Assembly (NCBI GenBank): GCA_965655095.1 | Contig: OZ296654.1 | Span: 76,880,001-76,944,000 of the forward strand | Direction of reading: 5' to 3' | Source of the DNA: Haplodiscus bocki | Taxonomy: Eukaryota | Length of the DNA stretch: 64,000 bases | Shown here: piece after piece, positions 1-64,000 of the stretch | How positions within the stretch are numbered: the stretch's first letter is position 1 | Layout: each line of letters begins with the position of its first letter | Program-made: the position numbers and the translations under genes | Notes under the pieces: generated by a model | What the model was told of the DNA's origin: nothing | What the model saw: only the letters and a program-made list of their open reading frames with translations | Database searches by the model: none

Positions 1-899
1 ATCGGCGATATTTTACGAGAGTAGTCCTGGCATACACCTATGTAATGAAAATGGATGCACCATTTCGCAATGGCTCATTTTGCGACCTCAATTAGAATTC
101 AACTATTGTGAATATACATGCCAAACGCTCTACTAATACTTGACAAACTGACATTGATACCTACAAACTTTACTCATTATGTCAAAGCAATTCGGCAGCA
201 GCGAATACTGAATTCGCCGGCAGCACTGAGGAAATTGACATCGAGCAGTAGTAGGTTCCAGGATTTCGCAATTAGTACCGATGGGAGATTGTGGCTCAAC
301 TTTTTGAAATTGCACCCGCAGTCGACAGGAGCACGGTTTCTCCGGATCGATTTTTTTTTCTTAAAAGTTTAAACACACTTTTAAAAACGATAGTATCCTT
401 TTGTCTCGTTGGCTCTGGTTCATGGATGGCCACTCCCATGCGACGCACCAAAGTGTTTCTTGGTTAAATCCCTCCAATAGGTGGCTATTCAAAGCACGGA
501 ATTAATAAAAATATATCTTCCGACCGCAATTGAAAATTTAATTCTTTGGACACATATTAAAAATTACTGCATTGCGCTGAAATCTGAAAATTATTTCAAG
601 GCACCGAATGGAGGAGTTTCTATTATTAATAAAAATTCTTCCACATTCTGACATACTGATATGCACGGTCCCCTTCATTTTTTCCATAAAATTAAAAAAA
701 TTGACTATTATTAGAAATAAGTAACACTAAAAGCTTTTCAACAAGGTTTTAGTTATTTGTAACTTTTGCAACAAATTGCCTTTGCCTACCAATATTTTTT
801 AATGTTACGTGACCCGGACATGAAAATTTCAAATTATTAATGCGGTCGCTACAACCTCTCCATTTTTTAACATTGGGTGGGGGCTCATTCCGGATTACC

Positions 900-1687
900 T
901 ATAATTCAGGATAATTTTCATATGCACTTCCACTTCTCTCAAGTCTCTTATCTCATGCCATATTGGAGGTTTTACACAACTAATTCAACCTTTGCACACA
1001 TTTATTGTACGCAAATTCGGGTGGCTGTTGAAAACAAATTTTAACAAAAATTTGACAATCAAGTTGATGAAACATTTTACCGAATCAACCGAAAGGATCT
1101 AGCTCTCAATAATCCATAAATTAACAGCGAAGATTGTAGAAATCATTCATCATGCGGCGTATGTTTCTGACTTGCAAAATGCTGTAGACATCACTTGTCA
1201 AACTAATTTTTGGAAACCGGAATTCGGAAACTTTTCTGTGAACAATTTAGGTGAAATGGAAATGGCTAGAATTGTTGTTTCCACCGCAGCTTTTATTCCT
1301 TCCTCGAAATTGTCTTCAATTTAGACATGGTGCGAATATATGCCGAGATTTTTTCGAATCAGTTCTCCAGAGTTCAAAAAAATTTGACGTATGTCAACTG
1401 GTTCTGATCTTCATAAAGGCCAAAACTGGAACAAAAATTCGATCGTCATGCAGTCTTAAAAGAGAAATCTTGGCGAAATGCTTTGAAAGTATCGTCGCAG
1501 AAAATCACTCCGGAATTTTTGAAAACTTCAAGCCGTCCTCGGTTGCATAAATAACACCATTGATTTCATCAACTTGTAACAAAAAACCTCTATTGGACGT
1601 TTTCCCACAACTTGTTTGCACAAGTCATCGTGCTGCCAACGTAACGTCCCCAGTTCTGAAAAAGCGAACCCGAACATTTTCTGCGAA
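900..1687 (-). pseudogene. Mutator/MULE-like DDE transposase remnant
   Basis: Minus-strand translation across frameshifts gives MULE-like motifs in the expected order: FLLQVDEINGVIYATEDGL, IFCDDTFK (1485-1505; cf. F.DGTFK), DNFEEGIKAA (1283-1315; cf. DFE.A), HFHFT*IVHRKV (cf. CxFHF.Q...RK), and RLN...PPIWHEI (about 950-990). Confidence 0.6.
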
Positions 1688-1696
1688 AGTAGTAGT

Positions 1697-1793
1697 CACA
1701 CATTCGAGGTACTATCCATGAGTTTTCTAATGCATAGCCTAATTGTTGACAAACTTATTAAATAGCTTCGGCTGTTTAATAAGTCAACTTCAG
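1697..1793 (+). other. Structured 5' leader, copy 1 (spliced-leader-like)
   Basis: Two hairpins: an imperfect stem at about 1707-1740, and a 14-bp stem (1753-1766 with 1771-1784) closed by a C(UUCG)G loop. Ends in CTTCAG 8 nt before the ORF1 ATG. Shared with 59472-59529 and 59853-59899. Confidence 0.75.
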
Positions 1794-1801
1794 ATCTTTC
1801 G

Positions 1802-2614
1802 ATGCCTCCAAAACGAGCAAAAGCGAGTGTCTCTGATGACAAAGCAAAACACTCAAGATGTGGCCAATGTGAGAAGGAAATAGCAGAGCACGTGGATCCT
1901 TGTATCATGTGCGATGAATGCAGCAGATGGTTCCATGGCGCCTGCGTGTCTCTTTCTTCCGAGGACATCAGGGTGCTGGGGAGGATATCAAACTGCCGCT
2001 GGTTCTGCGATTCTTGTCTTCCACAGACGAAAACAGTCGAGGAACTGGCCAAACAAACTCGAAAGCTAAGTTCCATTGTCAATGACTTACAAACCTCCAT
2101 TACGAAAATTCCGCCTATCGAACTGTCCGATAAAAAAGGAATACAAAATGTAGAAAAGGTATCTCCATCAAAAAAGATTGATGAATACCAATACGAGGTC
2201 CGAGTAAGTGGGATTCCAGAAAACAATGAAGCAAGTCGAATCAAACGTCAGTTCAAAGATAAAGAAGAAGTTGAGAACGTCTGCTCGTCAATCGGATGTA
2301 CATATCCGATTAAAGAATGCAGACGCATTGGGAAATTTGTTGATGGCAGAACCAGAAAACTGCTCGTTACCTTTAATTCTGTCTGGGATGCCAGAGCGCT
2401 GGTAGCAAAGGCTTCTGAAAAGGATTTGTACAAAAACTCACGTGTTCTAATCACGCCTGGCCTGTCAGAGGCAGACGTGAGAAAAGAACAAGTAGTATTG
2501 AAAAATCGATGGGAGTTAATGAATTCTGTAATAAGGAAAGAAGACCTTCGGATACACAAGTTCAGGCTTTACCAATCCACGTCTTCAGGCGAGATAGAGG
2601 TGAAGCTTGATTGA
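1802..2614 (+). CDS. LINE A ORF1: PHD finger, coiled coil and L1/CR1-type C-terminal domain
   Basis: Open 270-aa frame with CGQC...CIMCDECSRWFHGAC...WFCDSC (C4HC3 PHD), then VSGIPE and RRIGK...RKLLVTF motifs typical of CR1/L2 ORF1. Confidence 0.9.
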   Translation: MPPKRAKASVSDDKAKHSRCGQCEKEIAEHVDPCIMCDECSRWFHGACVSLSSEDIRVLGRISNCRWFCDSCLPQTKTVEELAKQTRKLSSIVNDLQTSITKIPPIELSDKKGIQNVEKVSPSKKIDEYQYEVRVSGIPENNEASRIKRQFKDKEEVENVCSSIGCTYPIKECRRIGKFVDGRTRKLLVTFNSVWDARALVAKASEKDLYKNSRVLITPGLSEADVRKEQVVLKNRWELMNSVIRKEDLRIHKFRLYQSTSSGEIEVKLD

Positions 2615-5432
2615 CAACCAACTCTCTGCAAATTATCATTGAAACTATTTTACCCAAATTCGCAAGGCCTTCTATCTCTTGAAAGACGACTGAAAGTTCT
2701 CAATAAATTTTTGTTGAGTACTTGTAGCTACCTGTTCGTTACTGAAACATGGTTCGATAGTCAAACAAGTTCAGTGGTTTTCCCCAACAACACTCCAGCT
2801 CAAATTTGCCGTTCCGATAGAAGCTTGGGAATACATGGTGGTACAGCAGTGTTTGGGTGGGATCCCAGCAAGTCTACTACGTTAACATCTCAGTTCGACT
2901 GTGGTTGCTCTACGGTAATTGAAGGTATTCTAAACTTGCTGATATACAACCCGCCAATTAGCAGTGAATACCGGATCTCTGATAACCGGCTAATGAATTT
3001 CATACAAGAATCTCTTCGGCAATACTCCTGGTCAACTGACGACAAAATATTTCTGATTGGCGACTTCAATTTTCCTGGATTTGATTGGTCATCTTTACCA
3101 TTCAATGATATTCCCAATTATCCTATTTTATCCTCCTTTCTATTGACAAACGGCTTTAACCAATATGTGGACATTGTTACTAACAAGTCTGGGAATACCC
3201 TGGACGTTTTTCTTTGTAACTTTCAAGTTTGTGTCTCCATCGAATCAGAGTTTTGTGACCACTCTGATCATGCTTTGCTACACTTCACACTCTCAACACA
3301 ACATTTACTCCCGGTCGATGGTATGATGCGTAATTCCAGAAGTAGGCTCGTCCTGAATCCAGAGAGGCTTGAGTATTTGAAACTCGATCTTTCAACCAGT
3401 GTTTTTTCTTTTCAAGATGCAACAGCTGATCTTTTCTATTCACAGAAATGGTTTCGGAATTTGCATCAGATATTGCTGGTTTATATGAAAAAGAAAAAAT
3501 TATATCGCCAGTCTTTACCAAATTATTTCTCGTCACATACGACTCACCTAATGAATTGCTTTTAACCCCGATGCGAAGGGAGTTTGTCAAATCGAAGTAC
3601 CTCGTGATTAAGAGAAATCTTTTGCAGTCAATTGAACTGGACACACAACTGTTCTTCGAAAACTTCCTCAAATTCAATACCAAAATGAACGATATTTTCA
3701 AACTTATCGAATCTCTTCGGATGGAAGATCAGTTCCCCAATGAAATGTTTCATAACAAAAACCAGTTTATTGGACCTTTGGAAATTGCGCAGGAATTCAA
3801 TACTTTCTTCATAAGTCAGTTCACACCATGCGATGGACAATACGGAGACTTCCATCCTTCTGTTCTGAACGAAATTGAATTCTCACTTGAAGAAGTCATT
3901 GAAACGCTTCTTCAAACAAGTGATGGTATGGGTTCTGACAACATGTCAGGCGCAACCATTCGGACAATTGCAACTCCATTGAGTGTACATTTTCTTGGCT
4001 TGGCAAGAAGTATCTTGGAAACTGCGAAATATCCTGATAACTGGAAATTGGTTGATGTAAAACCTCTGCATAAAAAACGAGCAAAGAACATTATATCCAA
4101 TTATCGGCCTGTTGCCAATCTCTCCAGGCTATCATTGAGCTTTGAGAAGCTTCTTTTCAAGCACCTATATAAATATATTGCACCGAAAATAAACTCTTCT
4201 CAGCATGGATTTATGAAGAACCGCTCAATAACTAGTCAACTGCTATTGCATTTAAAGTTACTACACGACTCTCTTGACATAGGCGAAGAAGTTTTTACAC
4301 AATATCTCGATTTCTGCAAGGCTTTCGATAAAGTGAATCATTACCTGCTAATTGAAAAATTAAAAAATTTCGGCAATGGTGGGAAACTTTTGCAACTTCT
4401 ATCATCCTATCTAGAAGATCGATCTCAGCGGACGGTAATAAATAACGTCTATTCCGAGTATTTGCCTATAAACAGTGGAGTTCCACAGGGTTCTGTGCTT
4501 GGGCCTCTGCTGTTTTTTGTTTTTATTAATGACCTTCCGGATGTGCTTGAAACCTCTATTGCTTATCTCTTTGCCGATGACACCAAAATTAACACTACAG
4601 ATCCAGCCTTGCTTCAGAATGATCTTCTTAGACTACATCAATGGTCCTTGGAAAAAAAATGCAGTTCAATTTCATCAAAACAAGTTTAATATGGTTCACA
4701 CTGAAGAGAAAGGACATTTAAGAACAACCTGTATGTGTTTTTGGCGGATAAAACATTTCTTTTACTCGAAAGCCAGTTGTTGATTTGGGAATAGGTTTTT
4801 GTTATAATCTGTCCTGGACTGAGCATATCAAGTCGAAAGTTTGTAAAGCTCATGGTAGATTCATCTCCATCGAACGAAACTTGCCAAACAATCTATCCAC
4901 CAGTCAGAAAGCTTCAGTATATGTTCTTTATTTAAGGCCCTTGATTTTATATGGAACCACTGTCTGGTTCGCAAACAGAACTAATTTGGAAAAGTGGGAA
5001 AGCAGAGTCACGCGTTGGATAACTTCATATGACACGTATAAAGAGCGTCTTATTCAAAGCAACATTCTGCCACTGTCTCTTCTGTTTCAGTTAGAGGATC
5101 TACTAACCTTCAACAAGGTTCTGAATGGAAAGCTTGGCCCTGAAGTTCGGTCCCTGATAGAGCCTTCTAAAGCACCTCAACAAAACCTCCGCGAAACTAG
5201 TTTTCTTCCTTTCAAACTCCAAAAAACAAAACTGAAACTGACAGATTCTAATTTCATCCATCGAGCAACGAGACTTGCGAACTTCGTTTCAATGAAACAC
5301 AATATAAATTTCTATGATCCATGTGAAAAAGTCAAACCCCCTTTCAAATCTCTTTTTTGGAATTATTTCCTTAATTCCTACGAAAGGAAATCATGTGCTT
5401 CTTTCATTCAATGCTATTGCTGTCATCTGTAA
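2615..5432 (+). pseudogene. LINE A ORF2: APE endonuclease plus reverse transcriptase, frameshifted
   Basis: TETW, HGG, YNPP, GDFNFP, GNTLD, SDH (APE); NYRPV, QHGF, YLDFCKAFD, GVPQGSVLGP, FADD (RT); Cys-rich C-terminus. Frame breaks near 3555, 4655 and 4750-4785. Confidence 0.92.
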
Positions 5433-5487
5433 ATAATTAAGTTATTGGTGTCTATTCATTTATGATTACTCATAATTTAAGTCTTTC

Positions 5488-5547
<60 letters not shown>
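5488..5547 (+). repeat. (AGT)20 microsatellite forming the LINE A 3' tail
   Basis: 20 perfect AGT units directly after the 3' UTR. Confidence 0.97.
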
Positions 5548-6900
5548 TTTCAAACACTCGGTCGTCTATTCTGTGTTTCAAGCCATCAGAACAGTTAGTT
5601 TTACTAATCCGTTGCAGTTTCCAGAGGTTAATATCAGTTGCCATGTACAGGGTTCCTCGAGGCTGTAGTTTTCCACCACTTTTCAGTACAAATTACTGAC
5701 AATATTCTTACTCTAAAAGCGCAACTCCACCCCAAGAACTTTGAGATTGGTGAATTTTTTCACTCTTACGTAGTTCTCTTCGGTCATTTGTAGTCTGGTC
5801 TTTAGCAGCAAAAACTCACCACGAGTTCCTTGTCGAGTTGTACTCTCGTTCAACTCAGATGAATTTAGCACATCAGCGTCGTGTTTTCCTTTCGGAAGTG
5901 ATACAAAAAACAGTCCTTTGTTCAACTAAGTTCAATAGAAGGGTAGCAATTCCAGTTGTTTCAGTTTCTCCTTATAGGTCTTCTTGTTGCCCATTATCCA
6001 GTTCGTAGCCCTTTTCAGCACAAGCTCGAGATCTCTCTGCTGTTCTGTATGGTGGCCAAGCCTGAAGGCCCTATACAAGGGGTTTGAACAACGTAGCCAG
6101 CACGCGCTTATAAGCGTGTGTTGAAAGTGCTCGTGTTGAAAAAAATTCCCTTCACTTGATGGGTGTTAATGCAGCTTCAATCGTTTTTGGTGACAGTTGT
6201 GCTTCCATAATTGGGTGCTGACTACAATCAACCGAGCTCCATCTGATTTAGTTGACATTCCATCTGTTCTTTGTTGATACAACGTCCTATGTTGCCTTCA
6301 ATTTTCAGTAAGTTGTATACAAGAACATGCAAAGTCATTTTGTTTTCATCCCACAATCTTCGGATGCTATTCAAACAGTCCTCTAAATGTTGCGGCAAGC
6401 TGGCTATAGTCTTGAAGTTATGCACATGGCCAAAACGGATACACACTTGTAGTGTTTCTGATAGGTCATTGACAAAAGAATTAGTCGACCTCGAACAAAT
6501 CCCTGATGAACCTCGTTTGTGACTATGCTCTTATCGGACTCCTGGCCTAATTTGGTGACCAACTGTTTCCGATTCGAGGACTAGGAGAAAAACAAGTTTC
6601 AGTAATTTCCCTGCAAGTCGTGAGTCTTCCGCTTTTCTGAATTGTCGGTCCTTTGGTACCTACTCAAAGGCTTTGGGAAAGTCTAAGCACAGCACGCTGA
6701 AACCCGGGAAGCAGGTTCGTCTGCCTTCCTTAAAAGGACGCCAAAGGAAGTTTTCAGTAGTAGAGTTACCGATCTCTATCTTCAAAAACCATACTGATAT
6801 GGATGCAGTCTTCCTTCTAGAAAGCCACGAAGGGGCTCGCTGTAAACTTTTTCAGATACTTCAGAGTTGGAGAGTAAGTTGATTGGCTTGTAGTTTTCAA
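5548..6900 (-). mobile_element. Decayed CR1/L2-type LINE (RT and C-terminal part)
   Basis: Minus-strand fragments CLDFPKAFE (about 6663-6689), LEDCLNSIRRLWDENKMTL, DLELVLKRATNWIMGNKKTYKEKLKQLELLP (5941-6033) and PCTWQL...GNCN (about 5610-5660). Confidence 0.75.
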
Positions 6901-7229
6901 TAGCTGTTCAATCGGCATCTTTCTTTACAAGGTTCAAGATTGCTATTTAACGAGGGGCTTTTTTGATCACCGCCTGGAAGAGCAATTTCTGTGTTTTAGT
7001 GAAAAATACCAGCAGCTTTTGAGGATCTTTTAGGGATTCCATTTGACCGTGGCTACTTTGTTTTCGTCAAGTTTCGACAGTTTTAGAGCATGATCCCTCA
7101 TTGTTGTTTTCCGAAAATTCAGCTCAGTCCCACTGCGTACTTGTCCTCGTTGTTCGTTGCTTGCACTCTCGACAAAGACACTTGAAAAAAGTTTGAAAGG
7201 CCATGGTTTTTTCTCGCTCGTATTTTTAA

Positions 7230-8160
7230 GCGTTTTGTGTCGCATGGTCACAAGAGTTGGAGGCCTGCTTCTTGTGCCAATTAGATAAACCTGGATTATA
7301 CTGAAACTTCGGTTCTGGAACACGTCCAATTCGACGCGGAGAAAGTGTCGGTCCATCTGAAACTGGATTTTATGCTCCATTTTTTCATCTTCAGCTCTTC
7401 GGACACAATGAAAAGCTTCCCGTTGCTCGTTAGTGTTAAACTTTTTTCCCTAGGTGTGAACTCTTTGGTTGCAGTGTCGCACGGTGTCTGGTTACATTCA
7501 GGATGTGAGTTTCGATTTTCTGCCACAAGCATTCAATCAATTGACCGAGCAAAAAGGTCACAATGCAATAGCAGAAATGTTTGGATACTGTCCTTAGCAA
7601 TGAGCTTTGCGGGCATTCTTTTTTCACAGTTTCCGCTCTTCAAAGGGAACTTGTAGCGTTTAACTTCAAAACTTTTTTTGGTGATGATGCAGAGGACTTT
7701 AGATGTGTATGCGAGAGAGTCTGAACGAGTTTTGTTGTTGAGGGTGTAATAGTCAGTCATCTCATTGTCTTCATCAGCTGTAATTGAATTTTGCTGGGCG
7801 TCAGTGAGAGACTTATCCAGTTAATGCTTTCCCTTTGCGAGGATCTTCTTGAAACCAATTTTCTGAAGCAAACATTGCAATGGGGCGTACGGAGGACATG
7901 TTTCCCTGATGTTTTGAGCGAAGATGAGCTCGCCAGTATTGACAATGAAAGTGGTTTCAAGATGTAGTTTCGGTTTAGTCATTTTAAAGACCAAACTCTC
8001 AGATTCGGTTGTCAACCAGGTGTATATTTCGTCTGTCGGTGGATTGTATGACAGCACAAAAGAAGTCAACATTGCTGCTTCTATTTTTCAGTGTCGAAAC
8101 TTCCCTAGGTGAAGTCCAAAATCAAACTTCGTGTTGGATTTTGTTTTTGATTAATATGGG
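7230..8160 (-). pseudogene. Possible Polinton-like minor capsid (penton) remnant
   Basis: Fragments TFLLLHCDLFARSID and FQNRSFSIIQVYL resemble Polinton penton motifs, and the segment lies next to an ATPase remnant. Motif resemblance only. Confidence 0.3.
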
Positions 8161-8705
8161 TGAATTTTTTCTTCCGTTTTCCGTCGGTCATGTCTGCGAA
8201 TGTCAAAACCTTTTGAAAAAACAACAACATCAGGGACATGTTTCTGTTAGACAGACGAGGTTGTGACTACTTACTTGATTACAATTCTATAATTTTCTTC
8301 GCCTTCCGAGATCAAGGATACATTTCACAGTGAAAATTACTGCTTCCTTGCGTGGCGTCCACAGCTCAATTACGAATCTAGTCATTTTTGACTAGTGGCA
8401 TTTTCAGTGGTCTCGTGGACGCTGTTCTTGCATCCTGGTGTTGAAGCAAAGTTTCCAATGTCTTTTTTTTGGTCTTGGCTTCACTCCCGATGTCGTTTTA
8501 CTTGCGCGTTGAAAATTTTGAAGTGAAATTTTTTCTCGGTGAGACTCCTTCACCTAGGATTTGGCGACGCAATTTGAGTGCATCGCTTTTTTTTGCGAGT
8601 CTTTCTCATCCAGCAGAAGGTTGATGAAATTGGGTTCTCAGATTCGGTGAATTATTTTCGGATTGGGCGAAGTATTGGTAATATTATTCGATTCACAAAA
8701 AATCT

Positions 8706-9350
8706 CATGTCAACATCAAAACTTTGGCGGCCTGGATTCTTGGTATTTGCTCACTTTGGCGGGCTTGGTTGACCTGGCTTCCGAAAATCTCCGAAAAACT
8801 GGGAAACCCTGAACCGCATCAACATCCCGTTGGAGGTTTTCATCCAGAGTTTTTTGTTGTTGTTTCGAGTATTCCGTTTATTCCAATCCTTTCTCATTTT
8901 TGTTGGACTTTTAACTGTACGACAACAATAACAGTTTCTTTCTAAACTAATCCAAATGATCTGGCGTAAAAACCTGATGTTTTCCATACATGTGTTCTTG
9001 TCTACGTACATACACTTAATCGCAGATTTTACACTAGCGGATTACCGGACAAGCTTGTTGTTTTTTTGATGATTTTGCGGTGCAAGATTTTTCACAGTAT
9101 ATTGGGCAATTGTGTTTTCCTTTTAATTTTTACTTGTTGTTCCAATCGAAACACTATTACGGCACAGGTGAAAAACATTGTCTTTTAGTTTCAAAGCTTC
9201 TGCGATGCAATTTGCATTGAGGAGCGCGCATTTCAGTTTCAGATGATTGTTTTTGTAACGCACAAGAATCAGCATAAATTGTTATCAGAGATTTTTCGGT
9301 TGCAACTGCTACAGCACTCTTTTTTAATCACCATGCTCTAGGACGCTCTG
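8706..9350 (+). pseudogene. Possible A32/FtsK-like packaging ATPase remnant (Polinton-like)
   Basis: Degenerate Walker A LG*PGFRKS (8764-8790) near a Met, and Walker B-like FFDD (9062-9073) about 95 codons downstream. Confidence 0.45.
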
Positions 9351-11559
9351 TTGTGACCAAAGATTATCGTAACATAACAGAGACAGTGTTTTTGCATTAT
9401 CAAGAGTTCACTTGGATTTAGGGAAGCTCCCAAACTTCATGACACTAGAAGAATGGCGCCTACGCACTATCAAGAGGTCACATGGGTCTGGACACAGAAC
9501 GGAACAGTAGGCGGCTACTATGACAAGTGAAATGTACTTATGTTGGCTTTGAAGGAGGACCGTTGCTTCCCTCTGGTGGGTTGACTCTACTACGTGGTTG
9601 CCGTTCGCGTTTCATTTCGATGGAAGCTCTGCAGGTCAGTCTGGTGAAAAAAAATTGTTTCGTATTTATGTTCCTCATGTAGATCCACATATTTTTCGAG
9701 AGAGTTTTTGGCCTCCTTCTCCTCGCTATACAAAATCCCTTTGGGGAAATTTTCTGTAAGGAATTTGGCTGAGAACAGTTGGGGAGATACGTTTGGCCTG
9801 GCCGACAGAGGGCAGTGAATGGCCCACAGAAGGCAGTGAACACTAGTTGTTCATGGTTCCTCAGCTACTTCCAGAGTTGGTGCGGAGACAGGAGTTTGTT
9901 GAAGTTGCTGTGATGCTTGGGCGTCGAGCTTTTGTTATCAGATCCTGCTACAGTACAACTCCTTCGCCTTTCAGCTAAGTATGCTGCAGGAAAAGTTTTT
10001 CTCCTCTCACGTCATTAGATGTTGACACTCAGTCAGTGCAGGTTACCAAATACTCAGTCAGTCGATCTTCGATAAGTTTCGGCTGACCCTTTTCTTCGTG
10101 ATGAAGCGAGCTGGATGCAAGGGTTATCATTAAATCCTCACTTTGAAAATTCTACCAATAGTTTTATTCTGTGGGCACTTCTTTGCCTATCGATCTAATT
10201 ATTAGATTTAGGTTTCGTCAAGAGCATGTTTTCAGGCTTTGGAGGGGTCTTTTCAGATATTTCATTGCTTTTGTCATCGAAGTTTCTCTGCTCTTCATTG
10301 TGTTCGCGTTAACTTCATGGGTAGAAGCTTTCGAAAAAAAGTGATACTTGTCAAGTTACGATCCATAGTGAAGCGGGATACACATTAATTCAAACATTCC
10401 AAAAAAGCAGAAACTATCAACTTCCAAATTACATTACTGGATATCCCCTATGTCTTTCAAAATTCACTTTTTGAAGACCAGAAAAAATTTAGGATCCACT
10501 CCGGGTTGATGATTGAACGTTTTGAAAGAAAAAAAAACGAATAGAAAAGGCTACAACTTCCCAGGGATGAAGAAAAGATTTTGGTTTTTTCCTTTCAGAC
10601 AACCTTTGGATAGACTTTGTCTGAACCAGGACTGGTTGGAGGAAAGTTTCAGCAAAGGAAAGCAGTTGAACCCAAGAAAAACGCGAGCCTCATTGGTTGT
10701 GCTGGATTTTTGATTCAGGTTGTTTAGTTTCCTTCTGAGTGATTCAATAGAGTAGCAATCACTGGAAACGTTAGGTGTTCTGTGATGCCTTTGAGTAAAT
10801 TTTGCCTACAATCTTTCTAGTACTGTGACACTTTTAAGCGGGAGTATCAGATTTTTCGCCTGTCAGTGATACCTATCAGAAGATATGGTGGACCGTTGCC
10901 GACTCTGTCCATCTTTTAGGAGAGAGTCGAAGACAAGCTTGTGAAGCCTTTCGGTATAAAACACAGATACCTTCAAGACAATTCTTTGAACCAAGACTTC
11001 AATCTGCAACTCACTGCATTCCGATAGTTTAAGAGCTCGTCGTAGGAGAAGATGATAAATGAAAGGACATCTTGTAAAATCAAACATCCCTCCGATGGCG
11101 CTTGAAGGTGACTCTGTCGCAGCTAGAAGCACCACTCAGTGGGTAGGATGGTGGACGCTGAGCTCTGTAAAACCCTATTTGTCAGTCACTCAATGAGGTC
11201 AAATCACACCTGAGGAGTCTCAAAAACACCGACCTTGTTCTAACACTGTACACCATTAGAATTGACTAGGAGCCAAATCATTAAAACAACGGGAAAAAGG
11301 CACAAATCGGAAAAAAGGTGAAAAAGGAACAGAAATCACGTAACCGTGTACACTTTTTGTGGCAAAGAGGGAAGCCAAAAAAAAGAGATAACTAATCAAC
11401 CCCGGTTGTACATAATGGATACAAGTTGAGGGTTGACGGACTACCCGAAGCTTAGGAGCAGAAAGAAAAAAAAACGACGACCGCACTGTCAAAAAAGAAT
11501 CAGCAAACCTCAGAATTCATCTTAAGTTGCTGCAGGAAAACCTCGACGTTGAAAGCTTC

Positions 11560-14540
11560 CACAGACTTTGACAGTAACGTAGAACCTTCAAACGGGTGCG
11601 GGTCCCTTTGGTTCTTCTTATAAACATCTGGGACTTGAAAAAATCTTGACTAAATACGGTAACCTGGAGAAATTGACCGGATGGAATATCTAATTTTCCT
11701 CGAGTCAGAATGCAGCAGATTGTTTTTCAAAAACGGAGATAAACAACAAAATGAGGAAGAACTTAAGAGAACACCCAGAAAAAATCACGGTATCCATCTT
11801 GAAACTTTCGATTGACGGAGTTAAGGTCAGGGGCTTTTGTTGAATGGATGAAACTGCAACTTGTGTTCCAAGACGAGTTTGAAAATATTGCGGAAATCTG
11901 TCATGCCAAGTAGGCTGCTTAGTATTCCAAGCCGGAAAAAAAATCTATCCGAAAATAAATTCTTCGAACTTTTGCGACCTTCTGCGTCCCTCTGAAACTT
12001 GGCTTGACGTTAGTTTAGGCAAAGAAGAACTGTTCCTGCCCATGGAGAATCCAATACGCTGCCAATCAAAACCTGGTGAACACCGTAGAGTGCTAGTGGG
12101 CCTTTTTTCAACTCACAAACTGAACAACTTATGCTTCCACAAAAGCACCTGTGTTGCTTTCTCGCTAACTACATTCTAACTCAAAAGCCACTTGTCCTTC
12201 TGTGCACACACAATCCATTAGGTATTTCTAAACTCCGAGGCCCTCAAGCGCCTTCTGGTCCCTGTTAATGATCTTGGAAGCATTATTACTAAAAACTGTT
12301 CTACGTTTTTAGGCGCACATAAAATTCCCATCCGCCAAAAAGGCACAAGCGACCAGCAAAATTGCTTTGGAATAAGGTTGGACCAAAATCTTCCTCACTC
12401 ACAACCCACCCATGTGAACAGAACGTTAAACAGGCCTTTACCGGAAGTTTGCTCGAAGAATTCTCACGGTAAAGGTTTTCGTTACAAGTGCAACCTCCTC
12501 TCTCATTGACAGGCCGCCAATGTTGGCTCATGAATTTTCTATGGTCGAAATTTTCTCAACATCCAACCGACCACATCAAAGGAATTAGAATCAACTATTC
12601 ATTTTTGGGAGGATGGAACCGGCGAGACTTCTTCAAATAATGCTTTTTGTTACCTTTGATTTGTTCTTTTGGACTTTTCCCTTGTTCATGTGGGAGCACC
12701 ATCACGAACTTCTACTATCCAAATTGGACAGTTTCACACCCCCTATAACAATGTGTCCTGCAATGCTGCCCCTTGCAACCTTGACCTTGATAGACAATGG
12801 GAAAATCAGGACAAACGGAAGCAGTATCACTCAAAACGACCTTAGCTGGCAGAAGTATTTAAAAAATTGCTATTATGACAAACCTGCGATCTATCAACAC
12901 AACCCCGGTGCCATTTAGAACGCTGAGAACGTTTTCAGGCACATCAGAACCTTAAAAGCTGGCCCGAAGTTACCCTCCAACTTGAACAACGTGAATGACG
13001 AAACAGTTTTTCAAGGATGACTTCACTTCTGTATATAATTTTTCTCGATCGAAAGTTAACTTCAAAAAAAATGAAGGTGCTATACAATGAGAGTTCGACA
13101 CGAGAAGCAAAATAATGAAGCATCTTCTACTTGATCTCGGCGTTACGAAAAAAAAGTCGAACTGACATTGTCCTGCCGTGCTTCCTACGGAATTTCACAG
13201 GAGAGATCTCAAAATCCTTCTCCTACCTTTCCATTAGGGCAACGCAGACGGGTAACTCTTTTTGCAGTTGAAGCCAGCATGTGTGTAACTTTTGCGCAAC
13301 ATTAGTCCAAGAGGCAACACTGTCATTATTCACCCGGATGCAATGTCGTCGTGTATCAGCAAGGTGCTTGAAAAATGCATTTTTGACAAAGTTCCTTGGA
13401 TAAACCATAATAGTTTACCGGAGTGCCAATTAGGACTTGTTTGTGGCAAATGGTCAATGCTTCAACTGATCGTCTCCGTTAACGCAATTTCCGAAAGCGT
13501 GGATAGTAGGAAAAACAAAAAAGTTGTTTTTTTAAACTTCAAAAAGCATTTGACGAGGTGGATCAAGAGGTGTTAAAGAGACAAACAAAAAGTGCAAGGG
13601 TTCAAAGAGAGATGGGTCATCAACATGGTAGACCAATTAGGTCGGAAGCCATTTTGCCTGACTGAAGGTGCAGATTCATTGAGAATTGATGTCACCAGCG
13701 GGGGCCCTTGGGGTTTGATTGAATAGCCACTCTACTTCATCGTCTACGTTGAGGACCTTCCAGACGTCTTTAACACACTCTTCGCCAATTTTTGCCCCAT
13801 GGCAGATGAAAGTAAATTTCAGGCAAGCATCGTTTTTCTCAAGCAAACCTCAGCAACTCTAGAAGAGTAGGCGATCAGTGACGGAAAAGTTTCCCCAATG
13901 AACAGCAAAGTAGTTGTTTTCGATGTAGATCCCGGCAGAACCAGCTTAACGCAGACCAAAAAAATTTGGATTGTCGAAGAGATTTGAGAATGACTGGTTA
14001 TTTGACGCCTGCAATCTGAACTGCTTAGATCAATTCTCAAAACGAAGCCTATGGAAACTTCCATCAACTCAAAAGGAAAGTTTCTCAGAGCTTTACCTTC
14101 TTAACGAAGCAAGTCCTCTAATAAACAAACAATCAGTCCTCCGCCATGGACATCCCTGCTGGTTGGTTTCCAGAGGAGACATCAAAAGGTTGGATCTCCA
14201 TCAGGACCGTCTGAAAAAATGGACCCTACCCTCTCTAACGAACTGGGAGGATCATTTGATCATGTTGTACAATCTCTATTTCCTCGCTACCTGCAGATGA
14301 TAGACATTCTCAAGCCAGTAACAAATTGCAATATGCGCTTATGACTTAGATCAGAATCACTTTGCCATTTTATATGTTGGCTAAAACGGGAAAACAGAAA
14401 AAGAGCTGTTACGAGAACACTTCAATTCAGTTTTCGCTATGATGAGTTCCTTTACAAGACTACGCGTCTTCGCTCAGCTCTACCAGCGATTGACATTACG
14501 GAAGCAAGAGGGCTGAAGGCAAAAATTTACCGATCACAAA
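11560..14540 (+). mobile_element. Decayed CR1/L2-type LINE
   Basis: SETWL (about 11990), SCISKVLEKCIFD...VVFLNFKK (13292-13576 ORF), VTSGGPWG...PLYFIVYVEDLP (about 13690-13762) and MADESK at the FADD position (about 13800). Confidence 0.75.
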
Positions 14541-15049
14541 GTCAATATTTAACCTACACTACAAATAAAACAACCATTGCTCTTAGAACCTGAGCTTCAG
14601 ACGTCGAGCATCCGCTGGCTGAAACAGTGAATGCTTTTGATACGAGCTGTATGTCTTTTCGACCTTGATTGTAAAACTGCAATAAAATCATTGAAATTAT
14701 TTTTATAAAGGAAAATTTTTTCCAATGGTTTTTTAACAGTGAAGGCAATCCGCACCTCTCTCAATGTTTCAAACAGGCAACACGGCGATACATCAATGAA
14801 CGTCACAAACTCGGTTCCTTCAAACGTTGGCAGTTTTCCCATCTCACTGACTGGCCTTACATCTCCACCACGGAGGCATGTTTCAAAAGTTTTTAACAAA
14901 TATAATCAGTAGGTGCCCAAAAGCATAATTTTCCTCCACTGTGAATTAAGCGCTGGAGAAGACTGCCTGAGAAACAACACAAACAAAAACATAATTCCCC
15001 AATATCCAACCTGGCACCTCTGGTGTTACGAATATATCTAGCGCGGTAG

Positions 15050-17250
15050 TAGTGGTATATCAGAATTTAGGACGCTGTGCAAAACTTTACCATCTATTGT
15101 TTGAGTTATAGTTTTTGATTTTTGTTGCAGTGTCCACATCTGTATATATTTTGCCAAGTGCACTTGTCTGCTTCAGAGTGGGTTGCTTCATTATAGTGCC
15201 AGTACAAATCCAAAAGTATCGTTTTTTTCTGCTCTGATCCGTAATTGGGAAGGTTTCGGATGATTTGGAGTACAAATTTTTGATCAACGATAAAAATTGG
15301 CCTCTGGAATGTCGTATGTTCCACAACGAGTTTCAAGCGATTCTTTTGCCGTTTGATTCTTTCTTGTATTTCTGCATGAAGGAGTTTGGTTCTACGTCAA
15401 AAAAACTTCAATTGAGAGCGGTCAAACAAAGTAGATCATGACGCTGGACAATTCGCAAAAAAAACTAAATTCATTTGTCTTTTTTGTCCTTGTGTGGCCC
15501 GTCTGTGCCAAACAAAACGCAAATGGTTGCTTTTTTCTCCAATGTTTAAAGGTAACAACAGATTTCTTAACGGCAGACTGCCCAATTGAGCTTTATGTAG
15601 CTATTGGTACACTGAGTCCTACAGAAATCTCATGTTTTTTTGAACGGAAATAGTTTTCCGACACTTTTGTTTCCGCATCGTAGAGGGTTATTGGTGCCTT
15701 TTCTGCATTTTTAGACAGTGTGCATTCTTAGACGGACAATTGAACACCATGAATAAAGATCTCTTAGAGTGTTGCCTTGTTTAAGTTGCTTGTCCTAGAA
15801 AACCCTTTTAATCCTACTGAAATTGCATGTGTTCAGACTCAGTGACAGTCGGTTCTCCTTGCACCATTGCTCGAGCAAACAGGCGTCATAGTTGAGGTTT
15901 TCTTCGTCTTCATTTAGTCTCCTGAAAACAACAGCAAAGCTAAAATGAGCCGAGCAAAAAACGCAGCGGCAAGTAAAGTACAGAGTTTTGAGAAAGAGCA
16001 AGGGGCCGAAAAATAGAACCCCGAGAAACTCAACTGGTGACTGTTCATTCAGATGAATTGCTGTTCTAGATTCTGGCACTCTCGCTAAGATCATCAAGGT
16101 ACAATTTGATAAGATTGAGAAAGTTTCTCTTTCTTAGCTGATCGGTCATTTCTCTCAGGAAAACATGATCAAGCAACTTGTCGAATGCGGTCCAGAAATG
16201 ATGATGGAGCCGGCCCGATTTTCCAGAGTTGCGGTCTGGTTGCCGATCCTCTCTTTAAGACCTGCTTGCTCAACATGCGGATTGTTTTTGATTGACGCAC
16301 AGATCTTGTCAAAAACGATGCCTTCAAAAAATTCTGATTTGGAATGCAAAAAGGTGATCGATCTGTAGTGATGATTTTTGATATTCTGCCATGTTCGAGA
16401 ATGGTCATCACTTGAGTGATTTTCTGAATTCTGGGGTTGAGTCTCTAATTCATCAATTCCTGAAGAATGGAAAGAATGGAATCTCAGTTCGTTCGGGAAA
16501 TTTCTGATGAGAATTCATTTAAATTGATGAGGGCCAGTTGTTTCCAAATAAATCACTTTTGTCCGTTTAATTTGAAAATATATTTTAGAGAAAACGATAA
16601 AAGTTAACTTTTCAGGCTCAAAAATTTGAGGTCTGGACGTTTCCTCTGAAAAAGTACAAAGGAAGAAATCACTGAAGAAGTGGGCTTGTTTTGTGTCAGA
16701 GTCAGTTGATCTCAACAGGTTGCGTTTGACGGTTGTTGCCTATACATTGAAGGTATTTCTCAATTTCTTTTTTGCAATGTTGAAGAGAGTTTCAGGTATC
16801 TGCAATTTTGATTGCATTTTCAGCTTTTTCAGCAGATGCGGGTTCTCACTTGATAGGCAGGGTGGCAATGATGCTTTATGCTTTGTTACGCGAGAATTGT
16901 GTTTTTGTATTGTTGTAGTCAGCCATGAAAACCGTTGACCTATTGTTTGGTCTACATTTCCGAAGGAATTTGGAATGAAAAGATCTTCCTCCTTGTCTCT
17001 TGACAGATCATCCCAGCTCCCAGGTTTGAGTGCAAGTTTCTTATTCGACATGGTGATCATTTCATGCAATTGATGTCGGAAAGGATTCAAAAAGGCTAGA
17101 TGATCCGAGTATATTTTTTTCTTCTAGCAATGCTCTTAAAAAACCAGAGTTACTAATTGTACTCTCGCTGATCAAACGACTTTTTCCGGCAGTTTTTGAG
17201 TATTACACAATGTTGAGTTTTCAGGACATGACACAAGTTCAAGTCGGAGA
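15050..17250 (-). mobile_element. Decayed CR1/L2-type LINE
   Basis: SDHL (about 17100), KASLPPCLSS linker, SKSEFFEGIVFDKI, TSGVPRGS (about 16020-16040), GPLLFL and LEQWCKENRLSLS. Confidence 0.7.
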
Positions 17251-17299
17251 ATGCAACAAGAACTAACTAGTAATTTGCACTTTTTCATGACGGTGAAGA

Positions 17300-17900
17300 C
17301 CACGAGGTCTAGTTGAGTTTCCATTCACTCGTGACGGTTACTTGTTCAGCAAAGTACGAAGTCACCATCACGATCAGAGTTTATAATTTGTCCAATGGCC
17401 AAAAGAATAGTCTTCCTATAGGAGGGTCCTCTATAAATAAGAACAATACAGTGGTGCAATTGTTCAAAATGTCAACAGTAATAATTTGGTCTAAGTCTAG
17501 GTCGATATTCATTTCGGCTAAATTGATGTTGAGTATTCAAGGCATCAGGATTACCCTATAATTTGAATTGAGGTCACTTGTTCTCCAATCCTTCCGGAGG
17601 AGTTTCTTCTATGGTAGGAGCAATGCTGAAATGGGAATTCTGGCAGTTAACCAAGTTTAGTTAAGACAAACATGTCCGGTTGCATCCCCGAGATTTTGTT
17701 GGAGAAGTTTGTGCGTTGCATCAAGTCACTAATGTTTTCTATTTTGAAGGTAGGAAGGGTTAATTGATGATCCATCCAATGAGATTTCAATTGGTAGCCG
17801 TCGTTGGCTGTAAGTGCACCGTTGCAGTCGCAGTAGGGGCTCCAATTTTTCACTTCGAGGTTTTCCAAAGTCCATTTGCGGATCGGGTGGGTCTTCAGCT
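17300..17900 (-). mobile_element. Possible BEL/Pao LTR element remnant (post-integrase DUF5641-like region)
   Basis: Minus-strand fragments ALTAN, KDWRNK, VLIYRG/EDPP and WPL(G)QIINSDRDG resemble the BEL/Pao W..EYL...WPLGRI...G.DG motif. Confidence 0.4.
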
Positions 17901-19021
17901 TATCATATTTGTCAATGAAAATTCGATGCAACACACTTCTTTCATTCTTTTTTCGGTGATTTCTAAAAATATTTCGTTGCTAACTTAGTTCGGTTTATTT
18001 TCAAGCTAGTTGTCATCAGGGAAAAGTTCATCCGTTTTTACTAGCAAGTCTCGGTTTAGCTGAATGTCAGTTTTAATAGAAAAAGTTTGCAGTTTCCGCT
18101 GATTGATTTTTCTCATCTTTTTCATTTTGATCAGTCAATTCTTCTCTACTTCGAGGAACTGAAGCATGGTTTCTACTACTGTTTTGTCATTTGCATTTGT
18201 CATTTACCGGCACTCAAATTTTCCCGTTCAGTTATTTCGCAGATGGGTAGCGTTAATCCATCGAGGGAGTGGCCTTTCGAGGTTTGGCGAATCAGTCTGC
18301 CAGAGGATGAGGTCCCTTTGGATGCAGCTTAAGTGTTCGGTTTTGCTGTTATTTTCGCAACATCCTGTTCGAAGTATCTGACACCCCAACTTGGCTAGGC
18401 TGGTCTGTCTAGTCGAACTGTAAGGTTTGATTTCATTTCCTTGAGCTGCTTTTATTGCTTGTTAGTGTTGGACTGGTGTTCGCGAATCTCCTGTTTTTCC
18501 TTCTGCACAGATTTTTTGTTGTCCAGTTAAGCTAGCATTCAACAATAGAAAGAGTCTCATACCTGTAAAATATTTAGAGGGAAGAATTCCAACAAGCAAA
18601 TCATTCTAATTGTATAAAATTCAAGTGTGATCTCTTTTAGAACCTTACGTGTACTGACTTCAACGGTAAAAAAAATTCCGCTCAAAAACTTGATACAAAT
18701 TGCAACTAAAAGCCAATGGAAATCATATTGACGAGGTGAAATTTTGAGTGGTTGCCCCGCGCTTCGGCTCAATTTTGCTTAGCAAAAGATCTCATGATCT
18801 GTAGAGAAATTCCGGTTTCGCTGTTTTCTTCCAGATTTACGAGATTGGTCCAGAGTCAAGTTCAACCCACTTGATTTCCTTCCGGTGGCAAAATTGGTCT
18901 GCTGACCCAAAAATTGAGACTCTAAAATGAAATCTACCGATAAACTTCTTTTTGTTATCGAGAAAAACTTTCCAGTAATTATCAGCTGAGTACCATAACG
19001 TTTCCTTGCATTCCTGAACCA

Positions 19022-19345
19022 TCATCTGTGATGAGTGTGTGTTTGCCGGTCAAAATGTGTTTCTGGGACCGACAATTCACTTACCTCGTCCGAAATGTTT
19101 TGTCGAGTCTCATCATTTACTTTTGATACACGTAGTATGTCGTTGTTTTCAGATGCATTCTCAAAAGAGGCGTTAATCTCTACACGTTCCCCACGTTCTG
19201 AGTTTACACTAGTCACACTCTTATTGTCCACAACATTTTCTTGTCTCTCGCAAGACGTGTTGCCAATAATCATATCCTGATGAAAGTCGTCTAATTGGCC
19301 GAGAAGCCTTCTGCTTGACTGTCTTTTCTTGTGAGTAGAAACCAT
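19022..19345 (-). other. 107-aa orphan ORF, probably the 5' coding part of a repeat or LTR element
   Basis: Clean ATG-initiated frame (MVSTHKKRQSSRRLLGQLDDF...) in otherwise stop-riddled DNA, with a basic N-terminus. No domain identified. Confidence 0.3.
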
Positions 19346-20392
19346 GTTTGCTTTACTAATTCAATTCCACTTGATATCACAATATTAACAATAACACAAG
19401 AACTTGATGATATTAAAAGTACCAAGTTGTTAGTAACTTCGAAAATATAAAAGACAATAAAAGTTCGAACGAATGTTTTGCAGACTGTTTTTCAGGATGA
19501 CAGTTCTTCTTATGAAGATGGTTCCTTTCTCAACTGAAGGTCACCCTTTTCCCCATTGACCTCAGACTCGTCGACCATTTGGGTGATGCAATCCACTGAC
19601 GTCATGTTTTCGGTTCTAATTTTAATCAAAACTTCAAAGTGTTTAACCTGAATTACAAACTTCATCATTATGACATCACTTTAAAAATAGTAACAAAACA
19701 AACTTCAAAGGAAAAACACCGAAAAATCATGACTATCAAAATATGGCTATGGAATCTGGATAAATGTTCAAGGTGAATAAAATCATGTTTGCATGCGTAA
19801 TTCATATCATGGGTGGTCATTTATGGTTATAATATAGTAGATATGACAAGGATATTGATATTGAACTTCATGCATAGGTGTTAACTTTCAGCTGAATTGT
19901 GGTGGTCAAACGTGGGCACTTATGACCGTTCTTTGACCAGGTAATAATTTCACTCGATATTTAATAATAACTAGCACTAGGTAAATTATTATCACATAAT
20001 TAATTAAATATATGCTTTAATAAGTACATAGCAACGTCTTTTAATTGAATATGGTCATACTTCGGCCCTTCTGACTTCATTTGGCCGTAATTTGCCTTTT
20101 GTTTAGAAGCGACCACTCCCTTTGAATAGTGTGGTCAAAATTAGGTCCTTGTGAGCAATTTTGACCACGCTCCAGCAGCGCTTTTGCTTGGTAAGGATTC
20201 TGACAAAGGATACTTGTTTTACCAATCAAATTTAAGTATAGGACTGCAAGTTATTTGAGCACGTTGAGCATTTGTTTATATCCGTTTTCTCATGATACAA
20301 GCTTCTTTTCTATTTGTATGGATTTTGCACAGTAATGAAATAAGTATCTAGATATATAGATCTACATAGGATTGTATATATATAATATATAT

Positions 20393-20592
20393 NNNNNNNN
20401 NNNNNNNNNNNNNNNNNNNNNNNNNNNNNNNNNNNNNNNNNNNNNNNNNNNNNNNNNNNNNNNNNNNNNNNNNNNNNNNNNNNNNNNNNNNNNNNNNNNN
20501 NNNNNNNNNNNNNNNNNNNNNNNNNNNNNNNNNNNNNNNNNNNNNNNNNNNNNNNNNNNNNNNNNNNNNNNNNNNNNNNNNNNNNNNNNNNN
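20393..20592. other. Assembly gap (200 N)
   Basis: Run of exactly 200 N, flanked on the left by TA-rich sequence. Confidence 1.
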
Positions 20593-20749
20593 TCCAGCTA
20601 GTTATTTTGGTGAGGGTTTAATCAGTTTGGTCTTCGAATAAGGGCAGAGTATATCCTGTGTGCCCGCGTTTTGTCCATTGTAATTAACCGAGTAGACCAA
20701 GCCGTCACAGGCGGCAGCCTGCGACATCATCTCTATCTAGGCTGAAATT

Positions 20750-22330
20750 GAAACTTTAGGTCATGCTACTCTTCAGATTTCACTCATATTCGACTTTTTT
20801 CGGTCCAGATCCTTTTCTCTCTTCAGATTTTCCCTCAAAGTGATTTCGCTATCATTAGTCCACCATCTCTAGACTTTTATTATCTCATATCAATTTTTTT
20901 AACCAGATCAGTGTTTTTGCTTTTGTGTGCAAATATCAAAGTTTTTGAGCCCTCAAGGAGCCATAATGCTGTTTGAAGTTCACAAGTTTTGAGATCTTTT
21001 TTTGATTCCTCACTGAGCGGACAATTGCTTTTGTAGTTAAAGATAAAATTTACAGCTGAAAAATGATCTGATTGTTTAGAGCCAGCGCAATCAGCAACGC
21101 AATCTTGGTCAAAGGAGCAAAACAGACTTTATGAGAACTATGCTTGTTGTTTGAGTGATATGCAAAGGTTCAAACGGTTGTGTGTGAGTGTGTGACAACC
21201 TTTAAGCGACGCTTGTATTTTTACATACGGATCTAGAAGCTCAAGTTTATCGCCCAAACACTTACTTGATATGAATATTTCAGGAACCACCTGGTTGAGA
21301 AGTGACCTTTTGGGTTAAGCTTACACAGTATTTGCTCAATTGGGTACTGAAAGTTGATTACACTAATTGGATACTCACTATTTGACAGCTTATTAACTGG
21401 TTCTCAGTCGCTCAAACACATTGTTTTGGGATTGATCCTATAGCAAAAAAACAGATATCAGCTAAAACGTAACTCTCTGTAAGTTTCGGAATCATGATGA
21501 AAGTCGTGGTAGCAACTTCAAGGAAAAGAACATTATAGCGTTTGAATTTTGAGAGACAGAAGTCTTTAGAAAATACTGTCAGATCCTATTTTTGTTGAGT
21601 TTGATTCTGAACAAGGCCTCAGACTGTGAATTTTACTCCAACCAGGCACACATTAGGAAACCAATCTATTAGATGTGGCACCAATTTTTTGAATAACTTT
21701 CTAACAGCAAATCAGACAAGCAATCAAAGGACACTTACTGACTAACAAATAGCTGACCTTCGACTCAATCAGAAAGCACGAATTCTCTTTCGAACAATCT
21801 GATTTCCAAGACGCTTTCCAAACGCGCTAAAACGAAATTTTCATAACTGAAGAACCGATCTTTCAAAAACACAAAAGTTTTCTTCTTTTCAACGATGGTT
21901 ACTAATATCAATAGCCACACTGAAAAAAAATAAAGGTTTTTTTCATACCATTGGTCGCCATTAATTCTTCATGGTCTTTTCTGATAGCAGAGAATCTCGA
22001 ATAAAACGAAAGTTGAGTAGCCTTGAGCAGGAAGTTCAAACAAAAAATGTGAATGAAAGTTTGATCCTTTGGGTCCTTTGAGCAAAGTTCGCTGTAGTCA
22101 CAAGAAGCTTCCCTCATTGGTGAATTATCTGTTGTTTGGTTTATCGGAACAGTGTCACGGCTAACAGATTTTCATGAGTGAGAAGAAGAGACACCGAAGC
22201 TAAACAACCTGCCACTATTGAGAAACATCTAACAAAACTCAGACGTGGCATGAATGTGCCTTCACTACCTGACAGCAAACATAGATGAAGTCACTGCTCA
22301 GCAACAGAGAGAACGATTAAACTGTTTAGA
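20750..22330 (-). mobile_element. Decayed LINE 5' half (ORF1 and endonuclease remnants)
   Basis: Minus-strand SDHF (21061-21072), THTHNRLNLCI at the GNTLDL position (about 21155-21192) and a possible PHD remnant near 22247-22280. Confidence 0.45.
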
Positions 22331-24299
22331 AGTGAAGCTCTGCAGAGATTATTATCATATTGATTTGATGCAGAAACAGAAAGTACATTGAAGGTCACGA
22401 GTAAATCACAAGTAATTCAACTCAATCTTTTGAAGTTCTTGTCACCTGTTTCCACCTCCTTTACAAAATGCTCGTCCGTTAGCAACTATCAGGATATCAG
22501 GAAAAACAAAAGTTATATTGAATGAGCTCAAAACAAAACATGAACACAGACAGCAGATCAAATTTCACCCTGCTAGAGTAGAACAGAGATACCTACTTCA
22601 ACAGGATACTATAGCGCAACGCAACGCTTGATTTTGTTGGATCTCTTTGATGCATCAGTTGTTCTACATTCACTTTTATCTAACTATGGGCAACCAAAGT
22701 ACCCCATCGTTTTCTTAAAAATGCATCAGTTCAGTTCATCAGATCAATATTAATCATCGATATTAATATAGCAAAAACGAAAAAAACTTTCTGTTACGTT
22801 TATATACAAAACAGCAAAAAAAAACGAGTTTCACTAGTTTTGGCGCTGAAATTCATGTGAGGCAGGAAAACCGTTCGTTCCAGGTTCAGCATTCACGTTT
22901 TCTTACATCAATTTCTTCAATCGCACGACGAATTAAAAGTGTATGCAAAAACCTTTTTTCACCAATTTCCATATTTGGCACAGAAAACGTCTCGTAAAAT
23001 TCACCTTCTCAAAGACTAATTTATTGCTAGAACTTCGGTGTTCTCGCAAAAAACACTGGAAAAATCTAGACTTTTGATACAATTTTGGACAGTTTTTTGT
23101 TCGAAGTACGGTAATTTAATATTTGTTGAGTAATCTTTAAAAAAATATATAAACAGCTATGAACCGGGCCTCTTGTTTTGAATATATTGCCAACATTGCT
23201 TTCAAAAACTGATAGCAAACTAAAACCAAGGAATTGAACAAAGAATATTTTTTTTAGCAAAAGCTCAATTTCTGCGTTCTCGGAGATCTTTTGACTGTGT
23301 TTTAAGATTGTTTTTTACTTGATGAATCCTGATCATGGTTTCCACCAGATCAAAGATGAACGAGGAGAGACATGGTGAAAAGTTAGTAGGAAACTGATGG
23401 GATCGAAACCTTTGATTCAAAACACACGATGTTGTTTGTTGTAACACGATTGGTACCTTGATGTGGAAAAGAACGCGAAAATTGTCAACCTCTTTTGCAT
23501 GTTCAAGTGCAGTTGCTCCTCTGAAGCATTTGTAAGCAAACAAGTTGATCGTTTTATCATGACATTTTTTTGAAAAATACATTGAAAAAGAAATCTGTTG
23601 GGGAACATGCTTTTGTTGAATGACTTTGATCAACTGCTTTCGCCAAAATCTACAGCCTATAACCTTTTCCCGTTCACCTTTTATTGTGTATGCTGACAAT
23701 TTTTTGAGAGCCTTCTGCAAAAATTTTCACATTTGTTTAGCGAAAAATGATTTGTTACCCTAATTCGTGTATAGTCCTAACTAGAAATCCAAAAACTATC
23801 AACATTGCAAAATTTGGCACACTGGCAATTTTTTTTCAAAATTTGTGACATCTTTTGGCATCCGTTTTGTGGCAAGAATCCTCCTGAAGCTCAAATATGG
23901 GCTATGAAGACGAAATTTTTTCAGAATATTCGGATTCTTAGTTTACGATGTAACCTATGAAACTGTTTTCGAGTGATCGTTCCGTACACTCGGTTCTTGC
24001 AACTTTGGTCCCTCTAAAATTAAAGCAAAAGTGTTTACCTTCGCAGGTGCAATTTTTTATAACTCTCCAGCAGAATAGAGATGCTTCTCAACTAAACTTT
24101 CTCCGAATCATTTGTTTTTGGTAATCATGTTCAGAAAAGTTGACGCATTCTCTTTGAAAACGTTTGCTCTCATTCTGTTTGCGTGTAGAGCACAAGAACA
24201 AGTCTTGATAAATTAAAATATGTTACATTAAAAACAATTATGACTAACTTGTCAACTCCTGCTAGCTTCGTTCACCAAAAAATGTATGTCATTCTAGCG

Positions 24300-25270
24300 A
24301 ATTCCTTCGTTTCGTGGAACTATTTAAGGGCAAAAATTATTTCTGCTTGAGAGTTTTCTGAGTTTCAAAAAAGTCCTACCCTGGATTTCGTTACATTTGT
24401 AGTTGTGTCTGAAATGATCACAGAACCATAAGCAGGGACACCCTGGGATTTTTCCTGATAATCAATCTGTGAGAAGGACCCAGATCTTTTACTTTTTTTG
24501 CTGGGGCGTTTTGATTGAATTCCTCAGTCTGTGATACACCAGTAGCATCAAGTAGAATATTAAAAACAATTGCCTAAAATGACCGTTTTCCATACGCAGT
24601 CTTTGAGTGAAGCCATAAAACAAAACGCCCTTTTTCGTACCATATGTGAAATTTTCTGGGAAATTCGAAAGTTTATCAGGAACCCAAAAAGACTTTGTGG
24701 TTACTATTTAGTAACTTTTTGCAAGAAAAGTCGCGTTAAGTTTTTTCTCCGATCAATCAGTTGGTTACATGGGGATTTAGTAAGCTTGATAGTTTTGAGA
24801 AAAATCTGTTCAGTAACTGATTGCTGTGCCAATTTCTGGTTTGGCAAAAGGAAGAACGAAAACGAACTGTCCGACAACATGGCACTGGGCTTAAAACAGG
24901 AGGAGTGATAATTTTTGTTTTCTGTTTCATGCAAGCCGATTCCGGATGCCAGAACACTTCATCTTCACCATCATGATGTTCAATTGCTCGAGAACAGCCC
25001 AGCTTCTCTTTTCAACCTCCCTACACAAGATGTTCGAATACTCTTGAGGTTAAATTGGAACAGAGTTTGTTTCCAACCTCACAGAAAAGTGATAAATTTT
25101 TAAGGACACCAACAACAAAAATGACGTCTGACTTTATGGGGAAAAGTTACAACAATGGGTCAACGGATAGAATTTTTGATCTTGCTAAGTAAAGACAATA
25201 ATTGCCCCAAGCAATAGAGAAAATCAAAGTCGGGGATGAATCCCCAGTTTTTACGGCATGTAGTTGAGTG
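24300..25270 (+). pseudogene. Protein-primed family B DNA polymerase remnant (Polinton-like)
   Basis: RKFIRNPKRLCGYY (cf. K...NSLYG, about 24666-24707), FMQADS (cf. xDTDS, 24926-24943) and LLRLNWNRV/EFVS (cf. GLLKLE...EFV) in the expected order. Confidence 0.45.
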
Positions 25271-26450
25271 TCTTCTAGCGTTGATGAGTCAATCAGAAAA
25301 TTTCATTTTTATCAACTGGATATCATTCGAGAAACAAATATGAATTTAGCGTTTGGAATTGCATCACATCAACCGGAGACTAGAAAAAACGATGGATCTA
25401 TTTTGGAGATCATTGTTCCAACATTGTTTACGTTTGTGAGACATGTTGTGTTCAATTTTGATTCAATTTATTTAATACCCTATGCCCCACGTGTTTCAGG
25501 AAATCAAACATTGTCACAAAAACTTGCCAACTCTTTCACTTGTTTTCTCAAACAGTACCAACTGGTAATAACTTTTTAAGTATTCGATACACTCAAAGAT
25601 TACCCATTGAAGAATCAAACTCTTCTTGTTCCACATAAAAATGTTCACTTGCCTCGAGTTTTCAATAAAAGAGTAGACTGGCCAACATTTTCGGGAAAAT
25701 TTTTAATTCCCAAACACCAGCACGTTAGTTTCGATTTCTGGTCTCGAATCGTACAGCGAGTTATGTGAAAGCTTGGTTTTTGGTGGAAACTATCAAGCTC
25801 AATAATTAGATGGTTTGAAAGACTTTCCTCATCTGCTGAACAACGAACGAAACAAGCAAATTTGTTTCGTCACAGAACGTTAATGGATGAATCTTCCAAA
25901 AACAACCAAATCTAGTCGACAGATTGAGGAGAACTAGAAGTAAAAAACATTCCGGAAACCTCAATTACGAAATTCGTTTCCTACCTCGACATCTTCGCCA
26001 AGTTTTTCTTCCTCTCGTTGATCAATCATCTAGATGGTATCCTCAAATTTCAATAGAGGTTCAAGGAAACTTTGTATACGAAATGAAGTACTTTAGAAAA
26101 TCTACATGGACAAAACACAAAGTTTTTGTGCGCAAATTTCATTCAGAAAGTCCACTCAACAAAATAGTGTACCTTCGGGTTAGATTTCAATGTAAGGGTA
26201 TTTGTTTGGATGTATAGGCCGAGGAAATCAAAAAATCTTTATCTCGTTAGGTTTCCCAACATCCTAAAACTATAGGCATCAGTTGTTTTTCAAATTCTCA
26301 TCACTTTATCAACTGAATTTTGCCAGAAAATGTGTTTTTTGGCCTTTTGCAAAAGCCAATTTTTTTAAATCTTCGGGAATGACGTTCGAGAGCTAAACGC
26401 CATCGAAGCTTCAACTATTCCACACATTTCATTTCAAACATTTTTGTTCA
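25270..26450 (+). pseudogene. Possible Polinton major capsid plus adenain-like protease remnants
   Basis: LANSFTCF and FLPRHL, then FISLGFP (about 26238-26258; cf. FDSFG.P) and a degenerate CG.FC position near 26330-26350. Confidence 0.3.
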
Positions 26451-28299
26451 CAAGAAATTGTCTTTTCACTATTTCAGTACAGAAAGCAAAATGAGTAACC
26501 CCTAAAAATGCCATTCAAAAAATTCGACGCCTTAGCTCCGAATGTACCTGCATTCTCATGAATTAGCAAAAAGAGAACTGTTACTCCAAAAGTCTTCTAA
26601 AGTGAAACTGGAAGTTGAAGGAGGTTTACGTAACAAAAAAAGTAATCCAGTCACGTGACCAGGAAAACATGAAACAGTAAAACGCTCAATCAGCAACCAG
26701 TAGACAATCCAGTGAGTGGAATAGCTAATACGGAAGCAATTAGTCTCAGTGCATAAAACGGACGGAATACAAAATACCAAAATTAGTCACCATAACCAAA
26801 ATTTCCGAAAAATAAGTGTCGGTCCAATTCTAAATCCGATCGTCTTCTTCAAAAAAGCTGTGGGAAACAAAATATTGAAGCAAGCACTTGTGCGTAAATG
26901 ACAATTCTGCTTACAAGAGGTGTCGCGAAAGAAAACGGGGAAGTATTTTGTTTTGTCATCAAAGTGTTTTTGTTTACCAGTACTTTTCTCAAATTTTACT
27001 TTGTTACTCGCAAAAAGCTAAATTCTGCTCAATTGCGCACAAACTTTGAGCGCCCTCAACCTGTGTGGAGAATTCTTGCAGTTTCAACCGTTCAGAACAA
27101 GAAAGAAACGTAGTTTTTTCTCTTTTCCTTTTTGGTATTCTGAAGCAGATGCAGTGTTGAACGTGGTATATCAGCAGCGTAAATTGATGTAAAGTAGCTG
27201 TCTGGAACATCTGCGCTCATTCGATCCAGTTTCTGAAAGATCCAGAAGCAAGAAGTCCACTTTCGTGGCAATCTAGAACAATAGAAACACCGTTTGGAGG
27301 TTTAATGCGCCGACCAGACAACATTTTGTCTTTTAGGGAGTCAGCTTTGGCTATTATTAGTTCACTAATTTTGAGTCACCTTTTCTAATGAAAATTGTTT
27401 TCAAGTGGACTCTTGTACAGCTCGAAACTTCGCAATTTCTCACTTTGTACTTCATGGCGTGGTGAAATTTTTGTTGAACAGAAAAAGAGGTTGGATCAGA
27501 CTGCTACTTCACAAAGCTCATGACTCAAGGTAGGAGTATCATTTTTTTGTTGAAATCCTTTTTACATGTCAAGGTGTCTACGCATTCTTGTGAAGATGTG
27601 TCTTGGATTGAAAAGAACGTAGCTTCTCTTTAAGAAGTTCGGATGTGAGATCTTTCATTGCATGGCAAGTTCTGTTCGGCCAGATATTGCAACAGCTCGC
27701 AGAGGAATTGTTGGTAGTGTTTGCGTTGGAACGAAGGAAGTAAAAAAACTTTGTTCTTGGGTCTAAAACATTGCAATCTTGGGACCATAAAAATTTTTTG
27801 CTTAACTGTTGTGCACAAAAAAACATTTATTGTTTCAATCCTTCGGGAAGATATTGAAAAGAGAATGGTTGATTCCTAGTCCATCCAGAAAATTTTTCGA
27901 TCGTTCTTTCAGGGCAGTTAGTCAATCAAAAAAAGAAAACAGGTGCAAAAGACACCGAATCACAACATCTGTTGAATAGTTTTGACCAAAGACCCTACTG
28001 TTTTCTTACACTGATGAAGTTCATCATTTCATGAGTAGAATTGAAGAAAACACGCGGGATGTTTCAAAAAAGTAGTGGTCACCTGATAAAGCCAGTCTGG
28101 TTTTGCACATAGCCCAATCATGTAACAGTAGCCAAAATTATTGCCAGCATGACAGAGAGCCGCTGCCGCATTGTAATGAATATTTAAAACGGAATTAAAA
28201 CACAGAAAGTCCAATAAGGAGTCACGTTCGCGAAAGATTCCGAAACTACGACTGCTTTTCAAAACTCAGTTTTACTACTCCAACCTTGACATGCAGTTC

Positions 28300-29070
28300 A
28301 AAGTTCTTTCTAATGAGGCTCTCGTGTCTATATAACAGTTTTGGTTCGAAAAGTGTAGGGAAATGCTCACTCGAAACTACATCTACACTTGAAAATTTTT
28401 CCTCGAAGTTTTGAATAGTTTTTCTGTCGATACAATGGACCGCTTGAAAAAGATGTCAATGTAAAGCATGAAATCCCTTCTTTTTGTCGGCAACCTTTTT
28501 CCTCTTAACTTGAGATCCAGTTTAGTATGTTTGAGGTATATCTATTTGGGTAAAGATCAACGTTAAATTCAGTAGTGCGTGTCAATTTTCTAGAAGAAAC
28601 TTTTCTCCTCCCACGTTTGAACACCGATTTGGGCAGGCGAGAAAAGTCTTCCCGACAAAAAGTGTTTTCAAAGTCTGATAGACGTTCCATATCATCTTCG
28701 GTAAGCGATAAATATCCGTGAGAAGTTTTGGAGTTGCCACTGAAACAAAGTAGCGTCCTAATTTGAGTTTAGCTCGAGAAGGAAGTTTCTATCATACTCA
28801 ACGTTCCAACCTATAAAGATTCAAAAACGAAAAATCAAGAAAATTAATTGGTGGCAATCACATTCCAAGGAAAATGGAAGGTGTTTGTGGGTCTGAACTC
28901 TTTGAAGAGACTATGTCCTCGTTTGCATTGTCTTCTGCAGTGAAACTACCAACGAAGTCTGATGACCACTGTCGCTCCTGGTGTCTTTTGATTTCTGGTC
29001 GGACACCAACTTCTAGTTCCAACTCGACGTGAGTCAGATACAGGTAATCAGTTACCATTTCCATTTTTTC
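28300..29070 (-). pseudogene. Possible Polinton major capsid N-terminal remnant
   Basis: EMVTDYLYLTHVELELEV, MIETSFSS...HGYLSLTEDD and RKLTRTTEFNVDLY resemble double-jelly-roll MCP N-terminal motifs. Confidence 0.35.
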
Positions 29071-29709
29071 GAGATTTATAACATCACAAACTTCAAGGCA
29101 AAAACAGAATTTGGTTTTGAGTTTTCACAAAATTGCGTCAAGTAGAACCAACAAATCAGCAATCAGAGGTTCTTTCTTGCAATTAATGTCTGCATGGGCA
29201 AATTCAACTTCTTATATAAGTGCAAGCAAGTTTTAAAATTCACACATTGATTTTTTTTCAATCCGTTCAGCTCGAACTAGTGCCTACAATCTGCAGTTGA
29301 GAGAATTTTCGCATGCGCCCTCACTTTCCCTGCAACGAAACTGTACAGCAACCTGCGCTTTCCTAAAATTTCAGTAATTTGTTTGCGCGGCTTTTCCTCA
29401 GCGTGGGCGCTTCCTTCAATTACAATACGAAATAACTGTTATAACAGTGACTAATTCCTACATATGTAAAAAATTTTAATAAAAATTAACTTACGCCAAC
29501 AAATTTCTGTTCATATGTTATATCAGTAGTTCCCGTTGTACTGTGGTGCCTTTGCAATCAACAATACTTGTTCGATTTGTTCACTAGTTTTTCGTTGGCG
29601 CAAGTGAAGTGAAACCCATTTTCGCCTTTGGCTAAAATGTTGTCAATGCGATCTAGCTTCCTAAATAGTTCATACTTAGGGATGCCTTGTCTCTTACTGC
29701 CATCCAAGT

Positions 29710-30000
29710 ACTTTAACACAGTATTTGCCGCATTCTTCCTTCTGGTAGACTACTTGCCGAACAATTTGAGGAAGTACTGGAGAAAAGTCTGAATTTTGTT
29801 GTATCAACGCGTGAATTGCAGTTTTGGTCAGCTTGCCTTCGTGTATCTACTGTCGGTTGAGCAAAACCGTCGATCAATTTTATAGTTAGACTCAAGAAGG
29901 GCGGTATGTCCTCTTGTACACTCAAATACAGACATTAAAATTGAAAAGAACGAAGTGGAGGAGAGAATGATGTTGGGTACTGTGAAGTGAAGCTCAAAAT
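29710..30000 (-). pseudogene. Adenain-like cysteine protease remnant (Polinton-like)
   Basis: LIDGFAQP (cf. YFDSFG.PP) followed by ECGKYCV (about 29716-29735; catalytic CG.YC motif). Confidence 0.5.
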
Positions 30001-30199
30001 AAACATGTTCAGATGTTGAGACTTTAATTCTTAACCTTTGGCATATTTTTTCATTCGGCTCACTTCATCATTCACACTGGAAAGAGCCTTCGTGAAGATG
30101 AGAAGGAGTCTCGTGAAAATGGGAATCAGAGACTTGGGTGGTATCTCATTGATGCATTGAATGTAACCATATGTTTCTGCGTACTCAATCTTCTCCACG

Positions 30200-30600
30200 G
30201 GCAAAGAATCTTTGAGCAAGAATTGCTCTACAGATTTGGCTGCGATATGCACATTGACACGTGTGTTCTTTCTATTCAGTCTCCATCACTCACATTTGTA
30301 CAAGTCAACTATTGACAACATTTTATGCATTTATTCACGTCTCAGATCCTTCAGTCTCCTCGTCGAACAAAAAAAGTCCACATTTCCAGAAATTTTTTCC
30401 AGAGGTTTGGGGAGCGAATACTGGAACGAGAAAAATGAGAAAGCACGCGGTAGCTTCAAACTTTTTTTCGCACTAAGACAAAGCCGCATCAACACTGATG
30501 CGTCTAATTTTCTTCTCTCTCCAGTTTTGCAAAAAAGAGACGCTCGAGTCGGAACAATAAAAAGTGTTGATTGACTCCTTCCCAAAAGCACAAAATCAAC
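30200..30600 (-). pseudogene. Possible Polinton major capsid C-terminal remnant
   Basis: TLFIVPTRASLF...LMRLCL...AFSFFSF resembles F.IP.G...RRL.I...NPF.F. Lies immediately upstream of the protease remnant. Confidence 0.3.
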
Positions 30601-33399
30601 AGACGCCAGTAGATCAGTAGTTGCAAAGTGACCTCAATGAGTAAACTGAATCAGATTTGATGAAGAAATAGGTGGTTTATACAGGAATAAGTTGGTCAAA
30701 AAAGCATTCAGAAGTTATACGAAAAGACTATTGATTAACTGAGAGGTTCTGGAGCACAAAGATATCCGTGAAAGTCTATCGGCATTTAAAAACCGATAGC
30801 CAATGCAACCTACAAGGAACTTCAAAACCCGTAAAGTACAATAAGGCAAGAAGGACTAGCAATCACCAAACAAACACCTGCCACACCCAATACCAGGCAT
30901 TCTAGCTTTAAACAGTCAGTAATTTTGTTTCGTTCCAAGACTGCGACAGATGTTATCCTGGACCTAATTTTAAAAAAGGCGGGTTCTCTCTGTAGACGTC
31001 ATGGATTTTGTTCCTTTTTAGTTTTGAGTGTAATTTAACAAGAAGATAGAAGACAGAGAATGGATATTCTTCTGAAAGGAGCTTTTTTTGTTTTGAGGAA
31101 GCATATTTCCAAAAAATCTGAATTTGAACCCTAAAGTATGCAAAATGCCAGTCTTTGAGCCGAATTTTGTTCCACAAGTTGGAAAATTAAAAAAAACAGT
31201 CGTTCTTCATTGTTATTTTTTGAACTGTGTCTTCCATAGTAAATGTTCAGAACAAAGACCATGAAAAGCTGCAAACCACAACAGGCTCATAAATAGGATA
31301 TTTTTTATTCAATTTTGAAACAACAGTCTCTACACTCATTGTGGAAACAGACTTTCACTCTTTTGAAGTCTAGTGTCAAACTTGTTTCTCCGATTGAAAT
31401 TGACTTTTGCAGATAGTAGCTACTACCAGGAAGGCTAACGACTGAGAAACGAGATCTCTCCATATCTCCTTCGTGTGCAGTTATCTTTGAAAGACAATTG
31501 TGATAAAAGGTAATCCTTGTTTGTTTGCATACAAAACCACACACCCTATGAAACTTAATCAAAGAAACTCTTGTGAGCAGATGCTGGAAACGTTTCAGTT
31601 TTCTCCTATAAGGGTCACTTTTTCAGCATACTCTCAGCTATTGCTCAGTTTCTGAAATTGCTGCTGTTGAATTCTCTTTATCCTTATGTCCTTACTGGTT
31701 CGAGAGAAACGAGCACTCTGCTGGACCTTTCTGCAAATCTTAATGAATATTTGTTTAAAAGTGGTATCCTTGCCATGTCTCAGAAAAGCCTCATATCCAA
31801 TAAACGGTTTTCACAACAGAATTCTATTTCATCTCAATAAGATGTCTCATGCCCATTTTTATCCTCCTCCTGTACTCCTACGGTTGAAGGTACTTCATCT
31901 TTTACCTGCAAAATTCGTTTCTGGTTTTGAAATATTAGAAATCGCGGCTGATGGTCGTCCGAAAAATCTTTTCGTTTGGAAGCTGGAAAAAAATTCTAAG
32001 AATTTGGTATAAAAGTTCGTGAAAAGTCATTTGGACCCTTAGTAAATGAAAACGTTGCAAAGTCCAAAATCTACAGGATTCTGTCGTCAGAAACTGCTTG
32101 GATAGGCTTTCTGTTTGATTCTGGAAGCAAGTTGTTTCTATGGAGAAGCACGAAAATCTGCTTTATTTTTTGATGGGAGGGAAGTGCGAAGAAGTTTTGC
32201 CATTGAGCTGAATAGTGTTTCGTTTAGCGTTCAATTGGTGAAACTAGTTTAATTCACAAGAGAGGTGGTTTCGTTATCGGGGCTAGTAATCTGCAGAAAA
32301 GTTCGTTCCTTCCGCACCAAATGTTGTTAGAGTCATTCTTTGCAGCGCAAACAAGTTTCGATCACATTAGAAACCTTGGGAAGTTCAATATGTTGCAATC
32401 TACGAAATTTTTTGGCTCTCAGATTTCGAACACAATTCAACTCCATTTATCTACACTGCAATGTTGTCTGGCTTCAAAACGATTTCAAACAAGGTTCTTC
32501 CTAAACGATTGGTTTGAACAATCGGTGACTTTCGGCAGTCTTCTGTAGGTCACCAAATTCATCTTTATAGCAAACCACCCTCCTATTTAGTTAGTTTTTG
32601 TCGCCCTAAAATGCACTTCTCTCTTGGAAGCAACGTTTTGAGGATCCGACGAGACTCCAAACTTCTGAAAACCAAATTTGATCAGTGGTTACATTGAAGA
32701 CGGCCGGAGGTGCGCATTTCTTGAAGCATTTTTTGTTTGGGCTAAATGCAGCACCAGTTACTTTTTCTCACCACATGGCATCGTTTTTTCCACAAAATGA
32801 ACTGATGCTAGTCGTTTTTTCAAAGTTTATTCAGGTGTCCTGCTTTTGACGTTAGGAATCTTCGCAAAGACGAATTGATTGCATCCATTGTCAACTTTCC
32901 CAATGGAAAAGACACAAAATTTGTTTGGTTTAAAGGAAATTGATGCAAAGTTTTCAATATTTGACTACTTTTTGAAGTCCCGATGACAACCAGAGAAGAA
33001 ATGGTTTCTTTATATCACCTAAGCAAAGGCAGTTTTAGATGTCGTTTGCGGACGGGTTGGTTGTGTATTCCTGTTAGCTTTTGTGGGGAATTGCCACTAG
33101 TTGTCCAGAAGGGAGGCAATTTTCTCTTTGGTGAAAAAGTCTCTCTCGGAAACGGAAAAACTATCGGTTCACGGGCTTTTTTGACGACGCAATTGTGAAA
33201 TGTCTGGGATATTGCGGAAAAAGTAACTGTCTACGGAGGTTATGCCGCAAAATGCAATAACCTTTCCAGTTGAATGGTGGTCTGAGACAGTAGGTCTCTC
33301 TATCAACAGTTAATCGTACCAGTTCATTAACTTCCCCAAAAACAGGTGTCCGTATCAAAAAAACTGAGTTCAACTTCAATACTTTTCTCAGACAGGTTG

Positions 33400-33800
33400 T
33401 CTCGACCTAGTGTGATGAATCTTTCACGTGGATAACTTATTGCAACGGAGAGGTCACGGCTGTGAAGACGTACGAAAAAAACTGGCAGCTCTTGTTCCCT
33501 TTATGTGGAGTTAACACTCTTTGTGAGTACTTTCCATTTGTGCTATAGGTATTGAGTAACACTTGATACATTTTAAGGCCCTTTGTTTGTTTTGCATTGC
33601 CAAAGTCACTTTTGTACAAAGTTTCCAACAAGTGCAATTAACCTTGCTAAACAAGTTTCGCTCAACGGTCTTCTCTTCAACCGCCATCAAAAAGTATTTT
33701 ATTCAAACGAGAACGCAATTGAAAAAAAATCCGCGTCACATGATGAGATTTTCTGAGGAAACAAAAGATTGCATGCAAGTTTTCTACGACTGTAAAAACT
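33400..33800 (-). pseudogene. Retroviral-type (rve) integrase remnant
   Basis: KTVERNL (cf. AER.IRTL) and VLLNTYSTNGKYSQRVLTP (cf. YN...H...TP). Confidence 0.35.
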
Positions 33801-34799
33801 CGTGAAACTATTTGAACCACCGTAAAATTGAGAATCAGAGCTCTCTTAAGCTTGATTTCACCTTCACGGAAAATTTTGGGACCAAGGTTTTCTCGGCTTC
33901 TACGTTATATGAGAATACAAATTCGCTGGAAAAGGTTGTTGCAAAAAAACAACAATAGTTGAAACCGACATTGTTTTGAACTAAGTTGATAATACGATTC
34001 TCAAATAAGAAGCTGCAGGAATGTTTTTACATATTCTTGAATTCTCGGTTCAAAAAGGCAACACACATAAAATTCAACAACCCGAAAAAAGTTCTCAGCG
34101 CAAAATTTAGTTCGCAAAATCAATTGATTATCTTTTGAGAACCTAATCCGTCAAGCAGGAGTGGGTCTGGCTGTTTGAGTAAATTGGGATTTTCTAGTAG
34201 ACAGAAAATGCCGCTATCTTTACGCGCGCAGAATCAATTTTTATCTCAATCACCAACGACCAATTCAAAACGCTAAGGGGTCTTTTCTTTACACATGATT
34301 AAATCGAGTTTTGTTCTGTAATGCAGAACAGAAAATGCAAACTTTCCTGTTTGACACACTTACACTGACTTCCCTTCAACTCAGAAAAGCTTCTCTGGGC
34401 TGTAGGGACACATTTTCACGAAAGCCTTTTTCAAAGAGAAAACAATCAAATGTCTTACTTCTGAGGAGATTTTCTAACGGCAAAATTGTGGCGGTTCTGT
34501 GCCCTTGCTCTCCCTCTGCAGTTAAATCAAACTGGACGAAAAGGTTCTAAATTTTTTCGGTCCTTCATCAAAAGAATGGACGGATGCAATCGTTGTGACT
34601 TTCCTACAGTTCGAGAGAATAAAACTTCTCTATTCGAGGAACTCCAAGCATAGAGGAATCTGTCCTTTGATATTTTTTTTCCGAAAAGCAACCTTGTCGG
34701 AAAACTTGCCAGGTAACGTTTAAGAAAATGCGAGAGACATCCTGACTATTGAGGTCCAACAACCGTAAGTTTGAAAGTCCAACAACGTAGTGAAATATC

Positions 34800-35950
34800 C
34801 TCAATTGTTGTCAATGAAGCAGTTTTCATCTGTAGCTGTTAACCCCAAAACCTCAATGCATGTTTTAAGGGATCATTTTTAGCCCTTGCGGTTGCACAGT
34901 AAACTGCAACCCAAATTTCTGTTGCTTGTTCTTATGAAATCAGTAAGTCTCTTTTGGCGCTATCATGGAGCTCAACCAACAGAGAACCCAACCGGAGCAA
35001 TTGATATAAACAAGCATCAAACAACGTGACAGCGGAGTTTTTTTGACATGCCTGACCCCTGTTTGCTGTTGATACCGCGATCTTTGACTGCCTCTCAATA
35101 AAATCGTAATCGCTCTCTAATCGTGCTAGTTTCATTAACAAAGAAACTTTTGACCCAACTGATATCATATAATCAAACCGGTTCGACCGTTTCAAGTTTG
35201 ACGTTTTTCAGTTATTGATTTTACTGAAAACTTTGAGGCAAACCCATTTGGTGGAGATTTATGTATCTTCGGAGACAAAACGTTTTTTCAACAGTGATTG
35301 GCTCACTGGCATTGACAAAATTTAAATTATGATCTTCCTAAGATGACTCTTGTCAAAGGAAAACTACGTAGGTGTAACCTTTTGACGACAACAAATATAA
35401 CTGTGTGAACCTGGTGTCAAGTGGAATGCAGGACTTTAGACCAAGTTGTTGTCGAAAGGTAGACACCACCTATTGGGTTTGAGAGTTATCAAAATGTGCA
35501 ATAATTGAGAAAGTAGGAGCAAAAGTGTTCCTTGAGAGGTTTTTTTCGAGGATAACAACAAAATATTATTCCAAAATTAGAGGCATTGCAAAACAAGGAA
35601 GTTCACCACAACCAGGTTATCAGTTTTTGAAAGCTCGGTTGTACATTGAAATAAGTAGCCAACTTCTGCTTAAGTTTCTAGAAGACAATTTGCGAAATTC
35701 CACTGCTTCAGGCAAAGAGATGAAGACCTACTTATTGTAAGTCAAAAATTCAGAATATGTTAATGAAGGTGGATCCAACATTTTGGTACGTATGGTGGTT
35801 GATGTTTACTTTTATCTTTGGGAGTCAACGATCGTTTGCAGATCCAGTGTTGGGCTTGAAGCCAAGCAACTTTGTCCGAACTTGGTCTGTCGACACATGC
35901 TGACCACAAATCACATTTCGGGATCTTGACTCGCAAACTGGTAGGCTTAT
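34800..35950 (-). pseudogene. Possible second pPolB remnant
   Basis: RNVICGQHV (cf. R..VVGG), PLDTRF at the MPTG position, and CLYQLLRLGSLLVELH (cf. ILQYAKLRMLELY). Confidence 0.35.
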
Positions 35951-36049
35951 ACAGCGAGAAAATAAAATTCAAGACTTCGAAAATGAGGTTTGGTCCCATT
36001 TCAAACGAGTGAAAGCAGATTTTATGTAAAATTGACAACGTCCAAAATA

Positions 36050-39000
36050 ACAGGCAGATCGATTCCAGACTTTATCCAGTCTGGAACAAAAATCTTTCCT
36101 CTGAAACAATGAAAATAGAAAAGTCTTTGATTTTTATATAACGAGTCAAAAAGAACGCATTTGAGACATAAAAACTTCAAAAAAGAGGTCCAAGCAACCT
36201 CGCAACTCTTGAAATCTTCCTACGTTGTAGATGTTACAATCAAAACTTGGTTACATTATTGACTACTACTAAATGGGAACAACACCTTTGCTTAGAATCG
36301 AGCCCGAAAAAAATTCAGAAATCTCAGATACAATCAAGAACTTTCCCTCAAAGTAAACTCAGTACGAACCATCGAAACTACTCAAAAACTTCGGGCAATG
36401 CATTTTCATTTAATAAAAACGGTTTTATCTTACAACGCGAGAGAAAACAAAACCGAAATCTGAAAAACAAGCGGAAATCTTTCGCAAAAACATCGTAAGA
36501 GAACAATTCAAATAAATCAGCAAAATTCCATGACGTTACCGGATGAATTAGATTAGGATGGACCCATTCTGAACAAAACAAAATGAAACAAACTTTCAAA
36601 CAAGAAGGGTGGAAGGTTGATAACCAATTTTTCAAACACAAATTAGATCACAAATCATAAATCACATTTTTTTCTCAAAGAAACTGAGATAATATTCACA
36701 CAAGCTAAACTAGAGGCTCTGAGGACTTTGAATATGAAAACTTGGAGATTGTCTCATTCCGACTACTAATAGTATGGAAAATGTTTTTATGAACAATGCC
36801 AGTGAAGGGTTTTTGTATTTTCAATTTCATGCATTCTTTTTTGCATTATATTTCATAACCAGCTGTAAAAAAGTATTCCGAATAAAATTCGAGTTCAAGA
36901 ACTGTGACAAAAAGATTGATGCATGCTGCATTAGAAAGGTCCTTTCCGGGGGCGATTTGAACAAATTCTTTTCTCTAGCAACTTTATCGGAGCAGTCCAG
37001 CATTTTGCAGTTAAGAACACTTGGGAAAGGAAAAGTTGGTTGACCACGATTCTAATATTGTGATCATCGCAAGTGCAATGCAAAGAGGACGCTGTACTAA
37101 GCAACCAATGTCGCCACAAAACCGACTCACTTTAAACGTTCATCAATTTATGAACGGCGTGACGGTTACATTGGGACTAACGAAGGCTGGTGGTTGCAGT
37201 ACAATCCCAAAAATACCAAAAGACACCATGTCAGTGATTCAACTGTTCCTTTTTTGATTGACTCACGCACAGAAAAGGCCGGGCTAAGTGTTGCTTCCGA
37301 AAAAGTTTTTGAAGAAGCACACAGCATATCAAAAGAAAAAAGTTCGTGACTTTCAAAAACGCGGTTTTATCTCCTATCAAGCAAGTGATATCAGATTGCA
37401 AGTGAAAATGAAAACGTCTTCAAAACAGACAACTGATGCAAACTTTTGTCCCGTCCGAGAAAAAAACTAGTTTTTTTTGGAAACAACTGAAATAGAACAA
37501 TCTTTGACTTTTGTAAAACAAGCTGAAAAAACTACGCAAGGAAAACAATAAAATTTCAGAAAGGAGGTCCAAGCATGGTCGCAACTCTTGCAACCTTTCC
37601 GTTCCATATATGGTTCAATCAGAACTTGCTCGACTTTATCCACTACTATTCTATGGGAACAACACAAATACTTAGCAATGAACCCGAGAAGAATCCACCA
37701 CTCTCAGATACATTGCCAAACGTTCCCTCACAAAAGTTCAGTATGAACCATCCAAAATACTGAAAAACTCTGGGCTCTGCGTTTTTATTAGGGAAAACCG
37801 TTTTATCATACAACTCAAGAGGAAACATATTGGAATTCCTGAAAACAATTCAAAATTTCTCGCAAAAAAATCCCATGCGCGAAATGTCATGGTTGTTAAC
37901 AGACGAAATAGTCTTGGATGCACCCATTCAACACAAAACTGATTGGAACAAAAATTCAACCAGGAAATTAAGAAGTTTGATCACCAAATATTCAGGCACA
38001 AAACAGACTTTTTCTCATGGAAAGTAAGAGAATATTCATACAAGCAAAACTGTAGGCTAGCTACCAATTTTAACTACCCTAGAATTGAGAATCAAAGCAC
38101 TTTTATGTTTGATTTGACCTTCAAGTGCAAGTTATTAGACATCCAATTTTTTAGTTCCTAGGTTTTACGACAAAATAAATGCGCATCAGTTCGAAAAAGA
38201 CAACAAAAGCTGAAACTGACATTCTTATCAACTAAGTTGATAATATGAAGCCCAAAGAAAAAGGGTTGGTAAGGTCATTACATGCTTTTCAATTCTCTCT
38301 GTTTGAAAGTTCAACAATCCGGAAAAAAATTCAAGCTGCAAATTTTAGTCCGTGAAACAAATGGTTGTTTTTGGAAAACACAATCCGTCCAGCAGGAGTG
38401 TATGTAGCTGTTTAGGTCAATTGGGAAAGTACAGTGGACAGAAAATGCCGGTAACTTTACGCGCACAAAATCAAAGTTTTTCTCAATCACCAACGACAAG
38501 CATTGCTTTCTAGAAAGCTTTTGAGGGAGCCCACAGCATATCAATTGGAAAAAGTTCATGACTTTGGAAAACGTGGTTATATCCTCTATTAAACAGGCAA
38601 AAGCACACTGCATCTGAAAATGAAATAGCCTTTACAACAGACAGATGGATGCAAACTTTTCTGCGGTCTGAGAAAAAAATTAGTTTTTTAAAAACAACGG
38701 AAGTAAAACAGTCTTCGATTTTTGTATAACGAGTTAAAAAACTACGCAACGAAAACAAAAAAACTTTAGAAACGAGGTCCGAGCAATCTGGCAGCTCTTG
38801 CAACCTTTCCGTTCCATATGTGGTTCAATCGCAACTTGCTTGACTTTATCCAATACTATTCCATGGAAACAACACAATTACTTAGGAACGAACCCGAAAA
38901 GAACCCAGAATTCTCAGATAGTATCCAGATTGTTTCCTCAAAAAAATCAGCACGAATCATCCAAACCAATGAAAAACTGTGGGCTCTGCATTTCGTTTAA

Positions 39001-39250
39001 GAAATACCGTTTTATCATCCAACTCGAGAAAAAAACACATTCCAATCCCCAAAAACCATGGAAAATTTCTCGTAAAAACTTCTTAGGAAAACAGTTCAAG
39101 TGACTCCGCGAAACTTCATGAATTAGTCATTGGATGAATTAGTGTGAGATGCACCCAATCGCCTTAATACCAATTGAAACAAACTTTCAAGTAAAAAAGA
39201 AGAACTTTGATGACAGAATATTCAATTTCAAGTTACATTTCTCCTCAAGG
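36050..39250 (+). repeat. Three diverged tandem copies of an approximately 600-bp core spaced 1.2-1.4 kb apart
   Basis: The anchor GAGGTCC(A/G)AGCA...GCA(A/G)CTCTTG occurs at about 36185, 37564 and 38774, with alignable sequence on both sides. Confidence 0.85.
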
Positions 39251-40759
39251 AAGTAGTAAGATGAACCATACAATCTACACTGCAGGCAGGAGAAACTCCG
39301 AATGATGGAACAAGAATGAGGTGTTCCCATTCCGACCACTAATTGTATGGAGAGGGCTCTCATTAACAATGCAAGTATAGGGTCCTTTGCTTTCTCTGTT
39401 TTATGCAAAAGTCTTTGCATTAAAATCTATAACCGGCTATCAGAAACTAGTTCTAGCAAAATTCGAATTGGAGAACTGTGGCAAAAAAAACCGTGAATGC
39501 TGCCCCAGATAAGTCATTTCGAGGCAATATCTGAATCGTTTCTGTTTTTTTGCATTTTCGCCGTAGCAGCGCAGCCGTTTGCAGATTTGTACGCTCAGAG
39601 GAGGATGTGTTGGTCGACTACGATTCCAATAACTTGCTCATCACAAGTGGTACGCAAACACGAATGTATTCTGCGCAACGACTGAAGTCACAAAACCGAT
39701 TCACTTTGAACCTTTGTTAAATTATAGGCGGCGTAGTGATTACATTGGAAACTAACAAAATCCATTAGTTCTTAGCGTTACAAACTGCTGTACAATCCCA
39801 AAAGTAACAGTAGACACCGTGTCATTGAATTAACCGTCTAGTTTTTTTTCGTCCGGACTCGTGCACAGAAATTGCCGGGGTAACCATTCCTTTCGAGAAA
39901 AATTTGAGAAAGCGCAGAGCATATCTAATGGAAAAGGCTTGTCACAAAGCCGCAAAGTGAAGCAATCATTTGTCGACTACAAGTAAGGATATTCCGCGCA
40001 AAAAACTACCGCTGACCAATTCTGCCACTTTGAAAGGACCTCCAATTAGAGGATATAAACTAGATAGACAGAATGGAAGGAATGCTTGCAGTAGACATTA
40101 TTCAGTATTACGTAGTACAAGCTGAAAAAAAATATACAAAAAGTCAAAACATTGCTTCGTAGTTCATGTCTTCCAGGCAACCAGCTGTTGAACAAATCAC
40201 AAATTGACAGAATTTGATTACAAGCTTTCAAGAAAAACACTTTCGATGGACGAGGAGTGGAAGAATCTCCGCTTTCTCAATTACACATTGCATATTTTTC
40301 AAGTGACGTTCCGGAAAAGATTAACCAAAGCCACGGAAGATGACTTTCAGTTAGTGAGAAAAGCAATTTGTGCTAGATTGATCCAATTCTACTAGTGCTA
40401 ATCAAGGAAAGCACCTTTGGAACAACGACAAAATTCGAAACATCCTTTCATTCTCAAACCTAAATTGAGTTATTTCCCATTATTTAACAAAAAATAGGCC
40501 ATCCCTGTTGCTAAACAGCAACTCCCAACAATGAGATTTTTGTTGTCCATTGAACGAGCATGGTTCGACTTCTGGTTTTCGGGAAAAGAACACCTCAACG
40601 CCATTAGTGAAAACGTTTTCGATTTTTCAAAAACAAGTCGAGGTGGTCCAGATTGAAGGTTGGAAAAAGACAATCCCGGTTTCTCATGAGCTGCCAGCAA
40701 CAAATACAAATGAAGAGTTTTTGAACCAAAACAAGATAAGTGAAATCTGACCAGTGGTA

Positions 40760-41440
40760 AAAAAAATCTGTTTTCGTCGAAACGGCAGAATTAAAAGGAT
40801 GTTTGAGCTTTCGAACACTAAAAGTGATAGTTCCCTTCATCTGTTAAAACGAAACCATCTGAGCCGTCAATTAGCAGGTCCGAAAGACCAGTTTCATATT
40901 GAACCTTCAATGAGCGTAATTTGAGTACTTGATTCCGAGAAAGCACATTTAAAAAACGACAAAAGTGTATACTTTTTCGATTTCTCAAACAGATGTGAAG
41001 ATCATTCAAACTGAGGGTCAAAAGGAGACGCTTCCCGCTGCTCATTAGAAGCTCTCGGCAAAACGTACCAGAAAAAAGTTTTTAAATGAACAAAACATAA
41101 GTGCAATCCGTCCTGTTGTCAAGACAGGAAAAAAATTATCGCGGGAAAAAATGTTTGAGCTTTTGAACACAAATTGAGATACCTCTCATTAACTATTAGA
41201 AAAGATCAACCTGAAAAACTAGTCAGCACCTTCAAATTCTCCTAATGCTTGTTAAAGGAGCGTAATTTTACCTGTTGATATTAAGAAGACACATTCAAAG
41301 AACGAAAAAAGTGAAAACAATTCCGACTTTTCCAACACAAATAAAGATGACTCAAAATGAAGGTCGGAAAACGGCAAAACTGCTCATCAAAAAAAACCAA
41401 GCAGCAAGCAGTTGAATAAACCCTTCCATTTTTCCCTTTT
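40760..41440 (+). repeat. Diverged approximately 350-bp tandem duplication
   Basis: GTTTGAGCTTT.GAACAC at 40801 and 41153; GAGCGTAATTT at 40912 and 41258; CTGCTCAT at 41038 and 41380. Confidence 0.7.
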
Positions 41441-41559
41441 AAAATAATTTTACGAACGATAATTAAAAAAAGAACGAGTTTTCAAGTACAAATCACGTTT
41501 TTTTCCCAAAATAGTTACACGACGTAGTATGCAGTCTATTCCGTGTAAAACTCAAGTTG

Positions 41560-42060
41560 CAAGCACATAAACCAGTTATAGATGAACCAATTGCAATTGA
41601 TAGTCAGAGCAAAACGAAATTAACAGACAATGGAAAACTGTTTGCATTTTTTCAATCTCATGTCAACAGTATTCGCGAAACATTTCCAAAACGGATTACC
41701 CAAGGTACTTGGAAGATAATTTGGACTTCGGCAATTGAATCAACTCCCGATGTACTAAATTGGACTCTTAGTTCAAGTAACAAACACTGCTAACGAAAGA
41801 CACAGGCAGAAACATTGCTGATTTTCCAATTGGAAATTAAAAGTTCCTTTATTCCGAAAAACGTACTGCTATAGTTCAATCCCTCAAGCTAAACAAGAAA
41901 CGAAGCTCTTTTAATAATTGTGGAGAAATGACACAAGAAACAACCCGCTTTCAATAAATATTAACGAGTTCTTGCGTTTTCAAGCAAGGCATAGTTTGCG
42001 AATTGAAGCACGGAAAAAAACGAAAGCTTTCCGCAATACACTTCACTTCGCTTTTCTTGA
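41560..42060 (+). pseudogene. Possible penton C-terminal remnant
   Basis: HSLRIEARKKTKAFRNTLHF resembles the SI.IEL....G..PF....TLHF end of Polinton minor capsids. Confidence 0.25.
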
Positions 42061-42899
42061 GTTAGCATGTAAATTCCAGATTCGTTGTAAAAAACGGCAA
42101 TTGTTTAGGCAACACCATTTCTTTAAGCGACAAAACTATGTTTTTTACTCTTTGGAAGATATTTGGGGGAACGGTTTTGAATGAATTGTATCCTAAAAAG
42201 TATTCATTAGAGCTTCTGAATATCAAAACTGCAAAAGAATGCCTGAAAATGTAACTGTCCGACGTTTGCTGTATAATTCGCACGGTACTGAAAAACAGCA
42301 AAGCTACGCCGGGCAACATTCACGACACCCTAAAACCTACTTCCCTCAATCCAATATGAACAAAATATCAAACTAATTCACATAGCTAACAAAAACTAGC
42401 AAAAGTCTGGGTTTATAAGCAATTCGTAGAAGACTAATAAGTTATGGCCCACCAGTTGTTAGCACTCCTTTTTTGGTTGCTTGAAGGAGGTCCCTATTAG
42501 CCGCACCTAAACACCAGTTTCCGAGAAATACATTTGAAGAGTGTATACTCGAACGATAGACCAATCGAAGTTCAAACCTTCCGTGGAAAAATATGGCAAC
42601 AACAATCGTTTTTTTTTTCAAAATAAAACTCTGACATACGAGGCGTTAGAGCACTTCTGGGTAGTCCTTATAAAACAAGTAGCCTTCAAAAAAACCTTTT
42701 CGAAGACCCACCCAACACGAAAAACGTTTTTGTAAATTTTCTGGATTTTCAAACTTAGGACTTTCGGCAAAGTCCAAAAAACAAGCCCTAGTTTCTACTT
42801 GCCTATTCCTCAAAAATGCGAGTGGTAAATGAGTATGAAAAACGGTTCGATTTGTAGGCAATCAAATCCTTTTTCTCCTTTTGATGGACAACCACTGCA

Positions 42900-43290
42900 A
42901 AAACATCTTTTTATTTCAAGTTATCATTTTTGCTCTGAACATCCATAATACATCATCCCTAACTTTGCCGATCCGACAGGGGAAAAATTTATATGAACCT
43001 GAAAAGTTGCAGTCTGTTTCTTATTTGTCCAGAGAACTAGTATCAAGAAGCTAGGCGTTTTATTGCTCGATTTCAAATTGAACTGTTCCGCACTGCAATT
43101 AACAAGTAGTCACTTCCATCATGGCTACGACAAAAGCTTGAATAACTTTGGAAGGAGCTCTGACTGGATGCAATCCGACGAATAGCTTCCTTAATCACTT
43201 TGAACGGATGAAAAGAACGAGATCTTAATTTTCTTTTTAACAGTCCCAGGAAATCCAATAAACTCAAAAATACAGCTCTGCTACCCAATA
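42900..43290 (-). pseudogene. Polinton-type integrase remnant
   Basis: RSFHPFKV...SSFCRSHDGSDYLLIAV (cf. RKF.R.KV...NDG..YLL.AVD), then LSDRQ at the SD.G.EF position (about 42965-42985). Confidence 0.5.
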
Positions 43291-44199
43291 GAAACTGCAG
43301 ACAGGAGAGCTTTCAATTGATCAGCTGACTAGATGTAATGCGGCCACTGGTCTCCGAGGAAATACTTCCAATGAACAGTGCAAAAAATTCAAGACTTGTA
43401 ATTATTTTTCAAGATATAGGAGCTATAGACCTTCCCTGCAACTATACAAAGCATCTATGAACTTCTCAAAACGGTCTTTTACCTGGAATTTTTTGTGTAA
43501 AAAGTTTGAGATGTTGACCTTCTGAGTCAGCGCCCTGGCATTGTTTACGCAAGGTTTACTTTGTTGGTATCCAATTCCGCGGTCCCATGATGATATTCGA
43601 GTAAAATTAATGTTGGTATTCGGATTTATAACTCCTTTGATACGATCAGCGTTTACAGTAGCAGTTTCCTACGCTTTCGACTTCAGACAAGCCAGCTAAA
43701 AAAACGAACTTCCGCAAAACACGCTTCCTCGTTCTTCACTCGTGTAAAAATAAAAACGATTGTAAACTAGATATTTTCTCAACCAAAAGTAAGCATTTCC
43801 GATAGTTTAGTCAATATTCATGTTCAGTCAATATCGATTCATGCGATATTGAAATCAGTCAATTTATGCAAAGTAGCTGCATTCTTCTATTACACTATTG
43901 AATTTGGTTAGGAAAAATCCCTCCGCGCTGTTTTCGTTGCAGTGAAAAAAAATTCTAATGATTGTACCAACTTCTCGTCCCAAAAGCCAGCATTTTGCGA
44001 AAACCAAAGGCCGAACCCTTTGAATGATTTTGAGCCATAAAGCGACGGCTACTTCAGCCGTTGTAGGTTTGTTTCAATTTAATTTGCCTTAATGAAGAAG
44101 TTGATAGTGCTCCGAATTCATCTTTAATAGGCCATCTTTCACTTTTTCATAGCTATAGGGTATTTTCAAAAAGTAACTTGAACCTACTCCTATTTTCAG

Positions 44200-45000
44200 A
44201 AATAATGGAAACAGTCGTAGACTGTCATTTCAGGGACGTTTGGACAGAAGTTTCAAATTTCAATGCACCCGAGAAAGAAGAAACTCATAGAAGCGAAACT
44301 TGTTTCATTTGAAACTTGAATTCATTAAAATTCATTTCAAAATTAAGTTTTTGGTTCGGACTTTATTTTTCCACAAAATTAGTCTATCACTCAAGAAATC
44401 AAGTTTTTTTGATAATTTTCCAAGTCAATGTTTTTAGTAAATCCAAAGACATGTTACATAACAAAAGTAGAAAAAACTTTGAGATTTTTCAAAAGTTGCT
44501 GTAAACTGACTCAAAAGATTGTTTTCTGCACTTTTGGACATTTAAAGAGAAAAATTTTGTCTTTGTTGCATCATGTCAGGCAGTAAATTTCCAGGTCAAA
44601 TGTTTTCAGAGAAGGACAAAAAACCTTTCCCGTTAGAACCTTTATTTCCCCAGCACATTTTTGCACAATGATTAAAGTGCCCTCATTTTCCACTTAAATC
44701 CATCTATGGAAGGTCTGTGTTGGGTAAGGGTGAACATAATAGGAATCAAGGATGCTAGGCATTAAACGCTGAGAAATTACCAAGTAAAAAACAGAAAATT
44801 AAACTTTCATGTAAGCTGATTGGTTCTTGTAAAAGCAACCATGCGAATAAAACTGAAACTTTGGAGGAGCCTTCGTTTAGCAGTCAATCAATAGTCAGCT
44901 GAATCACTTCTCGCCCCTTCTTGAAAGCGAATTGAACTACTCAAGCGCACGATGTCCATCCAGCTCGTAGGTAACCGAAAGTAATTGGAAACCTTCCCCA
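44200..45000 (+). repeat. Dispersed repeat, copy 1 (about 0.8 kb)
   Basis: Colinear similarity with 49080-49905, for example CTGTCATTTC.GGGACGTTTGG, TTCGGACTTTA.TTTTCCAC, GTGCCCTCATTTT and ACCGAAAGTAA.TGGAAACCTT. Confidence 0.85.
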
Positions 45001-46400
45001 GTTTAGCAGAAATAAAATTGTGGTTGATGAATTCAATGAGTCATGAAGTTTCAGAGTGACATTAATGGAACAAAAGTTGCAATAAAAGGTTAAATTTGTG
45101 GAATTTGCACATGCGTTGGAATTGGTGCACAAAAAATTAATCTTTGCAGACATGTACGATCATTCACTTGAATCGACATTTCGGGGCTTCCAAATTAAGT
45201 AAAACGTTTAATTCTGCAAAAGTAAACCAAGAATTTTCATCATTTCTGAAAGTCGTTAGATAAAATTCTTGACTTTTGCTGTGAGGGACACCGGTAAACC
45301 TTGTGGAAGCAGAACTAACTTGAGGAAACAGACGAATTTGATTTCCTCATTCAACTTTTTGACAACCTGACCTGCATCAAATTCCAAAATGTTCAATAAT
45401 TGTCACAGTTACGTAATTTATTCAAATTGAAGTGTTGAATTTTGAGGCATTAAACGATAGCTTAAGGTCTTGTTTGACTTTCTGCTTCATCTCAAATGGG
45501 AAGTAACAACAAGGAATGGAGACTAAAGCAAGACCGCTGAGAATTATATTCACACACACACACAATCACATTTGTCGACTTTTCGGGACGTACGGGATTT
45601 GACTCCCAGTACCTGGAAAATTGAGTTCCCTGAAGTTATGCCGCTTTTTGCCTGATTCAGCTAAGCCCGCTTTCACTTATAAATCAGTAATATTTGAATT
45701 GTGAGATCATTCTCTGAAGACTGGGCAAAACAAAGTTGAACCGACAGATTGATGATCAGTCGATTTGAATTTGTTTAGTATAAACAAATATCAAATGGAG
45801 CCTTTAATTCATCTTCATTCATTTTATATTCCAAACCAGCGAACAAAGAATTCACATCATCAGAATGCTTGCTCAGACAAAGATCAAAAAATGAACTTTT
45901 CTGGCAGATGTAAAAGGGTATGCAGTAATCAAAAAAAGTAATCGAGCATTCTAAAATAACCGATTCATCAATCAAGCATTTCTACTGCCATTCGATTTTT
46001 GAAATAAAGCACGTTATTTTCGGCAAAATGTTCCCTGTAAAACTTAAAAAAAAACTGGAATGAAAATAACAAAAACATATCTGAATCTTGATGAAAATAC
46101 CGAAACTGCAGTTGAACAGTCAAATTTGGGCCTCAATTGCTAATAGACCGAAAATTAGTGACCTAAAGATTCACTAAAAACACTTAGTACAGTGCTTTTC
46201 TCGTAGGTTTTCAATAATCCTCCTTATCGATCAATAATCGATCGAATAGAAAGAACTGAATATCGCACACCCTTACAGATGAAGAATACAGCTAAGTTTC
46301 AATTGTCTGCAGCACGAATTACCCGAAGGCTGTAAGTTAGGACACGCTCATTTCTTTGAAGGTGATCAATCTACGATTGAACTCCTTCTGGTGTTATTTT
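45000..46400 (-). mobile_element. Decayed LINE (RT region)
   Basis: FTGVPHS (about 45278-45300; cf. SGVPQGS), a downstream YADD-position segment followed by FCSIN, and upstream SSFFDLCL. Confidence 0.5.
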
Positions 46401-47415
46401 TGATTTATTACAAGTTATCTTCCATGCAATGCCTCTTTCAAGTTTCGACTTTCAAAATCCGCTAAGAATCTACTTGGTCAAAGTCATTACCACTAAAAAT
46501 TCTTTCGAACGATAAAATTTGCAGTTTACTTTTTCACCGACAGGATAGTTTTGTACAATCGAGATCTTTCTGTTTGGAAAACGACTGTGCGACTCAAAAA
46601 GGTGTCTGGGATTTGAGGAGATGTTGATTTCAAAGTTTAGTTGAAGGGTTGGAATTATATTTGAGAATAGCATCTTATAAAATATTTTGATACAATGCAG
46701 ATAATCAATCAGCAATAAATTTCATAATCCGAGTGACAGACGGAACAGTATCATCTGACAAGATTTTCTTCAATAAAATAAAAATAGGAAACAGGGTTTC
46801 TATGAAGGGGGAATAGCAGAGAAGGGGTTGGTCAGATTAGACTCTATTCATAATTTATAAATGACGTGGCTGAATTGAACGAGACAAGAAAGAATCAGGC
46901 AGTGCTGGAAATGACCGAAGAAGTATTTCCGTCATTGCCAGAAATGCCTTCTCGGACTACTACTAATACCGTTTTCGGGCATGGTTTCGCATACATTTAT
47001 TGACGCCCAGTCACGCATTCAAAAAAGTTCAATTTCTTTTCCGCAGATAGTTGGACAGTGAATGGAACAATTTCAAAAGTATCTTTTAAAGTTTATTGGT
47101 TTTGATTTTTTGAGCCCCGAACGATCCATTCTCAAAAACTGGCGTTCCATTATAATTCTGAAAGTATTAAAATAATCGCAAATAAATATCTCAAATAATC
47201 ACGACCGTTTTCAGAGAAATATCACCGAAAAAATTCTTCGTCATGTAACAAGTGTTGAAGCCACTGATTGCAAACAATTGTAAACAAAAGTAGACAACCC
47301 AAGAAACAATCAGCTTTTCTACTGCATCTAATTATTTCAAAGATGTTCATGACTTGTGTCTAGCCTGTCACTTCGGATACTTCTTTGTATAGGTTGCATA
47401 TTTCTGGTTGCTAGT

Positions 47416-50400
47416 TCATTTCATTCTCACAACCATCGATTTCATTTTGGGTTGATTGCGTTTCTTCTCTCGTTTTGCTTGTGCGTCCTAAAACAAAAAG
47501 TAAACAATCATACCCACATTCTAAACCACTGTTCAGGACATGATCGATATGCTCTTTACAAGCTCGGGCATTAAAGATTTACATATTTAGCAACCATTTC
47601 TTCATATATTTACGAAAATCACCCATCTATTGTCAGCCAATCAATGTTCCTGGTCATTTCCATAGATGATTGCAGAAAAATTATTACAGAAGCGGAGCCT
47701 ATCGACGCCAACGAGACGTCAAAAGGACATCAGTTCTTTCCCAACGTGAAAACACGGGGCTGTTTACATCCTGAAAACGCAAAAAACCTCGGACCTTCTC
47801 AGCTTTCCAGAGGCCTTCTTCGGAGGAAAAGGAGAATTGGTTTCATTCAGTTCCCAAAAATGGATCGATTAACAAAGAAGATTGAACCTAGTGCGCCGCA
47901 AGTCTTGAAGGTTTTTACATGAGCACTGGATGGCTGCAATACCGGAAAAAGAACTTCGAAAAAAGACCCACTAAAAACAATTGAATTAGAAAACAAGTTG
48001 AAAAACTTCATTTGAAAAAAATGAAATCCATGTAGAGGGTTGTCCCATTTTCTTCGCAGTTGCTCTATTTTCGGGCTTTCGAATGAGCACTAGATAGGCT
48101 CAATGCAACCGTGAGTGCACGAGCAAATCATCTTTGAACAAAGATGCAAATAAAAACAGACACCAAGGTTGCAAGCATTAAGCGCCAGAAAATTGGACAC
48201 AGATACGAGGCTGAGCTTCGCAAATTCTTGCCACCGAAAACAAACCTCTTGCTGAAATTTGTCAAAATATCTTTGAAGTAATGATAACACCAAAACTGAC
48301 GAAAGACAGCAATTGTTTTGAGATTCAAAATGCTGTACAATCTAAAACTAAGATGCTCAGTTGGTGATTGAAAATTTTAATTTCTCCATATCCCACGTGC
48401 AACAACCGATATCTAATCCTGAATGATCGATAACACTTTTGAAGAACAACGCCGCGCATTCAAAGAAAATAACTTTAGACGAAAGATGGAAGATAAAACT
48501 GGTCTAATTAATAGAGCACGTGTCCAGATAATTAACATTAAAAAGGAAGAGACCAACTCTGGCACTAAAAAATGAACACAGGCTAAATGGGCGAATGCAA
48601 TGAATAGTTTTACTAAATACTTATGACGAAAGACCAATTAAGAGTCCTTCTATTTGCCTATTGCGGGCATCAAGAACACAGTATTCAACAATAACGACTT
48701 CGACAAACGACACAACTAACAAAATCTCACCGATTTCTCGATGACCAGTTAAAATATTTCGGGCTGAAAGTTGAAAATAGACATCCCAGCTGCTCATCAA
48801 AAACTACAGGCGGCGAGGAGTTAATCAGCTCTGGATGAACCCAATCTGAGCATTAGCAATAAAAAACTATTTCAACGAACGACCAGACAATACACCATCG
48901 ATGTTCCAAACACAAGTTACGGTATTTCGCGACAAAATTTCAAATACGAACCGCTATAGTTCATTTCATCATTCCAAGGGAGAAAATAAGCTTGATATTA
49001 GGTCATGTGAAGAAAATTTTGACAGACAACTCTATATGATAATTTCAAGCAGTAATTCAAACTTGCTCTCACTTTCAGAGGTATTACATACAGTCTCAAT
49101 CTGTCATTTCCGGGACGTTTGGCCAGACTACTTTTAAGATTCCATACACGCAAGAAAACGATATTAAAATCTCAAAGAAGCAAAACTTGTTTTTGAAGTT
49201 GTAGCATTTTAGTTCATTTCAAAATTGATAGTTTTTATTTCGTTCGGACTTTAATTTTCCACTAAATTCTAAAGTATATTACTCAAGAAATCATATTTTT
49301 ATTCATAATTTCCAAAGACAAATTATTTGTCAGTCCAAAGATATATGATACATAAAAGTAGAATAGAAATATTCCTTTTTGACATGTTTTTAAATGAGAC
49401 TCAAAATTCTCAGTTGGTCTTTGTAGCATCATGTCAGTCAAAAAAGTTCCAGTTCAAAGAAAAGCAAACCCTAAAATGTGACTTTCTAGAGTGAAATCCT
49501 GTGTTAGAACCGTAAAAAAATTCTGCTCGTAATATTTCTTCCAGCATAATTTAAACTTTGACTAAGGTGCCCTCATTTTTCTGTTCACTGAAATTCATCT
49601 TTGCCAGATGTGTCACGGGTGACTGCGTCAAAAAACGTAGGCATCAAGGATTCTAGGAATTATGCGCTTATAAATTAGAAAGTTAAAAACAAAGGAAGAA
49701 AAACTTTCGAATAAACTGATAGGTAATTTTGAAAAGCAATCATGCAAAACATTGAGAAGTTTTGAGAAAATCTCAATTGGCCGTCAATCATAACTGAACT
49801 GATTTAGTTATCGCCCCTACTTGAAAAATAATTAATTAAACTATCAAAGTGGATGAGTATAATCCAGTTCGCAGTTGACCGAAAGTAAATGGAAACCTTA
49901 CCAGCTTCGTCGGCAAAGAAAGCTGTTTTCGCTTGCTTTAGAGCGCGAAAAAGATACGTTTCACCGGAAAAATATTCTACTGTTTCGATCAAATAACGAT
50001 TATCTTTAGGGCGAGAAATAGTGCGCAGTAGAACTGAGCAGACACAGCTGAGCACGTGCATCGAGCAAGGCAATGCAACTGCACGCGAGCAATTTGATAG
50101 ACTTGTCTACGATCGTAATAAGTACCTCCATATCCGTGTTTATAGCCCTTGCCAATGTAATACAGATGCAATATGTGCTTCAGAAACGATTGAACGATCA
50201 AAGGTGTCCCAGAAAATCACATCCGAAAACAATCTTCAAACGTACCTAAAAGTTAAAATTGAAAATCTTTCCGGATAAGGTGAAAAATGGACATCCCTAG
50301 CTCGCAGTAGTTTTTCCCAAATGCGTGTAAGTGAAGTGAGAAAAGGATGATTGCAATCTGCGCAGGCTTGTCGAAAATCTTCAAAAACATATTTCTGCCA

Positions 50401-53400
50401 GAAGGTTAACATTTTTTTTATGTTTAAACTGAAATATTTTCCTCATAATGTTTGAAAACGGAGATCCCTGGATTCCAACAGACTCCCCCAACAGTGATTA
50501 CTTGAATTAAAATTGGTATAATGTAACTTAGGACAAAGGTGTTCCAAACCATCAATTTCCAAAACATCCTTCTGCTAAATAATATCCAATTGTAATGTTT
50601 AAATTGAATATATTCACGGATAAGATTTGAAAATGAATATACCTGGCATCCGCCAAATTTTCCGAACTGCAAACAGTTTTATGGAGAACGGATGATTGCA
50701 ATCCTGACAATATTGTTGAAGAGAATATTTTTTTGAGAACATAATTATGCTGAAAATATCTACATGTGGAAATTTCAATTGGATTATTTTCCAGATAATG
50801 CTTGAGAATGGAGATCCTTGGATTCGACTTTCCGAACTGAGGGAATTGCAATTAAATATGAAGATTGGAAATAAAACAGTGTTTAGAAACTCGCTTTCAG
50901 AAACATCATTTTACTGAAGAAATTATCTAAATTTCTGGGTTAAAATTGGAAAACTTTCAGGATAATTTATGAAAACAAGAGATCAGTGGCTCTCAGAGGA
51001 TTTTTTGAACAACGAGTAATTGCATTGAGAGTGGATAATTGAAATTCGATGAAGAATTAATGGAAACTCTAATGTCTCAGGAAAATTTCTGACTATCCAT
51101 TTCAGTGGTCCATCTTTTATTTCGACCTTTCGCCTCATTTTCTACATTAAAACTGCAAAAAGGAGATTTTATCAAATTTTGCGAATTCCCAAAAAACCAA
51201 TGATTATCAGCACGAATTAGCTTGATTACTATTACAGTGAAGTGAGAAGTAGCATGTGCAGTAATGTAACAATAACAAACTTCGAGTTTTCTGAGTTTGT
51301 CTGGGTCAGTTTCGGTCATGAGTCGTTCCTTCTCCTGTCTGACCTTCTCTTCTCTCCTCTGCTGCTGACTCTCTTGTCTCTGTGAGTGCATCATTTTACT
51401 TATCGTCTCTTCCATCTTCACTCGATTTTTCTCGGCTTTTGCTCTTGCCTAACACAATACAACGCAAAATTTTACAACTCGGAAACATCAATCTCATGCG
51501 TTCAAAAAAACTACTAGCTGCAATTTAGATCAAAAAGAGCTGAATTTACGAAAAAAACACGTGGGTCTAAAAGATTTTTGCTCAATTCCGTTGAATATTC
51601 ATACCCCGCACATTATTTGTTTTATCTAAAGCGTTGCAAATGAGAAACTCATTTGCGAAAAAAGTTCATCATTTTTGACAATAAATATAACACATCATTA
51701 AGGCTTGGAATTGATTGCTCAGGGGTTCAGCTGATAATTTACAACTCCCGGCGTTAACTTTGAAGCCAAAGAGCGCTAAAACAGCGCGAATTTAGTCTTG
51801 AAATGCTCGAAGCAACGTCCCTTTCAAAAAGACGAAAGTTGTATTGTTGGCAAAATTGGAAATAAGAACCGAATGTTCCGGATTTTCAGCTTTAACAGGA
51901 GCTGCCTCAAATTTAATAGGAACCTATTATCGGAAAAGATATTCGGCCGCTCTAACACCTGCAAACCACTCATACAAACAAACTCCACTTGAAACGGATA
52001 TTTAGGCCATACTAAACGACCAAGATGTCTACTCACATCTTTGGACAACTTGATTCGTTTCAGTTTGTCAATGAAGTAGATGACTAATTTGAGACAGGGC
52101 AACATCTGAGCCATATCCTCTGGCTGTGCCCTTCCGTATTTGGGCACTGCGAATCTGGCCTGTAACACTTTCATAGTGCTCCCAGCTCCCACAACTGGAG
52201 ATGAACTTCCTGAAGATGAAGATCCCCCGCTACCCCCAGCGCCAGAGTTGGACGATGTGGAGCCAGATGGAGCTGTGGAATCGTCCGGCTTCTTCCCACT
52301 GTACTGGTCAGATATGTGCAAATACTCCAGCAGGTCCGGATACAGTTTCAGAAACTTTTGGAGCTGAAAAGATGAACTAGACAATAAGACAACAGCTGCT
52401 TTTTGGAAAATTGGTTTCAAGGGTGCTAGCTTCCAGATAAAAAGTACAAAGAGAATTCCGGATTAGAATTCAAGAATGAATGCAAGGGTAATATTTGAAA
52501 GCCTCGAAACCTAAAGAAAAGGTTTAGGAAAATGTAGGAACAAAAGTTTCTTTGATTACCAATTACGCGCATTAAGATAGGGTCAGTTCTTTTCACCTTG
52601 TAGAAATGAATTTCCCAGAGTTCAGTCTTCTCAAAAAAAGTGCTGAAAATAAGTTACCGGAGATTTAAAGACATAAAAATTTTCCTCACTTTCCGGTATC
52701 TTCTGTGGTTGTTAAACCAAAATCAACACTAAACTCTATGAATGTTGGACCAATTCAGGTATGCAAAACACAAAGAAAATCTCATGAAAAATTCAGGAAA
52801 CTTTTCCTTTACGGTTTTCCCATTTTGAGATGTGCTCTACACATCCTTAATTTTTGACCAGAATTTCACACATATAAGATCAAAATTGTAAGACAGAATG
52901 AAATAAATCGCAATCGTTACTTCGGAATCGATGATGAAGTCTGCCACTTCGTGGAGTTCTGACGCGTAACAGTAAGCAGGGCACTTGAACCTCTCACAAC
53001 TCTTGCGACCGTCACAAAAACTGCTCTAAACAGAACAAATCAAGAATGTCTCTATGAATACTAAGAATGAAAGTCAAACTTTATAAAAAGGCAGAGTCAA
53101 TTTTCAAGTTTGATAACTGTTTGCGGTAATATTCAATATTACGCTAATGTTAATGTAATACGTTAATGTAAACTTTGGACCACCCGCAATTTAGACTACA
53201 TGGGTGATAAACTATTGTCGTTTAAAACTTGGTAAAAAAATAGTGTAAAACTTTAGAGTATTTAAAAAACATTCTACGATACGAAGCTAGTAACAAAAAA
53301 GTAAGATAATCAATTGAAAGTGAATGCTCCCAACCAAATCTTGCAGCTCTTTCAAGTTTTTCGTGAGAATCTTTTTGGACCCCAATGCAAAGATGAGCGG

Positions 53401-56299
53401 CTCGAAATCTTCATCCAGAGTTACACTAATTTCCTGCAAAGAAGCAAAACATGCAACTGTATTCTAACCAACCAATGAAATTCCGCACTGTCTAGTATAG
53501 ACTTCTTGTAGCAGTGCTAACCATGAGATCACTAGCTGGCTTCAGAAATCGGCTCATCAACGAAATTATGTCTTGCCGCTTCACAAACTAAAACAGACAC
53601 TTCTCAACAATTGCCAAAATAACAATGAAATATAGAAAGCGGGCATTACAGTCGGCCTTTTTTTAAGTGCCCGACCAATGAAGTGATTTTCCTTGTGATT
53701 TTCAAAGGCTTCTTTAATGATTTCTGCCAAAATTCTGCGCTTGCTTAAACTTTACATACAATGCTGAGTTTTCGACAGAATTAAAAGGTTGGAACTAACT
53801 TTTAGGTCTATCAGCATTCCCTGACATCCGAGTCTGCCTGAGCACCAAAGAGAGAACACGTGTTCGCTCTCCTTCATCAACACAGGCGAGTACTTGTCAC
53901 TTGTGACTGTGGCCACTTCCTTGGCGGTTCCGTCGTCTCCCACCACCGAAAAATTGCGTTCCAAAGTACCGCGCGTTGCTTCCAACCTAACAAATCAAAG
54001 CCTGTTAATAATCCCTTTTCTACTCTTGCCCAAAAGCGTCAAATGTGGAGTGAAGCTTAGTTTCCACCCCATACAAGGCGATAAATTGATGTCCTTCCAT
54101 TGTGAGGCGGGAATGAAAAGCTTCAACGGGGAGAATTTGAGACAAAAGGAAAGGCTTCCAAGTAACATCTGCCGCACTAACCATGCAGAAGCGAGTTTTT
54201 GGTTTTTCTGTCTGCCGTAGATGAAATTGAGCGCATAGGAAACAAGTCCGATGAGGAGAAGGAACTCTAGGTAGAACCCGTCCCATTTAGTCCTCAGGTG
54301 TTCTGGCACGTCAATCACTTTAAGGCCGTCAACTCCTCCTGCCCCTCCAGACCCTCTCTTAGTCGTCTGTCTTTGATGACCAGTTCCTCCTTTGCCTTCG
54401 AGTCCTCCCACACCACCAAGCGCCTCCATTGAAGGTATGGAAGAGTCACGCTGAAGCAAAATGAACAATTCAGTCATTTTTGTTTTGCAATGACCCGTTT
54501 CGTCATACTAAGGTGCACCTATGTACGAATTGTTTTAGGTAAATCAACAAACCATCCCACAGACTGGAGTAACTTGAGTTTTGCCTCGAAATAATTTCTA
54601 TCACAAGCGAATCCACTTTTGCTCAAAATTTCCGCTATTTTGCAAATAAATCCACATAAATTTTCAATTTCTTTGTTTTAATCATTCTATCAACTCTTCC
54701 ATTCAACATATCTTCTTGCTCCACATCCATCATGTTGACGCAAAAAATCATCTCCACCCCGATGATTTCCTATCAAAGCTCAGCTAGCTAATTGACAAAA
54801 TTTCAGGTGGGCGCTTTATGAAATGAAGATGTAGTCGGTGTTTTCTGAATTAAAGATGCCGACTATTACAGTTTCGTTTTTATCGTAAGACATTTCTCTC
54901 ACTTCGAATCGATCCAATTTTAAAACTTTGGTCAATTCTAATTCTTGATGGGAAGAATTGTACCATAGCTTCCAAAACTTCAAAAATCGAAAAAAGTTCG
55001 TGATAGCTGCATTTGCCTATGCTGAAAATTTTGGGAAAAGCACAAACGAAAACATTTTGTAATAAACCAGTTTTGCAAAAAACGGGACATTTTCGAAAAG
55101 CAAACGCCAAAAAAATTGCAATACCCCTTAGTTTCTCCTCGATTATCCGTCAATTCTGCCAGCATGCTTTTCGCCTGAAGTAAATAACCGCCAAAATCGA
55201 TTATACGCCAAATCGGCAAACAATGTTTTTCACGTTTCCTGTTGAAAATAAGACAATCGAAATCAAGTACACTTCCAGTCAACCAACGCCCTCCTTTTTC
55301 CCAGCCAAAAATTGCTGCACCAATGCTTCCGGAAAATCGAGGATTACTATACTTCTCTGTGGTACACAAAGTTTTCTCGAAAAAGAACTTCAAAACAACC
55401 ACCTCCACCATAACTATTTTGAGTCTCACGGATGGTGCCGATTCGGACAATACTTGGCTTGTTACTGTTTACAGAACTAACCTCTTCTTCGACAATAAGG
55501 ACATCGTCGTCTTCATCGGCTTCCTCATCGAATGTTTTGAAATCTTGCATCTCCTCTGCACCTTTGCCTGATTTCACGGAGGAGTGAGCTTGGCCCTGAT
55601 TACCTGAGTCTGCCACCGACTTCAAAGGTCGCTCTCCCATATCTAATGTTTCCTCATCTTCATCAGCATGATGCAGAGAATCCATTAGTACTGCACCTGC
55701 AACAAAAGCAGCGATAAAACCTGAATGAAATTCAATTCCATTTCCTAAACTCAACAATTAATCGCCACTGTTCACATACCGCCAAGCCGTTTGCATCATC
55801 AGAGTCAAACAAATTTTCATGTCATCTCCAGTGGAAAAACGAGAAACTTAGGCTCCAACGCGACAGAGCCTTTGTTTGTTCAGAAACTTATTCCAATACA
55901 TCTGTTCTTTCCAAATGCTCTTTACTTTATCTTCCATTTTGATTTTGGACAAACGTCTTATGGCGATCAAAACAAAAATCGAATGTTCTGACGAAGACTT
56001 CAAGATTAAACTTCCCAAAGCTTAAAAGCATATTTTATAAAGCAGCTTGCATGCCAACCTGGAGACCCTTTATGATGATGCTGGTGGTGGATGGAGGAAG
56101 CCACCCCATCATCAAACTCGTCATCGAACTCGGCAAAATCGTCTTCCACTGAGGTTGCCACAGAGGGAGCAATTCTTCCACTCTTACCATGACTGCTCTG
56201 CTCACTGTGACTGTGCTGGTAGCTGTTCTGGTGCATCTGACCGATAGAGGTCAGCAAGAAAAAGGTACAAGTGATGGCGGTCACAGACAAAATACCCAT
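47416..56299 (-). CDS. CCDC47: CCDC47 (PAT complex subunit / calumin), 10 coding exons, about 582 aa
   Basis: Exons 56299-56059, 55696-55482 (alternative in-frame acceptors at 55720 and 55690), 54450-54182, 53986-53800, 53587-53522, 53433-53335, 53025-52921, 52363-52037, 51448-51281 and 47487-47416. All introns are GT-AG, phases are consistent, total 1749 nt. Signal peptide, acidic lumenal region, TM helix, [45 protein letters not shown] and a C-terminal coiled coil. The start ATG could be slightly further upstream in the same frame. Confidence 0.93.
49080..49905 (+). repeat. Dispersed repeat, copy 2 (inside CCDC47 intron 9)
   Basis: Colinear similarity with 44200-45000. Confidence 0.85.
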
Positions 56300-57974
56300 T
56301 TTTATTCTGAAGCATTTCCGAAAGAGAATTCCTCTGAAGCAAGTATTAAGACCCATATCAGTCGACAACGAATTATTGAACTCTTGGAATTTAGTGCTGG
56401 CGGTATAGTAGGTCATACAACAGCAAAACTGATCATGTCGAAGTATCCAATCATACTTCCTCAATACCAATCGAGTCACATTGAGATGGCAAAACTGTGA
56501 GATGAATACAGTAAATGAAAAATTTAGACTTCTTTCGATCACTCACATGATAGAAGATAAGTATAAACCGAGGTCCTACGGACAATGTAAACTAATGAGG
56601 ACAAAAGTATCACACGACTGCAATAGAAAGGCTTCCCAAATACGTATGCAAATTTTTTTTTCTGAAAAAGATGTTTTTTTTAGAAAATGATTTTTTTTCA
56701 AAATCGGTAAAAGTGGCAAATTTCCTCTAGAATGCGTACCAAAGGACACTTTTTTAAATGTCTCTTTTTACACCTAAATTGAGGTTTTGCATAAAATCAC
56801 GAAATTTTTTAATTTCAAAAATTTGATTCCAAAAAATAAAACTTCCATCCTAAATAGCTTTCTAAACATAGTTGGAGGGCAGAAAATATCCCGATGGTAG
56901 CCGGGTGACTTGTTTTGAAAATTTTACAAATATTTTTTAACTTATGAGCACTACAGTAATCAACCTTTCCTCAGCGACGGATTTGCTTGACAGAGGAAAT
57001 TTTTCCATTATCGAGTTCTGAAATGCAGCTTCTTTGAAATACAACGAACTCATTTGCGATGAAGAAGTTTAGGGTGTTCACGCCAGAAGTGATCGGCAAA
57101 CTCCCGGAATCATTCCGCTTTTCATTTTAGGGAACAACAACCGTAAGTCGAACCACAAATATCAGATGAACTCTCAAAATTTGCCCTAAAAATCAAAAAA
57201 TGGATAATTTGATATTTTTCAATTTTTTTATTCCGTTTGATTTAGTTACTAATTCATGTCCAATTTCATAATAATTCAGGGTTTTTTTGCACAAATCAGA
57301 AAAACTTTAACTTTAGAAAACAATTCTCATAATCTGGACTTATTTTGGTCGATTGTGAAGTTTTCGTCATTTTTTCGCCTTTCATGTCTGGTTTTTCTGT
57401 TGGGATGGCTGGTTCAGTCGCTTGATGGCAACTTCTTGGTCACTTGCATCGTAGTTTGCCCGGATGGGGGCTGGGAGTGCTCTATTCAGTGGGGTCTCCT
57501 CCAAGGTCAATTTCCGTGCGCCCAGCACGGTCGATCTCCGTGGCAGAGTCAAAAATGGATTATCTCAAAAAAACTCTACCTTTCGGGAAGAAAAACAAAA
57601 TTTTGAGTACAGGTACTATATTAGATGGAATCTAGATGAAATTGAAAACTGGCGGAATAAAAATTTGAGAGCGCAATTTTTCCTTATGGTGAATTTGGCA
57701 AATTTCATGTTGAAAAACCTATGTTGGATGAATAATTTCCCTTCCTTATATGAAATACGGGAGGAAAATGACACAGAGGCGAAGCTGTGCTTCACAACAC
57801 TTGCGCCAACAAAATACTAGTGAACAAATCGACGAAATATAACTGATTTTTGAAAGGGCCACAATACTACTAATAACAACTGTACAGAAATTCATTAATT
57901 CTTGTACATTTATATTCAAGTAAGAAATGCTATAAATATTTCATTCGCTTGATATCTTAAAACACTCATCTCAA

Positions 57975-58150
57975 TCGACAATGACACAGTCAGTAGAGCA
58001 TGCGACTGCGGCGCGAACGGTTCCTGCTTCGAGCCAAAGGCACTCGCTCCTTTTTGGTCAAAGCTAGGAACTTGTGTCAGTTTTTTTCTCTGTTAAAGGC
58101 GACCGTGCATATCGGTATGTCAAGCAACTTATATCTGATGACTTGCAGAG
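57975..58150 (+). mobile_element. tRNA-derived SINE-like element
   Basis: CAGTCAGTAGAGCATGCGACT...GCTTCGAGCC resembles a tRNA 5' half (A box at about 57982-57993, B box at 58026-58035) without a cloverleaf or anticodon arm. The body segment 58097-58147 is repeated at 58445-58496. Confidence 0.6.
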
Positions 58151-58693
58151 ACGTAAGCTAAACTCAAAAGGTATATGATCTGCGAAAAGAGGGCAAAAGT
58201 CTAAAATGTGAAAAAGAACCTACTATGTCAAAGAGATGAATTCAAGGTTCGGGTCGTTGGTATGCTACATGCTGTACCCCTACTGTACAGTGTCATTGAA
58301 CTGTTCTCTGACCAGTTGTGAACGGATCGGAAAAAAATTGAAGACTGTATTATAACACTTGAAATCGACCAACCAAATTTAAGCAGTATACAAGCACGCA
58401 CATTTTCGAAGAAGTCAAACAACAGACGTCACATACGCTTCAATGGGGACCATGCATATCGCCGATATGTCAAGCAACTTTTGTAATGACTTCCAATAAA
58501 TGATTTCAAAATAAGTTCAAATGCAAAATTGAGTACACCCATCTAAAATCGAAAAACTTCTCGCATACAGAGAATTAATTACGTCGCATAAGGATTATTT
58601 GAAACCAATATTATAATTTTAAACTCCAACTCCCGAAGAATCAAAAGGAAACATTCAAGTAAATTCAAATTTAATGCAATCTTCATAGCTTGT

Positions 58694-58990
58694 TCATTTC
58701 TTTTTCTTTTTGCTGGCGGTAGGATCTACCTCCGTCGTTTTGGGTTGCCACTTGAGAGGATTACGTCTAAACATGGGCCATGGAGGCAGAGTCAAAACTG
58801 CGCTTACGACGAAAGCGGCCAGAACGGAGTAAACGGCAATAGAAAACCGCTGAACAATGTAGCCCCAAATGAAACCCAGCACAGCAAAAATGATGAGAAT
58901 GATTTGAAACCAGCGTTCAGCCTTCTTTTGCCCTTTGAAGTCGTAATGCGTGTCAATTTTCGGCAAAAGGGAAGCCCAAATGTCACCCAT
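58694..58990 (-). CDS. SPCS1: Signal peptidase complex subunit 1 (SPC12), 98 aa, single coding exon
   Basis: MGDIWASLLPKIDTHYDFKGQKKAE, two TM helices, LTLPPWPMFRRNPLKWQ and a KKKK end. True ATG at 58990. Confidence 0.95.
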   Translation of the reverse strand: MGDIWASLLPKIDTHYDFKGQKKAERWFQIILIIFAVLGFIWGYIVQRFSIAVYSVLAAFVVSAVLTLPPWPMFRRNPLKWQPKTTEVDPTASKKKKK

Positions 58991-58993
58991 TTT

Positions 58994-59059
58994 CTGAAAT
59001 TTCAAAAACTTCAATTCCAATTCTTCAACGAAAATTAAACCTCATTCGGTTATTTTATT
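58994..59059 (-). promoter_or_regulatory. Candidate intercistronic segment: AATAAA (59059-59054), T-rich tract, TTTCAG acceptor (58999-58994)
   Basis: The minus strand reads ...AATAAA...gtttttgaaaTTTCAG|aaaATG. The acceptor is 3 nt before the SPCS1 start. Confidence 0.55.
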
Positions 59060-59112
59060 AAAAACCCCAAATGTTGTGATAAGTTAAATAAAAAGGCTTT
59101 CACTTTACTTTT

Positions 59113-59186
59113 TCACAGGAAGGTTTCTGATCTACAGGCTGTCTGGTCTCTGTTGATCAGCTCCTTCCTTGGTCGTCCATATCTTT
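59113..59186 (-). CDS. Possible terminal exon of an unidentified upstream gene
   Basis: tttctcAG acceptor at 59188-59187, a GC-richer segment (longest frame RYGRPRKELINRDQTACRSETFL*), then AATAAA about 55 nt downstream. Reading frame not determinable. Confidence 0.35.
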
Positions 59187-59471
59187 CTGAGAAACTTGTA
59201 TGGCCCATTTCATTTCCCAGTGTTTATTCAGCGTCGTTTTGAATTACACCGCGAAAATCTGCTGCTCGGAAAACCAAATTTTGCTACCACCCTACATGAA
59301 ATTTGCTTTTCTGCTCTTCGGAAATTATTCAATTTATTCTTTTCGAAGCAAAAGTATGCTCTCCAAAAAATTATCGAATAAAAAAAATATTTTGAATTAC
59401 GTTCAGCTCCGGGTAAACGCATGGGTAAATCCCTAAATCTGTGACTACTACTTTGACAGAAAAGGAAGTGA

Positions 59472-59852
59472 AGCCTAATTGTTGTGATAAACTTACATAG
59501 CCTTGTGCTGTTTAATAAGTCAACTTCAGATAAATTGGTTTCCTGGAGAAGTGCTACTGGCTGGAGCTACTGGAACGATCTTCGCAATGAGTAGACCTGC
59601 CAAGGTTGCATCGGTGTCAGCCAGAGACGACAATGGCGAAAAAACAACTGATGAGGATCATGCAAGAGGTGTGATGAGATTGGCAAGGACTGGATGCAAT
59701 ATGATCTATGCCATGCTAGTATCACGATTTTTACTCCGGGTTACCTCTGCCACTTATATTTCAATTGTCGGAAAATACAGCTGAGTATCTCCTGTTTAAA
59801 TGTAAATCTTGCTTTGAGAAGTAGGTTATTCCTGAAACCCCTCGTAAAATTG
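59472..59852 (+). mobile_element. LINE C 5' fragment: leader copy 2 plus frameshifted PHD-finger ORF1
   Basis: Leader at 59472-59529, ATG at 59587, and SCKRCDEIGKDWMQYDLCHA / YHDFYSGL...FKCKSC forming a PHD finger across frameshifts. Interrupted by LINE B. Confidence 0.75.
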
Positions 59853-60088
59853 TTCGAGATACTACTAATTGTTGTGATAAACTTATTAAATAGCTTCAGA
59901 TAAATGAGAGCTTTTGAGTGATATCACACGTTGCCCATTGGACTACCTGCTGGACTACCCACTGCCCACTGGTCTACCCTCTGCCTCACCATCTGTTCTA
60001 TCCACTGGAGTTCTCACCAACTGGGCATCATTTTATTAATATTTAGTTACTGGTATTTTAATTTTACTTACATTCCTTTTATGCAACT

Positions 60089-60891
60089 ATGAACACCCGT
60101 TCTCGAACTGGTTCGACCTCATCTCCATGCAACCAGCAATCATGCCGGAAAGAAGTCAAGGAACGGGGAATTTTATGTGCCCGCTGTGCCAAGTGGTATC
60201 ACGATACCTGTGCTGGCCTGTCCGACGAATCATATAAGGTTAATGGTCAAATACCTGGATGTCTGTGGGTCTGTCCCCCGTGCCTGCCCGTAGCCGAGCA
60301 AATCCTTCGACAACCGCTGGTGGACCCGGAGTTTATACGAACAATTGCAGATGCCTTGAAACCTCTGCATGAGTCAGTCCAATCTCTGAATACGAAGACC
60401 GAAGTCAAGGAATCTGTTCAGGAGGCACTGGGTGAGCTTACACTTTCAACTGCCCCCCGTACTCAGTCTGACGTACGCCTTGAAGTCAGATTTGATGGAA
60501 TACCTGAACCGTCAGGTACAGGAATGCAGAATCTAACTCATGATGAGAACCAGTTGAAAAATGTGTTCCAATTTCTTGGCGAAAGCGACGCCAGTATATC
60601 ATCCGTATCTAGACTTGGGAAGGAAGTTGAAGGTCGTAGCAGGCCCAGAACATTGTGTTGGTGAAGCTTAATACAGAGTGGTCCGTCCGGAAGCTTTTGA
60701 CAAAAGCTAGGAACCTGAAGCAGTATAGTTCCCCGATATTTATGTCACGCATGCTATCGCCGGAGGATCATGAGAAAAAAAAGCTTATCCTGAAAAAGAG
60801 GCGGGAGCTTATAATTCAGGGTACTCCTGCAAAGTAGCTAAAGATCAAAAACCTAAAACTGTTCCACAACAACACTGAAGTACAACTGTGA
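60089..60891 (+). pseudogene. LINE B ORF1 (PHD finger), one frameshift and one premature stop
   Basis: CARCAKWYHDTC...WVCPPC, FDGIPE, RLGK...RPR. Frameshift near 60655, TAG at 60835, natural TGA at 60889-60891 by alignment to LINE A ORF1. Confidence 0.88.
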
Positions 60892-63762
60892 CTATCCTCC
60901 AACCATCTGAGCGTACTTCTCTACAACTGCCAATCATTGATTTCTATCCAACGCAGACTGAAACTCGCCGACTATCTAATAATCCACCAACCAGCAACAG
61001 TGTGTTTAACAGAAACGTGGCTCTCTGATTGCCACTTTGATGTGAACGTCCTTCCAAACTGTAGTTATGGGACAATATCACAGTCGATGAGGAAGTCAGG
61101 CCAACATTGAGGTGTTCTTATAGCTATAAATAACACAGTGGCGAAACGTTATGCTGAGGTGTCGATGCCGGACTGTGACTTTGCCTGTGCTACTCTCCTC
61201 AACTCCGATGCAGGCTTCTGGCTTCTAATTGCAATATACAATCCACCGCGTAATTCAAGTTACTGCTTGGAACCTAATGTTATTACCGGCTGCATAGATC
61301 ATTTCGTATCAACTGCAAGGGGTCTTAACCTCTCAGATGCCCCCATGAAACTTGTCATTGTTGGTGATTTCAACCTCCCACAAGTTAACTGGGTAACATA
61401 TCTTGGTTCAAGCGAGTACTCTCATACTATTCTCAACTATCTTGACTCACACAACCTGATTCAGAACGTAATGGAACCTACACATCGAAGCGGGAATATT
61501 CTAGATTTCGTCTTCGCCGCTGATGGTACAGCTGTAACAGTGGCCAATGTCAATCTTATCTCAGACCATTACCCAATTACCTTTGATCTCGTCCTTGAGC
61601 TTCCAATCATCAGGGGTTCGTCCTCCGTTTCTGTTTATTCCAAATCTTCCTTCAACGAACTCTGTTTTTGGTGGAATCTGTCATTTCTACACAGTTATTG
61701 CGTCTGGAGGAATCCTAATGAGATAACTGTGGGAGACTGGTATTGTCTCTTCAATTACGCCTTAATGAGTTCAATCTCTCTCAAGCGCAAACGTCGTGAA
61801 CTTCCGTATTACTATTCTTCGCACTCAGTTCATCTCCTCAACCAGCAGAGCACGATCACTAGGCATCTGCAGAGACAGTGGACATTGAGGGACGCTCTGG
61901 ATCTTAAGCGTGTTAAGCTTGATGTCACGCGCTCTATTGAATTGGATGAAACGCTGCTCCGATCCGAATTGGGCCCAACGAGTAATTGTTTCCGGTTTCT
62001 GTCAAGCAAGAATAAGCCAATGCCCTCGTGTATGAAACGGCATGACAATGTTGCGTTCTCCGATTCGGACAAAGCCGAGTTATTTAATTCGTATTTCGCT
62101 TCCGTATACAGTGATACCAGTTCCATTGACGCAGTTCACTCAGAGCCATCCAACGGGTCCTCGGGCTCTACTATTCTCCTGCAGGACGTCCCATTTTCAG
62201 TTGATCGTGTTGAGAAACTGTTGTGCAAGATTAATGATAGTTCTACGTACTCGTTTGATCTAGTCCCCCTTTTTGTTCTTCAATCCCAATCATCTAACAT
62301 TTCCACCTCTGTTTTCCCACTCTTTTGCTCCATCCTAAACTGTGCGATATGGCCTGATGTCTGGAAAACCTCTATTATAACTCCTATACATAAAAAAGGT
62401 CGAACAGATGATGTGACAACTTACAGGCCAATTGGTATTCTTCCCAATCCCAAGCTCTCCCTCGTACTCGAGCGCATCTTTTTTGACTTCATATACCCGA
62501 AAGTCCGATCGAAAATTTCCAGGTCTCAGTTCGGTTTTATGTCAAAGAAGTCGACCGTTCCTCAGCTCATAGCCTTCCTTGACAACCTATGCAAGTACTG
62601 TGACGTTAACGAACCGTGTTTTGTCGTCCTTTTTGACATTCAGAAAGCATTCGACACGGTACCGCACTCTCTCTTGATTTCGAAGCTACAGACATACGAG
62701 TTCGATCATAGCTTTCAGATGCTTTTTTCATCGTACCTAACACTCGGACAACAGATGGTCAAATCCAAGGGATGCTTGTCGAGTAAACAAACTATCGGCA
62801 GCGGTATACCCCAAGGCAGCGTGTTGGGCCCGCTGCTGTTCCTACTTTTTGTTAACGATATGCCTGATGTTGTCGTCCTTTCAAACTGTTTCTTGTTCGC
62901 CGACGACTGTAAAGTACAGGGTTCCAACCCAACTTTGGTACAAAACGACATCAACTCTCTAGTAAGCTGGTGCTTGAGGAACAACACGAGGTTTCATCCG
63001 CAGAAAACCCAAGTCCTTTGTTTTGGCAGTACGCATCAATTCCTCCTAAGCCAGAAACCAATTAAGACCGTCGCAACAATCGACGACCTAGGCATCCGTG
63101 TGAGCAGCAACCTCTCATGGAATGCACATGTAGACTGGAAGATCGGTAAGGCGTCGCGTGCTCTATTCAACATTCGCAGCTGTATACCTTTTACAACCAA
63201 CCCAGAGACGAAATTGCGCCCTATTAATTCCCTCTTCCTCCCTATTCTTCTGTAAGGATCCCAAGCATGGTGTCCTAGTATTACATCCATTCGCTCTCTC
63301 ATGACAAACCACTTCAGATGCCTAAAATGGGTTGTTGGCTCTAGCATGGATTACAAGACTTGTCTACAATGACCAAACTCTCTACCTAACTGTTATCAGC
63401 TGATTCTGAGCGACCAAACACATCTTTGGAAAATTTTTCATAATCACCTTGACATCAACTTACCAGATTATATTCAGCTGAATTCTGGCTACTCATTAGT
63501 AAACCGACATCGGCGCACCTTCATCATAAAACACTGTAAGAAGAGAAAAACTGAGGAGTCATTCTTTACTAGAGCGTCTGCACAAGCAAATTATCTTGCT
63601 CTCAGAAATGTTGACATCCCTGATCCCAGCTTCGGGACTTACCGCAAAAATTTTTTATCTTATCTTCATCTACAAGTCTCCGAAAAAGTTAACCTAATTA
63701 ATTCATGTTCATTTCACATCAACTGCTCTTGTTCATTCTGTAGAATGCGTCCACTCGCTTAG
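60892..63762 (+). pseudogene. LINE B ORF2: APE endonuclease plus RT, with in-frame stops
   Basis: YNCQSL, TETW, YNPP, GDFNLP, GNILD, SDH, YRPI, QFGF, FDIQKAFD, GIPQGSVLGP, FADD and C-terminal CSFHINCSCSFC. Stops at 61108, 63253 and 63370, all in a single frame. Confidence 0.92.
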
Positions 63763-64000
63763 CTGACATCTCTGACTGATTCAACTTCCTTGGTTTCATT
63801 ACACTTTGCTTAATTCTTTTCTGGGTCAATTACTTACTCGCTCGCTGATCAAACTGAATAAACTTAAATGTTAATGCTTTCTTGTCGTTCAAGAATAAAG
63901 TCTTTTAATAATAATATTATCAAAGAAGTTTAGCCATGCACTGTGAAAACTGCCTTAGATCAGTTGAACCTTATTGATCTGTCTAAAGTAGTATCGGAAA

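What the first reader, a model, noticed from the sequence alone, without database searches (positions are those of the whole stretch)
1697..1793. Three different LINE families begin with the same structured leader ending in CTTCAG: candidate spliced-leader-capped retrotransposons
Seen: the motif (TTCGAGRTACTA...)GCCTAATTGTTG(TG)A(T/C)AAACTTATTAAATAGCTTCGGCTGTTTAATAAGTCAACTTCAG, or a deleted or variant form, is at the 5' end of LINE A (1697-1793), LINE C (59472-59529) and LINE B (59853-59899). Similarity stops within a few nt of CTTCAG, and the following UTRs and PHD ORF1s are very divergent. The leader folds into two hairpins, one a 14-bp stem with a C(UUCG)G loop. No copy is followed by GT, so these are not SL RNA genes. 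Known: SL exons are joined to many mRNAs and leave relics in retrocopies (dinoflagellates), and NeSL, CRE and SLACS retroelements associate with SL genes. Inference: these LINE RNAs were trans-spliced to a host leader before reverse transcription. At up to about 97 nt it would be a much longer SL exon than is typical.
Basis: partly seen in the sequence, partly recalled or inferred. Interest (0 to 1): 0.9.

Follow-up and report, generated by a model that had tools for sequence, protein, structure and literature searches.

The report
Host spliced leader copied onto LINEs
Many jumping genes (LINEs) of this acoel worm begin with the worm's own 31-letter spliced leader, which was evidently spliced onto their RNA and copied back into DNA; the rest of the reported "leader" is the LINE's own sequence, which folds back onto that leader.

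Summary
The first 31-32 nt of the leader (LINE A 1736-1765, LINE C 59472-59500, LINE B 59865-59893) are letter for letter the published spliced leader (SL) of the acoel Symsagittifera roscoffensis. The genome holds about 700 SL+GT sites, including a tandem SL-RNA/5S array. So the SL exon ends at AAATAG, not at CTTCAG.

The next 28 nt (1766-1793) never precede GT. In every copy I could read they sit at the start of a LINE, so they are LINE-encoded 5'UTR. One arm pairs with SL nt 19-32 in a 14-bp C(UUCG)G hairpin that resembles stem-loop I of the real SL RNA. The piece 1697-1735 is specific to this copy.

At least 20 repeat families begin exactly with the SL, including PHD-ORF1/APE/RT LINEs only about 30% identical in protein. 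Every held LINE A copy has unique DNA upstream. One LINE A copy has the SL joined at the CTTCAG acceptor, and two loci have an SL joined onto a relic SL.

Best reading: LINE RNAs are SL trans-spliced and reverse-transcribed full length. No RNA data could be laid, because the available runs were DNA. First readers of this scan noted the same 31-nt leader on other windows of this genome.

The parts
1697..1735 (+). Copy-specific junction filler upstream of LINE A. It contains TTCGAGGTACTA at 1703-1714. It is not part of the shared leader.
   Evidence: Only the window copy matches query positions 1-28. The other 43 copies have unique DNA here. The 12-mer next to an SL relic occurs only twice genome-wide, both times in this window. 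AGTAGTAGT at 1688-1696 matches the element's tail repeat.
1736..1765 (+). Relic of the host spliced-leader exon at the 5' end of LINE A (A at -1 plus the SL). This copy has a 2-nt deletion and substitutions around 1748-1750.
   Evidence: It matches the published SL and the SL RNA gene exon. The consensus of 43 LINE A copies equals the SL exactly. 37 of 40 copies start with the same A that precedes the exon in the gene.
1766..1793 (+). LINE-encoded start of the 5'UTR. The stem closes with C1766-G1771 around the loop TTCG (1767-1770). The right arm GCTGTTTAATAAGT (1771-1784) pairs with 1753-1766. It is followed by the acceptor-like CAACTTCAG (1785-1793).
   Evidence: Fold of -21 kcal/mol, z = -3.7. 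Its 3' 16-mer is never followed by a base other than A genome-wide, so never by GT. The arm occurs 64 times, always right after the SL, behind different loops.
1802..2614 (+). LINE A ORF1 with a PHD finger.
   Evidence: Pfam PHD, E = 3.7e-06. It is 28% identical to LINE B ORF1.
2639..5432 (+). LINE A ORF2 (APE endonuclease plus reverse transcriptase). It is broken by frameshifts in this copy.
   Evidence: ORF list. Pfam Exo_endo_phos_2 and RVT_1.
5488..5547 (+). (AGT)n microsatellite tail, the 3' end of this LINE A copy.
   Evidence: Read directly from the sequence.
59472..59500 (+). Degenerate SL relic at the 5' end of the LINE C fragment.
   Evidence: A second LINE C copy (L034) shows the same layout. 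The family is old, with copies 75-81% identical to the window's.
59501..59529 (+). LINE C extension: loop CCTTGTG, then the same arm and CAACTTCAG as in LINE A.
   Evidence: The hairpin is degraded in this copy (z = -0.85).
59853..59864 (+). TTCGAGATACTA, the flank just upstream of LINE B's truncated SL relic. It is not a family feature.
   Evidence: only 2 occurrences genome-wide of this 12-mer next to an SL relic.
59865..59893 (+). SL relic (SL nt 3-31) at the 5' end of LINE B.
   Evidence: Five other LINE B copies also have the SL 3' end joined to CTTCAGATAAATGGG.
59894..59899 (+). CTTCAG, the first 6 nt of LINE B's own 5'UTR. It equals the last 6 nt of the LINE A and LINE C extension.
60089..60664 (+). 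LINE B ORF1 with a PHD finger.
   Evidence: Pfam PHD, E = 1.6e-05.
61138..63255 (+). LINE B ORF2 (APE endonuclease plus reverse transcriptase).
   Evidence: Pfam RVT_1, E = 6e-28, and Exo_endo_phos_2, E = 4e-11. It is 32% identical to the LINE A RT.

Best explanation
The 59-nt 'leader' is a composite of two parts.

Part 1, about 31-32 nt ((A)GCCTAATTG...AAATAG), is the host's spliced-leader exon. RNAs of many LINE families are SL trans-spliced at an acceptor at the very start of their short 5'UTR. The LINE reverse transcriptase copies the RNA to its 5' end. Each full-length insertion therefore begins with the SL, set against unique flanking DNA.

Part 2, 28 nt up to CTTCAG, is encoded by the LINE (families A, C and at least one more). 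Its arm is complementary to SL nt 19-32. Once the SL is attached, or when a genomic copy is transcribed, a 14-bp hairpin forms with the SL/LINE junction at its top. This is the same geometry as stem-loop I of the genuine SL RNA, but without the GU donor.

Shown: the SL identity, the exact junctions, the unique flanks, the LINE origin of the extension, and the fold.

Inferred: that the SL was added by trans-splicing and not by some other route. Also inferred is that the relic SL, alone or with the hairpin, helps the next round of expression.
For: 1. Identity with the host SL. The first 31 nt equal the published SL (PMC9911081). They also equal the exon of about 700 SL+GT sites, which include a tandem array with a 5'ss GTAAGT, a stem I, a U-rich Sm-like stretch and a linked 5S gene.
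2. Exact junctions in many families. The SL is joined exactly at its exon end to at least 20 different downstream sequences. Several are PHD-ORF1/APE/RT LINEs. LINE A and LINE B share only 28-32% protein identity, so shared descent cannot explain a letter-perfect 31-mer.
3. Sharp 5' ends. All 43 LINE A copies start at SL nt 1 with unique DNA upstream. 37 of 40 start with the A that sits at -1 of the SL gene.
4. The extension is not host SL. Its 3' 16-mer is followed by A in all copies (49 copies continue AT; 0 hits with any other next base), so there is no GT-followed source. The arm occurs 64 times, only after the SL, behind loops CTTCGG, CAAGTCATTG or CCTTGTG.
5. Direct traces of splicing onto LINE or relic RNA. 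One copy has the SL joined to LINE A precisely after CTTCAG. Two loci have the SL joined after the AG at the 5' edge of a relic SL.
6. The hairpin is significant (z = -3.7) and uses the same SL nucleotides as stem I of the SL RNA.
7. Prior art shows that TE transcripts can receive the SL in Hydra (PMC12220107).
Against: 1. No RNA evidence could be obtained. The only runs found were genomic DNA contigs. That today's LINE RNAs receive a fresh SL is therefore inferred from DNA alone.
2. The hairpin buries the relic SL's AG, yet only 1 of about 50 LINE A copies was spliced at the exposed CTTCAG acceptor. This fits poorly with simple re-splicing of read-through transcripts. It leaves room for transcription that starts at the relic SL.
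3. The tandem SL|relic junctions are rare: 2 loci.
Confidence: 0.75

Rival explanations
1. Captured once, then inherited. The SL sequence, with the hairpin in families A, C and D, is now a LINE-encoded 5' module. It acts as an internal promoter or start-site element, as the SL exon does for SL RNA gene transcription in Ascaris (from my own knowledge). On this view new copies arise from transcripts that start at the relic SL, with no ongoing trans-splicing.
For: The 5'UTR is only about 36 nt of LINE sequence, which leaves no room for a conventional upstream-of-ORF promoter. All copies start at the same nucleotide as the SL gene transcript. The hairpin sequesters the relic AG, and only 1 of about 50 copies used the free CTTCAG acceptor. 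The 22-nt arm plus CAACTTCAG is letter-identical between LINE A and LINE C while the sequence beyond it is unalignable, which suggests a functional module.
Against: At least 20 independent continuations are each joined exactly at the exon end, which requires many separate captures. Most SL-led families, LINE B included, lack the hairpin. The SL|CTTCAG-acceptor copy and the SL|relic-SL junctions show that splicing onto such RNAs does occur. SL RNA gene promoters normally need upstream elements that the LINE does not carry (own knowledge).
Confidence: 0.17
2. SLACS/CRE/NeSL-type origin. The LINEs insert into SL RNA genes and gain SL sequence by co-transcription from the SL gene promoter.
For: Five of 43 LINE A copies have a partial SL fragment just upstream.
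Against: LINE A copies are dispersed on all large contigs with unique flanks. The complete exon is present and ends exactly at the splice donor position, with no intron sequence. The endonuclease is APE-type, not restriction-like.
Confidence: 0.03
3. One reading: the whole 59-97-nt structured sequence ending in CTTCAG is an unusually long SL exon.
For: The sequence ends in AG and is shared by LINE A and LINE C.
Against: There are 0 genomic copies in which the 3' 16-mer is followed by anything but A. The published SL and the SL genes end at AAATAG|GT. The part 1697-1735 is unique to this copy. LINE B lacks 22 nt of the sequence.
Confidence: 0.01
4. Template switching. The LINE reverse transcriptase jumps from the 5' end of LINE RNA onto SL-bearing RNA or onto SL RNA, as in U6-L1 chimeras, and creates SL-LINE chimeras without trans-splicing.
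For: Partial SL fragments lie upstream of 5 of 43 copies, and junction filler is present in the window copy. Both show untidy 5' junctions.
Against: Every family has the same exact exon-end junction. No SL RNA intron sequence is ever attached. A jump would have to begin at SL nt 31 each time.
Confidence: 0.03

Closest known systems
Dinoflagellate SL-relic retrogenes ('recycled' mRNAs; Slamovits and Keeling 2008; PMC6050394, PMC5585692, PMC12014239)
   Same: A trans-spliced leader is copied into DNA at the 5' end of retrocopies. Rare fresh-SL-onto-relic-SL junctions occur.
   Different: There the carriers are host-gene retrocopies, and the relics are truncated because the acceptor AG lies inside DinoSL. 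Here the carriers are whole families of autonomous LINEs whose full-length copies all begin with the complete SL, in a bilaterian animal.
SL trans-spliced transposon transcripts in Hydra (PMC12220107)
   Same: Transposon RNAs use the host SL trans-splicing machinery. About 30% of TE Iso-Seq reads carry an SL.
   Different: That report concerns RNA. No genomic LINE copies beginning with the SL, and no SL-pairing element, are described in the passages I read.
SL-gene-specific LINEs: SLACS, CZAR and CRE1/2 (trypanosomatids), NeSL-1 (C. elegans)
   Same: Non-LTR elements associated with SL sequence. A pile-up family of this type appears to exist in this genome (note s1-364264).
   Different: Those elements insert inside SL RNA genes, carry a restriction-like endonuclease, and gain only the part of the SL that lies upstream of the insertion site. 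LINE A, B and C are dispersed, APE-type, and carry the complete exon.
Pr77 hallmark of trypanosomatid L1Tc/ingi/SIDER retroposons (PMC1874656, PMC3383444)
   Same: A short 5' sequence is shared by different retroposon families.
   Different: Pr77 is element-encoded, acts as an internal promoter plus an HDV-like ribozyme, and gives unspliced transcripts. Here the shared part is the host SL, and no Rfam ribozyme matches.
Stem-loop I of SL RNA
   Same: The same SL nucleotides (about 18-31) are paired, and the exon end lies at the top of the stem.
   Different: In the LINE the partner strand is LINE 5'UTR. The loop is a UUCG tetraloop with no GU donor, and no Sm site or further stems follow.
CR1-like LINEs with a PHD-finger ORF1 (Kapitonov and Jurka 2003, from my own knowledge)
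   Same: PHD ORF1, APE plus RT ORF2, and a microsatellite tail.
   Different: Described CR1-like elements are not known to me to begin with a host SL. Clade membership was not tested by phylogeny here.

Membership tests
SL RNA gene | The SL exon is followed directly by a GT 5' splice site | tested here: not met
   The window copies read AAATAG|CT. True SL genes read AAATAG|GTAAGT. The 59-nt form never precedes G.
SL RNA gene | An Sm-like site and further stem-loops lie downstream; the genes form tandem arrays, often linked to 5S rRNA genes | tested here: not met
   The leader is followed 8 nt later by the ORF1 ATG. The real gene has stem I, a U-rich stretch, stem II and a 5S gene in a 1.7-2.2-kb repeat.
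Retrocopy of an SL trans-spliced RNA (SL-relic retroposition) | The complete host SL lies at the extreme 5' end and is joined to the body exactly at the SL exon's 3' end | tested here: met
   The consensus of 43 LINE A copies equals the SL, and the junction lies after AAATAG. The same junction is seen in at least 20 other continuations.
Retrocopy of an SL trans-spliced RNA (SL-relic retroposition) | Unrelated flanking DNA lies upstream of SL nt 1 at dispersed loci | tested here: met
Retrocopy of an SL trans-spliced RNA (SL-relic retroposition) | The SL-body junction exists in RNA, and the SL is added in trans | not testable with these tools
   No RNA run was found, and the runs laid were DNA. 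Indirect support comes from the alternative-acceptor copy and the SL|relic junctions.
SL-gene-specific LINEs (SLACS/CZAR/CRE/NeSL) | Insertion at a fixed site inside SL RNA genes | tested here: not met
   LINE A copies have unique flanks on contigs C1-C12.
SL-gene-specific LINEs (SLACS/CZAR/CRE/NeSL) | A restriction-enzyme-like endonuclease in place of APE | tested here: not met
   Pfam Exo_endo_phos_2 (APE-type) in LINE A and LINE B ORF2.
Non-LTR retrotransposon (LINE), CR1-like | An ORF2 with APE endonuclease and reverse transcriptase | tested here: met
Non-LTR retrotransposon (LINE), CR1-like | A PHD-finger ORF1 and a microsatellite 3' tail | tested here: met
   PHD in ORF1 of LINE A and LINE B and of two further SL-led families. 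(AGT)n tail.
Non-LTR retrotransposon (LINE), CR1-like | Placement of the RT inside the CR1 clade in a phylogeny | not tested
   No RT tree was built. The clade name rests on domain layout only.
HDV-like ribozyme 5' processing (R2, L1Tc) | A ribozyme fold at the element's 5' end | tested here: not met
   No Rfam match at E <= 1 in 1400-2100.

The most novel reading that the evidence does not exclude
The copied SL is not a passive scar. It is what makes these very short-UTR LINEs self-sustaining.

A genomic copy transcribed from outside would re-use its relic SL as a ready-made 3' splice site. The relic has its own AG, and a CUAAU branch-point-like motif lies about 25 nt upstream of that AG. Alternatively, the relic would act as an SL-gene-type start element. 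Either way, each generation would regain a capped, SL-led RNA without a conventional LINE promoter.

In families A, C and D, the LINE-encoded arm builds a mimic of SL RNA stem-loop I on the attached SL. The mimic would control which AG is used, or mark the LINE RNA among thousands of SL-capped host mRNAs for its own proteins.
Probability: 0.3. Interest if true: 0.8.

Novelty: new variant of a known kind. Interest (0 to 1): 0.6.

Why it matters
How LINEs obtain a defined, capped 5' end and carry a promoter with them is a central problem of retrotransposon biology. Known answers are internal promoters, 5' ribozymes, and co-transcription from host genes.

This genome shows, in its DNA, that at least 20 repeat families, several of them confirmed LINEs, have their 5' end supplied by the host's trans-splicing machinery. 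At least three families have also evolved a sequence that base-pairs with the host leader.

That would make the acoel a natural system for three questions:
- Can SL trans-splicing replace a LINE promoter?
- How is a parasite's RNA told apart from SL-capped host mRNAs?
- Does the LINE arm co-evolve with the SL across acoel species?

There is also a practical point. SL relics at LINE 5' ends inflate counts of 'SL trans-spliced genes' and confuse the annotation of SL RNA genes in this genome.

Tried and rejected
1. A long SL exon ending in CTTCAG is rejected. Searches for the 3' part followed by GT, or by any non-A base, found none.

2. The 5' extension 1697-1735 with TTCGAGRTACTA is rejected as part of the leader. 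The upstream regions of the two sites are otherwise unrelated. The combination occurs nowhere else in the genome.

3. The RNA test led nowhere. The look-up of sequencing runs returned 4 runs of unstated kind. Laid on 55300-61200, they behaved as genomic DNA: even 13-44x depth over unique DNA, colinear contigs, and no intron-skipping joints or SL loose ends at gene starts. Neither the host-gene test (SPCS1, CCDC47) nor LINE expression could be assessed. This says nothing about expression.

4. An origin of the extension in the SL RNA intron was considered and not supported. The intron strand of stem I (CCTATTGATAAGTTT) and the LINE arm (GCTGTTTAATAAGT) are alike only as far as both must complement the same SL segment. 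The loops are unrelated.

5. An Rfam scan of the leader region gave no family and no ribozyme.

6. Comparing divergence of the SL part with the body within LINE A (2.1% against 2.35%) cannot tell a refreshed SL from an inherited one, because both decay alike after insertion. The extension's low value (0.8%) is biased by the seed pattern used to find the copies.

I therefore did not fetch the other LINE B copies, any family D copy, the SL|ATCTTTCG copy or the SL|relic-SL loci. Only pattern counts are reported for them.

8. No RT phylogeny or homolog search was run. The clade label 'CR1-like' rests on domain layout.

Full report
**Observation.** The motif is present at all three sites. It cannot be chance: each half gives 2 window hits against 0.00-0.01 expected. 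A search of the window's own 1.5-Gb genome with 1697-1793 found at least 40 scored copies. All but the window copy match only from query position about 29-42 onward.

In the loci fetched, every copy begins sharply at (A)GCCTAATTG. The upstream DNA is unrelated, and downstream lies the same LINE, called 'LINE A' here. So the unit is about 59 nt long, not 97.

Next to an SL relic it occurs only at the two window sites in the whole genome, and the DNA around it is otherwise unrelated. The window's LINE A ends in an (AGT)n tail at 5488-5547, and AGTAGTAGT precedes position 1697. This suggests that 1697-1735 is filler at this copy's 5' junction.

**What the leader is.** The genome paper of Symsagittifera roscoffensis gives the spliced leader as GCCTAATTGTTGTGATAAACTTATTAAATAG(A) (PMC9911081). 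That is the first 31 nt of the leader, letter for letter.

The genome has 699 sites where this sequence is followed by GT. Most lie in a tandem array with a period of 1.7-2.2 kb. There the exon is preceded by A and followed by GTAAGT. Next comes a strand that pairs back onto the exon's 3' half (stem I), a U-rich stretch and a second stem. A 5S rRNA gene lies about 215 nt downstream. These are the genuine SL RNA genes. The SL exon therefore ends at AAATAG, which is 1765 in LINE A, 59500 in LINE C and 59893 in LINE B.

**The remaining 28 nt.** The stretch 1766-1793 (CTTCGG...CAACTTCAG) is not host SL. Its 3' 16-mer is followed by A in every genomic copy. Forty-nine copies continue with AT, and there are 0 hits with any other base. 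So no GT-followed gene or mini-exon can be its source.

The arm CTGTTTAATAA occurs 64 times directly after the SL and never in the control. It sits behind two main loops, CTTCGG (LINE A) and CAAGTCATTG (a further family), plus rare variants. LINE C has the loop CCTTGTG. LINE B has only CTTCAG after the SL, as a family feature seen in 6 copies.

The arm pairs with SL nt 19-32 in a 14-bp stem closed by C(UUCG)G (-21 kcal/mol, z = -3.7). The SL/LINE junction sits at the top of the stem. In stem-loop I of the real SL RNA the exon/intron junction sits in the same place, and the same SL nucleotides are paired there. A conserved arm behind variable loops argues for selection on the pairing. Covariation cannot be scored, because the left arm is fixed by the host SL.

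**How widespread it is.** LINE A and LINE B both have a PHD-finger ORF1 and an APE plus RT ORF2. They are only 28% (ORF1) and 32% (RT) identical, so a perfect shared 31-mer cannot be inherited LINE sequence.

A census of what follows the SL's last 14 nt listed the first 100 of 610 hits. Some of those hits may be chance, because the AT-rich 14-mer's reversed control is also frequent. The list shows at least 16 recurrent continuations. At least four more begin with G. Two of these further families also encode PHD ORF1s. Another unit has a SUMO-like ORF 8 nt after the SL.

LINE A is young, at about 2% from its consensus. LINE C is old, with other copies 75-81% identical to the window's.

**Mechanism.** The simplest account has three steps. 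LINE RNAs are SL trans-spliced at the start of their 5'UTR. They are then reverse-transcribed to the very 5' end. Finally they are inserted.

Several observations support this:
- The junction lies exactly at the exon end in all families.
- The flanks upstream are unique.
- 37 of 40 copies start with the A that precedes the exon in the SL gene. That A is likely the first transcribed nucleotide (inference).
- One genomic LINE A copy has the SL joined directly to ATCTTTCGATGCC. That is at the CTTCAG| acceptor, with the 28 nt precisely removed.
- Two loci have an SL joined after the AG at the 5' edge of a relic SL. This is the signature of re-splicing a transcript that ran through an older copy.

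Transposon transcripts carrying the SL are documented in Hydra (PMC12220107).

**What remains open.** It is not settled how a new copy is expressed. LINE A has only 36 nt of its own sequence before ORF1, so it has no obvious promoter.

One possibility is that the relic SL serves as an acceptor in read-through transcripts. It has its own AG and a CUAAU motif about 25 nt upstream of that AG (inference from sequence). The other possibility is that the relic acts as a start element. The hairpin buries the relic AG, yet only about 1 in 50 copies used the free CTTCAG acceptor. That tension keeps the 'inherited 5' module or internal promoter' rival alive, at about 0.17.

Three other rivals fit poorly. 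The evidence against them is the dispersed unique flanks, the APE endonuclease, the complete exon without any intron, and the lack of a GT-followed source.

**RNA evidence.** None could be obtained. The four runs found were of unstated kind, and when laid on 55300-61200 they proved to be genomic DNA contigs. The depth table does show the SL-relic bin at several hundred times single-copy depth.

**Comparison and novelty.** The closest known phenomena are:
- dinoflagellate SL-relic retrogenes;
- SL-bearing transposon transcripts in Hydra;
- SL-gene-specific LINEs (SLACS, CRE, NeSL);
- the shared Pr77 5' hallmark of trypanosomatid retroposons.

This case differs in two ways. First, whole families of dispersed, autonomous, APE-type LINEs in a bilaterian begin with the complete host SL. 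Second, some of them encode a partner strand for the SL.

Two full-text searches of the held library and the S. roscoffensis genome paper gave no report of this. I rate it a new variant of a known kind.

First readers of this scan noted the same 31-32-nt leader on LINEs in other windows of this genome. One follow-up described a LINE pile-up in SL sequences. Those notes are not independent evidence.

**Limits.** After no further loci could be cut from the genome. The other LINE B copies, family D and the three special loci are therefore known only from pattern matches. The species name is inferred, not given by the tools.

Noticed in passing
L003, L010, L023, L039, L042 (the 40 nt upstream of the LINE A start): Five of 43 LINE A copies have a 10-13-nt exact fragment of the SL (different parts of it) just upstream of the complete SL. 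None of 43 control windows does. Possible causes are insertion into older SL relics or template jumps at the 5' junction.
   Followed up: partly
window 1703-1714 and 59853-59864: The 12-mer TTCGAGRTACTA lies just upstream of an SL relic at both sites, 58 kb apart, and this combination occurs nowhere else in the genome. The surrounding DNA is unrelated. Unexplained.
   Followed up: partly
L081:1732-1800 (SL RNA repeat on contig C9 at about 72.47 Mb): A 5S rRNA gene (Rfam RF00001, 58.5 bits) starts about 215 nt downstream of the SL exon in the SL RNA tandem repeat. This is the classical SL-5S linkage, here in an acoel.
   Followed up: partly
L072-L079 (contig C7 at about 57.9 Mb, repeat period about 9.5 kb): A tandemly repeated unit starts with the SL, then 8 nt, then a 105-aa SUMO-like ORF (Rad60-SLD, E = 3.5e-10, ending ..QQSGG). 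No poly(A) follows, and the sequence runs into an ORF resembling a retroelement C-terminus. It may be a captured or retrocopied host SUMO mRNA.
   Followed up: partly
L064-L067 (contig C2 at about 147.4 Mb, period about 15.6 kb): Head-to-tail units in which a 17-nt partial SL (CTAATTGTTGTGATAAA) directly precedes a complete SL that leads a PHD-ORF1 LINE.
   Followed up: partly
genome-wide census: Many SL-led families have an acceptor-like YTTCAG (TTTCAG, CTTCAG, TCTTTTCAG) within about 10 nt after the SL. This resembles the CTTCAG of LINE A, B and C. Its role is unknown.
   Followed up: no
window 56679-56875 and 57664-58450: Very high-copy repeats lie between the two host genes. DNA depth there is hundreds to thousands of times single copy, with many internal 'skip' joints typical of variable tandem or dispersed repeats.
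   Followed up: no
window 2614-2640: LINE A ORF1 (which ends at 2614) and the first ORF2 piece (from 2639) lie close together. ORF2 in this copy is split by frameshifts at about 3450-3565 and about 4690-4785.
   Followed up: no

Follow-up and report, generated by a model that had tools for sequence, protein, structure and literature searches.

The window analyzed here, a 64,000-nucleotide stretch of the Haplodiscus bocki genome, carries on its forward strand a full-length LINE, termed LINE A, at positions 1737-5547. The element begins with the host spliced-leader exon (1737-1765), a sequence of ~31 nt that agrees with the published leader of an acoel worm (PMC9911081) and that has a 2-nt deletion in the window copy. 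A short 5' UTR (1766-1801) follows with two further AG acceptors, and in copies L017 and L020 the leader is joined there. ORF1 (1802-2611, with its ATG at 1802) encodes 270 amino acids, in which Pfam, an AlphaFold model and an alignment with seven other families point to a PHD finger (Pfam E=3.7e-6), a helical region, and predicted RRM-like and C-terminal domains; CCHC gag knuckles are absent from ORF1. Directly downstream lie a single in-frame UGA (2612-2614), which is likely a readthrough codon, and the letters CAA CCA (2615-2620). ORF2 starts with a linker of eight to nine codons and an APE endonuclease (2615-3565), which is identified by Pfam Exo_endo_phos_2 and by matches to L1 and AP endonuclease structures, and it continues with the reverse transcriptase (Pfam RVT_1, E=5.7e-23) and C-terminus (3430-5432). 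This remaining part is frameshifted in the window copy, where ORF2 is broken by frame changes near 3560 and 4660-4750, and an intact 942-aa frame is found in other copies. The element ends in a 3' UTR and an (AGT)n tail (5433-5547), the latter shared by copies L137 and L138.

LINE A copies are dispersed over at least 11 large contigs, with the (AGT)n tail, unlike flanks and no LTRs. With this distribution, a simple-repeat tail, and an APE endonuclease followed by a reverse transcriptase, LINE A is an APE-type non-LTR retrotransposon. The ORF2 pieces gave no Pfam match to RNase H, and no protease domain that could cut a fusion was detected in ORF2. By domain content LINE A appears to be of the CR1/L2 type (Jockey superfamily), an assignment in which the RRM-like fold comes from model secondary structure only and the tree is without named CR1/L2 references.

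The letters at the ORF1/ORF2 junction are GAT TGA CAA CCA ACT (2609-2623). ORF1 and the endonuclease frame share one frame in which this TGA is the single stop between them, exactly as a preliminary description of the window had it. That description also placed the first ORF2 methionine only after the TETW, HGG and YNPP motifs, and this holds: counted in codons from the stop, TETW is at 43, HGG at 74, YNPP at 111, the first Met at 127 and GDFN at 149. Among the best 30 of 40 scored copies, drawn from 92 candidates, TGA CAA is present in 30 of 30 and TGA CAA CCA in 29 of 30; the junction is family-wide and no private mutation of the window copy. The window copy does have a private TAC CCA in endonuclease motif I, where 26 of 29 other copies have TAC CTA. 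In about a dozen LINE A copies a frame of 942-943 codons is open, and in both intact copies fetched this frame begins directly after the TGA. ORF2 variants common to at least three copies are enriched for synonymous changes (36 synonymous and 28 non-synonymous, versus 144 and 367 among private variants; p=1.2e-5), which means that the family transposed while carrying this junction ahead of an ORF2 under selection. The same shared-variant test for purifying selection was not significant in ORF1 (p=0.40).

Conservation of the junction among LINE families of the host

A second, distant family is present in the same window. LINE B has the spliced leader at its 5' end (59865-59893, forward strand), and its ORF1 and ORF2 are in frame across TGA CTA (60889-60894, forward strand), a junction present in 13 of 15 junction-spanning copies. 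The LINE B endonuclease is 26% identical to that of LINE A. Further families were gathered from the genome by protein searches from four families and then fetched, which gave 14 callable families; one more (L250, L255, L256) was too decayed to call, and L126 was left unassigned.

The preliminary description proposed conservation of the frame and of UGA-C across related families as a check on readthrough, and within this genome both are conserved. An in-frame TGA-C is found in 14/14 callable families: 11 have TGA-CTA, two have TGA-CTT and LINE A has TGA-CAA-CCA. Five of these (families J-N) were fetched after an in-frame TGA-C had been predicted. In families C-I, TGACTA is present in 38 of 42 assignable copies, and the four exceptions are all unlike each other. 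An ATG before endonuclease motif I is absent in 13 of the 14 families, the exception being family H with an ATG at codon 7. The endonucleases of the 14 families are only ~26-46% identical, the ORF1 tail varies in length by up to ~20 residues between families, the PHD finger is missing from at least two families, and the distance from the stop to the motif-I Asn ranges from 9 to 15 codons (nine families). What the families have kept is only the frame, the identity of the stop and the letters that follow it. As a control, ORF2's own stop is TGA-C in none of seven families (TAA in five, TGA-T in two). The 3' UTRs of the elements are short and mutually unlike. Seven families of this genome that were placed on a tree form one clade, and all 14 share an ancestor.

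The letters after the stop correspond to published readthrough signals. UGA-CUA is the type II signal, found in alphaviruses and in vertebrate OPRL1 and AQP4 (PMC13517186, PMC4132726), and CAR-YYA is the type I signal of tobacco mosaic virus (TMV), UAG-CAR-YYA, which requires no downstream structure and is listed in the source for plant viruses only (PMC13517186). In HEK-293T reporters, UGA-CUA alone gave 1.5% readthrough and UGA-CARYYA in the OPRL1 context gave ~15%, with all six letters mattering (PMC4132726). The LINE A hexamer CAA CCA fits CAR-YYA (PMC13517186, PMC4132726), a fit with a chance of ~0.0025 at the element's base composition. A published motif is matched exactly in 12 of 14 families. 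The other two, families L and M, have UGA-CUU, which is outside the published signals; the family L call rests on one of two copies. The leaky UGA-C context recognized in the preliminary description is therefore present, but the conserved context is more specific than that, namely UGA-CAA-CCA in LINE A and UGA-CUA in most sister families. No shared 3' stem-loop was found in nine families (z near 0 in eight of nine; LINE A z=-2.0 in one stretch, one of 36 tests), and the signal appears to consist of the six letters after the stop, not of a 3' RNA structure. Such a stimulatory structure is required only for type III readthrough and is optional in the other types.

Searches beyond these families added two observations. 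Most of the top matches to Pfam PF14529 have a single ORF with a 2A-like peptide, and none provided a junction of this kind; scans of viral contigs found no relatives.

LINEs of other hosts

A metagenome scan covered the best 80 of 197 confirmed loci. A long upstream ORF was present in 54 and no usable one in 26. The 54 comprised 26 overlaps in +1, 17 overlaps in -1, five in-frame arrangements with one stop, and six others. One in-frame locus, L198, shares 93-98% identity with a family of this genome and was dropped from the metagenome counts, as were two duplicates. At in-frame, single-stop junctions the stop was TGA in 4/4 and TGA-C in 3/4, the in-frame exception being L212 with TGA AGT, whereas at overlapping junctions it was TGA in 5/41 and TGA-C in 1/41. 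The difference in TGA-C gives a Fisher p=0.0011 with relatedness ignored and with the six other loci, among them L231 with TGA CTA G and a decayed ORF1, outside the test. An own Met at, near or before the endonuclease occurs in ~20 of 24 +1 overlaps and in none of the in-frame loci.

On a quick tree of 38 rows, the in-frame state requires five changes, with at least four of them forced by supported branches. TGA-C tracks the in-frame state in three to four of four independent pairs and never the reverse (p=0.125, with four pairs only). The preliminary description held that random phase or an ORF2 ATG in related families would count against readthrough. Within this genome neither is seen save for the ATG of family H; among distant LINEs phase does vary, with +1 and -1 overlaps commoner than in-frame junctions and the in-frame ones mostly UGA-CU. 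Phase is thus not fixed among CR1/L2-type LINEs, and the in-frame state seems to go with UGA-CU and a missing AUG.

The mRNA recorded by the element copies

The spliced leader begins at least 10 LINE families of this genome and 28 of 30 LINE A copies, the flanks of which are unrelated. Followed by GT, the leader has 695 exact matches in the genome, some of which lie in a tandem gene array whose donor is GTAAGT; the leader exon is encoded separately with a GT donor and is joined at AG acceptors. Since the leader stands at copy starts, including those made at alternative acceptors, the copies are cDNAs of trans-spliced mature mRNA, and the mature mRNA recorded by LINE A copies retains the UGA. 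Within 30 nt of the junction there were no leader matches in family A and none in family C, versus 42 exact matches at the family A 5' end. In LINE A no AG occurs from the stop to motif I, and no ATG is present in the leader. Contigs from four sequencing runs compared at the junction show neither another letter nor a joint at the stop, a result that does not bear on the RNA. The proteins of L1 are known to copy preferentially the RNA that made them (cis-preference). If cis-preference holds here as for L1, then the ORF2 protein would have come from RNA that still held the UGA. Together, the retention of UGA in copies and the lack of leader near the junction speak against editing, against an intron and against an mRNA that carries ORF2 only.

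A structure model of the proposed fusion

ORF1 and the endonuclease were modeled as one chain with AlphaFold, with Trp placed at the stop codon (mean pLDDT 74, pTM 0.47). The modeled stop is residue 271, just ahead of a low-confidence linker (272-278) that joins the last strand of ORF1 to endonuclease strand beta-1 (281-286) and so lies between two folded domains. The model makes an ORF1-endonuclease fusion plausible. A start at the LINE A TTG (codon 9) would keep beta-1 whole too, and the model fits both a fusion and reinitiation.

Discussion

The explanation of this junction that we consider probable is programmed readthrough of the UGA in its CAR-YYA context, which would produce the endonuclease and reverse transcriptase of LINE A as an ORF1-ORF2 fusion; the conserved frame and context support the preliminary description in this proposal. 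Ribosomes would start at the ORF1 AUG of the leader-capped mRNA, and most rounds would terminate at the UGA to give abundant ORF1 protein. In a few per cent of rounds a near-cognate tRNA would insert an amino acid at the UGA and translation would continue, yielding a single PHD-RRM-EN-RT protein of ~1,213 aa. One mRNA would thus set a high ORF1:ORF2 ratio.

The layout, its conservation and the form of the mRNA are observed, and from these we infer the decoding step and the fusion protein. Frame and context are kept despite ~26-46% identity, varied ORF1 tails and linkers, and the lack of a PHD finger in some families. The strongest individual point is that LINE A left one readthrough motif and came to the other, yet this is one event. 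Counted against readthrough are the TGA-AGT of L212, the CTT of families L and M, the family H ATG, the near-cognate start codons ahead of the motif-I Asn in 9/9 families checked, and the lack of a 3' stem-loop.

An alternative mechanism is that ribosomes terminate and then reinitiate independently of AUG just 3' of the UGA, which would make ORF2 a protein of its own, a route that has been proposed for mammalian L1. This is a live rival, although we regard it as unlikely. Reinitiation is a documented route in SART1 and L1 (PMC5972666, PMC5009743, PMC10275272), and candidate starts are at hand in the near-cognate codons just mentioned, such as the LINE A TTG at codon 9, and in the family H ATG at codon 7. 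These codons have no common position or identity, however, and in family C the sole near-cognate codon is directly ahead of the Asn, where a start would drop beta-1. Reinitiation of the SART1 or L1 type uses an AUG that lies in the ORF2 frame close to or at the end of ORF1; LINE A has none there, and only family H has one earlier than motif I. Moreover, reinitiation has no need of the same frame, and start codons that follow a long ORF mostly lie in another frame (PMC10275272). It would leave unexplained both the UGA in 14/14 families and the switch between two readthrough motifs.

The stop might instead be removed or bypassed in the RNA, by internal trans-splicing to an ORF2-only mRNA, by a cis-intron or by editing of the UGA to a sense codon. 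The host does trans-splice LINE RNAs, and a sense codon replaces the stop in single copies (L034, L042, L130, L244 and P0015). Retro-copies record processed RNA, however, and TGA is kept in all 30 family A copies; leader-junction joins are lacking in both families searched, A and C, and LINE A offers neither an AG acceptor before motif I nor an ATG in the leader. The sense-codon copies are unlike one another (TCA, TGG, AGA), as decay predicts. P0015, a close copy of family C in which Trp replaces the stop, is the sole clear natural ORF1-ORF2 fusion among 103 protein matches of 501-1656 aa, and its fusion too is best read as decay. RNA processing is in our judgment very improbable, and we would say much the same of the view that the junction has been passed down with no role as a signal, or that the protein itself is what is constrained, for example by a leucine as the first residue of ORF2. 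The single clade formed by the seven host families on the tree would suit simple inheritance, but neutral sites are expected to be saturated at 26-46% protein identity, neighboring codons and lengths differ, and the ORF2 stops are not conserved. As for leucine, 11 of the 13 families that have it encode it by CTA and none by TTR, and in LINE A the residue is Gln. Least credible of all is decoding of the UGA as selenocysteine. The stop is always UGA, as this would demand, yet five full-length elements gave no Rfam match to a SECIS at E<=1, a search that a divergent SECIS could escape; the 3' UTRs are short and differ between elements, and in the model the UGA codon adjoins a linker, not a catalytic site.

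Taken more broadly, we lean toward the view that these elements are an animal LINE lineage with a virus-like program. Their promoter-poor RNA would be capped by spliced-leader trans-splicing, the reverse transcriptase would be made only as an uncleaved ORF1-ORF2 readthrough fusion, UGA-CUA and CAR-YYA would have been swapped as signals, and within CR1/L2-type LINEs readthrough, AUG reinitiation and -1 frameshifting would have replaced one another repeatedly. How LINE ORF2 is translated is a question of long standing, and the cases that have been worked out use reinitiation. With an assayable signal of six letters that recurs in 14 divergent families, a short reporter would suffice to test another answer directly. 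If readthrough is correct, the active enzyme would be a fusion with its own RNA-binding and PHD modules, which would alter views of particle assembly and targeting, and annotation pipelines would truncate such ORF2s at a late Met or label the stop a defect. From the spliced-leader start it can be seen how LINEs of this kind may manage without a promoter of their own.

No account of UGA-CUA or CAR-YYA conserved at the junctions of animal LINEs, or of acoel LINEs capped by a spliced leader, was found in the searchable literature, which leaves subscription journals, Repbase reports and bioRxiv supplements outside, and an earlier mention of either is quite possible. CR1/L2 lineages of the Jockey superfamily share with LINE A a PHD ORF1, an ORF2 with APE and reverse transcriptase, and a microsatellite tail (PMC4120745); the terms 'stop codon' and 'in frame' are absent from the main text of that survey. 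L1 and SART1 have a bicistronic LINE mRNA that yields little ORF2 protein (PMC5972666, PMC5009743, PMC10275272), as is likely for LINE A, but their ORF2 begins at an AUG, either behind a spacer or in an overlapping stop-start, whereas the ORFs described here have no spacer between them and 13 of the 14 families lack the AUG. Zorro3 requires its ORF2 ATG (PMC1965478). Readthrough of the ORF1 stop has been proposed from consensus sequences for the non-LTR Group 3 of Paramecium tetraurelia (PMC5405496). In this LINE, as in LINE A, ORF1 and ORF2 share a frame that one stop interrupts, and its sister groups use a +1 overlap. That group is a separate ciliate clade, while the elements described here have an animal host, are of the CR1/L2 type and use two motifs over 14 families.

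The preliminary description likened the junction to gammaretroviral gag-pol. The likeness stands as far as the in-frame stop, since in gammaretroviruses and in Tca2, an LTR element of Candida, a structural protein and an enzyme are in frame across one stop and their ratio is thereby fixed (PMC13517186, PMC2194720). Gammaretroviruses use UAG-G with a pseudoknot, however, and Tca2 a UGA with a potential 3' pseudoknot (PMC13517186, PMC2194720). Because no conserved 3' structure was found here, alphaviruses, TMV and Tca2 are closer analogues than the gammaretroviral UAG and pseudoknot. Relative to the type I and type II signals as published, LINE A has CAR-YYA after UGA and 11 sister families have UGA-CUA, and both sequences occur here in non-LTR retrotransposons. 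Most likely, these LINEs use a known recoding mechanism in a class of elements where it has barely been proposed.

Discussion

A natural test case for distinguishing UGA readthrough from reinitiation is provided by LINE family H (loci L145 and L150), in which the junction TGA CTA G is kept despite an in-frame ATG at codon 7 that lies within strand beta-1. Families G and I (L144, L148), and apparently J-N, lack the PHD at the ORF1 N-terminus and nevertheless have the in-frame TGA-C junction. The ORF1 N-termini of families G and I, which were searched against Pfam, gave no matches.

Two decayed metagenome LINEs, L192 and L231, also end ORF1 with TGA CTA. In L231, ORF1 and ORF2 are in frame and ORF1 contains an additional stop, while the phase of L192 was scored as +1; the latter may be an in-frame element bearing an indel. 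In other metagenome LINEs (L157, L169, L171, L189, L202, L211 and others), ORF1 and ORF2 overlap in the -1 phase, and an early Met is often absent from ORF2. By raw count, 10 of 17 such elements have a slippery heptamer in the correct frame inside the overlap, with A AAA AAC being the heptamer in six of these. Such LINEs are candidates for -1 frameshifting.

The host spliced leader forms the 5' start of at least 10 divergent LINE families, including LINE A (leader at positions 1737-1765 of the window) and LINE B (leader at 59865-59893), and in some copies alternative acceptors were used for leader joining. The leader gene occurs as a tandem array in which the unit recurs about every 1.7-2.6 kb (G000:C9:72.47-72.65 Mb; L269, L270). 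The leader ends in AG, and one possibility suggested by this sequence is that the terminal AG could act as the acceptor for the following cycle. Dispersed leader-initiated sequences outside the array (L257, L258, L263-L265) may be retro-copies of host mRNAs, or else belong to other elements.

A short way upstream of LINE B lies a fragment (59490-59800) that has the 5' UTR block of LINE A and, after it, the beginning of a PHD-like ORF1, now decayed. The window also holds minus-strand exons of the host gene for CCDC47, a PAT complex subunit (51824-56542; Pfam PF07946).

Elsewhere in the genome, several abundant single-ORF non-LTR families (L047-L076, L077, L078) encode a 2A-like (NPGP) peptide followed by zinc fingers and an endonuclease, which is another recoding strategy within the same genome.

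What the first reader, a model, noticed from the sequence alone, without database searches (positions are those of the whole stretch)
60871..60960. LINE B has the same junction: in-frame UGA-CUA with no ORF2 start codon
Seen: ...GAA GTA CAA CTG TGA CTA TCC TCC AAC CAT CTG AGC GTA CTT CTC TAC AAC TGC CAA TCA. The stop is at the position homologous to LINE A (EVQL* versus EVKLD*), ORF2 follows in frame, and the first ATG (61087) lies after TETW. Known: UGA-CUA is a well-characterised readthrough context in alphaviruses and in mammalian UGA-CUAG genes. Conservation of phase, stop identity and +4 C between two divergent families suggests selection for readthrough.
Basis: partly seen in the sequence, partly recalled or inferred. 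Interest (0 to 1): 0.72.

Follow-up and report, generated by a model that had tools for sequence, protein, structure and literature searches.

The report
LINE genes split by leaky stop
In a large, old group of animal jumping genes (LINEs), the two genes always sit in one reading frame, split only by the leak-prone stop signal UGA-CUA, so the copying enzyme is probably made when ribosomes occasionally read past that stop; this has not been measured.

Summary
In LINE B the ORF1 frame ends at TGA 60889-60891, followed by CTA. ORF2 (endonuclease plus reverse transcriptase) continues in the same frame. The first in-frame ATG (61087) lies after both catalytic residues of the endonuclease.

The window copy itself is dead: it has a frameshift near 60654 and private stops at 60835, 61108, 63253 and 63370. 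The junction, however, belongs to the family: 13 of 15 genomic copies carry TGA-CTA.

I compared 14 deeply diverged lineages (median endonuclease identity 30% among 11 of them), six from this genome and eight from other assemblies and metagenomes. All 14 have ORF1 and ORF2 in one frame, all use TGA, all have C at +4, and 12 have CTA. LINE A has CAA-CCA instead, which fits the CARYYA readthrough motif. Only the hexamer TGACTA is conserved; the flanks are not. The spacer length varies but always stays in phase. Nine of twelve lineages checked have no ATG before the endonuclease core. A junction-spanning search of this genome found 124 of 127 non-B matches with TGA.

More distant relatives use other layouts. 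No downstream RNA structure is predicted.

Best reading (about 0.6): programmed UGA readthrough produces a gag-pol-like ORF1p-ORF2p fusion. The main rival is termination-reinitiation. Readthrough has not been measured. The scan has already flagged this junction elsewhere in this genome.

The parts
59865..63762 (+). LINE B, a decayed full-length copy of a roughly 15-copy family. The 5' end is approximate and the 3' end was not determined.
   Evidence: Full-length genomic copies begin to align at window 59849-59869. The ORF2 frame ends at TAG 63760. Copies are 94-96% identical to the window copy.
60089..60888 (+). ORF1 of LINE B (PHD finger plus an RNA-binding-like C-terminal part). In this copy it is broken by two extra bases near 60654 and by a private TAG at 60835-60837.
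   Evidence: Pfam PHD E=1.6e-5. The frameshift and TAG are absent from other copies and from run contigs. Several copies keep a 276-codon open ORF1.
60889..60891 (+). The TGA stop between ORF1 and ORF2; the candidate readthrough codon.
   Evidence: TGA is present in 13 of 15 family copies and in 14 of 14 lineages.
60892..60894 (+). CTA, the conserved 3' context codon. Together with the stop it forms the hexamer TGACTA.
   Evidence: Information content is 2, 2, 2, 2, 1.63, 1.63 bits across the hexamer. Flanking positions average 0.28 bits, with a maximum of 1.01.
60892..63759 (+). ORF2 of LINE B in the ORF1 frame. The APE-type endonuclease Pfam match covers about 61222-61578, with catalytic N12 (60925-27) and E41 (61012-14) upstream of it. 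The reverse transcriptase covers about 62386-63057. Private stops lie at 61108, 63253 and 63370.
   Evidence: Pfam Exo_endo_phos_2 4.3e-11 and RVT_1 6.1e-28. The profile matches L1 endonuclease structures at 6e-11. Stops are listed.
61087..61089 (+). First in-frame ATG of ORF2 (codon 66), downstream of catalytic N12 (60925-27) and E41 (61012-14).
1802..2611 (+). LINE A ORF1, intact at 270 aa, with a PHD finger.
2612..2620 (+). LINE A junction: TGA followed by CAA CCA, which fits CARYYA. ORF2 is in frame with no ATG before TETW.
   Evidence: Identical in 30 of 30 copies across subfamilies. At least 90 candidate copies; the 40 scored are 96-100% identical.
2615..5432 (+). LINE A ORF2 (endonuclease plus reverse transcriptase). 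In this copy it falls into three pieces in three frames.

Best explanation
LINE B and LINE A belong to a large clade of APE-type LINEs whose single mRNA carries ORF1 (PHD finger plus an RNA-binding-like domain) and ORF2 (endonuclease plus reverse transcriptase) in one reading frame, separated only by UGA. The UGA sits in a short context that weakens termination: CUA or CUAG in most lineages, CAA-CCA in LINE A.

Proposed mechanism: most ribosomes terminate at the UGA and make ORF1p. A few per cent insert an amino acid at UGA through a near-cognate tRNA and continue, giving an ORF1p-ORF2p fusion. This would set a low ORF2p to ORF1p ratio and tether the enzyme to the RNA-binding protein, much as Gag-Pol does in gammaretroviruses.

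Shown here: the arrangement and its strong conservation at the nucleotide level. Inferred: that readthrough occurs, how efficient it is, and that the fusion is the active form.
For: 1. Family state. TGA-CTA is present in 13 of 15 B copies, and TGA-CAA-CCA in 30 of 30 A copies across subfamilies.

2. Fourteen lineages. Six are from this genome (A, B, F1-F4). Eight are from other assemblies and metagenomes (L078, L079, L081/82, L083/84, L085, L090, L091, L095). All are in frame, all use TGA, all have C at +4, and 12 of 14 have CTA. Endonuclease identity among the 11 aligned lineages is 19-52%, median 30%.

3. Only the hexamer is conserved. Its positions carry 2, 2, 2, 2, 1.63 and 1.63 bits, against a flank mean of 0.28. 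CTA is 16.6% of Leu codons and 1.8% of all codons in these elements. The chance of 12 or more of 14 is 3e-8.

4. The distance from the stop to the catalytic Glu ranges from 35 to 60 codons, so indels have occurred but always in threes.

5. Nine of 12 lineages checked have no in-frame ATG before the first endonuclease strand. F4 has no AUG there, nor any of the seven near-cognate codons tested, nor AAG or AGG by eye.

6. Genome-wide check. A natural junction-spanning query (a copy whose stop had mutated to TCA) gave 127 non-B single-frame matches. Of these, 124 contain TGA, 108 have exactly one TGA and no other stop, and none has TAG alone. At least eight copies have a 1185-codon frame with that single TGA as the only stop.

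7. A prediction passed. P0006 grouped inside the clade on the tree, and its locus then proved to have an in-frame TGA-CTAG.

8. UGA-CUAG is an experimentally validated readthrough signal. UGA-CUA alone gave 1.5% readthrough, UGA was the best stop, and CARYYA also worked after UGA (PMC4132726).

9. TGA is not a general sense codon here, because long intact ORF2 frames contain none.
Against: There is no expression or translation evidence. No RNA runs were found, and the four runs found are of unknown kind and held only as contigs.

No downstream stimulatory structure is predicted; z-scores run from -0.3 to +2.5. Efficiency would therefore depend on the short context alone.

Three lineages carry an ATG 3-10 codons after the stop, which could serve for reinitiation. 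Human L1 shows that ORF2 can be translated without its AUG (PMC5009743).

A family in this genome with a 307-codon ORF1 was not seen spanning a junction, and I could not inspect it.

The survey favours in-frame arrangements by design. The unbiased sample is smaller: 10 of 10 top endonuclease hits have TGA-CTA, and 9 of 9 with an ORF1 are in frame.
Confidence: 0.62

Rival explanations
1. Termination-reinitiation or non-AUG initiation. Ribosomes terminate at UGA and then restart on ORF2 without a fusion protein, as proposed for human L1 and SART1. On this view UGA-CUA matters only because slow termination keeps the ribosome at the site.
For: Human L1 ORF2 translation is independent of its AUG, and SART1 uses coupled stop-start (PMC5009743; PMC5972666). 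Three of 12 lineages have an ATG 3-10 codons after the stop, and CTG or GTG codons occur in several spacers.
Against: Reinitiation does not need ORF2 to share the ORF1 frame, yet 14 of 14 lineages are in phase despite spacer indels. There is no overlapping stop-start. No conserved upstream motif exists: flank information is low, and TGGGA occurs only once, at -102 in one lineage. F4 has no AUG and none of the near-cognate codons tested before the endonuclease core. Reinitiation after a 260-310-codon ORF normally needs a dedicated signal (established knowledge).
Confidence: 0.22
2. The stop is removed at the RNA level, either by A-to-I editing of UGA to UGG or by a tiny intron, so that ORF1-ORF2 is read as an ordinary single ORF.
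For: This would also explain the phase conservation and the exclusive use of TGA, since UGA can be edited to UGG (inference).
Against: No stable duplex is predicted downstream of the stop (the region upstream of the stop was not folded). This model would not explain the conserved CUA. No joint is reported at the junction in the contigs laid on the window. A GT...AG pair spanning the stop would bound only about 24 nt.
Confidence: 0.04
3. There is no selected function. The in-frame TGA-CTA is inherited from a common ancestor and has simply not yet been lost, or the UGA encodes selenocysteine.
For: All lineages lie on one side of a tree split, so the arrangement probably arose once.
Against: Terminal branches are about 0.9 substitutions per amino-acid site and the flanking bases are randomised, so six neutral bases would not survive. 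Dead copies do lose the stop (TCA and TGG in two B copies). No SECIS or any other Rfam family was found in the window.
Confidence: 0.04

Closest known systems
Vertebrate UGA-CUAG readthrough genes (OPRL1, OPRK1, AQP4, MAPK10, MDH1; Loughran et al. 2014, PMC4132726)
   Same: The signal is the same: UGA followed directly by CUA(G). The first six bases are the universally conserved part, no downstream structure is required, and the extension is in frame and conserved.
   Different: There the extension is a short C-terminal tail on a cellular protein. Here it would be a roughly 930-residue enzyme of a mobile element. Readthrough has been measured there and not here.
Gammaretrovirus Gag-UAG-Pol readthrough and alphavirus nsP3-UGA-nsP4
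   Same: An abundant structural or RNA-binding protein and a rare polymerase sit in one frame, split by one leaky stop. Several alphaviruses use UGA-CUA(G).
   Different: MuLV uses UAG plus a downstream pseudoknot. No such structure is predicted here. LINEs have no protease to release the enzyme from the fusion.
Human L1 and silkworm SART1 ORF2 translation
   Same: Both are bicistronic LINE mRNAs whose ORF2 is made at a low level by an unconventional route.
   Different: L1 has a 63-nt spacer and AUG-independent reinitiation. SART1 has an overlapping UAAUG plus a downstream structure. Neither depends on a shared frame with a single UGA-CUA.
TMV-type stop-CARYYA readthrough context
   Same: LINE A has UGA CAA CCA, which fits CAR-YYA. 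That motif also works after UGA in human cells.
   Different: It is known mainly from plant viruses with UAG. Among the 14 lineages only LINE A uses it.
Single-ORF CR1/L2/Rex1-type LINEs with 2A peptides or a PHD finger inside ORF2 (Odon et al. 2013, PMC3708506)
   Same: These are related APE-type LINEs that place ORF1-like modules and the enzyme in a single translated frame (L088 has GGIETNPGP, then PHD, then endonuclease).
   Different: They have no stop at all and separate the products by ribosome skipping. The clade here keeps a stop and has no NPGP near the junction.

Membership tests
Short-context (type II, UGA-CUA/CUAG) programmed stop-codon readthrough | The stop codon is UGA. | tested here: met
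   14 of 14 lineages; 124 of 127 junction-spanning matches in this genome.
Short-context (type II, UGA-CUA/CUAG) programmed stop-codon readthrough | CUA, often CUAG, lies immediately 3' of the stop and is conserved at the nucleotide level. | tested here: met
   12 of 14 have CTA, and 6 of those have CTAG. One lineage has CTG and one has CAA-CCA. Flanking bases are unconserved.
Short-context (type II, UGA-CUA/CUAG) programmed stop-codon readthrough | The downstream frame is open, in phase and under protein-coding constraint. | tested here: met
   The endonuclease and reverse transcriptase domains follow in frame. Phase is kept across a 35-60-codon spacer range.
Short-context (type II, UGA-CUA/CUAG) programmed stop-codon readthrough | A measured readthrough product. 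| not testable with these tools
   No RNA, ribosome-profiling or protein data were reachable.
Structure-stimulated (type III) readthrough, as in MuLV or VEEV | A stable stem-loop or pseudoknot lies a few bases downstream of the stop. | tested here: not met
   For 120 nt downstream in 7 lineages, z-scores run from -0.29 to +2.51 against shuffles.
Termination-reinitiation (SART1 UAAUG, calicivirus TURBS) | An overlapping or adjacent stop-start with an AUG, plus an upstream 18S-complementary motif or a downstream structure. | tested here: not met
   There is no overlap. Nine of 12 lineages lack an ATG before the endonuclease core. No conserved upstream motif or structure was found.
APE-type LINE of the CR1/L2 group with a PHD-type ORF1 | ORF2 carries an APE-like endonuclease followed by a reverse transcriptase. 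| tested here: met
   Pfam Exo_endo_phos_2 and RVT_1. The profile matches L1 endonuclease structures.
APE-type LINE of the CR1/L2 group with a PHD-type ORF1 | ORF1 has a PHD finger. | tested here: met
   Pfam PHD in the ORF1 of A and B. PHD_Pygo in the ORF1 of L078, L079, L085 and L090.
APE-type LINE of the CR1/L2 group with a PHD-type ORF1 | Placement on a reverse-transcriptase tree with named reference elements (L2, CR1, Rex1 and others). | tested here: inconclusive
   No named references were available. The tree only separates this clade from esterase-ORF1, 2A-type and bird CR1-like relatives.
Selenocysteine recoding of UGA | A SECIS element in the transcript. | tested here: not met
   No Rfam family reached its threshold in the window. 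The 3' end of B may lie beyond the window.

The most novel reading that the evidence does not exclude
A whole LINE clade, found in this genome and in unrelated assemblies and marine and other metagenomes, makes its endonuclease-reverse transcriptase only as an ORF1p-ORF2p readthrough fusion directed by the bare hexamer UGACUA. That would be a retrovirus-like Gag-Pol strategy in non-LTR retrotransposons. It would also show that UGA-CUA is an ancient, self-sufficient readthrough signal in animals.
Probability: 0.5. Interest if true: 0.8.

Novelty: new variant of a known kind. Interest (0 to 1): 0.72.

Why it matters
How LINEs translate ORF2 from a bicistronic RNA is a long-standing open question. 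A dedicated review of LINE protein biogenesis (PMC3894237) does not mention readthrough, and nine full-text searches found no report of it for LINEs.

This clade offers a sharply defined and easily testable signal: six conserved bases, with natural variants (CUA, CUAG, CUG, CAA-CCA) and natural losses (TCA, TGG).

If it is real, three things follow. The Gag-Pol logic of retroviruses would extend to non-LTR elements. The validated UGA-CUA motif would extend beyond vertebrate genes and alphaviruses. And annotation practice would need to change, because gene callers now split or truncate these ORF2s at arbitrary start codons.

Tried and rejected
The wider survey of this genome therefore rests on match tables and on 10 loci already held.
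A 3-sequence alignment worked.
- No RNA runs were found. The four runs found are of unknown kind and held as contigs only, so they say nothing about expression or editing.
- Folding found no downstream structure, and Rfam found nothing.
- A single-sequence search of solved structures found nothing. The profile search worked.
- I considered a spliced-leader acceptor at CTAG supplying an AUG. I rejected it because only 6 of 14 lineages have CTAG, and in the CTAG example I checked by hand (F1) splicing after that AG would leave ORF2 out of frame.
- I rejected UGA as a general sense codon because intact 924-946-codon ORF2 frames contain no TGA.
- The PHD-containing long proteins P0039, P0046 and P0055 are not ORF1-ORF2 fusions of this type. 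Their PHD lies about 70 residues before the endonuclease, inside ORF2.
- Nine literature searches found no prior report for LINEs. From memory only, and unverified, amber suppression between orf1 and orf2 has been suggested for some Arabidopsis L1-type LINEs.
Full report
**1. What is at the site**

Window 60877-60894 reads GAA GTA CAA CTG TGA CTA. The TGA is at 60889-60891. Upstream in this frame is the C-terminal part of a LINE ORF1 whose N-terminal part carries a PHD finger (Pfam). Downstream in the same frame is an APE-type endonuclease followed by a reverse transcriptase.

An endonuclease profile built from 11 lineages aligns with the human L1 endonuclease from its residue 6 (E = 6e-11). 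This places the equivalents of catalytic N14 and E43 at ORF2 codons 12 (60925-27) and 41 (61012-14). The first in-frame ATG, at 61087, is codon 66. A protein started there would lack both catalytic residues.

**2. The window copy is dead, but the junction is the family's**

This copy has two extra bases near 60654 that break ORF1, a TAG at 60835 only 18 codons before the TGA, and further stops at 61108, 63253 and 63370.

Fifteen copies elsewhere in the 1.5-Gb genome are 94-96% identical to it. In them, position 60835 reads GAG or another sense codon and 61108 mostly reads TGG. Thirteen of the 15 keep CTG TGA CTA; the other two have TCA and TGG. Some copies keep both reading frames open.

Contigs from four public runs of the same organism differ from the window at the private lesions, and no difference is listed at the junction. 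The kind of those runs is unknown, so they carry no expression evidence.

**3. LINE A**

ORF1 (1802-2611) is intact. TGA lies at 2612-2614 and ORF2 follows in frame with no ATG before TETW. The next codons are CAA CCA, not CUA. That hexamer fits the CARYYA readthrough motif. All 30 copies examined, spanning several subfamilies of a young family with at least 90 candidate copies, keep GAT TGA CAA CCA.

**4. Survey in this genome**

A protein search with the B endonuclease found 1,844 candidates. Many are only 30-42% identical and have 912-946-codon open ORF2 frames.

I inspected the ten best non-B hits at the sequence level. They fall into four further families, and all ten have TGA-CTA directly before the endonuclease:

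- F1: TGA CTAG CC
- F2: TGA CTA TGC
- F3: TGA CTAG TA
- F4: TGA CTA AAT

The nine that still have an ORF1 have it in the same frame.

One B copy has a natural TCA in place of the stop. I used it as a junction-spanning query without reading through any stop. It gave 127 non-B matches in a single frame. Of these, 124 contain TGA and 108 contain exactly one TGA and no other stop. None has TAG alone, one has TAA alone, and two have no stop. At least eight copies show a 1185-codon frame whose only stop is that TGA.

This search favours in-frame layouts by design, so I treat it as supporting evidence. A family with a 307-codon ORF1 did not appear as a junction-spanning match. It is a possible exception.

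**5. Survey elsewhere**

ORF2 relatives from public assemblies and metagenomes were traced to their contigs:

| Locus | Junction | In-frame ATG after stop |
|---|---|---|
| L078 | TGA CTAG AC | 6 codons later |
| L079 | TGA CTA TTT | none before the endonuclease core |
| L081/L082 (Tara marine metagenomes) | TGA CTG AGA | 10 codons later |
| L083/L084 | TGA CTA CCT | 3 codons later |
| L085 | TGA CTAG TG | none |

All are in frame with a PHD-type or unannotated ORF1.

On a maximum-likelihood tree, all such lineages lie on one side of a split with 98/99 support. P0006 fell inside that group before I had seen its junction. Its locus, L090, then showed an in-frame TGA CTAG TG.

A scan of JGI metagenomes added two new lineages: L091 (TGA CTA TCC) and L095 (TGA CTAG AC).

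Relatives on the other side of the split use other layouts:

- an esterase-type ORF1 followed by TAG and a spacer with many stops (L080);
- an ORF1 overlapping ORF2 in the +1 frame (L086);
- a 340-nt spacer and an ATG (L087);
- a single ORF with a 2A peptide and a PHD finger (L088).

So the trait is specific to this clade, and the method can detect alternatives.

**6. Strength of the signal**

Across the 14 lineages, each of the bases T, G, A, C carries 2 bits of information and the next two bases carry 1.63 bits each. The 57 flanking positions examined average 0.28 bits.

Endonuclease identity between the 11 aligned lineages has a median of 30%, and terminal branches are about 0.9 substitutions per site. 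Neutral bases should therefore be randomised, as the flanks are.

CTA is 16.6% of Leu codons and 1.8% of all codons in these elements. Twelve or more of 14 has P = 3e-8 even if a Leu is required at that position. Codons starting with C make up 21%, so 14 of 14 has P = 4e-10.

The distance from the stop to the catalytic Glu varies from 35 to 60 codons. Indels have therefore occurred, but only in multiples of three. These lineages share ancestry, so the probabilities are indicative rather than exact.

**7. Mechanism**

The pattern matches short-context programmed readthrough. It has a single UGA, a C at +4, CUA or CUAG, and an in-phase coding extension.

Loughran et al. showed that UGA-CUAG drives efficient readthrough in four human genes. 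UGA-CUA alone gave 1.5%. UGA outperformed UAA and UAG in this context. CARYYA also worked after UGA. Only about 12 nt downstream were needed (PMC4132726).

I found no downstream structure in seven lineages (z from -0.29 to +2.51) and no Rfam element. Any readthrough would therefore be of this short-context type, probably at a few per cent. That level suits the low ORF2p dose LINEs need (inference).

Nine of 12 lineages have no ATG between the stop and the endonuclease core. F4, the family with the intact 1185-codon copies counted, has no AUG there and none of the near-cognate codons I tested.

**8. Rivals**

Termination-reinitiation is the serious alternative, because human L1 translates ORF2 without needing its AUG. 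However, it does not explain why phase, stop identity and the CUA codon are all held, and no stop-start overlap or conserved upstream motif exists.

Editing or splicing of the stop, selenocysteine, and pure inheritance each fail on at least one observation.

My estimates are readthrough 0.62, reinitiation 0.22, and the rest together below 0.1, with the remainder undecided.

**9. Novelty and context**

The signal itself and Gag-Pol-type readthrough are well known. Its use by a LINE clade to express ORF2 is not described in the reviews I could read or in nine full-text searches. I classify it as a new variant of a known kind.

The scan has noted the same junction at least ten times elsewhere in this genome. 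One earlier follow-up reached the same reading for another family. I tested that claim independently here.

Noticed in passing
G000 places listed (e.g. C10:18896532, C7:76678114, C3:37169839): At least eight copies of family F4 have a 1185-codon frame (ORF1 260, TGA, ORF2 924) with no other stop. This LINE family looks recently or currently active.
   Followed up: partly
G000 places with matches '2-108' and open frame 307 (e.g. C4:56864453, C11:74525628): A family with a 307-codon ORF1 does not show up as a junction-spanning in-frame match. It may be an exception to the in-frame TGA rule, or it may be an ORF1-only element.
   Followed up: no
G000:C11:71545770-71556924; also C10:45874095-45883765 and C4:68796838-68803030: LINE ORF1 or endonuclease matches recur at regular spacing (about 3.6 kb on C11 and about 4.5 kb on C10). 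This suggests tandem arrays of LINE copies rather than dispersed insertions.
   Followed up: no
L088:32-3463: A Logan contig carries a related LINE as a single ORF: a 2A-like peptide (GGIETNPGP), then a PHD finger, then endonuclease and reverse transcriptase. This is the layout described by Odon et al. 2013.
   Followed up: partly
L086:340-960: In this relative, the ORF1 RNA-binding part lies in the +1 frame and overlaps the start of the ORF2 frame. It is a different solution to the same expression problem.
   Followed up: partly
window 51824-56542, minus strand: Host-gene exons, not a LINE. The 160-aa ORF at 53995-54477 resembles the N-terminal membrane region of CCDC47 (judged by eye, not searched).
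   Followed up: no
gene calls on public contigs: Automatic gene callers start these ORF2s at arbitrary ATG, GTG or TTG codons a few codons after the TGA. Database proteins of this clade are therefore systematically truncated or split.
   Followed up: partly
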